Part shown: positions 1-60,000 of the stretch, one piece after another
Position numbering within the stretch: position 1 is the stretch's first letter
Layout: each line of letters begins with the position of its first letter
DNA from: Amphiscolops sp. MND2022
Taxonomy: Eukaryota
NCBI GenBank assembly: GCA_964187785.1
Contig: OZ076409.1
Span: forward strand, 67,210,001-67,270,000
Length of the DNA stretch: 60,000 nucleotides
Direction of reading: 5' to 3'
Translations under genes and position numbers: made by a program
The notes under the pieces: model-generated
What the model was told of the DNA's origin: nothing
What the model saw: only the letters and a program-made list of their open reading frames with translations
Databases searched by the model: none

Positions 1-247
1 CTTTTGCATTTGTATATTTTTTAGATTCTGATGATGGTCTACAAGACCGAAAACGTTTAAGTCAACTTTTCGATATCAATCTTCTTTTTCCTGATATTCG
101 AATCATCGATTGCTGGGTATACCAACATCTACAATCCTGTTTACAGCGATTCGTAAAATGACAACGGAATCAACAAACAAATTTCGAAATTATTAAAAGC
201 AGTTCATTCAAGTAGTTAACAGCCGAGATAGAAACAATCAAACTAAC

Positions 248-415
248 TTTTCCAACATAGAATGGAGTCCCAAGATACCCCGGTACGCCTTCAGGATAAG
301 CGGAGTTCAAAATCCACAGAATATGATGTGCGGCCTGTGCTTTCGCAGGATCGTACACTTCATGAGGCAAGATTCTTATGCAGTCATCACCCTTGCAGTC
401 TTTGGTCATTTCCAT
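248..415 (-). CDS. Putative isolated exon of an unidentified gene
   Basis: Open frame MEMTKDCKGDDCIRILPHEVYDP...PEGVPGYLGTPFYVGK with protein-like composition, ending at a donor-like AAA|gttagt at 247. No clean in-frame AG acceptor seen. Confidence 0.3.
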
Positions 416-734
416 TTGTAGGGAAAATCACTTTAAAACACTCATAAGGCATACCAGAATGTCTTTTCAGTTGATTGATAATGGATACATAGCAAAAATG
501 CTATGCATAACGTATCTGAAGTGAATTTGATTTCCAACAGAGGATGAACTCATAAATCTATACAGTAGCGTACCAAAAGTTTAGGCACAGCTAGTATCTT
601 GAGATTTATCGAATTTTTGGGTACAAATGCAAACTTTCAGTAGAAATATATGGTTCGGTGTTTAATCATGGTACCCTAGTTTTAGTAAAATTCAGTTCAA
701 TGTGCTGTTTTACATTCATTACTTCCTGAAGACA

Positions 735-1135
735 TAGATCGTCGTCATCAATCTGGTGTCACGTAAGTCATCATGTAGTGGGGATGACAAACACCTGTTG
801 TCTGCAAACAAAAGGAAACAAGATAATAAAAGACAGCACAACTAATCATGCCAGCTACTATCCCAGTCAACCGACAGACCCAGAACGAAAAAAACCCACG
901 TTGATCGTCGAGTTAGAAAAAAATTATATAGGTCCCAACAAACAGTACTATATGAAATCTTTAAAGATTTTTCTGTCGCGTACTGTTCCCAGGCAACATG
1001 CGGCATTGCCGACTTGTAGAGTCATTGAGATCAGTGCATTGTACACGATATACGAAAAACAAAACGCCTGCAAATCACCGGGATATTTTCCCCTTTTTCG
1101 CCTTCACCACACTGAGCCATAGCAATTTTGGGGAA
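735..1135 (-). mobile_element. Short bipartite non-autonomous retroelement: tRNA-like head plus CRE-derived 3' tail
   Basis: 960-1032 matches the CRE ORF end at 6793-6866 (ISMTLQVGNAAC vs ISMALQIGNAAC); 843-884 matches 6676-6716; 735-815 matches 6000-6076. The head 1065-1135 recurs at 10195-10265 and has an A-box-like TGGCTCAGTGTGG. Confidence 0.5.
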
Positions 1136-1149
1136 TAGGATTTAAGAAT

Positions 1150-1580
1150 TGGGTCCAGTTTGAGAAATTCTACAAACTGGTCCTGGTGGTCCAGTTTGTA
1201 GAATTTTTTTTCTACAAACTGGATCATTAAATTCTACAAAGGATACGGGACAATTTGCCGAAAGAGAGTTCGACCTGTTCGAGACAGTCTTTGCTCCTGT
1301 TCGACCTCGCCCAGCTAGATGAGAACGTAAGCGGCCCCAAGGGGCCGCGGGGCACTAGAGGAAATGGGGACAAATCCGAGGCACGTTTTATACTTTGCAT
1401 CATTCCCACAATATTGGTCTTATTGTTTTTCTTCAATTCCAGAATTCTACAAATTGGACGAAACCAGTTTGTAGAAAACAAATTTGTAGAATCCAGTTTG
1501 TAGAAAAAAATTCTACAAACTGGATCTCACTTTTTTACAAACTGGATTCTACAAACTGGTTTTTTTACAAACTGGTCCCA
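1150..1580. mobile_element. MITE with TGGGTCCAGTTTG/CAAACTGGTCCCA termini and many TCTACAAACTGG repeats
   Basis: Terminal inverted repeats, subterminal motif repeated in both orientations, related copy at 7290-7680. Confidence 0.7.
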
Positions 1581-1747
1581 TACCGGATTTGAACCATAAA
1601 AACTAAGATTCCGCCTGCCGATTGTTCCAAGGGTAATCGGCTGAAGCGACAGAATTGCTGAGCAGCATTTCACATATTTTGATGGCTTCATACCTTTGGA
1701 GGTTGAAAAGGGGCGACAGATTGTTACCATTTGATGGGGTTTTGGTA

Positions 1748-2097
1748 GGGTGGGCGGAAATAGGTCGAAGGAACGGGATCGAAAATCAGAGTTAGTCCTC
1801 AGGTCGACATACCAAATTTTTGGAATGGGATCGAAACAACTCGGATCGAAATTTTTATAATGTAGTCAGATATGTTCACATACCCCTAGTGCCCTGAATG
1901 CAGGAGCGAAGCGAAGCGGAGCGACGTGCCATATGGCCATGCCTCAATGTTGCTACTTGGCGAAGGGAGCGGAGCGACCAAGCCATACGACAAATACGAT
2001 AAAATTCGACCGCATTCCATTCGATCCCTGCAATTCGATCAAAAGGTTCGACCTCTGTCCTTTCGACCAGAAAAATTCGACCTATTTACAGCCACCC
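1748..2097. mobile_element. MITE with GGGTGG..AAATAGGTCGAA TIRs
   Basis: Left gggtgggcggaaataggtcgaa vs right ttcgacctatttacagccaccc; GATCGAA/TTCGAC subterminal repeats; central GAGCGAAGCG motif also seen at ~49290-49340. Confidence 0.65.
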
Positions 2098-2299
2098 GTT
2101 TTAGTGCAACATTTCAGAAAAGACTTGTTGTCATTAATTTTCCACCTGAGGTTCCAAAAATGGTTATTGAAAAAGCTGACATCTTGCTGTTTATGTCTCG
2201 TACAATTTTGATATCTCAAAAACTTTCCGAATCTGGTTACATGACTCTCGAGGAGGTTAACAACACTGTCGAGAAAAGAGAAAGATGCATCATGTGTCC

Positions 2300-5200
2300 A
2301 ATGTAGTAAATCGTCTTCTAGTTTGACCTTCAAGAGAAATTTGGCAATGATGGTTGTACTCAGAATATCAAGAGGCGGGGTTCCCAGCGGCGAAAATCCA
2401 TGTCTAAAGAATGTCCTTATGAAATTGTTCTGTACTGCTGTGACGTATTTGAAGTTTTTCTCAAGTCAAGTTGGTGCTGCATAGAAAAGTGAGTGCTGCA
2501 AGTAAGATGTTGGTTTTGTACTACAGAACTAGCGTTGAAACTGCAAGGCTCCATTTTCTTGACTTGATTATGTTCCAATTTTGGTTTGCTCTTTCAATTG
2601 TTTTAGTAGAAGGACCCCGGTAGTTGCGCTTGCTATCGATAAGTACTCCGAGAGATTTTGTTGTTTTTTAACTTGACATATATCACCATTGCGGGACGGG
2701 TGTTCGAAGTCATTCCCTTCGCAATTAAAAAAGATTAATTTAGTTTTTCCTCCGCTCATTAACATCCTCTAGTCTGCACACCACTTCTCGATGTCAGAAC
2801 ATGTTCTTCGAAGGATGGCAGATAATTTTGACGGATGTTTGCCAGTGACAATGGAAAAACTATCTTCTGCAAACTTGAGTTGTTGTGCTTGATTACTGAG
2901 GAAGTCGTTCAGGAAGATGAGGAAGAGCAATGGCAAAGACAACACACTTCCCTGTGGAACGCCAATGTCAATCTGGAACGTCGGAGATTGGTATCCATTC
3001 AGTTCGATGGAAGCGGCTATGGTTTTTAAAAACGATTTTATTATCTGATACACTTCGCCCGAAATATTGTGTTCCAATAGTTTAAAGATAAGGCCGTCCA
3101 CCCACACGCAATCGGAAGCTATTTCGAGGTCAATGTTAAGCAGAGCCGTCGGTAAACGTGATTGTTTGGAATTTTCGACCATGAGATGTAGTCTGTAGAG
3201 CGATCGAGTGGTGTTTCTTTTCGATCTGAAACCCTCCTGTTCGTCCCCAAGCAGTCCATTTACATCGAGATGTGGTTTGATTCTAGTTGCAAGAATTCTT
3301 TCCAGCGTTTTCCCGATATGACTGGAGATTGAGAGTCGTCGATTTGCAGAGCATTCATCATATCTCTCTGTGTTTGGTTTGTGTATGAAGACGACTCGTG
3401 ACTCCGTCCATAACCACACATGATATTCCCAGCAAGCATTGAAAATAGTCAGCAAAAAATGCTTTAGTGCCCAAATTCTTTATCATTGTCACATGGTTAC
3501 CATCAATATAAAAAAACTCATTGCGGCTAGATTTCAAAATGGCAATCTTCAATTCATCAATTGTAATTTCATCATGAATTACTTCATTATCATGTTCAGG
3601 ATCATCATGTGGTTGGTTTATTTTTGCTTCTACTTGCAGTTGTGTTGCATCGTTGAAAATTTGTTTTTTTCAGATGTTCTCCTCCGAAGAACGTGGTTTC
3701 AATATAATTGCTAATTTCCTCTCTGGAGCGTATAAGAGACCTTCCTTACTGCGTATTAGACCAACTTCTTCATGTTTATTGTTGAGTAAGGTTTTGTAAG
3801 AAGTCCAAAACTCTCTTCCTCTTTTATGCCCAAGCGATGACAGATAGTTTTCCATCCATTCAGTTACACTTTTGTTGAGTAGAATTTTGAAACGTTCCTT
3901 CGCTGCCTTTAGCTTTTGTCCGTTTTCAAAAATTGACTTGTACTTGAACTTTTTGCGTAAAAATCGAAGCTCATTGCATGCGTCTGTCAAGTCTGAGTTC
4001 TAAAACGGTTTGCTATGATTTGAAACACATTCTAGGGGTATGTGACCAAAGGAAGCTTCATAAAGCAGATTCCTGAACTCGCTCCAAACAAAAACAGGGT
4101 CGTCCTCAACAACCATGCGATCATTTATTCGGCCCTCAATGAAAGAAGTCCAACCCACTCAATCAGCTTTTTCAATCCCTACTTTCTTGGATTTCTCAGT
4201 GATGCTACTACGTTCCAATATCATAATAACAGGAACATGACACCTCAATGGAGCACCGGTGAACATCTCTGGAAATTCAACCGTAGACAGGGATTGTTTA
4301 CATCTATCGAACAGAGGCCCATAACAGATGCAAAGATCGATAATAATGGAGCCAATTGCTGCCAAAAACGTAAGCTCACCATCATTGAGAACGCTGAAGT
4401 GGTCAACTATTTGAACTAGTTCCTCACCTAAGAACTTACACGATTTGTCTCCCCAATAGGTATGCCTTGCAATGAGGTCTCCAAAGAAAAAAGTTCCATT
4501 CAGGCAATTTTTGTCAACATACGTTTTGCAACCCTGTCTTTTTGTTTGTAAAAACTCTGAAAAGTCTGTATTTTTGTTTGTAAAAGTCTGAAAACGTTTA
4601 TTGTTTTTCTCAGTCCCCCGATTTCCTCGGGTCTGACATATGCAGTAGACACAACTAACTTAATTCCGCCCAGCCTAACAGTCAAAACAACCTTATCAAC
4701 AGAGGTGTCTTCGAGTTGATTAAGTCTTGAGTACTTTTTGTGATTTATCAACATAACTGCGACGCCCCCAGAACATCCACCCATACAACTGATTGTTGTG
4801 AAAATGTCAAATAGATTTGCGCTACTTTGTGTATTGGATTCAATAAACAACGATATCAGCTTCGGTTTGTTGTAAGTATTGATTCAATGCTGTTTCACTA
4901 TAATCACTCAGGCCGCATATACTGTTCTGCAAGAACGTAAAACCAGGGTTATCCATCATTATTTGACACAGGGTTTCGAAGTCGGTGCTTTAGACCTCGC
5001 GCCTCACAAACCATTTTTACCTGTTTAATATAAGTTGGACAGTCAAGAGAATCAGTTTCGTGGCTTCCGCTGCAATTGGCACAGTTGGCAGGCTGATTAC
5101 CTTTCCAGTGTTCGACAGAGTGCTCGGTGGAGCAATGTTTGCATGACACTTTCGAATGGCAATTGGAACTGACGTGTCCGAACTTCTGATATCGGTAGCA

Positions 5201-5900
5201 GCGGATTATTCGTATTCCTTGCTGTATGAATTCGACTGATTGATAGTACAAATGGTCAATGAATGGTCCGTTGTTGCCTTGTCAAAATGGACTTTTGAGG
5301 GAAACGTCAGTTCGACAGTTTGCAGTGATTTCCCATTGCTTTTGACAAAGCGTCTGATTCTGACACCTGGAAAGTTATCCGTAAGAGCTGATGTCATGTC
5401 CGAATCGGACACTTCTAATGGAACTCCCCGTATTCCGGCGCTGTAATGTTCATTCCTGTCACTAGCTCTTCGAAGCGACGGGTCGCCCCCTCCCAAAAAT
5501 TCAACCTTCCATCCCAGCAAAACACAGTCAGCCTCCTCTTGTGTTGTAAACTCAAGATGTATACAACCACGCGCTGTAATAAAGGCGTACGGCAATTTTT
5601 TGTTTGGATATATGAAAGTAAACGCTTATTTGATTTCGATGCTATCTCTGAAATTCTGATTTGTCTTGATGAGCAATATGTTGCGAGGATCACGATTTTG
5701 TTTTGTACCACTTCTGGTGTCAGTTGTACTTTTCATCTGAGTTTCGTTCGATTTGTTTTTTCCGTATCCGTATAGTTGTCGAGTGGCGGAGTTGATGTTG
5801 GGTTGTCAAGCTTGAGTTCAATGATTAATGATCCTTTTTCATGGATTCCATGATTTGTTTCTCCCTTTTTCTGATTTCAGTCTATTTCTTTCTGTTGTTT
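2300..5900 (-). mobile_element. Decayed non-LTR retrotransposon (I/Jockey group LINE): ORF1 with CCHC knuckles, APE endonuclease, RT
   Basis: ORF1 fragments 4949-5711 with RCYRYQKFGHVSSNC..CKHCSTEH..CANCSGSH; endonuclease fragments 4159-4850 (GGVAV, IIDLCI); RT 2769-3455 (QEGFR, LDLEIASD, GVPQGSVLS, KFAED). Many frameshifts and stops; ends approximate. Confidence 0.85.
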
Positions 5901-6096
5901 CCTTTCTGTTGTTTCCTTACACGTTATAAGACGAACTCAGATTGGTACGGGGCTCTACGATACTTTGAAGTTTTTTCTACTTTTTTCAACTATCAGATAT
6001 GGATCTTCGTCATCAACCAAATGCCACGTGTATCATCATGTTGGTAGACACACACCCGTGGTCTGCAACAAAAGGAGCTAACCCCATACATACTAC

Positions 6097-6628
6097 GTGG
6101 GTACAAACTACGATCTAAGGAATAAGATCGAAACGCACTTCTGTAACTAAGATCAGAAGAACTGAGAGCTGAATATAATTTTTTGTTACCAAGATCTACA
6201 GAATGCCAGCTCTTAACTCTTAACTAACTGCGAAGTGATAAAAAGTATAAAACGAGCATCGGAGATGTCCCCATTTGCTCTAGTGCCCCGCGTCCTTTTG
6301 GGGCCGCTTATGTTCTCATCTTGCTAAGCGAGGTCGAACAGGAGCAAAGACCTAGCGGGAACAGAGATCGCGATGCGATCGTAGTGGGAGCTGGTCTTTG
6401 CGACAGAGAGGGCGAGCGTGCATAAACAGAAGTTGCGCCACATTATGACATTTTCGCTTTCAGAATGTCCATATTGATTGAATTTCCCTTTTTGTTTGTT
6501 TTGATGGTCCATTAAAAAAGTCCTAAGCGTATTAGACCTTAGTTACGGTGCCTGCTTTTAGATCTTAGTTCTTTAGTTCTTAGTTGCGGAATGTCTTCAG
6601 ATTTTTAGACCTTAGTTTCGGTCCCCAC
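6097..6628. mobile_element. MITE with GTGGG.AC.AAACTA.G.TCTAA TIRs, inserted in the CRE 3' region
   Basis: Left gtgggtacaaactacgatctaa vs right ttagaccttagtttcggtccccac; TAAGATC/GATCTTAG subterminal repeats. Confidence 0.6.
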
Positions 6629-7289
6629 ATGCCACAATCCCAGTAAACCAGTAACAACAAAAAACAACCAACGAACTACTTATACCAGCCACTATCCCAG
6701 TCGACTGCTAGAACCAAGTGTTGAAAAAGTTGCAATGATGGTCTTAAGTGGCTTTGAAATGGTTTGAAAAAATAACCATATATAATAACATTCTTCAAAC
6801 TTATTTCTGTTGCTCACAGTTCCTCGAACACAAGCGGCATTGCCGATCTGAAGAGCCATTGAGATCCGTTGCTTGAAAAAACTGCCAGCTCATTGATCAT
6901 TGTACGAACAAGAGCTTTTAGAGAGATGCGTGATGAAAACTTCAGTTCTTTCGCCTGAAGAACCATGTACTTCCACAGCCACCAGTTTGATAGTGTATCC
7001 ATTGTCTATTAATTCGCGATACTTCTCAATTTTACGCGCTTCTGCATCGCTGGCGGTGGTTCCCGGATTGCATAAGAAGTCTTGATTCAGGCGACTGGGT
7101 GCAAGTGCATCCACAACCGTAAAATCCCACACCAGCTTTTTTACCCATTTCACAAGGAATCATGGTAACATCGTCTGACATCAGTTCGATACAGTCCACG
7201 CAGCTCGATTATTGAGGGCAAGTCGAGAGATCCCAACATCTGCTTTATGTGAGATTTGAGCGTAGCATGGCGTGAGAAGCGACGAACTA

Positions 7290-7680
7290 GGTCCAGTTTG
7301 TAGAATACCAGTTTGTAGATTTCTACAAACTGATGCACGCTCGCCCTCACCGTCGCCAAAACGAGCTCACACTACGATCGCTTCGCGATCTCTGTTTTCG
7401 CTAGGTCTTTGCTCCCGTTCGAACTCGCTCGGCAAGATGGGAACATAAGCGGCTCCAAGGAGCCGCGGGGCACTAGAGGAAATGCGAACATATTCGAGGT
7501 ATGTTTTATACTTGGCGTCATTCCTACATTATTGGTCTTATTGTTTTTCGTCTGGAATTGGTGATTTGCAAACTCGTTTCTACAAACTGTTTTTCTACAA
7601 ACTGGTCGGTTTTTCTACAAACTGGTCGTTAAAATAAGACCATGATCCAGTCTGTAGAAAAAAATTATACAAACGGGACA
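7290..7680. mobile_element. MITE of the TCTACAAACTGG family, inserted in the CRE ORF
   Basis: Homologous to 1150-1580 in both core and subterminal repeats; interrupts CRE coding remnants. Confidence 0.7.
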
Positions 7681-10600
7681 TCATTTGCCTCTGAACCATT
7701 TCTCCAGCGTTTTTATGAACCAAACATCTTCGGAGGTTTCCGAGAAAAAAGTTGTGAGAAAATCACTTGCACCAGAAGCTGAGGCTGAAAAGGGTGGGAA
7801 GTGCTAATAATGATGCGGATGAAACACCAAGGCCACCCATTTCAGCGGGCAAAGTCAGCTGAGATTTGAAATATCGTCAAAGTTCGCTTTACACACTTTG
7901 GAACGCTCGTCGCGTTCTGTTTCGAAATACTTTTCCCAGAGAGCTGGATGATTAAAGCATGAATTGGTGTTCAAGAAGTACAACAACTTTGGCAGAGCGA
8001 AGCATTATTTCAATTTAAAAAAATACATGAGCATGCAAATGTTGCTCGACTGCATTAACTTTTTCCATTCAATAATGTTCGTTTACCAAACGTCTGCCTG
8101 CGGGGCCTGTCGAACCCAGCGGTGAACCAAGAATGAGAAGTTCATCTTTCGTTGGCGTTTTTTGATCCCGGGCAGAGTTTTTGAAAAGATGCCTAATTGT
8201 CGATTGTCTTTATTCAGTGATGCCACCAAGGAAAAAAGTGACATTTCATGGAGTCCAAGCGTTTTTTCCGCTGCAACAGTTTTTTTGAAATCTTTCACAA
8301 CGGTTTCGTAAGTATCACCTAAATTTATTTCGTCGAGGTCCCATGTGTTTGTTTGTTGAATCCAGACTGTCATTCAGATCCTAAATGGAATCCTAAAATA
8401 AAGCTGGACACTCAGGATCTCTATGCTGGGTCCTTGCGCACGTTTTGATAACTGAATTACCGTAAAAAAGGAAACTTGGTTGACTGAAACCCAAGTGGGA
8501 GTACTTATAAACTTCAGAGTGTATTTCAAAAGTTTTCTCGAGCATGAATGGCCGGTTTTTCGAGGTGAAAGCGTTTTGAAAGTCAATTTTCGAGATTACG
8601 TTTCTTTTGAGCTGAGGGTTTTCTATCAGACAACGGAACACATGTGAGGCCATTTTTGCCCCCTTCTGGTGCCTACGCCTCATTGTGGACTTCCGTATCT
8701 TGCTTGACGTGATTCAAAGACATGGTATCCGGCACGTTTTGAGGACAACCAGCGGAAAGTATCCAGCGCGTTTCCAGACGTTCTCCAGCGCAATTCCAGA
8801 AATTGATCGTAATACAGCCACACGTTTTATATGCCCTACCAAAATGACTATTGATGTTTCCAAAAATGTGAATGAAACTAAAAGACAACCACCTTCCACC
8901 GCAGTCACCTGAGTAGTTGAAAGTCAAATCTATGTTTCGTACTTTTCCTGGAGGTTTTCCTGTTTTTTCAAATGGGCGTGTTTGCTTTACCATGATATTC
9001 ATTTTTATGTGAATTACAACTTTTTGTTAGCCTTAAATATACGGTGTTTTCGTACGAAGAGCAGACTATAGTAGTTTAAGACTGACGAACTGATAGATTT
9101 TGTAAACTTAATAGCTGCTGCTTAGTAACTTGCACTTCCTACTGCCAAAAGGTACAGAGGTTAATCTGGAATTTTCGAAGTCTGAAAAGCAGAAGAATGG
9201 GGGTTCGAGTCTTGCACTTGACCGAAATTTTTAAATGTTTGCAAACGTAGAGAGGACATCAAAGAATGCCCCCTTCGGATTGAAAATGGCAAGTTTTTTC
9301 AAGTACCCTTTTTGATTTTTAGCAGAAACAAATATTTGTGCGAGCTAAGAGAGCCATTTTAGGTTTTTGCAGCACTATGTGAGTTATCAAAGCCATTTTT
9401 TTCGTAGATGTTCTGTTAACGAAAACTGTTTCAAAAGTCTTGGTCATTTCTAGGTCCCATGTGATTGATGAGAGTTTTCTCAATACCTCAGGGTGTGGAA
9501 AGGACCTCCGGTTTATCAGCACTGTGCGACTTTTCTTCAAAAATTTAATTCGGTCAACGGGTACCTACCCGCTTCACTTTTCATTTTTTTGTCTTGTTTT
9601 TGGAACTTGAATGGACTTTTTCTGGGATTTTTGGCAATATGAGAATTTTTCCGAAAAAAATCAACAGTGTTTCAAAAAATGGGGTTTTGGATGTTCCGAG
9701 CTAGCGCAAAAGCTTTGTCTAGTCTTATGGGTATTTGTTCGGGTGTTTTTTGGTGCTGGGAAATAAATAAAAACGTTCACAACACTGTCCCACTACAGAT
9801 TTAAAAATCGTTGCTTTTTTTAACTTGAGCGGGGCGCCGACTTGGTCCGTTCCCGGATATATATAAGAGGATTTGTACTGTCCGATACTGATGTAGTATC
9901 GTATAACAGTTTTTACGGTGCCAATAGAGGATGATGCAGCAACAGCAACTTTGGACAAATTTTTGTTTGTTTCTGGACCTTTCAAAAGTGTTTTTTTTCA
10001 GGTTATAAAATCATTAATTTGACAAAAAATGAATGTGTAAAAACAAGGATACAAAAGAATTTTGCATGAAAAACGAATCTGGGAAACTGGTTAAATAAAA
10101 ACATCACTTTGTGATTGCACAAAAAATCCTTGAAAACAACGTCTCATCTTCGGGGAACTGGGAATAGTACCTTAGTAATTAGAACTGAACAAGACGCCCG
10201 CTAAGCACCGGAATATTTCCCGCCTTCTTCGCCTTTATCAACTGAGCCATAGCTATTTTGGGTGTGGGAATAGGTTTAAAGTATAAAATCTAAAATTTAG
10301 TGATTTTAGATCTTATTCCCTTCAGATCTCATTCCATTTTTACTTTAGATGTTATTCCCCCCTCTAAGCTGTTTTAGTCACTTGACTATTTTAGTTACTA
10401 GTAACTAAAATAGTCAAGTAGCTATCTAAAATAGTCAAGTCGATTGAGGACCTCGGAGGAGATTTGGCAAAATTTGGAAAAAAACGCAACACAAACCATG
10501 ATTTTCCGCCCCCATTATATGTGGGCGGAAAATAACAATTACGCGGAATAGGGCTCAAATGATTAAATGCTATAGTTTTTAAAAAAGAAAAGAAGGCCTG

Positions 10601-11052
10601 AAAAAACAAAGATCAGTCTGAAAAGTAATTGTGAAGATCTTGAAAAAATATTAAGTTTTTCGGTCTTATTATCTGAAGAGCTCACCTGCTGGCCTACCCT
10701 AGCATATAGAAAACGGCACTATTGAGAAACAATTGCTCATAACATTTTTTTCACGAAGATAACTATAACTAGTAAAACTATGTAGGATTTTACCAGGATA
10801 CAACTCGTGCATGACGGGATATATATTCAACATTTAAAATTGATAATTCCAGTGACAATATTCATTAAATTAGGATTCTTTCCTCTTCAACTTCTTTAAT
10901 TTGCTTTTTTCAATCCATAGCAGTATCTATTTGGCTAAAATGAATTTTTGTTCATTTTTGTTCATAAAGACAAAATCCCATTATTTCAAGGAATTCGAGT
11001 TTCTTATTTTTTAAAGTATAACTTTGAATAAAAATAATGTCGAAACTGCCAT

Positions 11053-11355
11053 CTAAATTAGAATTGACAACTCAAATAGGTGTTCGATAATTTCTGATAT
11101 TCCTTGATCAATCAATTCAATGCGGTCACCATCTGTCACAATCCTGGAATTGCTTCTCAAACCATGACTCATTCTAATCGCTACGTCCTCGTTGGTGAGC
11201 ACATCCTCACACAAATTGTATCTTGCGGCTAAGAGTTCCATGGTTCTCAGGCCGCTGTACTTCCAATGTACATGTGTAGGGGGCTGACCTTTGAAAGTAT
11301 AACTGGTCATCGGATGGCAACTGGTAGCGAACAGGCATGACCAATCACATGAAAC
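11053..11355 (-). CDS. Putative exon resembling a divergent tyrosine-kinase C-lobe
   Basis: Acceptor caaaag|GTT. Frame ...THVHWKYSGLRTMELLAARYNLCEDVLTNEDVAIRMSHGLR loosely resembles PTK subdomains IX-X (DVWSYG..WEL....PY...NEDV...V..G.R). Confidence 0.4.
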   Translation of the reverse strand, partial: VSCDWSCLFATSCHPMTSYTFKGQPPTHVHWKYSGLRTMELLAARYNLCEDVLTNEDVAIRMSHGLRSNSRIVTDGDRIELIDQGISEIIEHLFELSILI

Positions 11356-12226
11356 CTTTTGAAAACAATTTTTGCTGCCACCTAACCGAACAGTTCATTT
11401 GGTTTAATACGTCAAACGGCAAATATAATGATATTATTATACAGTTTTTCAATATGAAACGCCTTTCATCAGAATGGAAATCAACGTTCCGTTTGTCAAA
11501 AGGAAAACTTTTTTCGAGTAAAAATAAGCTAAGTTTCTATTCACAAAAGTTTCATAAAGTGTCATTTTTCAAGAATAAGAAAACTAAGATTCATGTTCTA
11601 GAGCAAAAGAATCTTCTAAAAGAAATTTGGCCATGCCTGATACTGGTTCTCGCACAAAACCGACTGACAAGTCAATGCTGATTGGTTCCTGCGTTTGCCG
11701 AATTTGTGCAACAGACAGAAGGCGAATGCTGACGTCAGCAAGGAGGCTACGAAGACAACGAGAACACAGGAATAGATGAGAACGGTCAACACGCCCCGCC
11801 CACTTGGAGAGGTCGGCCCTTATTCAAAGGAAGTGCGAAAGTGAACTTTAGTTTAACCGACGAATATAACAACAATTATTATATATGTGAACGTGTTTGG
11901 CCAATTTTTTTTCGAGCTACATGTTATTGCATGTTTATTTTCATATGATCCTCAAGTTTGTTGAAGCTTGAATCATTATAGCTTAATATTGCTTTTTTCT
12001 AAAATTGGTGATTTTGATTGAGCTAATATTTTGATATTTTTTCCCGTAAATTTGGAAAGAAATCGATAGATTTTAATGAATGCATCAAAGGTTTGAAAAA
12101 CGAAATCATAAAAATTGGCTCGAAATTGATTTTTAAAGAGATTTTGAACTGAAAACATGATACGACAAAAGCTTAAATTATTTTTCTTTACACCTAACAA
12201 CCCTCCATGTTTATCGCACCCCTTAC

Positions 12227-12433
12227 CCTGTTGGAAAGTAAGAACAGCATTAGTGTTGGCGTTGACCACGTACTCGTTATTGATGGTAGCCGTTCCGTCC
12301 TCCCCTTTGTCGTTTTTGGTCCCATTCTGGACAAAGCGATTGTAGATCTGGTACACAAAACTAGGCACGCTGCAAAGAACAAGCATGCCAAAAATAGCGG
12401 CAATAACGAAAAAAGTCAGTTGCAGCATTTGAA
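12227..12433 (-). CDS. Transmembrane exon of the host Ig/FN3 receptor-like gene
   Basis: Acceptor aaaaacag|, hydrophobic FFVIAAIFGMLVLCSVPSFVY followed by a polar tail with NNEY, donor G|gtaagg at 12226. Confidence 0.55.
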
Positions 12434-14368
12434 CTGTTTTTAGGAGTCGAAACAGAAAAAAGTTTGGACTACATATGCATCGTCCTATTTTTCTCCGGAA
12501 CTTTCAATGAAAACTTCAAATTTCTCAAAACCTGTCCATACGATTGTTATAAAATTTCGCACATTCTATTCCCAAGGGTACTACTACGTGACATCAAAAT
12601 CGTTTGACTGGGATCTGAGAATCATAGCCAAAATTAGCCCAAATATTACCAAATGACAATAAAGTACGTAATTTGTTTTTTTTTTAAATTTTTTAATCCG
12701 TTTCCGGCTCCTCTACCGCATATGCGGCGCTGGTCTTCTCTTCTTATGAAGCGGAATATGGACTGAGGTTAGCTACAGTTACCCAGTACGTAAAATCTTC
12801 AAACCTCTTGCCAAGATCTTGCATACTTTTAGTCGGCGCCTTTTCCTTTAAGGAAAAAAGCCCGACTATTACAGTGGGCAGTTTTTTTCAGCCTACAATC
12901 TCACTCTGAGTGGTCTACTTTTCTTACAATTTTCATGAGCCATGAATTCTTGCTTGCGAAGTACTTTTACTTTTTCAAAAGCTTGCGAAGTATTGTTAAT
13001 TTTTTTTTCATAAAAGGGTCCCCAATTCACCAATACTTTGACATTTTGAAGTCCTTTTGTTGTTTTTGAGCCGTAGATATGGCGCCGACTTGGGCCGTTC
13101 CCGGCTTGTTTGTCGGTACTTCAAGTGAAACGCGACCATACTAGTGACTTTTTTCAATCCACAAGAACTTACCAAAATAATTCCAGCGTAACATACAATA
13201 ACGTGCGAGAGTACAAAAGCCCCATTTTCAGTTTTTGCGGCATTGTGATACTTTTTGTCGAGAAACTTTTAATGTGTCCAAAAGGTCACCCTTTCATTTT
13301 TTTGATGGATGTTACAAAATTCCCATGGGGTCCCCTCAACGTGCACGCTAGCGGACCCCCGTCGCGCCAGTTTGGTCACCCTTTGGATTTTTCGGGTACT
13401 GGGTGATAGCTTGATGACCAGGATGTGATAGCTTGATTGGTAGCGTGAATAGCTGCATATTTGGTACGCCGTTCTAGTTGGTTACAGTTTTTGTTGATTT
13501 TCATTCACATTTTTAGCTTTTCTCTTGAAACATCGTCCATATTTTTGACGCCCTTTTTGAGAATTTTGGATTTTTAACAAGGTTTTTACGAAAGTTTCAG
13601 ATTTTTGTTAAGAATTCCAAGATATTTCACTCTGGTTACGGAGCCTACTTTTACCCCCCTCTAATCTGTGGAGTTTTTATTGAATTTTCTCAAGTTGATT
13701 CCGATAAACTAAAAAAAGATTTCTCATGGAAGTTCTAGGAATTTTATAATCTTTACCTCGAAGTTCATTCGCTTTTTGGGAGTCTTTTCGGTATTCGAGG
13801 TGTCCGATTTGTTTCGGAAGTTTTGATGACTGAAGACTTCACTTTTGGTCTTTAGCAGAACCCAAATGTTTTGCGGGCATAAAGGGTCCCCTTAGTTTTG
13901 GTTCTTTAAGGGTTTCTGGAGTCTTAAAGATGGCCTGTCTGGTTATTCGTTGGACCTTTGGGATTAATGAGATTTTCCCTTTTAATAGTGGAGAAGACCC
14001 CCTCGTTGCATCTCTGCAATTTATTTTTTCTTAAGAGTTTCACTGCTTCAAGTTGATTTTCCCGATTTTTTTTCAGTTGGGAAAACGCGTTTTTTTAGCC
14101 TAAAGGGTCTCACCTTTAAGTAATTTCGGCACTGAGATTTTTTCCGACCAAAAATGTTTTCGGAAAAACACAAATTTGGGTTTTGTAATGTTTTTAGACG
14201 ACAAAAGTCTGAAGGCGTTTTTTTGTGAAGTTAAGACGCCAAATTTCCGTAATTCACTAGAAACTTTAGACGGCGCATGTACCATTCTGAAATTTTTACA
14301 CAATTCTTTTTACAAAAAATTCTACCTTTTTCAAAACAAAAACTCTATATTTGTAAGTCTTAGCATGC

Positions 14369-14637
14369 CTGCATGAGAAGTTGTCACACGCTTGTATGAT
14401 GACATCGAGATGGTTCTCAGGGGGGCTCCCAAACGACTCCAGGGTGAACATGTATTCTGACTCCTCACAAATGATGGTCTCCCCTGTCCTGAGCACCTCC
14501 TGTCGTGAGTCACTGTCTTTGGCGTGTTTGAGGGTCAGCTTGTAATGCCTTATTTGGTAGTTGCCGGACCAGTGCCAGAACATCGTGGTCGACAGTTGCA
14601 GCTTGTGGAACCATACTTGCACTGGGGGTTCAATGAC
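14369..14637 (-). CDS. Fibronectin type III-like exon of the host gene
   Basis: Acceptor tttttag|GTC, phase 0 with the previous exon; VIEPPVQVW..MFWHW..YKLTL..VIIQACDNFSC. 3' boundary uncertain. Confidence 0.6.
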
Positions 14638-15382
14638 CTAAAAATATTTAAAAAATTCCGGTTGTTTTTCAGGTATTAGAGATTTTGAACTCTATACTCA
14701 ATTGAGTATATAAAATGATGCTTTGAAATATATTTTTTAAACACTCGAATTTTTGAGATGTTAGAAATTTTCATGGCGCCCAAGGGTTTCAGTTTTTTTA
14801 TAGTAGAAAAAAGTCCTTTAACCAATCCAAAATCAACTTCCCGAGTTGGTAAGATCAAAGCTAAGTCAATTTTCAAATGTGTAGTTCCAATATTTTATTG
14901 GAATAAATCTCTGACTTCTCTTGTTTCGAAAACAAATTTGAAAGTGAAACGGATATTCATTTTTTCCTTTATTTTTTTCTTTATACTTTCCCGGGGAGAA
15001 ATGAGAAGCATGCATACACCCAGGTACACCTTGATTCGAATTCCCCCTTTAGAAAAATCATTTGAGTAATAAACAATTTTATATGGTTGTATATACTTAA
15101 AGGATTGTCTCTACAAATGTTTTGACAATTCCAGCAAAAAATGACCCTAATATTATTGTCCAAAAGCAAAAGTTCACGCTTGGAACAACCTAAAATTGTA
15201 TAAAAAGGATCCTTTTCAAAGCCAATTTTCTCCGTCAGAAAATCTAATTAGCAACTTTTAATTGGCAATCAATGTAAAAGATAGGATTGCTTTCCATACA
15301 TCAGGTTCATCCAGTTCCAATTTGAACAAGATTTTTCACCTATAATGTCGGAATACTTATTTTTTCAAATTTAATATCTCAC

Positions 15383-15608
15383 GTGAGCGAAACTGAACTT
15401 CTTCTGCTGAGTGAGCTGATAAGGTTGGCGGAAGAGACAAGAGATGTTCTGTCCAAATAAGGAATGCGTGTAGAGAACGGTCAGTCGACTGATACTGATG
15501 TAAGGGGTCACTCTATGCATGCTCTCCCGACGCATAGTCCAATTGTGATTGGCTGCCGAGCCCAGTTTGGAGACATCCCAGTGTACGTCACGTTCACTCG
15601 CTGGATTT
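15383..15608 (-). CDS. Ig C2-set-like exon of the host gene
   Basis: NPASERDVHW..ISRLTV..FGQNISCLFRQP..FAH, donor |gtgaga, phase 0 joins the FN3 exon. Confidence 0.6.
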
Positions 15609-15995
15609 CTGAAGTAATGACCCGAAATACTAAAAATAATTTTGACAAGTACATGTATTTAATTGAACAATGATTTCCAAGATACTTCTTAAATAAACGA
15701 GTCCCATGTATTTTCTGTGAGGAATATGTTTAAGCGAATTCGGTTTTATTAATACCCAGTGCAAAAGATCTTGAAACTCTTGCCAAGATCTTGCATATTT
15801 TTACATATTCCCGTTTACTCTTGAAAACCTTCCTAAGACCTTGTTTATTTTTGCTTCATACAAACCTCTTCAATTTCGTGATATGAATCTTGGTGTAAGA
15901 GTCTTATCAAGAGTGTCAAGAAAATGAACAACTTGCAAAAAAAACAATTTTGGTTACAATTATTTTGCTATTGTTCGCACTACCAGCTACACTAT

Positions 15996-16917
15996 TGTAA
16001 CGGCTGCTTGCCCTTATCCTGCGCTGAGGCTTGACAAGCTTTACGCCGCCCTGATCCGTTGCTTAGTGCTGTGGACCGTCACTAAACAATTCCTGGTTTT
16101 CTTGTTTAAAGGACTGTATCTTTTGGCTTGATGGGTCCGATGTGACCCGTGGAATCTCCTGCGATCCCGCTTTTCACTGAATTGGATCCGATGTGATCCT
16201 GCACACACTTCCCTCACAGTATCTTCACGCGCTCCGGCTCTCCAATTATGAGAGTAGCTACTTAGTCGCTCTGACTCTAGCGAAAAGTTGTGAAGATTGA
16301 GAAGTTGATTAATTAGTCTCCCGGTCCTGAGACCCAACTTGACTATAGCTATTCAGTGGAGAAAATCTCTATCTAATAATGGTATACATATGGTTTACAA
16401 TTCTACAGTAAATATAAGCAAATATCAGTTGAAATATGTGGTATAAATAAATGACATTTAAGTGAATTATTAAAGTTATTGGCTATGTAAACAGAGAATG
16501 TGGTGGTTTTGGCATGTTGGTCAGGTGGGCTCAGAAGCATGTTTACACTATGTAAATATCATCAATTGCAACAGAGCTGCATTCTAATGTGGTCAGAAGG
16601 GTAAATAGCAATGTTTACATTTTTGTCTCAATGACCTTGAATACTCCACATGTGAGAGGTAATGGGGGTTATAATGGGGGAATGACCTTGAAACTTAGCC
16701 GGTGTGTCCGTATTATGTACTTGCATATGTGTGCCAAGTTTCAAGTCTCTATGGTTAATAGTTGTAGAGAAAATCCCGACTGGGGGGGGGTTTTTCGATT
16801 TAGCAAGGTGAGGATTTCGTTCAAATTTTCATCTAAGTTTCGAAGAGTTAAGTTCTTGTTTCTCAACCAGCATGTTCCAAATCGACTTCTTCTTCCTTCT
16901 GATGACTGGCGCCAACA
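15996..16917 (-). repeat. 3' LTR of the BEL/Pao element (922 bp)
   Basis: Direct repeat of 21062-21982 with roughly 8 differences seen by eye. Confidence 0.95.
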
Positions 16918-19900
16918 TTGCCGGCCCTGTTTTTCTCCCGAAAAACACTTTCGTAGAACATGGGTGCCAGTTTCACTACTGGTCTTTTGAGTTTGTCATC
17001 GATTGTCGTTGTCGTTTTGAGATCTCCAGGTTCATTGTCATGTTTGACGGTTAATTGCCCTGTTCTTTCTCTGCTGCAACAAAATCCCAAACCATATGCC
17101 TGTTCGCTGACCATAAGGTAGTTTTCGGCAAGTTCACATAACACATCCAAATATTTCCAAAAACAGTTTTGCTCATTTGAAGTCGTGGTTTTCCCAATTA
17201 TTACAAACTTCATCGTCAACGTCTGACATTCTTCGTGTTCAATCAATTGCTTTCTTTTAGAACCTTTAAAAGGTATGATACAACCATGCTTCATTTCATT
17301 TGACTTAGCTCCCATCGACATCCAAAGAATATGTTCCCAGAATAAGTCGAGAACATCTCCAGCCAGTTTCCCAATACCTGCTTTGCTTCGCAATTCATCA
17401 TCAAAATTGACTGACCGCGGGGGAGATATGTCAAACTGATTTCATTCTCTAATATTTCCATAATCTTGATCTGGATCTGCAGTTCTTGAAATGTACTTGA
17501 ATCAACAATTATCATAATTAGTAGATAAAGAGAATTTCCAACATTACGACAGTTGAAGTTCTCCCGTTTGTTTTCGGTGTTCTTTGTGCATCTAAAGAAA
17601 AATTTGCGTTCGGAACTTAGTTGCTGCGCTTCATTTTGCTTCTTCCCTTCTGACACGTCGTATTCCGTGTCTACATCCATGTTTTCTTCCAATAACTGCA
17701 ATGCTTTGGAGTTTCGCTTTCGCTTGTGTTTGTAGAACGTCACCCAGCTTCTCTCACCACAAAACTCCAACTTCTTAGCGTCTGGGTTTCTACGAGGCTC
17801 CACTAGATCATAGGAAACTTCCAATTTTCCAAAAGTCCCATTCTGAGTCCACATTGTCTTGAATGGTGCAGCCGGCCCTTTGCAAGACCCACCGCTCCAA
17901 CTTTCTGTTGTTGGTACTTCCAATGAACACATTTGCGTTCTTGTCACTGATGATTTGTCTATCGGATCAAACCAAACTGTGTCCTTTTGTATTCCATTCT
18001 CGTTCAACTGAGTTCCTTCCGTCATTCCATGAATCAGGTTTGAGAGGGGTTCAATTTTCCAAGCTCTTTTCTTCGGTCGCTTGCGGTGACCTTTGCTCAA
18101 TTGAGTTTCAACAATCCCGTTAGCCTGTGCCACCGCATCCATCCCAGAGTTCCCATTTCCAATCCAAAGGTTCCAAACATTATTCTTACTCGGGATAGTT
18201 TCTTCTACAAGGCTTACTTTGAAGTCAAAATCAAATTTCTTTCCAAAGGTTGCAATCATGGTACGTGTTTCACCTTTGGCAATGCATTCAACGGGTTTGT
18301 CATGTTTCGCTGCAACATGGCATAGCTTTCGATACATTGCTTCTTCACTACAATCATCAAGCAGTGCAAATTGTTGCTCATGCACAAATCCATAACTTTT
18401 GTCGAATTCAAAGCATTTGTTTCCTTCTTCAAGAAGTAGAGTACTGTCATGAAACATCGTCACTTCGAATATGTTCCCTTGTTGTATGTCCTGTTGTACG
18501 GTGAAAACTTCTGCACTCTCTTGCAGCAGCTCCAATTTCACATTCAATTCTTCCGAAGATTGTTTGCTTGATGCGAATGATAAGAATCTATGCTCCTTCC
18601 TTGTTTCCGTCATTGTGTGATTCAATATCTCCTTTGTTTGACTTATCGAATGCTCACTCATGCCCAAGTGAATATCTTCTTCCAAAACCTGTTTGGTATC
18701 CACGAGGAGGGTTTCTGAACGGACGTCTTGCCGACCGTTGTCTACAATGAATGTTTCTGACAATTTCTGTATACATTCCGTTGTGATGAGCTGCGAGGTT
18801 CCTTGGTTTGCAAGTTTCACGTCTGGTTGTGATATTGCTTCTTTTCTGCACGTTCCGTCATCAGCTTGCTCATCGGCTTCTGTTGGAGATTTTGAGTCTC
18901 TCCTAAGCGCGGAGAATTTTCCTTCGTGAACTAATTTCACTGCATTCTCTGATTTCAAATGAACTGATAGTGCAATATTGGACTTAGCGCCGTCTTCGAC
19001 TGTTTCTGTCTCAGCCATGCATCTTGAGTCTTCCGTGAAACTGTCGACTGATGAGACACTTGGGAAGCTAGTCCCCTGACTGCTCGACACTTCCGCTATT
19101 TCTCTTTCTTTTTCAGCTATTCTGGCTTTGCGGGCAAGCTGTTCATGCAAGTCAGCTATTTCCATTTGTATTGCTTCACGCTTCAGTTTCTCGAGTCGGG
19201 TTTGCAGTTCTTATTGCTCTTTCTGAGCTTTTACTTTCAAATAAAGTACTCGTCTAGCAATTGAACTTTTCGAAATCACTGAGCTTCTGTTGCTTCCGGT
19301 TTCAACCAGTTTTGGATGTTTGCCCAGTTCCTCTATTTCCAATTGTCCAGTCTCGCTTCTTTGGCCTTGGACTTCATCCGATTTCTGATCTTCCGCTTTC
19401 TCTAATGCTAGAGGAAACAGTCGATCTCCATTAGACCACTTCGTGCTAACTGTTGGCCTGTTGTCTATCAGGATTGTTACGTCAGACACCTTACTGTTTT
19501 CTTCGAGTAGTGATGTCACATCGTTGATTGAGTTTTCCACTTCAGATATGCTGTCTCTCATACCACAGCAACTTTCTTGTTCCTTGGTCTTTCTTGACCG
19601 TGTCAGTGATTCCTTTTCACTAGCTGTTTCTTTTACACAATTAGGTTTTGCCTGATGGACACGTCTTTGCCTCAACTTTCTTGTGCGAGGGCATCTCATA
19701 GCTGCGTCTGCAGATGTTCCATTTGTCATCTGACTCAGTTTCAACTCTTTTGTCCCATCAATTGGACACTTCAACATTTGCTGCACATCGGGGAACCAAT
19801 ATCCCCAACTCGATTCCAGTTTCGCAAAGCATTCGTCCCATTCAGTCACACTTCGACTGAGCTGTCTTTGCGTTTCTTCATTTGTAAGACTCAACATAAA

Positions 19901-20314
19901 GTCTACACAGAACAGCAACGCCTGTCTTCTCTCGCGGTATTCAATTACCCGATCAATCAATTTGCTTTTGGATACAACAGCTCCTTCCTCATCGAGCTTG
20001 TCATCCAAGTCTTTTACCAATGTATGGAGCTTTTCCACATGTAGGGGTACAATATCCCAATAGAGGCACCACGCGTACCAATCTGACGCATTTTCCAAAT
20101 CTTTCGGTCTGAGCTCCATCAGTTGTTGGCTCTGCTTTGTGTTTCTTCCTTCAAACACAATTGCCATTCGAGGGTGCTGCATCAGTTGCTTTTCTTTCTT
20201 TTTGGCTTTCATTTGTTCATATGACTCTTTTGTTTCACTGAGGGCTTTCGAACTTCGCAATTGTTTCTTGTAGGCTTTTTCACTTATCCCAACTTTGCAA
20301 TTTCTCAGATACAA
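16863..20314 (-). pseudogene. Highly diverged BEL/Pao-derived polyprotein (gag-like coiled coil plus pol remnants)
   Basis: ORFs 19211-20314 and 17291-19165 are in the same frame, separated by one TAA; one frameshift leads to 16863-17393. No RT YxDD or integrase core recognisable. Confidence 0.7.
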
Positions 20315-20559
20315 AGTGTCAACTGCTCAATCCGGTAATCAATCGCCAATTCTTGAAGAGTCAACCCAATACTGTCGATTATACTTCCCTTCTTTGACGA
20401 ACTTGATTTTTTCAGTGGATCGTGTCCCTCTGACTTGATCCCTTTGCTTTACTTGGTGGATTTACTTGCAATGACGTCTTAGACCAGATCTTTGCTTCAA
20501 TCAGGAATACGTTCCCAAAGAATACAATTCGTCTCAAAACTAGAATTGATGCACAAATA

Positions 20560-20880
20560 CCTCCAGAGTGCTGCTAAAGCCCAACTCCCAGAGTACACAA
20601 TAGCCCCAACTCCAGAGTCACTATAGTCCAAACACCCAGAGTCACAATAGCCCAAGCTCACAGAGTCACAGTAGCCCAATCTCCCAGAGACACAGTAACC
20701 CAATCTCCCAGAGACACAGTAGCCCAATCTCTCAGAGACACAGTAGCCCAAAATCCCAGAGACACAGTAGCCCAATCTCTCAGAGACACAGTAGCCCAAT
20801 CTCCCAGAGACACAAAAGAACAATCTCCCAGAGACACAGTAGCCCAATCTCCAAGAGACACAAAGTCAGAGACTCCAAGA
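20560..20880. repeat. 24-bp minisatellite (CCCAATCTCCCAGAGACACAGTAG), about 12 copies, in the BEL leader
   Basis: Tandem units directly visible. Confidence 0.9.
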
Positions 20881-20943
20881 ATCAGACACTTGTTCTTTCT
20901 GGGCAATTTTCTCTGTTGTACACCAACGAGTCGTCTTCTTCTA

Positions 20944-21059
20944 GTCCGGGTCGTCCACCAACGAGTTGTCCGGGTCGTCCACCAACGAGTTGTCCGGGTC
21001 GGCGGACCAACGAGTTGTCCGGGTCGGCGGACCAACTAGTTGTCCGGGTCGGCGGACCA
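20944..21059 (-). promoter_or_regulatory. Tandem array of five primer-binding-site units
   Basis: 3x TGGTCCGCCGACCCGGAC and 2x TGGTGGACGACCCGGAC, separated by AACT(C/A)GT, starting 2 nt from the 5' LTR. Confidence 0.8.
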
Positions 21060-21061
21060 AA

Positions 21062-21982
21062 TGTAACGACTGCTTGCCCTTATCCTGCGCTGAGGCTTGA
21101 CAAGCTTTACGCCGCCCTGATCCGTTGCTTAGTGCTGTGGACCGTCACTAAACAATTCCTGGTTTTCTTGTTTAAAGGACTGTATCTTTTGGCTTGATGG
21201 GTCCGATGTGACCCGTGGAATCTCCTGCGATCCCGCTTTTCACTGAATTGGATCCGATGTGATCCTGCACACACTTCCCTCACAGTATCTTCACGCGCTC
21301 CGGCTCTCCAATTATGAGAGTAGCTACTTAGTCGCTCTGACTCTAGCGAAAAGTTGTGAAGATTGAGAAGTTGATTAATTAGTCTCGCGGTCCTGAGACC
21401 CAACTTGACTATAGCTATTCAGTGGAGAAAATCTCTATCTAATAATGGTATACATATGGTTTACAATTCTACAGTAAATATAAGCAAATATCAGTTGAAA
21501 TATGTGGTATAAATAAATGACATTTAAGTGAATTATTAAAGTTATTGGCTATGCAAACAGAGAATGTGGTGGTTTTGGCATGTTGGTCAGGTGGGCTCAG
21601 AAGCATGTTTACACTATGTAAATATCATCAATTGCAACAGAGCTGCATTCTAATGTGGTCAGAAGGGTAAATAGCAATGTTTACATTTTTGTCTCAATGA
21701 CCTTGAATACTCCACATGTGAGGGGTAATGGGGGTTATAATGGGGGAATGACCTTGAAACTTAGCCGGTGTGTCCGTATTATGTACTTGCATATGTGTGC
21801 CAAGTTTCAAGTCTCTATGGTTAATAGTTGTAGAGAAAATCCCGACTGGGGGGGTTTTTTCGATTTAGCAAGGTGAGGTTTTCGTTCAAATTTTCATCTA
21901 AGTTTCGAAGAGTTAAGTTCTTGTTTCTCTACCAGCATGTTCCAAATCGACTTCTTCTTCCTTCTGATGACTGGCGCCAACA
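21062..21982 (-). repeat. 5' LTR of the BEL/Pao element (921 bp)
   Basis: Direct repeat of 15996-16917; adjacent PBS. Confidence 0.95.
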
Positions 21983-22185
21983 ACTATCATTGTTTGAAGC
22001 GTTGCTTATATGACAACACAAAGTACCATAATTCAGGACGTGATAGCTTGGTTGGTAGCGCGAACGGCTGCTGTATAATAGGTACGCTGATCAAGCCGCA
22101 GTTTACGTCGGATTTTTTGTTTGTTTTCATTCACTTTTGTCGGTTTTTCTCTTGAATTCTTGGTGAGATCTTACATATTGGCAAG

Positions 22186-22385
22186 NNNNNNNNNNNNNNN
22201 NNNNNNNNNNNNNNNNNNNNNNNNNNNNNNNNNNNNNNNNNNNNNNNNNNNNNNNNNNNNNNNNNNNNNNNNNNNNNNNNNNNNNNNNNNNNNNNNNNNN
22301 NNNNNNNNNNNNNNNNNNNNNNNNNNNNNNNNNNNNNNNNNNNNNNNNNNNNNNNNNNNNNNNNNNNNNNNNNNNNNNNNNNNNN
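22186..22385. other. Assembly gap (200 N)
   Basis: Run of N. Confidence 1.
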
Positions 22386-23425
22386 ATGGTTTTGCTTCAC
22401 ATTTTCCCGGTCTTTCGTTTCCCGCATCATGTTTCGTTGACTAAACTTTCCAAGATGTTCTTTGATATAGACCGCCTTCCGCTTTGTTGACCGACGATCA
22501 ACTTCAGCTTGCCTAAGTCGGCAAAGAACCTTCAAGGACTTCGTCTAGTGTTTATCTCCACTTGATATCCACTTGAGAATTTCAAGAGAGGGTGATGAAG
22601 CTTTAAGGCCACGCGCGGCGCATCGCCGCGACAGCCAATGGGAATCGCCCACTCCGTCCGCTTTCCAAAATGGCGGAATTAAAAATAATAATCCAAATAA
22701 GGAAATAATAAAATAACTAAAAATAATGAAATAACTAAAGTAATAAAATAATGAAAATGCATGTTTCGAAATATAACTAATGTGGATTTCTCTGGCAGAT
22801 TCCATCCACAAAATAATTCTCATAATTGTAAAAATATTTGACATCAAATCCAGTTTGCCACGAACTCCAACTTTGCTACTGCAACAGCAATCATTTTCAA
22901 TTCTTCAATTGTCAATTCGTTACATTACTTACATTCGTATTTATCCATTGTTTGTCTAGTATAGCACTTTGTTTACTTTTCCTTTCGTCTTCTCATAACC
23001 CACTAGTGAATCTTCATTTCCATTATCCCTCTTCACGGGCTGTTGGCCTGACGCCGTATTGGTCCCAATCTTCCGCTCTGCCTGGAATCCAACTTCTCCT
23101 GTTCAGTAGGACCATTCCGGGAAGAGTCCTTCACGTCCCCACGATTTGCACCAGCAGTGTGACTGACCGATTTTAGTTGATCACGATTCCCTTCAACCCT
23201 TTGACTACTATCAACAGGTTTCCGTAGGTAAGCTATCTGGTCTTTTCTTTTGAACGGAAATGAGCTTGATCAGGGCTCTTCCTCTCGTTCATTGACTTCC
23301 TGTTTCCTTTATAGATTTTCAACACTTCGTGTTCATATTTCACTTCCGGAAGATTTTAACTGCGGTTATTCTAAGATTCATTGCCAGGAAGGTTACCGCA
23401 AAATTTCAGTCCTTTCTGTTTAGAC

Positions 23426-26400
23426 ATGTCAAGTCAGAAGGATTTGCCAGAACCCACTTTACCTCAAGCCCCAGTTCGTAGTAATCCAGAGAGGGAGCAC
23501 GAAAGTACTGAAACAACAGTTGTGTCAACTGACCGTAACCGGCCTTCACCTGATGATTCTCACAGTAGCAGATCCACGGACGAAAGCGTTTCTGCCTTCA
23601 TTGAAAAAACTGCAACTTCCTTGGCGCTTCTCGAGACTGAGACGATTGCGACTTTCCAGCCTACATCAGAATCAGTTGCTGTTGCGCGAACAACGGATTT
23701 AACTTTCCACAAAGTATCCATTTCCGAGCCTATAGCTGTTCTCCAGGATCCCTTAGAAGACCGACCTGGGACATCCGTCCGAGCTGGACCAGTTAGTGGA
23801 AACAAGGCAAAACCCTTGTATGTTGACACTAGTGATGCCGAAGATCTGTTTGACAGTTCCGGAGTTGAAGCCTTCCCCGCCATCCCGGCTAAGTTGACCA
23901 TTGACCCCAAGGCATTCCCAGATTTCGAAGGTGACTTCCACAGTGAGTCTGGTCAAAGTGACGCTGAGCAGGCACAATACCGGGCAAAACTTCTGACCGA
24001 GGATAGACAATTATCTGGGAAAGGGAAAGCTACTATAAAGAAGTATTTCCAAGAAGTTCGGCCCATCAAACTACCGGTTGGTCATCCAACTATAGCTCTT
24101 AATGCCGATGAAATGCATGCTATTCTAAGGACGATAGCCGATGAATCAGTTTTGTCCTCCTACCATATGATGAAGTCTCTTCTCCTCCATGCTACACAAG
24201 GGGTCTCAAGGGACAAGCGCAAAGGCCTTCCTCGGCGATGTGCCACACCTGCCAGAGGTTTCTCCGAAAGTTCAGGGCATGAGACCAACCCGAGTGGGGA
24301 TACTACCGACGGCTATACCAGCGGCGCCATCAACTCGGACGAAGATCCTTATAACCTTGGTTCAATATCGGGAACTGAAACTGCCATTGAAGTTGATCCC
24401 CTTTTCGCAGTGGGAACAGCCGAAGGATACTCTGGGGCTTTGGACCAGTCTGGGAGCCGTACTCCCGCATCAGGAAGTGGATACAGTCCCACTGATTATC
24501 AGCCATTGTCCGTCCTCAGACGCGGAGGGAAATCTGCCGACAACAAAATGAGTCCGCCACGTAAACGTCGGAAGCTCATGAGTAAGCCAGGGAAAGTAAT
24601 GAAGGATGCCTACTTCAAAGGTATCCAATGGACAAGAACCTTTGTTACTGGACCGCTTGATCCCGTCCATAATAAATATAAGTTTTATTGCATGCTCTGC
24701 AAGACTAATGTGTCCATTTACTCCAAGGGGGCTCGTGAAATCCTGAGGCATTACAAAACTGAGGGTCATCTACGGAGAGACCAGAAGTGGAGGTTCATAC
24801 ACCTGCAAGAAACTGATTCAACCTCAGGATTAGTCACTCACCAGGTTAGAGGAAAAGACGGCTACGTCCTTACACCATTGGAGTTAGAAAGAGAGAAGCC
24901 ACATTTCATTGACGCTCCATTAGTTGATGCTGGGGACCACTTTCCCTTTTACGAAGAGTATCTGGCCAGCTTGGGTGGGATCACTAATCCGGACGATTTG
25001 AGGCTCACAACCTTAATCTCTCTCATTGGGTCATTCGTGCCATACGATGGAAACTTGACCTTACTTCAGAGTTTGTGGACCAGAGGTGGCTCATTCACGA
25101 ATCATCAAGCCCTCTTCTCATCGTTCGATTGGAGCTCAGCTAGTCTTACCGTAAGTTATTCTCCAACATAGCCTTCCTTCTTTTGTGTCTCACTTGGCAA
25201 TAGTAGTTCCATGTTTCAAGTGTATGCAAGTGTTTTGGTTCATTTCAGAAAATCTTTCATCACGTCTTCACACGCGGACTCGAGGACATTGCACAGCACG
25301 TCACTTCGACTAACATGTATTCGATCGAGTTCACGACCCAAGGTAGATCTCGCTGCATGTCCGTTAGATTTTGGAAAGGAGACTCTCTCGTCCGAGTCGA
25401 GCTTCACCGCCACGACTTGCTTGAGTCCACCCCTGGTAGCTATTTGGGTGCGATTTCATTCCTTCTCTCCTTCATATCTTCCAAACCCAATTTGGTCAGC
25501 ATCTCTGGTTGCACGTCGATGGTATTTCAAGCTTTAGAGTCATCTGGTTTATTTGACTACGGGATCCAGTACCCATTCAGATTCGACGTCTTTTCCTTAC
25601 GCAAGCTCATGCAACCTAGTGTCCTAGAGTCTTGCTACGTCTTTGGACCAGTAGACATCTTCGCCCAACTCACCTTCCTGGTTGCCTTCCTGAACGGTTG
25701 TACTGATCAACCATGGGCCCTTCAGTGTCCAGAACTCATCAAGGTTTGTTTTTGTTGGTTTCTATCCCTGGTTCATTACTTCTATTTCATAAATCCCCTA
25801 GGATCCCGCGTCATGACGGCCTACAGTCCTATGTTAATTGAGTCTTTTTGTTGTAGGCAGTTACTAAATGCAACCTGGATTTCAAGAGAATCCCCACTTT
25901 GTGCTCAGAACTTGTCAAGTACTGGCCGTCCATCAATGAGTATATGACTAAGATGGCTCCTACACAGCTGATGCAGGGAGTTAAGAACAAGGTAATATGC
26001 TCTGACTTTCTCTTAGGGTTCCACTTAATAAGTCGTGATAGACTACTATCCTTTTCGGGTAATCTGGCTTCGTTATTGGTCCCCTACATGAATCTATCAT
26101 TTCTTTTAGCCTCAGAGTCTGGAGTGGGCCATCATAATGGACGATCTGTTTACCGCCAAACTTGAATTCTTGTCGATTCTCGTCCGAGATTGTGAGTCGT
26201 CTTCTTTTACTTTCGCTTGTTTTTGACCGTATTTCCTAAAGACGTTCTTCAGATCTGCAACTAGGGCAGCCTACGTTGTCACAAGGTATCGCAATCCTCA
26301 TCCTAAATCTCACTGATTGGTTGTGATGTTTAGATCTAAAATGCTTCGACCGCAGTCGGTCCAACCGACGGGATTCTACCCTTTTCATCTTTGGGCAGTA

Positions 26401-27493
26401 CTGTCGTTTCGTAAGAAAATTGTGTTCTCGCGCCGTCTTGCCAAAATGTACCCCCGAGGATACTAACTGGACCGGGCTGCTACACCTCTGTCCTGACGAC
26501 CTCAGGCTGTTGTCCACTCGCGATTTTGGTAGCCGGCTCAAGTTTGACACTGATCTTGACGCAGTTTGCCGCTCCAAGGTCCGCCGGTCATATTTTGATA
26601 AGAAAACTGGCCCCCCAAACCTGGAAGAGCTAGTTGCAGCCGAGAAAGAAGGGTTCTTGGTGAAGGCCCGCACTTACGTCGTGTCCTTGTTGGAAACCAT
26701 GCTGCGTGATATCCATTTTACTGCCGATATCATTCATGGAATGGGTTGCTTCGATCCACACTTGTTACTATCTTTACCTCTGGACCAAGTTACCTTCTGT
26801 TTCAATGCACTTTTCAACAGTTTCCGACTCCGAGGATGGGTTGCTGAGAGTGCTATGCAAGATTATAGAGACGAGTACTTTGAATTTGTCGATCATTTCC
26901 GGAAAACCTATTCTGGTATTAAGGACGCTCCCGCTACCATTCCTGATGTTCTCGCACTTCTCACTCCTATGCCAGCCCTCCGGAGTCGTATTAATTTGTT
27001 TCATTTATACCGTTTATGCTGTCTCTGTATAACCGAGAGCCATCAGGATCTTCCAGCAATTAAATTCCAGGATGTGGATACTTCAGGCGATCATTGTCGT
27101 TTGTCAAGTGTTATACTGCCCGCACAGTCTTACTTGGCCACCTGTCCTGGTGCCATTGCCGTTTGTACCTCTGAGTCTGCTTTAGTCAAGTACAAAGAAT
27201 TGGACTTGCAATTTACTTCGGGGCAGTTATCTGGGGACCCGTGGTCTCACGTGGACGTCTTTGGCCGGGCTTCCCTTTTGAAAACATTGACTGATTCTTT
27301 CATAAGTCTCAAGGGAGTCCCTCTAGTGGGTGTTTCCACTCCGTCACGAGCTTCCTCTGTATCAACTTCTGCTGGGAAAAAACTCAATTGGGCTGCTGGA
27401 AAAGCGCAAAAATTAGCATTTTTCGGCGATATTCCTCAGAGCGAGATTTCAAAGACGGTGAAGGAGCTGCGTCAAGGGTCATCTAAAGACTAA
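23426..27493 (+). CDS. Spliced gene, ~1198 aa: low-complexity N-terminus, C2H2/BED-like zinc finger, degenerate hAT-transposase-like body
   Basis: Exons 23426-25150, 25249-25743, 25857-25991, 26110-26191, 26334-27493, joined by GT-AG introns of 98, 113, 118 and 142 nt. Phases 0,0,0,1 keep one stop-free frame of 3597 nt. Motif FYCMLCKTNVSIYSKGAREILRHYKTEGH; basic NLS-like PPRKRRK; AATAAA at 27636-27646. Confidence 0.85.
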
Positions 27494-27635
27494 ATGTACA
27501 TAGGGTACATTTGTTATTTTAGACTTTCAATTTGTATATTTGTTTCGTAGTAGTTTTCTGTTTGTATATTTATGCAGTTAGTCTGTTTTAAAGTAAGTCA
27601 GGAAGGTCCCAGTGAAAAGACATGCCATCTCGGGC

Positions 27636-27646
27636 AATAAAATAAA
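27636..27646 (+). terminator. Overlapping double polyadenylation signal AATAAAATAAA of the antisense gene
   Basis: About 140 nt after the stop at 27493 and 25 nt from the pol stop. Confidence 0.6.
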
Positions 27647-27671
27647 TGGGGACACAATTTAACATTTCTGA

Positions 27672-30600
27672 CTAGTATCTGTATTCATCAGTATAGTTGG
27701 GGTTGGGGTTAGGTCGAAGGTTGTATTTCCCCCCTCTAGGGCTAGAGTTTTCATCAGTTTTTTCATTTGTTTTTTCATTCGATATTCCGGGCACGGTAAT
27801 ATCATCCCCCTCGTTAAAAGAGTTTTTCTCGCCTTCTAATTCATTTGTGACGTCATTCACGTTCTTTTCTGAACTAGTAGGTGTATTGCCACCATTTTGG
27901 CTATTTCGGCTAGTGGCCGTTCTCGGCCTTCCTGTTTCGCTGCTTTGTTCTTCTCGTGCAGCATTCTCGTTAACGTCATGTTCGTCATGCACTATAGGTG
28001 CGTCTCGGCTAGCGGCCGTACTCGGTCCCGCTTCCTTTTCATTCATTCTGGTTCGTTCATTCAATTCGGTGACGTCATTTGCGTCTCGTGTAATTGTGCC
28101 GTCTCGGCTGTTGGCCGTCCCCGGCCTTACCGCGTTGTCATCAGCGTTGTCATAAATGAGGTAATCACTAGCCGTGACACAAGCATCGCTGTCTGGTGTT
28201 TGCGATTCTTCGTCCGTATTATCGTCTCGTCTCGGCTCGAAGAAATGGTAGTCAAAATCTGCTTCCCATGCGATGGTGTATAAATCATCTTGCGGTATGA
28301 TTATTTCATCATCTGGTTGCAATTTCTCTTTGGCATATTTGTCCTCTAAAGACGTGTTAGGAACAAATTTTTTCAGGCGGATTCGGTGTAATATCTGTGT
28401 TTTATTCGTATTTAACCGGCGGACAATGTAATTGTCGTTAGGTAATACCTTTTCAATTCGACAAGGACCGATCCAGCGATATTCTCTGAATGGTATTTTT
28501 GATCCTTGATTGTCCGCTTTAGGTTGTAGGATAAAGCAAAACTCTTGTTCACTGAGAGGAGCTGCTTTGGCCTTTCGGTCATAGTACTCCTTATATTTCA
28601 AGTAGGACTGCATAATGTTATGCTTCGTTTTGTCAATGAGAACTTTCGTTCTCTGTTGTAATTCTTCAGCAAATTCAGTAGTCGGAAGGAAATCCTTATT
28701 AGGATTATTTCCAAGTTTATGATCAAGAACATTATAGGGAATTCTTCCGTGAAAGACCTTGCTCGGTTCACAACCAATGCTGGAATGATAAGTTGTGTTA
28801 TAATTGAGCACTGCTAGTGGCAAATATTTGTGCCATTGACGGCGATATTCCCCTGAGGCCATTTTCAAATTTGTTTTCAATGAGGCGTGAGTTCTCTCGA
28901 GTTTGCCAATTGTTTGTGGATGTTTAGTCGTCGCACATTTTAGGGTTATTCCCAATACTTGCGTTATCTCTGCAATAATTTTTGATGTAAAAGCGGTTCC
29001 TTTGTCGGTGATGATCGTAGTTGGCAAATATGAGTGCTTTGTCATGATGTCTATTAAGACCTTTGCCGTGTTAGAGGCTGTTGCCTCAACTAGCGGGTAG
29101 GCAAACAGATAACTTGAAAAGACATCTATTGCTGTCATCACTGTTTGGTAACCTCCGCTTGTTGGCAAGTTTGGGAGTAAATCGATTTGCATTGCGTGCT
29201 CTGGTCCAAGGTCCCATTCTGGCAAGTTAAGCAATTCGGGCGTTATCGTGTTGTTTGGGACCCGTTTATCTTTTGCGCAAGTTACACATCCTTCTACCCA
29301 TTTTTTAACGTGTTTTGCTATACCGGGGTAGTAGTATTTCTGTCGTATTTCTTGTAACATTTTCGATATGCCAGGATGTTTGTGCGCCGTTCCATGTAAG
29401 GCTTGTAACAATTCTCTCAAAAGGTGTTTTGGTAAGAGAACCTGGTGATACCTGACTTGTCCGGTTTCATCATAGTATTGTCGTGTGACTATTTCGTCTT
29501 TAAGGACTATTCGGTCCAAGTTGTTAAGGTAGTGTTTGTATCGGATATCTTGCTTGAGTAGTTCTTCAGAATAGTCTTCGTTCTGAATTTTGGCTTTGAG
29601 TTGGCGCAGTATAGGGTCCTTGGATTGTTCAAGTAAGATTTGATTCGTTCTGCGCAATTTTTGGGTAAAGTTTGTAATCTCATCTACTATGTTTTCAGAT
29701 ATTGCGTCAATTTGAATAACGCCTTCTTGGTCGATTGGGTTAGTTCGGCTTTGTTTTTTACGCTCCCAAATTTGAGCTTCTGTCTCATCATCTTGCTCCG
29801 TGAAGAAAACCTGTTCCTCTTCAGCAACGCCTGCCGATTGGACATTGACCTCGATGGGCTTAGTCTCTATGTCTTCGCGGATTTTAAGGACTAGTTTCTC
29901 TCTGGGGTCCATTTCCATGCGAGATAAGTAGGCGGCGGCTGTGTTGTTTTTCCCTGGTATTTGTGCTATGGCAAAATTGAATTGTATTACATAGTCACAT
30001 GCATTCCAGAGTGTTGGAGGGATTATCTTCGTCTGGAAGAATCTCGTGACCGATTTGTTGTCCGTGAGGATGGTAATCGGTTTAGGGGCTCCCCAGAAAA
30101 TATGTCCAAATTCTTTGAATGCGTAGTAAATCGCTAAGAATTCCTTGGCGTATATGGACATTTTGAGTTGCGATGGCGTAAACGTTTTTGAGCCATATGC
30201 AATTGGAGCGTATGATTTTTTGACAGATGAATATTTCTGGTTTGGGTCGTCCTCGGTAAGTATGGCGTAGCCGGCCGCTGTGAAACTAGCGTCTGTCATC
30301 AGGACCAGTTGCTTGTTTGGCAAAGGTTGCTTCAGGGCCAATTGGCTACATTTGTCGAGGTCCCGATTGATTTCATTGAACTGTTGTATTAGTTCTGTGG
30401 TCACCAGGACTTTTTCGTCTTTTTTGAGAAGTTGAAAGAAAGGAGCTAATTTTTCAGATAATCTTGGGATATAGTTCCTGTAATAATTTAGGAAACCAAG
30501 ATATCTTTGTAGAGCCTTTTTAGATTTGGGAAATTTGGTTTTTTCTAGGAAGTTTGTTATTCGCTCCTTTTGTGGTTTGACTCCCTCCGGAGTAATTGTT

Positions 30601-32909
30601 CTCCCCAAGAAATTGATTTCCGTTGCCCCGAAGTGGCATTTGTGCATTGTCAGTTTAAGGCCAGCATGCCTAATGCACTCAAAGGTTGCTTTCAAATTTT
30701 TTATGAGATGATCCGCATCATTGGCGGCTGTGCCAATGTCGTCGACATATTGGGCACATTGATCAGCTTTGATAACTTTATCGAGATATTCCCTCATAAA
30801 ACTTGAAAATGCTGATAATGCCCTGCTAAGGCCCTGGGCAAGTCGTCTATACGCAAAGGTGCGGCTTGCAAAGTTGAACGCAAGCATCTCAACGGACTTT
30901 TGGTCCGCCATTGGTAGGCAGTGATATGCTGGTGAACAGTCGAGTTTACAGAATAGTTTCTTTCCTGCCATATGTTGTGCAGCGTCCGTTAGGGTACTAA
31001 CCGGATGATTGTTGTTTATATAGTCATCCGAAATGAGGTTATTAATTTTCCTCAGGTCGACTAGTAGTCTTAGCTTCCCATTCGGCTTTTTCTGCGCGAA
31101 TATGGGACTGGCGTATTTCGAAAATGGCAGTGTTGTTATTATGCCATATTTGTGTAAGAGGGCCAGTTCGACGAGTATGTCCTCTTTTAAATTGACTGGA
31201 GTTGGAAGACTTTGGCTGTAAGCAGGCGAATCGTCCTTAGGGGTCAGTTTGACCGTGAATTCTTCATTCATTCCGATGTCAAATCTGTGTCGTGCGAATA
31301 TGTCATGGTATTCGACTAAAAGCGATTCGATCTTTTTGATTTCGTGTTGTTGCAGCATGGAGTCTTTCCAGTCGAAATTGCCAAGGAATTTGCGGCGTGA
31401 CTCATCATCATTCTGAGGATTCAATTGTTCAGCTTCTTGGAGGTTTCGTAATTCTTGAAGGATTCGTCGTTGGATGGGAGTATGGGAATCTTCGTCCCCT
31501 GGGTTTTCTGGCGTAGGAAACCAGTACTGTTCATATTGGTCATTGTTCCTATTAGCCTTGAGTAGACTACTGACATAGTAGATCGCATCCTCTTCATTTT
31601 CATTGAGGAGATGCCATGTGGACACCGGGTCAATTGGTTTGACGTGTTTCATCTGTTCCGGTGTTAGTACAGAAAAGTTTGCTATGTGTAGTCCCTTTTT
31701 AAGCTTGTACGGTTGGTCTGTGAAATTGTTGATATGAACGTTAACGTTTCCATTAGTCAATGTGACTATTGCGGCACAGAATGTGATGTCGCCTTCTTCA
31801 TGGAGGCGATCACTGGGTTGCAACACACCTGTGACCGTGTTTTCATTGTAGATTTGGGATTTGATCTCTACTAAGGTACGGTCATTGGGTGGTATTGTGA
31901 TGTCGTCTGGGTTAAGTATTGGTTCCAGTACGTTGGAGTATTCATGGTCAGCCGTTTTGAGTTGCATCGAGAAATATGGGAAATTGAGTATGCCTTGTCG
32001 CATGTCCAGTACTGTATGATTCCTCTGGAGGAACATTAATCCTATGATAGGGCCAGTCAGCTTTTCCATTACTATAAATATTTCGTGGAATTCGATATCT
32101 CCGACTTCGAACTTGAGTTCAACAGTGCTCTTTGGGGTTTCCAATTGTCCGTTTGCGACCATAATTTAGAACGTCGGGACAGGTCCCTCTTTGACTATGG
32201 ATTGGGGCGCCAATAGGCGTATTTTCCTGAGGTCTGCTTCCGGAATTGCGCTGGAGTGAGCTCCAGTGTCTATGAGGCCGTCTATGGTTAGTTCCCCAAA
32301 GTCCATCGGGAAATATAACATCCGTTTTTTGTATTTGAGTCCGAGGTTTGTGGATAATGGTATGTACGCTGGTTCTCCCTCTTTAGTTACAAGGACATGT
32401 ATGAAGGCTGTCTCGTCGAGGAGGCCAGGTGTGGCCTGTGTCTCTTCTGCATGTGGCTGATCTTTGATTGCATCAAAATTTGGTTGCCACTGTTCGATAA
32501 GTGCCCGGGACAGTATGGTGTCTACAATGTCAGGGTCATCCTCATCGTCTGTTGGCGGGTAGTCGTCATTCCGAAATTGTAAATTGTGTTTATCGTATAA
32601 ATCATCATCCCAGTACGGGTCTTTGCAGTACTCGGGGTCGTAGTATTGGGGGTTGTAGTCGTCGACAGTTTGTAAGGGTCGGAATTGGGTTTCTGAGTCT
32701 TTAGTAAGGTTATTACGTCGATATAGGTATGGGTGGTCACTGTGAATAATATATTGAGTTTGAATACAGGCTTCCACCATCTGCTGCTGCCAGACAGTCG
32801 ATGGGGTCCCTGTGATGTTCTCTTGTGATTGCTTATAAGCGATGTTAGCTGGGTCAGATATGACATATTGTCGTATCGACATTTGGTCAGAGATTTGGAG
32901 TCGTGGCAA
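27672..32909 (-). CDS. pol: Gypsy pol polyprotein (protease, RT, RNase H, integrase) with one premature stop at 32166-32168
   Basis: LIDTGA; LRLLVDLRKIN, KLDC, YVDD; LMTDAS..KEFLAI..TDNKS; H..H..CVTC, QIDL, ITDKG, GKLERTH; GP.RI. Confidence 0.95.
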
Positions 32910-32911
32910 AA

Positions 32912-34611
32912 TTAGTTTTTTGATTCCGGTTTTTTGGAGTTCGATTGGCCTGATGAGGATGTTGTAGATTTTTCATTCTTGGTGCGATTGCCTTCGTCTT
33001 CAGAGGGCTCCGTGTCTTTGGAGGAGTCTTGTCTATTTCTTTTTGGACGGAGATGGGCACCAGCGCCACGCCAACATTTCTCTGCTGGGTGATTGGTTTT
33101 GCTGCAGGTGGGACATTCTGGATAAGTTTGTCGTTGAGGCTTCTTGCCGTCTTTGGCCTCTGATTCTTTCTTCTTTTTCAGTTTTGGACAATTTTTCCAG
33201 AAGTGGTCCTCTGCCTTGCAGTATGAGCATTGGTTATTTTTGTTGGTGTCAATGCCATTAGATAGTAAATTTCGGGATTTGTTGGACGACGAAGCCATTG
33301 TAGCAATGGGTAGGTCATCAGATTCTTCTAATGCGTTTAACTCGAGTTCCCGTTCCAGATGTGCCACAATCTCTTCGTAGGTCCCGTTTTCCAGTCGAAC
33401 CATATTGACTGATTTGAGTTTTGGGGGGTAATTTAGCATACAGGAGACTGTCGATCATGCTTTTGGCGTTTTCCCCAAAGGCCTTCTCGGCCCTGGTTGA
33501 GTTCCTCAAGAAAATCGGGTAGTTTCATCGTGTTGGGATCAAAAATGAGCCGATGCCACTTATGTTTAGCTGTGGCTTGAGACTCGGGTTTGACGTACTT
33601 TCTGCGGAATATGACCAATACGTCCTCTAATGTTTGACGGTTTATGGATTTTATATTTCGGAAAGTTTGCAGGGCTCCTTTTCGGAGCAATGAATGAAAA
33701 TGATTTATTTTCATTTGTTCCGTCATAGCGGGCTGCATCTTTATCATTGTATGAAATAAATCTTCAAACAATTCGAATTTCTCTGCTTTGCCGTCAAATG
33801 TCATGGGGTTCGTCGTGACTGGTCTGATAGTCATCGACTGTGGTTTGTTTTGGTGGTTTACCAGGACATCAGCTAATCGGTTGATAGGGTCCAATGGCTG
33901 TTCTGCCGGAACGGGCTCTGTTATTGCCAGAGTTGTATCCAGAGTTGTATCATGAGTGGATTCTTGTCTTTGGAGGTCTGGCTGAGAGTGAATTCGTCCT
34001 GTGAGGAATTCAGGAATCGGCTGTTGGAGTTCGTTAGCTCCTGTCACCATGTAAGGACTAACGTCCGAATGTTCTCTCAGGTCACAAGCGGACCTTGAGT
34101 CCTTCTTTGTCAATCTTGTATTTGTGTTCTCCCATGCGCTTCTGACTCCATCCTCATTTAAGGACGTATCCGGTCCAACGCCATTTTGACCCAAAGGCAA
34201 GTTTTCAACCATATTTTGTATTTCCGGAATAATTCTCTCGCTTATAGCAGAACTAATGGTTCTGGTAATTTGTGATTGCATTAGGTCCATCATAGCCTCC
34301 ATCTCGCGTGACATCCTAGCGTTCACTTCACTAGATAGCGTATTGATAGACTCAATTAGCCTACTTTCTCTAACTGGTTCATTTCTACTATCAATGTCTC
34401 TGATCTCATTTTCTTGAGATGAGTTTTCTCTATTTGGAAAAGACTGAAAGTCTCGTTGTTACTCAGGGACGTTAATCAAGCTATCGAGTTCTCTTTCTAT
34501 AGAGTTGGAACTTCTTCCACCTAGCATCACGTCCATGTTGCCGTAGTCGGACAACATATCTAATTCTCTGGATTTTCTAGACTTGGCCTTTTGTCTCCTC
34601 GTGGAAGGCAT
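32912..34611 (-). pseudogene. gag: Gypsy gag (one stop, two frameshifts) with two CCHC knuckles
   Basis: MPSTRRQKAK...; FDGKAEKFELFEDLF; CSYCKAEDHFWKNC and CPTCSKTNHPAEKC; ends at slippery A AAA AAC TAA. Confidence 0.85.
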
Positions 34612-34923
34612 TGAAAACATTATTCCAGGAGAAAATATTTGAATTGTTCCTGTGGACAAGTATTTCTATTTTCAGATTAATCAAAATGAGCGTAGTGTAT
34701 CAGGTAGCTGCAAAATTATGATTAACCTTTGTCAGGCCGACTTGGGTATATATGCCCCAGAGGGCATGACAGGCAAAATTGTAACGGTCATGATACTAAA
34801 AATAGCAACGCAAACTAAAAATAGATACACTGAAACTATTAATAGCAACATGACATCATTTTAGACTTGTGCGGGCGGCTAGATCAAAGGTCCCGACAAG
34901 TCTCATCCACATATGGGTCAAAT

Positions 34924-35555
34924 TGTTTACAAGTATAATTCATGCAAGCAACAGTGTACATGCACAACAATTCATGAAGGCCCTATTCGACGTATGGCCG
35001 TTGGGGTTTTCTAATTCAGTTCCATCATAATATGAGAAAGCAACAATTACATGTTAACAGTGTATATGTCTGTTTATTGCATGGGGTGGGTTATTTGCAT
35101 CTTCAAACCACTAATTAACTGGAATACCAATTTCATATGGCAGGTATACAGCATTTGAGTATTCATCGTGCCAACCGGCCATGATAGGCCTTATTTACTG
35201 CATAGCACCAAGACAATTAATACAGTGAATAGGGACGGCTATGTTACATAGCCGCTTTCGTCCTATTTGTAATTACTGAATACCAATCAAGTATAGCATC
35301 AAAGCACAATAAGGCCGGCAATGTTAGTTGGCCGCTTTGGTCCATTCTAAATAGTTATTAGCACAGTTACGTAATAAGTAATAAGATGGCTATTACAAAC
35401 TGCACTCTGATTGGCCAATTGACCGTAGGCGGCTTAGCTAGCCATACTGAGCAGGCAAACATTTGAACACGTTTCCTTTCTGCCTGTCAGTATGGCTTGC
35501 TGTCAAATGTATTTTACATCAGAAATAGCAATACAATTCATTAATTAATATTACA
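34924..35555 (-). repeat. Putative 5' LTR of the Gypsy element
   Basis: Minus strand begins TGTAAT and ends AAACA; contains CCAAT (~35410) and a minus-strand AATAAA (~35073); PBS-like sequence follows. Partner LTR not in the window. Confidence 0.55.
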
Positions 35556-35952
35556 TGTTCAAAATAATACTAAATGTTTGAAAGTTTTGGTTTACAATGG
35601 GAGCGTCCCAGGTAGGGCGATTGGCTTCGTATGGTCAATCGTGTAAATGTTGCCATCGCAGGCGGCAGCCTGCGACAATATCGTAAAGAGTTCTTTCTAT
35701 AATTTCGAATTATCTGTGATCGAATTGTATAGTGGCACGTCGCTCTCCTTCGCTTTGCTCCTGTATTTAGGGCACTAAATGCTTGATGCATAATTGGAAA
35801 AATTTTACTCGAAAATTTTACCTCGAAAATGCAGTCACAAAAAATCGATTCTAAATCATATTCTAAACTTTTCAAAAATTGCTTAAAAAATATGCAAAAG
35901 GGACTTTTTAGAGGTATATTATCATCGTAAAGTCATCGAACACGTGTGATAC

Positions 35953-36086
35953 CTGCAGTGCATATGGGACAGACGACTGTGTCGTTTATGAGGGCACTTC
36001 TGTTGATGTTGATGGCGACCCACTCGGGCGGGTTCAGCACCTGCACTGAGGTCCACTTTTCACTAGACCCCGCTATGTTAGTGGAC
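35953..36086 (-). CDS. Ig-domain exon of the host gene
   Basis: gcag|G TCC.. completes CR-STNIAGSSEKWTSVQVLNPP..CPICTA; donor G|gtatc; phase 2 matches the upstream exon. Confidence 0.75.
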
Positions 36087-36832
36087 CTGCGTCCATGACC
36101 CGGATTTAAGGTATCATTATCTACTTATTGACGACAGAATACTTTTTAATAGAACTACAAGAAAACACGCCCAGAACAGTTCAAAGCTTATTTACATTTT
36201 TTTATAGTTCAAAAAGTTTTGGGAATTGCAGTCTAACGTCTAAGGTCCATTTCCAAAAATGATGAGGATCTAACGCGCGATCCTGTTTCGGAAATAACGT
36301 CTAAAAGTCATTGTCTTTAGATAGGAACTGAGAATGACTAAGCTTTAGACGCTATTCTCCGTTTTCCATTTAGAAGTAAGTTTTTAGACGTTATTCTTGC
36401 TCGCCAAACAAATCACGGTCTTTCAAAATTGGGCAAAAACTCTTTTTTTAAAAACTTTCATAAGGTCTCACAGTGCAGAAAAATTTCATTGATGACATTT
36501 TGATTCTTTTGCGCTTGCATGAGGTTGCATAGCGCCAGAGTATTTAAGATAAAGTTCCTAAGTGTTTTTTTTTCACTTCAAGTAAGAAACCGAAAAAACT
36601 TGATTCAACTAAAGGGGATTTTGGGCGCTTCGCAAATGCTTTACAAAACCAGCTCGGAGCAACCGTTATTTATCCGCTCAGGCTACAAACATCAGGCTTT
36701 TTAGAAGCTAACAAAAGGCGGCGACTAAAAATCATAAACTTAGATTCATGTGTTGCAAGACATAAATTTTCAGTGTTGCAAGATCTATTTTAGTGTTGCA
36801 AGATCCAGTCTTGTGAATTAGGTAACACACCT

Positions 36833-36905
36833 GGTCTGGCTACTCAGTCAATCAGTTCGTTGAGCTTCCAGGCAGCTAGTCCGGGGTTTGAACTTGCCCA
36901 CGCTA
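36833..36905 (+). repeat. Degenerate tRNA-like (SINE head) sequence
   Basis: A-box-like TGGCTACTCAG and B-box-like GGTTTGAAC at tRNA-like spacing; not an intact tRNA. Confidence 0.3.
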
Positions 36906-37265
36906 TTTTTCGGCGTGGGAGCCATGCCGATCAAGACTGTTTGCTACGTTTTAATAATTGTGCCTAACCCATGTTTGAGCCCTACATTGTTGCGTAATTT
37001 TTTTCTATGAATTTTTCGTATAAGCACTCTAAACTACAAAAGACAGAAGCCGTTCTGTAGATTTTATCAACATCATAACTCTGTTCAATTTTTAAAATGA
37101 TTGTAGATCCCTTATTAAGTATTTTGTTACGTGAATATGAAGAATAGTTGGAGGTTTCGCTTTTGAAGTGTTTTTAGACACTGAGATTTTTCGGAACATG
37201 TTTTGCGTGAGTGAAATGCATTTTACACGAATGCCTTAATCAGGTTGGTTAAATCCGTGAGTCAC

Positions 37266-37589
37266 CTGCAAGTGTAGATACCAGAAGATTTTTCCTTGAT
37301 GTCCGGAATTGTCAGGATGCTGCTGTTACTCATGACGTAATCCGACTCGTTCAACCACGTCACTGAGCCGAAGTTGTGGCCCGAGTCAGCGTCGGTTTTG
37401 CAGAAGAGCTGCACCGTTTCTCCAGGGTACACGGATAGAGACGGAGTTATGAATACTATCTGGGGTAACTCCACAGTCAAGCATATGAAGAACAGGGTAC
37501 TGTTATTACAAATTGTCTCCATTGTAATAATTATGAACTCGGCATTTCCTTTGCGCAGATAGCAAGTGGTGAAGTTATAACGAACAAGG
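37266..37589 (-). CDS. Ig I/C2-set exon of the host gene
   Basis: ctaat..ctacag| acceptor; PQIVFITPSLSVYPGETVQLFC..VTW..ILTIPDIKEKSSGIYTC; donor AG|gtgact. Confidence 0.85.
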
Positions 37590-38062
37590 CTGTAGGTTGA
37601 TAATTAGTGGCAAATTTCCCGCATAACCAAATTTAGCAAATTTGTAAGTGGCTGAGTTAAATCAACTGAAATGTTCTTTCCTCGTGTACTCGTCAATAAA
37701 GAGACCTGAATTTACTGCAATCGATTTTTCCCTAATTGACATAATTTTTTTAACAGCTTGATCCCAGCAGTGAGATCAATTTACCCACGAATGTCGATTT
37801 TCGGGGGAACAATTTAATTATTTAAAAAGTAGTCTTGTTTACCTACTGAACCCCTCAATGACACTTTTTCCCGCAATATCGATCGCCTCAATTTTCAATA
37901 CCTCCAAATCTTTATTCTCTCTCTTTGCCTTCACTTCTTACGGTTCTCGGTTGAGCAAGTAGCTCGCTGTTTTCTGTTTTCTCTCCCCTCAAAGGTCGGG
38001 GTTGAACCCCCAGGCTTCCCAAAAACCACCCGTACCCCTGCAATAGGCAATAAAAGCGATAC

Positions 38063-38185
38063 CTGTCAAGACAGCCATCTGTTAACTTAGTCATCTTGAG
38101 GAAAAGAGAAAGGGGAGAAGCAACCTCGGCTTCAATCCATGAACTTAACTGCAAGTTACAGGTGAAAATACCCCCCATCTTTTAG
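38063..38185 (-). CDS. Ig-like exon of the host gene (possible +1 frameshift in a G6 run)
   Basis: GGIFTCNLQL..DGCLD, donor AG|gtatcg, phase 2 joins the 37589 exon; acceptor ttccag| is in frame only if one G is removed. Confidence 0.5.
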
Positions 38186-38498
38186 CTGGAAATGAAAGAA
38201 ATTCCCAATTGCTTAATGGAAAATTTTATCATTCAGTTGCACAAGAGTCAAGGAACGAGAAAATTTTGTTCCAATGTCTCATTCACATAAAATATTGATC
38301 CTTATACAAAAGTGAGCAAAATGAATGGTCGACAACAAGTTTGGATCAAACTATGTTAAAAATGTTTGGATTTTCGGCGAAATTTGTTTTTTTTTGTTGT
38401 ATTCAAGAGAAATACGGATATGTGGAAATTGCTTTTGAACGTTTTGATCAAAGAAACTCTTTACTGATACGTGTTGGATAAATACCGGAGACGTTCAA

Positions 38499-39310
38499 CC
38501 CTGGCCGAGGAAAAATGCGTTCCTTGCAAGGATCTTGCAAGATCCTTGTAAAAATGCAATTACTTGTAAGATCTTGCAAGGAAATTTGTTCCTTGCAAGA
38601 TCTTGCAAGGAAATGTTTTCCTTGAAAGATCTTGCAAGGAAATGTTTTCCTTGAAAGATCTTGCAAGGAAATTTTTTCCTTGAAAGATCTTGCAAGGAAA
38701 TGCTTTCCTTGCAAGATTCTTGAGTTCAATGTACTTCATACTGAGAAATTATGTTAACGTAGTCGTGATTTGAGAATAATGTCAAAAACGTTAATAACTA
38801 TTATTTCAGAAGGGAAATTTAACAAATTGAAAAATAATTTCAATCGAAATATTATGCACAGTCTAATTTCAAATCAATAACTGGTACATAACACAATTGG
38901 TTGGAAAAAATTTTCAGAATACCCTGAAACTGTATTTTAAATGTTGCGTCACTGAAATGTACTACTTTTCAAATAACTTCACTAAGATCACACTTTTAGA
39001 GATATTTTCTAGAGTTTGCATCTTTTTGGTGGTTGAATCCTCTAGTAAGTAAACCCCGTTCTGTGACAGAATCTAATTAATAGTCACGATGCAGTAGTCA
39101 ACTTGAAGTCAAAAACAATGAATATAAAAAATAAAAAAAATTGTCGAGAACCTTCCACGAAATTTTTCTCCTTGGAAGAATCTTGCAAGGAAATTTTTTT
39201 CCTTGCAAGATTCTTGCAAGATGTCTTGCAGAAAAATGCATTATCTTGCAAGACCTTGAAAGAAAATCTTGCAAGATCCTTGCAAGGAACGCATTTTTTC
39301 TCGACCAGGG
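38499..39310. mobile_element. Foldback MITE with CCCTGG termini and 2-bp TSD (CMC/EnSpm-like)
   Basis: ccctggccgaggaaaaatgcgttccttgcaaggatcttgcaaga vs tcttgcaagatccttgcaaggaacgcattttttctcgaccaggg; AA on both flanks; arrays of TCTTGCAAGG. Confidence 0.85.
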
Positions 39311-42300
39311 AAGTTACAAGAATCGGTTTACTAGACTTTTAAAAATGACCAAATACGAGAAAAAGACGGGAGTTGAAAAAAAGTTACTTAGAAGCAGAAA
39401 CAAACGTGGGGTTCTAACATTTCGTGATATCAAATGCATACTTGCCCCCAAGTTAAACGTCCGTCCGTACAAAAGTCTAATCCGTTGCTTTGGAAACATT
39501 GATGATATGAAGCGAATTCTTTTCGATTTAATTCCCTTTTTAAATGAGAATTTCTGTTTAAGTAACAAATTAAAACGGCCAGTAGCAGTGAAACCCACTG
39601 TGATCGTTTCAATTATTGAATGACTGATGGGGCTGTGTCAAACTAAAGTCCCACAGGAGCTCGAATCAGGTTCCATTATGTCTGACTTTTGAACAGGAAG
39701 CGCTTTTAAATATATTTACAATTTTTTTAGTTAATCCTGTTTCTCTACAGGAAGCTCAATGTACCTAGCTGAAGAACAATCAACTTTAATAATAAAAAAA
39801 ACGTTTACAACACATAACATAGAGAAAACCTTTTATGTTTCAGTTTTTAAAGTTTCTGCATTGAACGTTGGCTGATATGAATCAACCAAGGAGAATGGAA
39901 ACAAACATCTTGCAAGATTTTGCAACGCAATTCATTAACCTCGAATGTTGCATGGAATAATTCAAAACTGCAAAACTTTTGCTCCAGATATGTCAAAGTT
40001 GAACAAGCCGGTCCCGCTCAAGTTTCAAAGAACCAGTTTCTTAAATATGCATTGGACACTCTTGTTGAAATTTCTCAGCGCCGAAAAGTACCCATTTACA
40101 TAAAACTCGAAAACCACTTTTTCCCATTTGGAAACACAAAAAAAACAAATTTTTGAAAATCAATTTCTTCTTGATTTTTCATTCGGAAAAGTGTCATATA
40201 TCTTCTCGGAAATCATTGAAGATCATTAAAGATTCGGAAAAGATCTTTTCCACAATCATTAAGAATCAAAAATTAACAAAGAGGTAACCCAAACACTAGG
40301 GAAACAGTTTTCTTTTACAAAAAACTTAAAAAAATCAAAAATTGTGGAAAAATTTATTTTTCGAATATTTTTTTAAAAGTTTTTTTTCAATTTTTTTACT
40401 TTATGTCGCATGGTGCTGAAAAACCTAAGATGGACATCTATGCTCGCACAACGCTGTTGTTTCAGCTGAAAATGGAGGGACGGCGTTTAGGTTTAGAAAA
40501 AAATCTGAAGAAAATCGCATAGTGCCGAAGAAAATCGCATAGTGCAGATTCCAAAAATGTGGTGCTTTTGACCTCACTGTAATCGAAGACTCTTAATGTT
40601 TATTTTATTATCCAACTAAGAAGATATCGTTTTCGAGAAGTTTGAAAAATTAAAAATGATGAAATTTTTCAGTTCATCTTGCCCTTTTATGAAAGAATTC
40701 ATTTACTCTAAGAACATGCTAAAAGTCTGTTTTGTTTTTGAACACTGAGGGCACTAGTTGCCAAATAAGTTTTTGAAAAATAGGCAATCTTTTTGCCAAA
40801 AATTGTCGGAATTGAAAGGAGTTGAAAAGAAATGCAAATTCAATTCCAGAATCACGCGGGGACAGCCAATTACCTATTTTTGAATTCCTGAATTGATTTA
40901 TATTTCGATACCAATCTCCTTCAAGCAAGCTTTAAGTACGATAGTTGCAGAAACGTGGTAAACTAGTGGTGAGCTTGCAGTTGTGTTTTCGAAGTGATTT
41001 CCTTGAGGTCACGAACGTCTGACTGTCCGTCGTTGCTCTTTCACTTTAGGTTTCTTCGAAAAATGCTTTTTTTCAAGACTTTAGCACTTGCTCGAAAGAG
41101 ATTGCTCAAAACACAACAAAGCTGAATTGAGACAGACACGAACCTGAATCCCCACTAATACAGGTCCAACGTTTCGAACACTACATCACAGTACTCAAAA
41201 ACAGGAACTTTTATGAAAAAAGTCGTTTCTCTGAAATGCAAAGATTTTTGGAAATATGGGCAATAAATGAGGACCCTCTGATAGAATGAATTCGTTTCGG
41301 ATGAAAATGGCACAGTGCTGGAAACCGTACTGTGAATCTTTTGGCATTGGACAACTTTGCAAACATGAAAATATTTGCTGCTCGTGATTCCAACACGTAA
41401 TCTTCTGATTGTGGCGGGCATGAACGAAGTTCATTTAGATACTTTATGTGGCCTAGAAGAAGAAGAACAGTCGTCACTCTAATAATCGGGCGCATTCAAT
41501 TTCGAGATTCTTCGATTAAAAAATGGATTGTCAGACAACTTACGAACTGTATAGGCACTGGAGTTGTGAGATACAGTTTCAACATAATTCATTTCAGCAA
41601 CAAACCAGTTTTTGACTTGCTAGCTAGTTGTTTTATAAGGGATTCGTTTAGAAAGAAATGAAGAAAACTGCCTGAACGTTGTTATCTAGTTTTTCCATAG
41701 ACATCAATTATTGATTGATTCTCACCTATACGTCCAATCTAGGTTTCCTGCCAGACACAGTTTCAAAGTTCAAGCTCGATTCGGTGAGTTTTTAAAAATA
41801 ATTCCAAGTTGTATTCATATCGCACCGCAAGATGCAACTCGACATGACCTTTATTAAAAGGTTCTCTGTTGTTCTTTTTCAGAAGTTCAGTTTCTTGAAT
41901 TATTTTGTGTTTGAAAATTATAAAAAATATATGGAAATTCAATTACTGGGATGACTTAGTTTCTCTCCTGTTGGAGATATCGCTAAGCTATTTTGCATAA
42001 GTGTTTGTAAAGGCAGTATTTAACATGAAAATCTGCATTTAATTTAACTGATGTGTTTTGGTTTTGCAATCCAAATCGTTCTGGAATTGTGTTTTTGCAG
42101 CTTTAAGAAGTTTGGTTCCTCATATTTTCAGATGCATTTGTTGGATATCTTAAACGGTGGTCTATTTTCATCTTGTTTTGCATTCAGCGATTCTGTTGTT
42201 TTCATTCCTTGAGTTTATTCAGTTTCCAATGAAGAGGTGGATTGGTTAGCTACACAAACTGTCAGACAGTAGGTACCAGGTTTGATCCTTGCTTTCCCCA

Positions 42301-43009
42301 TTTACTTTTCCAGAGCTTCGGTGACGCAAATGGCTGAATAGATCCAATTCAAGGCAATTTGGTAGGCGTTCGAACTGTGCTCTCGCTAATTGGATATTAT
42401 TCTCTTCAGGTGGTTCTTTGAAATACTCTTCCACCAGTTTCTGCCATTACTTCTAAAACTTCAGTTCAAATCAGATGTCACTTGTCCTGGAGGTTAACGC
42501 ACATTTTCAGGCCCGATGACGAGATCTGAGAAACAGGAGAACGTGGGATTTTGCATCCTTCCAAAGGTAGAAGAAAGACCAAAGGTTTCCACGTTTGGTT
42601 TTTCTTCTGGACTATGGGACTTTTTTTCCAGACTTTTTATAAACCGCACACCACCTTTGATTTTTAGTAGAAAGAAAACGCTTACGAGCATAAATCCTTC
42701 GTAGGGTGTTTCAGGACTGTGCGACATACCGAAGAGTTTTTTCTAAATAGTTGAACAATTTTTCGGTTTTTTGAAGTTTTTTGTTATGGAAAATTAATTT
42801 TCGAATCTTACAGGTGACCTTTTTCGGGAAAAATGACTTCTGTGGGACGGATGAGAGCTCTTGCAGTAAGTGTAAAAGCGAGAAGTTCCGGCTCTGTGGA
42901 CTTTTACGAGATATTTCGAAATATCTATCAAAAAGCGAGACAAGTTGGTAAACAGTCGCATGCAAAGCTGAACTTTTTGAAGCTCAACGCGCATTAGCAA
43001 ACTTTCAAA

Positions 43010-43789
43010 ATGGCATCTGAAAAATATTCTGAGCTAATTCAAGCTATTGACAGTGAGCCTTTGAAGGAAATTCTGTTACTTTTGACAAACGATTTACTCA
43101 GCAAAACTGAAACCATTAAGAAACAAAATGCTCAAATTAAAGAGCTCAGAAACGAGGTTACTGATTTAAAAGAACGAATATCGGAGCAAGAAAAATATTC
43201 TTCTAAAGACACTATTATCATCAACAAATTACCTTTATTACAAGGTGCTGATCTGGTTAGTTCGGTCCTTTATTTTTTCAAGACGTTTCTGGATATTCAG
43301 CTACTGCGGGAAGACCTGAAAGCGTGCCACTTTTTGGGGAAGTGCTCTGATATTTATAAACCTCCACCGGTAGTAGTGAAATTTGTCTATTTTCATCAAA
43401 AAAACGATGTTTATGTTAGACGATCAATGCTGGGCAAACGAGGTAAGCAAAACCCTATCAATACGGAAAACATCTACATAAATGAAAGATTGCCCAAGGA
43501 ACAACTGATCATTAAAAAGTACGCCAATGACAAAGGCCTCATAACAACCACCTATAATTGTGACGTGAAGTTGTTCCTGAAAGATAGCAGTGGGGCTACT
43601 TTTTCTCAAAAGGTAACTTCAACCAAGATGGTAGATGATCTAACACATAAAGCCCTAAAAAAGCAGAGAAACCCACAAGTGAAAAGAAATGTGCCAGATT
43701 CTACTCCCGAGAACCCGAAAGATAAACGTTTCGAAATTGCTGCAACGCCAACGAAGAATGACATATCAATGGAATCTGAAATAAATTGA
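43010..43789 (+). CDS. LINE ORF1 protein (coiled coil plus RRM-like domain)
   Basis: 259 aa; coiled coil, then EQEKYSSKDTIII..ACHFLG..PVVVKF..IYINERL. Confidence 0.85.
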   Translation: MASEKYSELIQAIDSEPLKEILLLLTNDLLSKTETIKKQNAQIKELRNEVTDLKERISEQEKYSSKDTIIINKLPLLQGADLVSSVLYFFKTFLDIQLLREDLKACHFLGKCSDIYKPPPVVVKFVYFHQKNDVYVRRSMLGKRGKQNPINTENIYINERLPKEQLIIKKYANDKGLITTTYNCDVKLFLKDSSGATFSQKVTSTKMVDDLTHKALKKQRNPQVKRNVPDSTPENPKDKRFEIAATPTKNDISMESEIN

Positions 43790-44074
43790 GCGTTGCACTT
43801 CTTTCTTATGTCGGTATTCTAATCTCTAATTGCTTTGAAAAATGTTTCGAAAAAGACACAAATCAGTACTAGGAAAAAGTAAAAGGTATTATAGGTTTGT
43901 TTGTCATTTGCACTAAAGTATTTTTCTGGAGTTTTGCGCTTGGAGCTTTTTTTTGGCTTTGTTTCCTTTTGCCCTACTAATACCAATTATTATTGAGTGT
44001 AACGCCCAATTATCCGAGATAAAATCAACTGATAACCAACTTGATATTTTTCTTTAGTTTTGTAATATTGTTTT

Positions 44075-46992
44075 ATGTTGAATTTGGAGAACCAAAATAA
44101 GGAGCAACAAATAACTAATGCTAAGACGCCCGAACATCCGTCTTTTGACAATATTGATGAATCAGAAAAATGCAAAACAAAAACATTTATCGTTTTAGGT
44201 CTCAATATAAGATCTCTCGATTATCATATAAATGAACGTCGTGTCCTTCTAGAAATCTTGGACAAAAAACCTGAAGTACTGGCACTTACTGAAACCTGGA
44301 TGACGGATGATCACACACTAGTTGACTTGGACATGGTGGGTTATCAACCAATTGAATTCAAAGCACGACCAAATGCTAAGAGACGATCCGGTGGTGTAGC
44401 TTTTTACGTGAAAGATGGAATATCATTTCAAGTTGTGTCGTTCAAAAATGATATAGAATGTTTGATTATCAAGATAACTAGCGAAAACAAAACATTGTAC
44501 AATATATGTTCAATATATCGACTAGAATATTAAAATCAACAACTTCATTGGTTATCTAGAGACTTTATTGTATTTTCTGAAGGTTTTGCCTGGAGAAACA
44601 TTGCTTTTTGCTGACTTTAACATCGTCACATTAAAAGATGATCTGGATAGGAAGAAGTATGTGGCTCTCTTGGAAGCGTATGATTTTGAGATACAAAATA
44701 AATTACCGACAACGGTCACGCCTACTTCTAAAAGTTGCATCGATCACGTGATAACCCAAAATGTAGTTCGCACTCAAACTCTCTCGACCACCATTAGTGA
44801 TCATTTTACTGTTTTGCTGCATTTTACCAAGGAACATACCTTCGATAGAAAAACAGTGTCGAACCCGACAAGGACTAGAAACACAAAAAGTCTGAAAGGA
44901 CACAACGCATTGAAATTTATTTTCTTATTAGATCAAAAATTGAAGCAAATTGACGAAAAAACATCGGTTGAATCTCATGTGGAATCCATTGTTAAGTCAG
45001 TCAGTGAATGTGTAGATAAATTTGCACCGCTGCGATCAGTTCTGGTAAGGAGCCATCCAATCAATGGAATAATAATAAAATCAAAAATATAATCACTAAA
45101 CGTAATAAACTTTTCCAGATTTGGGTTGAAAAGCCAACAAAAAGTAATCATGATGATTATAAGTCATTTCGAAACAAAGTTTGTTCAATGATTCGTGAAG
45201 CTAAGAAACAAGATAACTCCAGAAAACTTCGCGTAAATCCAACTGCACGAGCAATTTATAGGACTTTAAAAACTTAGAAAAACAAAGATCAGCAACCAAA
45301 TGAACTTCCTGATTTAGAAAAACTGAATGAATTTTTTGTAAATGTTTGGTCAGTTTTATCATCTAGGCTGCCACAAACAGCGTATTCTTCGGGGTCCTTC
45401 AATTGTGACAAATTTTTGTTTATGGAACCCACTGGAGAGTTCGAAGTTGCAAGTATCATCAAAGCATTGAAAAACAATAAAAGTTGTGGTATGGATGGGA
45501 TCAGTAGTGAAATTTTGAAATGCTACTCACCTATTATTGAACGTCATCTCGCACTTGCCTTCAATAAATGCATAGACGAAGGTGTATTGCCAGACAATTT
45601 CAAAATTGCCAAAGTTGTACCATTGTTTAAGAAAGGGGATAGAAAAGATCCCGCAAATTATCGTCCAATTAGCTTGCTAAGCTCTTTGAGTAAAGTGTTT
45701 TAGAAAATCTTATATTATCGAATGATACGATTTACTGAGAAAAACGACTTGATTTGTCCCATGCAATATGGATTAAGAAACAACATGTCCTGTGTTGATG
45801 CTATCGCTGCAATAACAGAATTCGTTCGTACTGAAATAGGTAAGAAAACACAAGGCCAAGCTTGCTTTATTGATTTGCAGAAAGCTTTTGATGCGTTGGT
45901 TCATCATATTTTATTGAAGACGTTGGAAGAATATGACTTTAGAGGGAAAATTTTCGAAATTTTGAGATATTCTTTCAGACCGTAGGCAGTACATCAGTAA
46001 TAATGGTGTTTGCACGGAAAAACCTAAAATTGTGTCAGGCGTTCCCCAGGGTTCCGTCTTGGGTCCATTTCTGTTTCTTTTGTATATTAATGACATTCGT
46101 TTGTGTATAGGAAATTGTACCATGGCCATGTTTGCAGATGATACATCAACTTTAAGTTCAAAACGCAAACGTTTGTGTTCAATTCAATCAGATATGGACA
46201 CAATTTATCGCAGTGGTTTTGTCAAAATGGACTCAGTATAAATAGAGATAAATGCGAAGCAGTTGCATTCGGACGCGGTCATCTCAGTGAAATTTTGATT
46301 TTAGACAAAAAAATTCCTTATTCGAACGCGTGCAAGTATTTAGGTGTTTACGTGGACAATACCTTGCGCTTCAGAGAACATATTGATTACGTCGAAAAAA
46401 ACTCAATAAGTTCTGTGGCCTGATATATCGCGTACGTCATATGTTTACACAAAAGTGTCTACTGATGTTTTATAACTCGTTTGCAAAGTCCAGAATTTGT
46501 TATGGATTACTAATATACGGCTCTGCTGCCAAAGCAAACTTGTCGAAAATTGAAAAAACCCAACGACGAATTTTACGAGCCATTTTTTTCAAGAAGAAGT
46601 TTGATTCCCTACATGATCTTCTTAGAAGGAACGAAATTTTGACAGTTTTTGAACTTTTCGTTCTCGAGAACATCAAAGAGTTTTTCAGGCAGCTTAGGAC
46701 AGAAGCACCTAAATCGTTCATAGTGCTTGATGACGTGGGAACATATACAACTCGATGGAATATGAAAAAATTGATGCCGTCGCAATACAGTCGGACTGTT
46801 TTAAAGAGGAGATCCTTAGAAAGTTTACTTCGCTTAACTTATAATTGGTTAATGGAAACAGACTTGATTCCAACAGATTTTAGGAAACTATCAAGCTATC
46901 AAGTTAAAAAGCTCATCAGAAGTATAACCGCGAACTATGTAGTCGATAACAAGCATCTCTTTGCATATTACTTTGAAAAGGAATCATGCTAA
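44075..46992 (+). pseudogene. LINE ORF2 endonuclease/reverse transcriptase, disrupted
   Basis: Conserved motifs spread over several frames with stops. Confidence 0.9.
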
Positions 46993-48510
46993 CAATTAAG
47001 TTTTTTTTCGGTAGTAGTGCTTAACGTATGCGCAGTTCTTAAGGGCGGGAATTGTTGTTAAACCTCATTTCGAAAAATATTTGAATTGGTTCTTCAGGGC
47101 AGGAACTTTGACGAACCAATAGGCTCTTTTCCTGTCCAGATTGGTTGCTATTTCATTTTATGTATTGTGTTTTTGTTTTTAATGTAATGATCCCAATCGA
47201 ATAAACTTTTCTCTACTTTTCTTTTCTGATTTTCGCTAGGGTTAGTTTTTTTGATGTTTTCAGTTTGTAGAACGCGTTTTCTGCAGGCGAAAGTGTAACA
47301 CCTTTGGAGTTTTTTGGCACTTCGTGTAACCCACGAAACTTTTCTTCAAAAATCTCATGAAAGTTGCATATTAAAAGTGAAAAAAGTGAATAATTTGATT
47401 TTTCGACTAAATTGGTGTCATTCGGAGAAATTTTTAAAGCAAAAATTTGGAATTTTCTCAGCATAAAAGCGTAAAGTATAGCTGTTTTTTCGTAATTAAA
47501 CGTTTTGAGCCTTTCACCTTCTAATCATGATTTTTTTAAGAAAACTTTTCGAAAATTGCATGAAAAACGTCAAAATTAGAAAACTTTTGGTAGTGTTGCC
47601 TTTTAAAGGTTATTTTGGGTCATTTTCGTCATACCCAAAAAATTCCAAAAATCTTCACAAATAGGTTTCGCACGAAACTAAGTTTGTGGTTGCTGAATTT
47701 TGTGGACGAAATTCTTTAATTTGGGTATAGATTTCGAAATGGCAAATTTTGGGAAAAAATGCGGAGTAATTTTCGTTTTTTGGTATGGGAATTTCCGTTT
47801 GGAACATGGGCGGAAAATGTCAATAAAGGCCAGGAGTAACCAGAACAGGAATCGCGATAAAACTCATTGACGAGAGTTTATTCCAAATAAAACTGAATTT
47901 ATTACCTTTAATAGGCACAATTATTATTTATGACTCTAATACAAGCATTGGTAAGTTATAATTTGTAATCCAAGAGCCAGATGAACATCGAATAATTTTC
48001 AATTATCTGAAGTTTTCAAGTAAAACAAGTCAATTTGTCTGATCAGAAACAAGAAATTTCAATTTCTAAACAGGTTTTTGAGCTCGCGTTGGTTGAGTTC
48101 AAAAAGCGCTATTGCAGGTAATATTTCAATCCTTGAGTCACAGGCCATCAATTTCAATCTGTTTATCCTGAAGCTTCAAAGTGAAAACAAACCAGCTATT
48201 ATTTTAATTGGATTATAAATTTCATAACCAAATACTAACGTCGTCCATAAATGAGCAATTGATGGAATTTCAACTGAAGTACATAAAAGGCGAATTGATT
48301 GAATTCATGTGTCTAACAAAAATTGAGAAAATTTCTTGAGAGAACAAAAGATTTCTTCGATTTTATCGAACCTTTCCGCTTCATTGAGTAAATCAAAGAC
48401 ATTTGGCGTTTTTTTCGGCATTAATAAATGAGGTAGTCAATACGTAATTGATTAATTCCAGTTTTGTTTGTTTGTTTTTCCCAATCTATCGTCTGCGTCA
48501 CCAAAATTAC

Positions 48511-48657
48511 CTGATTAAGGAAACGGGACCGAGGTCGTATTTCTAATAAAAGTATCTCCACGTAGCAGTGGCAGGTTATGCGGGTACTTATCTCGGTTAC
48601 TGGGGTGCACACGTCACTCAAAACTTCAGGTGGGTGAATCAGGTGAAAAATGACACG
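48511..48657 (-). CDS. Putative Ig-like exon of the host gene
   Basis: ttttcag|..CAG|gtaatt, 147 nt, phase 0/0; RVIFHLIHPPEVLSDVC..ITCHCYVE. Confidence 0.45.
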
Positions 48658-50434
48658 CTGAAAAAGGAAATCGCTATTTTTGTCAATCTGTGACGTGAGA
48701 ACAATAGCTGCAACAGTTTAGCAGGGCTAAGATCTCAAAAAAGATTTGCTTAATCTTATCGTTCGATAGCGCTCCGTGAAAAAAAATGAACAAACAAACA
48801 GCAGTCACAAAAATTTCCAGCCCAGCTCCCGTCCATTGTTTTTCTGTCTTGCTTCATTCCAGTGTCGAATGAGGTCATATTTCGAAGCAACCAGCTACAG
48901 TTTACTCACAAAAGTCTGCTTTTGAACTGAAACATGTATGCTTAACATGTAAGGCAAAGACATTATCGTAAATTGAACCAGAAAAATTTCACGTGAATCA
49001 GTTGTTAGTAATCTCATAAATTATTTTTCATTTAGTCAGATGTTGTGATTAAATATTTTGTGCCTTTAACGCTAACGAACGTAATCGAATATAACAGAAG
49101 CGAAAGTAACAGAAACTTCTGGATCGAGTTTAGTTCTGAATTAGTTTGAAAAAAACACTAGGTTTTTGATGCCCGGAATTACGCCCAAGGACATTGCGGC
49201 CAAATTATGGGAGCACCAAACAACGTCCAAAAGTGCTGATAGGAAATAGTGTCCAAAGTAGGCAATCGTGATCTTTCACGGTCATATATCGCTAGCGCCC
49301 TGAACGCAGGAGCGAAGCGGAGTAGAGCGCCGTGCCTAGCGACTTATATTGACGATGGCGGACTGAAGCAGCCCGAAGAGTGCCAAAAGGAGGAAGGCAT
49401 AATCATCCAATAAATTTTTGTAAGTATTACGCGTTAGGTTCCTTTTTGACGGAAAAGCAGTCGTTCATTATAATGAATTGAAAAACAAGTTTTAATGGGA
49501 GGGTTTCTTACCTCAATGATGGTTGGCTTATTGACCTACGAAATATCCTGCACGTGTGGATTGTTTTGTGATGTACAGTTTTCCACGAATACAACAATTT
49601 TAAATGAGATTTGCTTCAAGAAGGATTTGTTGTTCTTGGATGATTCCGAGTTCATACTAACCCTAATGCCTATTCGGTTCCCTTTTTGCTCTGTTGGCCA
49701 GTTTTAAAACTGAAACAATTTGATAGAAATTAAACTCCAATTATTGCTGTAGTGGGTCGATCGCTCATACTGTTTTTGTAGGAAGTTCCGCCTGCGATGA
49801 GAATGTACAGGTCATAACAGCAGGAGCAAAAACTAAATTGCTCCCAGGAGTGTCTCCGCTGTAAAGAGGCACTTGGTTTCACTGGGCACCATCAAAACGT
49901 AGCTCATCACCCTATTGGTAACATTGATGTAAAACAGCTGTTTGTACTAGCTTCAATCATTTTCGAATAAAGGTTAGTTTCATAGGAGAGTGAGATATAC
50001 ATTTGCGTTCGCATTCGTTCGTTCGCATTCATTTTTGGATGTATGCAGTGATTGTAAAATACTTTCAAGAAATTTAGGTCCACTGTAGAAGGTCAAACAA
50101 ACGCGTTCAACTGGTGAGGTACTGAAGATCAGTTGACGCGATTTCCGTCTTACATATCAATGCGCCATTCATGGTACTGATTTTGAATCCATTAAAACAC
50201 ACGTCCAGTTGTAGATATATTATATTTAGTTAAGAACGTGGATATTTGATGTGGATATGTTCTCTAATGTGTCCATTAGGTCATCATTAAAGTCAAATAC
50301 GTGTAAATGATGCCATGCAGTATGAAAATCATTTGTAAAATGCTATTTAAGCTGCAGTTGTAGTGTCATATTCTTGATCACTCACTTGAGAGTCAATTGA
50401 ACTCTCTCTTCTGTGTTTAATCTGGAACGTGGAT

Positions 50435-50870
50435 CTAACCCTTTTTAGGGAAGTCTACGCATGTCTCACGGCAGGTTTCAACATCAGGGTTCCGATACAG
50501 TCCATCTGACCGAAGATACACTTTTGCATTTAGGTCGATATTTTGCGCCTTTACAGAATTTCGAATATTCGGCAAGACTTTTTCTGTAATTGCTAAGTCT
50601 ATTGAATCGAGAATTTCCGAATTCAGGTCCGACCTCATTTCTTGCAATTTCCTAGACATCTGAGTTGTAATTTCAGTGACGCCACTTGTCATGAACATTA
50701 TGACTAGGTAAATCACCAATTTGGTGACCTTCGTCCTGTTCATTTCTCGGATTGTTTTTTGAATTCAGATTCCGCTTAACTTCGGGATTAGGCTCCGGTG
50801 TCTCGGCCGGAACGTTCCACCCTTTTCTGGTCACATGTCCTGATCCAGCCATGATAACATTTTGGGGCAA
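50435..50870 (-). pseudogene. Relic gag fragment of a related Gypsy family
   Basis: MSRKLQEMRSDLNSEILDSIDLAITEKVLPNI parallels MSREMEAMMDLMQSQITRTISSAISERIIPEI in the gag at ~34300. Confidence 0.55.
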
Positions 50871-52089
50871 TACCTGATTGCTCCCCCCCCCGCAAAGAGA
50901 AAGTCGCCGGAGACGGCCAACAGAACTCTACGGAATCGATGTAGTACTGAAAATCGACGAATAAGACAAAAATAAGAAAGCCAAAGAACCTGAAGTTAGA
51001 AATATCTGAAACAGAAGAAACATGAAACATTGCAACTACATTCATACTTTACCATACTATTACATTATCTTACAGTCATGTAATCTGAAATAAAATAACA
51101 TCATCACTTCTGGAACCATTTATTAACATGTAATGAGAACCCCAGGTGTTATGTCAAAACGGGGAGTGTGACAGAGAACTAAAAACAACAGTTACACTAG
51201 AGATGTTATTCACTAACACCTGTCACAAAAATGCTAGAATGAAATGCAAAACACTACGTTTAGTTGCTGTTGCCTTTACATTGAGATACAGTTCATAATA
51301 CATTGTTATCTCCCCTTCTTTCTTCCTTCTTACATTGCCTCTCAGTAGTCTTTAACAGGAATGGAAAATTGGAATAAATGAAAGCAGGCCCTTTGCACTA
51401 GCTTCAGTAATTTAGGTCCAGTAGTTTAGTAGTTCTGTAAAAAGTGTCAACTACGCATTCATTCTGTTATCTGACAAAAAAAGAAAAAAATTGCCACTCT
51501 ATTAGTCGGGCTTCTTTTCCTTTAAAAGACAATGCGCCGAATAAAAAATATATTCGAAGCTTATACTTTGTACGAAAGTTGTACATGACGTTATGTCGTA
51601 AGAGACCTGTTTAAAAAGTTTTTCTGAATTCATTTGAAAAATTTGACGCTCATATGAACCTTATCCGTTTTTATTCGCCTTATTTACTCCTATTACTGCA
51701 AAATGTTTCAAATGATTTTAGAATATGTTTTTATACGTCGAAGCCAAGTCCCGGCCTCAGACAAAAACGGGAATAAACAGCGCCACGTCTGAATTGATTA
51801 TTATACCCGAGTCATTTCAGCCTCTAAACGTGGTTCGGGGTATTCCAATTAAATAACTTCGGTTCTTTCTTAACTTTTAACACAAATGCTTTACTTCGTC
51901 TTTTGGGAAACAAACTTAGGGATACACGTTTTTATATTCATTACAAGGACACCTGGTTCCTCAAGCAGCTTCACACATGCAGGGTTCAGTCATTTACTAG
52001 AAACATCCATTTGACCATACATAAAAGATTCATCAACGTTAAAATCAGGCATTTGTTGCAATTTGTTATCGCTCTATAAGCCCTCTCTG

Positions 52090-55000
52090 CTCTGTCTCAT
52101 AGAACGGTATTATATGTTCATAGAACGGTAATAACATTAATATATGTAATTATGGTTCACTGGGTGCATAATACTGATAAGAAAAGATTGAAGACATGCC
52201 TCCTTGGAAGACATCTTTTCTAACAATTGGCGCTCCTGGGAAAAAGAACGAGATTGGACTGGAACTGGATCCTGCTTCCTTTTCAAGGTTTCGATTACAA
52301 ATCGCGGAACCTTTTTCAAGGGCCATTGTACGAAGCCTGTTTTTCGAGACTGTTTTCCGCAAAGCCTCTTCCAGTATTTTTAAAGGAGTATCCTACTGGT
52401 TATGAACGCTCTATACCGAGTTTTTGACAGAACCCTGAAAACGATTTGATGCCATTTTGCGACGTTGCATTTCTATGATGCCTACAGTTTTTCTACCAAA
52501 GACCCTTTTTGATGACTATCGGATCTACGCGGAATGACAACTACCGAAAAACCCTTTTCGCCCTTACCCTTGCTGCCCTGATGAGAGTGCTTGGGTAGTT
52601 TTTTTCCGCGAAAGGCCATTTGTAAAAACAACACACTTAGACTTTCACCAGGCAAAAAACATTGCTCGAAATATTTTAGGGTGCAAAGTCTTTCTCAATT
52701 AGTCAAACTCTCAAAAATTCGGTAAGATTCAAAAACATTCCGACCGTCGCCGTTGCTCTACGATAGCATACACAGGTAATCTTTCAGGTCTAGGTGAATC
52801 CTGATTCGTCCAGATCTTCAATTCCTTTTCCGGCTCTTGCTAGTGTTGTTTTCGCACGCTTCATCCCTGTTCCTCGTACACAAAAACCTACTCTTCGGGG
52901 TATTTTTTGTGTACACTTCGGGCTCAAAAGTGTGTTCGCTGTTCACGCAGCTACGAACGGATATAACAAGTTCAGTGTGTTGTTTTCTCTTTTCAACTAA
53001 CCAGAGAACAACGAAGATGGTCAACCCTGAACAGCAGACCCTGCAGAATCAGTCCAAGCTGCACGATATCAAACTCAAGAAAACCTTGCTGATCAGCTAG
53101 CAGCTCACATGACGCTCGATGACTTGGAACCATACTTGCAGAAATCAGATGAGGCATCAATCCTTGACCTTCATTACAAAAACAAAATAAGCTCTCGACA
53201 TTTACAACGAGAAAATATTTCGCACAGAAGCTATCTGTCAGACTCAGTTCCAGGATCTCATCGCCACTTTTAAGAAGAAAGGACGCGACATCAAAAATAG
53301 CTACCGACTACCCGAATCAGCAAAATTTTTCTCCTTCCACGTCACATGACAACCCGTATGCCAACATTCTCGACATGACCGCCGAACAACTTTCTCGTCA
53401 CCTAGCACAATCTACTGATTGTATTAACTTAAGTGCTGGTGATCCTCCTCTTAGTCATTTCAATATCTGAATAAATGACACTCCACAAGTACGTCAAAGC
53501 CAATTCGAGCAGCCTCATTTAGTCGAGTATCAAGGAACATCTACCCTGCCACTCACGGAATACCAAACCATTGTCCCGCGAACCCAGCGCAACCAGCACA
53601 GCCCTCTACAACAGTTGACCCATACTACAACAGAGGTCATATCGCCTACGTTTACGACCTTCACCAATACCCTTCAAATTCCTCAGTTTGCCATCAACCC
53701 TGCCGGCCCAGGTCCCAATCAACGCTTTCATCTAGAGCAATCAAACCTAATCTCATCACGTATCTCGTTTCAGCGCCATTCGTCCCGCAGTTTCCCACAA
53801 CACATAGTCTAGCCGGATCCATTTTCCATCAAACACAGACTGTTTAAGCTTCTCTCCAACCCGTTAATGCTAATTGCTCAACTGCTCCGTCTTCAAATAC
53901 GCCAGCTACTATTTCGCTTGCTTTTCCTGTTCAACTGAATTCAAATACTTCCGTATATACTTCCGTGAATGTCGGAGCTGTTGGTTTGTCTAGACAAGGA
54001 ATGCGACTGTTTCCGGAATCAGAGACGTGGAGGGACTTGTGGTGCAGAGCACTGCAAAAGGGTTTGAATCAGCAGTTGGACGAGGGGCAGTATTTTTATA
54101 ATTAGCTTTCACCGAGACAGTTGAAAAAGAGATGCAAAATTTTAACCTGCTGTATTCGATATTTGATGGAAGAATCAAGATACTGCGGCCAGTGAGTGAT
54201 TTTGTGGTTCTGTTGACAGGGAGGACCAACCAGTCTGCTCAACCAGTATCACAGCCTGAAATGTTCACAACATAATGGCTCACTAATCCACCTCCTCAGT
54301 ATGCGAGTAATGGCTGCATCAAACTACCGCCAATACAAATACCGATGTTCGATGGTGATCCAATCGCTTTCCACGATTGGATTAAAATCTTCAAGGCCTC
54401 CGTCCACGAAAACACTTCAATATCCCAAAAACATCGAATTACATACCTTCAGAACTTAGTCAGTGGCAAAGCAAAAGACCTTATTCGAGGTAATTCTTGT
54501 AACCATGCAGTTTACAACAATGCTTTGATTGAACTAGTATCTCGCTTTGGATCTCCACAACACATCGTCACTGCATACAAACACCGCCTTGAAAACTGGG
54601 CCCATATCTCTTCCCAGAAACCTCATACGTCTGTTTCCTTCTCACGTTCCTGAAACAACTCGTTCAAACATTCATAAACCTTCGATTCACCGCCGACCTT
54701 CATTCGTCAACAGGACTCATTATTGCTAAGGAGAAACTTCCTCACAGCCTCCCTCTCAAATGGACAAAACACACTGTCAAGAACAACATCACCGCACCAA
54801 CGTTGCTTCATTTTCTGCAATGGCTGGCGATTCAAGCCAAAGTTGTTGACGCTGTTGATCCGAACTTTACTCGACTAACAAACCACCTGTTCTGCACGCG
54901 GGATCATCGTCTCCTTCGCAAATTACTCAAAAAAAAACAAAACGATTGTCCTCTCTGTCAACAGAACCACAAAATCATTCGCTGGCCGCAGTATCTCGAT

Positions 55001-58000
55001 TCTTCCATCCAATATCGAATACAGCAGGTCAAAAGTTTGCATCTCTGTTTCAACTGTCTCGGTGAAAGCCAATTGTAAAAATAATGCCCCTACTCCTGTG
55101 TCCATACTTTATGGAGACAAAGTTTCTCACACTTACGCCTTGATCGAACCTGGAAGCTCTAGAACTTACGTGCTCGATAGCATCAGCCGCTCTCTGAATT
55201 TAGAAACTGGTCATCAATTTGATTTAGATGTTCACTTCATGAACTTTTTTCGTTCCTTCTCAGTCCGTCACATTGCTTTCAAAATCGCTCTTTATGCCGA
55301 CAATTAAACACAATTGGAAGTCAAAACGCTTATACTACATCTTGCTTCAACAATCCACAGGCAAATGTCTCCGATTTGAATAGCATTCGCCAAACAAACT
55401 CGTTGCTCCTCCATATCAAATTCCCCGACATTGACAAAGGACGCATCGGCGTTCTCCTTGGAACGTCGTGCGTACAGTTGACACACGCTTGTAATGGATC
55501 CGAGTATCCCCCAACCGACCTTTCGGTTTCCGCACTGAACTCGACTGGACCATCACCGGCAAGTTTAAACATCGTAAACGAGCAAAATCGTCCGTTCGAA
55601 AACATTTCATCCTGTCCGCCGCAACCCAACTGCACCAGAACGATTGTGATCTGTTTTCTCCCGACATACTTGAACGATATTGGTCAATTGAAACAGCAGC
55701 CAATGAACTCACCGAAATCTTCGTTTTCTACTATGTTGACAAAGAAGCCCTGCAAATGCTTGAAAAGAAGTGTAGCCACAACGGCGAACGTTATGAAATT
55801 TGCCTTCCGAGTAAGACTGTTGTTCACCTACCAAACAACTACTACGCCGCCCTCAACCGTGTTCGCACCCTCGAAAAACGTTTAACTCGCAATCCCGATT
55901 TGAAGAAAAAATTCGACGAAAAACTGACCACAGATCTTGAGAAACAGTATGTCAAGCCCGTTATAAAGCAGAATCCGCCGCCTGAAAAAATGGTATTTAC
56001 CGACTCATCCCGTAAAAAACCCTAACAAACCCGGCAAAGTCCGTCGCGTTGCAAATGCTCCCTCGAAGTATAAGAATGAATCCTTGCACTCCAGGATCCT
56101 CACAGGACTTGAGCTTCTTGCTAACATGCTAGATCTCATCCTCCGTTTCCGTGAAAACACCGTTGGTGTCGTCATCGAAGGAATGTTCTTGCAAATCGCA
56201 ATCCGCCTCGAAGATCAGTCAGTCTTCCACTTCCTTTGGATGTCCGATAAAAGTGTTCTCCAATACCAGTACATCCGCTTCATCTTTGGTGCAAACTGCT
56301 CCCTGTTCTGCGACATATTTGTACTCCGTCGTTGCGCTCAAGATTTTCGCCACACTCATTCCCCCGACGTATTTCATTCCGTGCCTAACACTTCTTACAT
56401 GGATGATTTTATCTAATTTTTCTCAACGATCGCCGCCGACCGCTGACTGACAAAAGATCTGCGTACCGTCCTCCATCGTGGAGGTCTCCGTCCGACAAAG
56501 TTCATCGAACAACAGTGATGCCCTGTCCTGTATCCCTGTCGAAGACTGTGAGAAACCTATACCTGAAGCCAAGGCTTTGGGTCAAACGTGGTGTCTTCGC
56601 ACTGACTTCTATACCGCGCCGCCACCTGAGTCCGTTGATAATCCGACCACGCTCAGACAACTTTTCAGGTTGGTTGCATCTATATTTGACCCCATCATCA
56701 TACTATCACCGTTAGTAATACACTTCAAGACAATCCTTCAAACGTGGTCTAACTTGCGAGCAGGCAATTCCGGATCACATTCAATCCTCCGTAAATAAAC
56801 TCACTGATTGGTCCCGCGCAATTCCGACTGTCTCCGTACCTCGCCGTGCTTCCGATCAGCTACAACCGTTGAACTCCACATCTTCACTGACCCATCTATT
56901 ACCGCTTTCGCTGCTGTCATCTATGCCCGTCAACTAGATTCTTCGCACACCTCAGCTCAACAAATTTTCGTAATCGGAAAGAGTCGTGTCTCGCCAATTA
57001 AACAAAAAAGCATTCCAAAACTGAATTTAAAGCCGCCGTTCTTGGAGTACGTCTGCTACAAACCTTCCGTAAAGCTTTCTCTTGCATCTTCCCAGTTGTG
57101 AAAGTTTTAGACCGTTTTTTAGACAGTTGTGTTGTTTTGGTCTGGATACAGCGACAGAACAATCTCAAGGGTTTTGTTGCCCAGAGCGTAAATGGAACTC
57201 TACATTACGACCTGCTCGAATGGAACTACGTTCCAACCAAACAAAACCATGCAGATCACGGCACCCGTGGTCTCAAACCCGAAAAAATTTCCGCCAAATG
57301 AATCAAAGGTCGCGCAACAAACTCGAACCTTTCCGACCGTTTATCGACCAAGCTTCACTCTTGCGCTCTGATGGCCTTCTCATATAGCCACCGCTCACTC
57401 AAGCAATTCGTACGCCTCTTCTAGTCGACTCGAAGGAGCCCATAACAAAATTCTACCAGAAGCATGCTCATGAAATCTGCTGACAAGCAGGACGTGATTT
57501 CGTTAAAGCTTCTGTTCAACAACGATTCATGGTTCGCGGGATCCGAGCCGCGTTACGATCAGTCAGTTTTCGCTGTTTTATCTGCCGCCGTTTCCGTGCT
57601 ATAAACTTTCAACCAGAAATGGCTTCGTTACCACAACTACGCACAACTACGCCCAGTCCCGAAACCGTTTCCTTTCGAAAAAACAAAAGTTGACCTCTTC
57701 GGTCTCTTCTTCATTGTGAACTGCTGTAAAACTGAGAAGCACTTCGGTATCAATTTCAACTGCCTTGTCACCCGCGCCTGTTATCTCGTATTCTGTTCCA
57801 GCAAAAACATCGACAGTTTTTGAATGCATTCCGCCACTTCATTGCCATACGAGGACACCCGCGTCTGTTGCGCTCCAATAACAGTAAAATCTTTGTCGGA
57901 GTTCGCCGCAAATTGCAAGCCTTTCTGACCAATGGCTTTTCAGAAAGAAATTCCCCATTCTGAAGAAATCCATTTTTATCCCTCCTTCAGCGCCCTTTTT

Positions 58001-58755
58001 TGGTGGTCCCTGAGAAAGGATGTTTCAAACTGCAAAACGAACAATTCTGATTATTCTTGGATATCAAAAACGAACACTTGAAGTTTCTACAAGAATTTTA
58101 GCGTAAACCGATCTAATGCTAAACTCGCGACCTTTCACACATGTTAACGACCTGCCAGAAAACGAAGAACCTCTCACACCCAACAACTTCCTTCTACGCC
58201 TCCCATTCACCAACGTGCCACCCTTTATTTTCGAAGATACAGATAAACCACTCAGTTTCAATTCCTGGAAAGAAGTCCAAAACGATTCTAACCATTTTTG
58301 GAAATGATTCTTGAAAAAGTACCTGCCAACTCTGGATCGGCGACACAAATGGAACAAAGCAACACCTTCTCTAAAAGTCAATGATTTTGTCTGGCTGCTG
58401 CAAGACTTCACTCCTCCAGGCATTTGGCCACTGGGAAATTAAACAACCACCCGCCCTGTGCACAGTTAAAACAGCATTCGGAACCTTCGAACACCTATTC
58501 GCTTTCTCCGGTTTTTGCCCCATAACGTTTCGCTCGAACGAATCGCTCAATCATTTATCATTACATAATCGCCTTGCCCCTGTCCTGTCTGCAGCTTGGG
58601 GGTGGAGCCTGTCATGAATGACTCATCAAACTACTATGAACTAAATGAAAAACATTATCTTTTAATATATTTAATTATGATTCACTGGGTTGCATAATAC
58701 TGATAAGAAAAGATTGAAGATATCCCGCCTTGGAAAACATCTTTTTTTTACACCT
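52090..58755 (+). mobile_element. Old, heavily decayed BEL/Pao LTR retrotransposon
   Basis: FDGDPIAFHDW (gag), CPLCQQNH/LCFNCL, YALIEPGSS (protease), KVRRV and YMDDF (RT), ELHIFTD and KSRVSP (RNase H), LNSRP..LTPNNFL (integrase); PPT GGGGGTGGAGCC then TGTCATG at 58610; shared segment 52136-52220 vs 58663-58748. Confidence 0.85.
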
Positions 58756-60000
58756 TGCGTCGCGGACGTGGAATTCGAGACTTTGTTGGTATAGTGATTG
58801 CGTGGTACGTTTCACCTCGATTTTTGTTTGATCGCTTTCTCGATAGTAACTTCCACTTGGTGCCCCGGGATTTGTTTCTTATGAGCACATGTCACTCGCC
58901 CTTGGAAAAGTGTTCTGCTTCCATATGGAAGGTTGCAACGTTTTGGTATTAGAAGCCTTTCGGAACAATTTAGATATATTTTTTGGAATTTTCCTCCGAG
59001 TATTTTTGCCAAACACCCGCATCAGTGGCTGTCGAGAAGGTTCACAGATCGAATAGCTCCTGCGATAGTCCAGAATTACCTGCCTCCGATAGCAAACGTC
59101 TTCGCGCGTAGTTTCCGGTTACTTGGACAAAGCAAGCCTTTTCGTTACTTCGACGAGCTTCAAAAGGCATTCGACATTCATCGGAACCAAGAATTTATCT
59201 AAGAGGAAGTTGTGGAATATCTTGATATTTAGTCGGCTCGTTTTCCTTTAAAGTAAAAACCCATCTAATACAGTAGAAGTTTTTTTCTTTTTTTGTCAGA
59301 TAACAGATGGATGCTTAGTGGACACTTTTTACAGAACTACTAACCCTTCCTTGTTGAACTTGCTTGAACTTTTTATATATTCTTTAAAGTTGCCAGCAAC
59401 TTTTTCATTGATTTTTCAAGTCTCTTACGGAAACTTTAATGGGTTATTATTTCCCTGTCATCATCTTTTATCAAGCTGCTTGAAAGAATCATCAAAGTTT
59501 TGGCGGCAATTTATATCCGTTTTTTTTTGCAAAATAACTTCATTCACAATGTAAACAGCAAACTAGCGTCATTTTCAGCGTCTTCTTTGAGAAGCGGTGA
59601 TTAAATCAGATGAATATTTGAGAAATCAATGTGTGAATACAACGTGATCATGTTCGTAAATGAAGAGGGAAATATTTTCAAATTTAATTGCCGTAGTGTA
59701 AAATGCAGTGTAATTCTACAAGTTTTACTTTTGGAACCTTACTGAATTTTCTAGCTTCTATAAATAATTACTCTGCGTGCAAACCTGCGGCATGTAAAAA
59801 GTTCCAGCAGTCTCAATTAGTGCACACTGTAATATTTACTGTAAGAGAATGTTTAGAAAACATGTGTCGTGGTACGAGGTGCATGATGGAAACGATCTTG
59901 TTACAATCTTACTATGAAAGGCGTGTTGCTGAGAGGGTCAACCTGGGTTTGGTCTTTTGACTCTCTTTAGTGCATAATGCGTTCCCGTGTTCCAAGTTGC

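Follow-up and report, generated by a model that had tools for sequence, protein, structure and literature searches.

Antisense extra open reading frames (ORFs) between pol and the long terminal repeat (LTR) on the 3′ side have been described in plant Gypsy elements, including gene23 of maize Grande, rice RIRE2, and Retand with its TRP28 'transposase 28' domain, and in the available text of these reports they appear as plain, conserved ORFs that are near-universal among copies and probably encode nuclear, DNA-binding products (PMC7264820, PMC11963269). Grande gene23 provides a precedent of a nuclear antisense accessory protein with its own promoter, and the accessible part of the same source calls the origin of such ORFs unknown, reports no similarity to other transposable elements, and states their origin and role in LTR elements as open (PMC7264820). 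An antisense, spliced gene within an LTR element is also known from HTLV-1, where the HBZ transcript is polyadenylated and encodes a transcriptional regulator according to the portion of the source at hand (PMC1459196). Large Gypsy elements with extra ORFs, whose backbones were enlarged by captured domains, have been reported in partly available sources for planarian Burro and for Ogre (PMC6431247), rotifer ORF3 elements (PMC5408684), an orchid AlkB-carrying Gypsy (PMC9289625) and Chlamydomonas Gypsy-7a (PMC9940879).

Here, we analysed a 60,000-nt stretch of the Amphiscolops sp. MND2022 genome (contig OZ076409.1, positions 67,210,001 to 67,270,000; hereafter the window), in which the minus-strand pol of a Gypsy element is accompanied by a plus-strand gene, termed the cargo gene. 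Lying antisense between pol and the 3′ LTR, it belongs to the class named aORF-3R (PMC7264820), and it shares with the plant ORFs their place, orientation, near-universal presence, conservation and a product that is probably nuclear and DNA-binding. By contrast, the cargo gene has four coding introns, whereas the word 'intron' occurs 0 times in the available text of PMC11963269; it encodes a 1200-aa protein with a predicted hAT fold, and a further head-to-head sense ORF, ORF3, lies beside it, unlike in the plant elements as far as their descriptions reach. A Pfam search gave no TRP28 match in the cargo protein. HBZ is a small bZIP protein, whereas the cargo protein is probably transposase-derived as judged from predicted structures; moreover, the retroviral gene as described in the accessible source starts in the 3′ LTR and has one main intron, whereas the cargo promoter is probably internal and the introns are four or five and short. 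An antisense multi-intron gene is not described for the Burro, Ogre, rotifer, orchid or Gypsy-7a elements in the available text, and the words 'intron' and 'transposase' each occur 0 times in the accessible part of the rotifer paper (PMC5408684). Hermes and other hAT transposases, together with the domesticated ZBED5, FAM200 and GTF2IRD2, share with the cargo protein the predicted fold and the domain order of finger, RNase H-like core and helical insertion, but the cargo protein lacks a conserved DDE triad or CxxH motif and has no sequence-level match to them, and it rides in a retrotransposon, being neither a host gene nor a DNA transposon.

The spliced model of the window copy comprises five plus-strand exons with 1198 codons, 0 internal stops and four coding introns of 98, 113, 118 and 142 nt, all GT-AG, so the clean gene with in-frame introns read in an earlier note on this DNA holds in its coordinates, frame and splice sites. 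Exon 1 (23426–25150) encodes a long, variable, acidic and low-complexity N-terminus, an NLS-like PPRKRRK stretch (24554–24574), a C2H2 finger (24680–24769) and the protein's most conserved domain; exon 2 (25249–25743) encodes the predicted hAT-type RNase H-like core, without conserved catalytic aspartates; exons 3 (25857–25991) and 4 (26110–26191) contribute 135 and 82 nt; and exon 5 (26334–27493) encodes the predicted helical insertion domain and C-terminal part of the hAT-like fold. The likely 5′ UTR intron of the earlier note (23228–23314, plus strand, 87 nt, GT-AG) also stood, with donor and acceptor each kept in 9 of 10 close copies, the evidence coming from these close copies. An 18-residue N-terminal leader before the cargo ATG (23372–23425) is conserved in most other families and is closed in the window and in 8 readable copies of its subfamily.

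The gene ends ~180 nt from the stop codon of the minus-strand pol (27672–27674). A short palindromic hairpin with TGTAC arms adjoins the cargo stop codon on the plus strand (27491–27513, stop included) and is predicted directly 3′ of the stop in most of 17 models, its arms varying between families; the arms resemble UGUA/Pumilio-type sites on both strands. The poly(A) signal proposed near the pol stop is present as an AATAAA at 27636, but of the 15 other gene models just one has such a motif within 330 nt of the cargo stop, making its role as the cargo poly(A) signal doubtful. Inside the gene, AATAAA is depleted on the cargo strand (5 observed versus 13.6 expected). The contrast drawn earlier between an intact cargo and a broken gag and pol is true of the window copy, where gag and pol carry one frameshift and a few stops relative to another copy, but stops or frameshifts disrupt the cargo in all 9 of 9 close copies.

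We examined 32 copies that the cargo gene had served to select, each within 20 kb of surrounding sequence; their families range in protein identity from 99% to ~30%. An exon 1 DNA search had 40 scored matches of 548 candidates. The cargo lay antisense at the 3′ end of pol in all 32, as expected from the earlier claim that the gene lies between pol and the missing 3′ LTR. Sampling independent of the cargo was done by integrase, at 38 loci made up of the 30 best matches and 8 lower ones down to 86% identity; 6 of the 38 repeat the window or earlier copies, and each of the 38 carries the antisense cargo. None of the contrary outcomes that the earlier note had named was found: no Gypsy copy in the integrase-picked set lacks the gene; a single-copy host gene is at odds with at least 252 distinct scored loci, a lower bound from two protein searches with disjoint sets of 146 and 106; and an independent hAT insertion does not fit the constant place inside LTRs with 5-bp target-site duplications (TSDs). 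No inverted repeats of at least 40 nt flank the cargo gene, and its unchanging place in every copy speaks against the cargo moving on its own as a hAT DNA transposon. A clade of 15–16 kb Gypsy LTR retrotransposons thus carries the cargo gene as a constant component, antisense between pol and the 3′ LTR. In addition, P0063 and P0096 are long-branch homologues of exon 5 with no match above 31% in G000, which suggests that the family exists in another genome.

The 5′ LTR of the element spans 34050–35677 on the minus strand (1628 nt, TG..CA) and is repeated at both ends of full copies with 96.5–100% LTR-LTR identity, replacing the interval 34924–35555 put forward earlier. Inward of it lies the minus-strand primer-binding site (34038–34049), whose 12 nt can pair with the 3′ end, CCA added, of a genomic intron-containing tRNA, inferred to be of Leu type. 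A large tandem array of intron-containing tRNA genes matching this site, with a period of ~296 nt, was observed on G000:C8 from 35595871 (L170), and the tRNA pattern has 769 matches genome-wide. The minus-strand gag (32912–34611, ~567 codons), located by tblastn with another copy's gag and broken in the window, has a weak DUF1759 match below the Pfam cut-off; its first ~187 codons (34050–34611, ~560 nt) lie inside the inner end of the LTR, so each 3′ LTR holds a 5′ fragment of gag and the primer site falls within the gag frame. The minus-strand pol (27672–32924), with one internal stop in the window, has the Gypsy order of protease, RT, RNase H and integrase in Pfam matches, and a dUTPase-like segment was observed between protease and RT (~31670–31910, minus strand, Pfam E 3.8e-5).

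On the other side of the cargo gene, a spacer placed from full copies (22386–23227) separates it from the head-to-head ORF3 and is a putative internal promoter region, and a 200-N assembly gap (22186–22385) replaces ~2.5 kb that in full copies holds the sense ORF3 (~280–290 aa), the polypurine tract (PPT) and the 3′ LTR. The window element measures ~15.8 kb, in agreement with the claimed minimum of 13 kb but below the 20-kb limit for 'giant' elements given in the available text of PMC6431247. It matches no repeats elsewhere in the window, consistent with the observation that 22386–27670 is free of the MITEs found in the host DNA. Among the 32 cargo-picked copies, both direct LTRs and the primer site were parsed in 26, the remaining six being interrupted, rearranged or unparsed, and a perfect 5-bp TSD was present in 23 of the 26; parsed copies measure 15.4–16.5 kb, apart from a deleted type of 13.6 kb. 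Across all families, the LTR begins with nearly identical bases. In the window's group the PPT before the 3′ LTR is a short G-rich tract, whereas seven of 12 distant copies (L071–L082, L085–L086) have either none or an unusual one; their LTRs are nonetheless young (99% or more), and plus-strand priming in these seven is puzzling. The 13.6-kb type is also young (L063–L064, G000:C1:7322746-7342745; LTRs 99.9%) and has lost most of gag and the protease region but retains ORF3 and an open cargo gene, and about a dozen look-alike exon-5 matches were seen among the scored loci.

Comparison across families indicates that the cargo introns are real. Of 24 gene models tried, 3 were dropped and 21 kept, 2 of them set by hand, and intron positions coincide in all 21, holding across families only 30–35% identical in protein. 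Every one of the 19 automatic models has an exon 3 of 135 nt; 18 of them share an exon 4 of 82 nt, and in 17 the length of exon 2 is 486 or 495 nt. Introns, by contrast, range from 63 to 193 nt and occupy all three phases (32/28/21) across the models. GT-AG was imposed by the model search, whereas donor context and read-through were not: GT[AGT]AG donors mark 58 of 81 modelled introns versus 115 of 3703 exonic GT dinucleotides, and read-through is possible in only 2 of the 81. After intron 1, the frame stays open for at least 610 codons in 17 of the 21 models. The strongest check comes from intron-less relatives, which fuse exactly at the predicted junctions: one lineage lacks intron 4, with exon 4 joined to exon 5 precisely at the predicted splice sites, and 5 of 30 loci of this lineage (98–100% alike), a young subfamily, also lack intron 2, with exons 2 and 3 fused just as exactly, whereas sisters at 90% retain it. 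Such losses may have arisen through gene conversion by the cDNA of a spliced mRNA or through precise deletion at AG/G microhomology.

Two separately folded parts of the cargo protein match Hermes collinearly in predicted structures (153–265 and 368–609, in the right order), and Hermes was the top Foldseek match aligned to both, with modest scores for models folded as parts. As in hAT transposases, a helical insertion domain splits the RNase H-like core in the predicted folds. No sequence-level match to transposases was found for the cargo protein, and the transposase derivation claimed in the earlier note is thus backed by predicted structure but not by sequence. In 16 models, no conserved acid of a DDE triad occupies the predicted strand-1, strand-4 or late catalytic positions, in a register taken from hAT motifs as we assumed them rather than from residue-level structural alignment, and the CxxH motif after the second Asp is absent in the cargo alignments. 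Invariant acids are present at E602, D711, E758, D796, D812, D953, D999 and D1017. The finger, CxxC..H.x5.H with invariant C422, H442 and H448, gives weak C2H2 Pfam matches below the cut-off and none to zf-BED; the finger region is the most conserved part of the protein, and a basic patch lies upstream of it in all families shown. For the C-terminal hAT dimerisation domain PF05699, 83 homologues gave no Pfam match, and the Atlas offered only a lead at 0.83. As modelled, the cargo is likely a catalytically dead derivative of a hAT transposase that retains a conserved zinc finger along with a basic, NLS-like patch. The genome also contains several unrelated hAT transposase frames of 597–685 codons (one of 314) with recognisable catalytic motifs (L163–L168), none of which is the donor of the cargo.

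The cargo gene is under strong purifying selection. The dN/dS across copies that the earlier note had proposed was computed for exons 2–5 in 25 pairs; the four with unsaturated dS gave 0.04, 0.05, 0.07 and 0.10, and the others were saturated. Every measurable dN/dS was at most 0.17 except for one RT pair (0.32) in a frameshifted copy, and measurable pairs showed no sign of positive selection on the cargo, although its protein evolves several times faster than RT or integrase. Elements 92–99% identical over pol can be only 50–72% identical across the whole cargo gene, with block edges near the 5′ region of the gene and at its stop, and integrase segments 96–99% identical carry cargo types 42–100% identical, showing that the cargo swaps between element backbones as a whole cassette. 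U3 with ORF3 forms a second swapping block that assorts independently of the cargo. Because pol itself is mosaic, with saturated dS, these patterns reflect a recombining population of old lineages and are not proof of balancing selection.

The sense ORF3 (~280–290 codons), located between the cargo 5′ end and the 3′ LTR in full copies (for example L055:2959-3828, minus strand), extends over the PPT into U3 and in the window falls in the gap at 22186–22385. It has no database match, and it bears a CxxC and an acidic hydrophobic motif that we take to be a SUMO-interacting motif (SIM)-like pattern. Peptide conservation starts at an Ile codon (ATT in 24, ATA in 5, ATC in 1 and ACT in 1 of 31). AAA stands before this codon in 28 of 31 and AAG in none, and a G comes directly after it; the first ATG comes 6–13 codons downstream at a family-dependent position, and an in-frame ATG farther upstream is missing from 29 of 31. 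As read from this alignment, ORF3 likely uses a non-AUG start.

Taking these observations together, we lean slightly towards the explanation that the retrotransposon employs the cargo product, as a DNA-binding protein of the nucleus, to regulate its own copies. An ancestral element would have received a backwards insertion of a hAT DNA transposon in its 3′ region, after which the transposon ends and catalytic residues would have been lost and the DNA-binding scaffold retained. An internal promoter would drive transcription of the gene, back to back with that of ORF3, and splicing would take place on the gene's separate mRNA, whereas the genomic RNA would read the introns in reverse and could not splice them, so that reverse transcription would pass them to each new insertion. 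Antisense orientation is not the sole way for introns to survive reverse transcription, as had been claimed, since sense introns persist in Ogre and EVADE in the available text of PMC12786077. The hAT capture, the separate spliced mRNA and the antisense inheritance of introns are, jointly, highly probable. The protein may further bind DNA through its zinc-finger region, dimerise, and keep the element transcribed or set the level, a step for which we judge the chances a little short of even; that the product is a nuclear regulator of the element's own transcription at all is about evenly balanced. Still more tentatively, and with the chances somewhat against it, we speculate that a whole retrotransposon clade turned the transposase of a DNA transposon into a spliced, antisense-encoded transcription factor of its own, within a head-to-head two-gene regulatory unit of a dead hAT protein and a non-AUG-initiated, SIM-like ORF3, the parts of which are exchanged as old allelic cassettes.

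The conservation of the finger region would also suit a protein acting at integration, which would bind cDNA ends or integrase and carry or tether the pre-integration complex to chromatin in a transposase-like manner. Binding to transposon ends is what hAT proteins ancestrally do, and the NLS-like patch and the near-identical first bases of the LTR would fit such a role, but ORF3 coding and integrase likewise place constraints on how the LTR begins, the 23 TSDs have no obvious common sequence, and the pairing of widely divergent cargo types with nearly identical integrase segments speaks against a tight partnership; we consider this role unlikely. Only marginally less probable is a counter-defence factor or decoy that, with ORF3, would be directed against host chromatin or silencing proteins, old cassette types persisting as rare types escape defence. 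The swapping of the cargo and U3-ORF3 blocks as wholes, far more divergent than pol, and the SIM-like acidic motif would agree with it, and VANC proteins are a precedent of anti-silencing encoded by a transposable element in the accessible part of PMC13547354. However, the low dN/dS gives no hint of positive selection, the mosaic pol shows that old alleles are not special to the cargo, and cargo and ORF3 assort independently.

Strong purifying selection on what is predicted to be a whole transposase-length fold, with invariant acids in place, leads one to ask whether the cargo has kept enzymatic activity, as a remodelled nuclease or recombinase whose active site has shifted and which acts on element DNA. 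This seems improbable, as all 16 models lack an acid at the end of strand 4, none is conserved in the late helix, and insertions bear ordinary 5-bp integrase TSDs. The broken state of many single copies, including all nine close ones, might instead point to a functionless hitch-hiker, a recently nested DNA transposon or host gene, but the cargo occupies one and the same place in each family, its dN is low with dS saturated, its splice sites are conserved and most models have open frames. This reading has hardly any probability left and is refuted by dN/dS and universal presence. Regulation of the element's own transcription by the cargo product remains the explanation we prefer.

Antisense extra ORFs are already known, whereas a multi-intron, transposase-derived one was not found in the literature searched; among full-text sources (main texts, partial coverage), no case brought together multiple conserved introns, the fold of a class II transposase, fixation throughout a clade, loss of introns and exchange of cassettes. 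Transposases are known as host-tamed proteins, and here one appears to have been tamed by a mobile element of the other class, giving an antisense extra ORF a recognisable ancestor and a testable biochemistry. If the two-gene unit is true, it would represent class II-to-class I domestication and a control circuit like that of complex retroviruses in a Gypsy element. The same four introns, copied through reverse transcription in hundreds of insertions, offer a test bed for intron evolution in which two precise losses can be placed on young, datable copies, and this case illustrates that a complete multi-exon gene can be propagated undamaged by an LTR element.

The window also contains a separate LTR-bounded element (15996–21982) with ~1 kb repeats 98–100% identical. 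On its minus strand are frames of 639 and 371 codons that match nothing in Pfam, and a tandem array with a 24-nt unit occupies 20565–20900.
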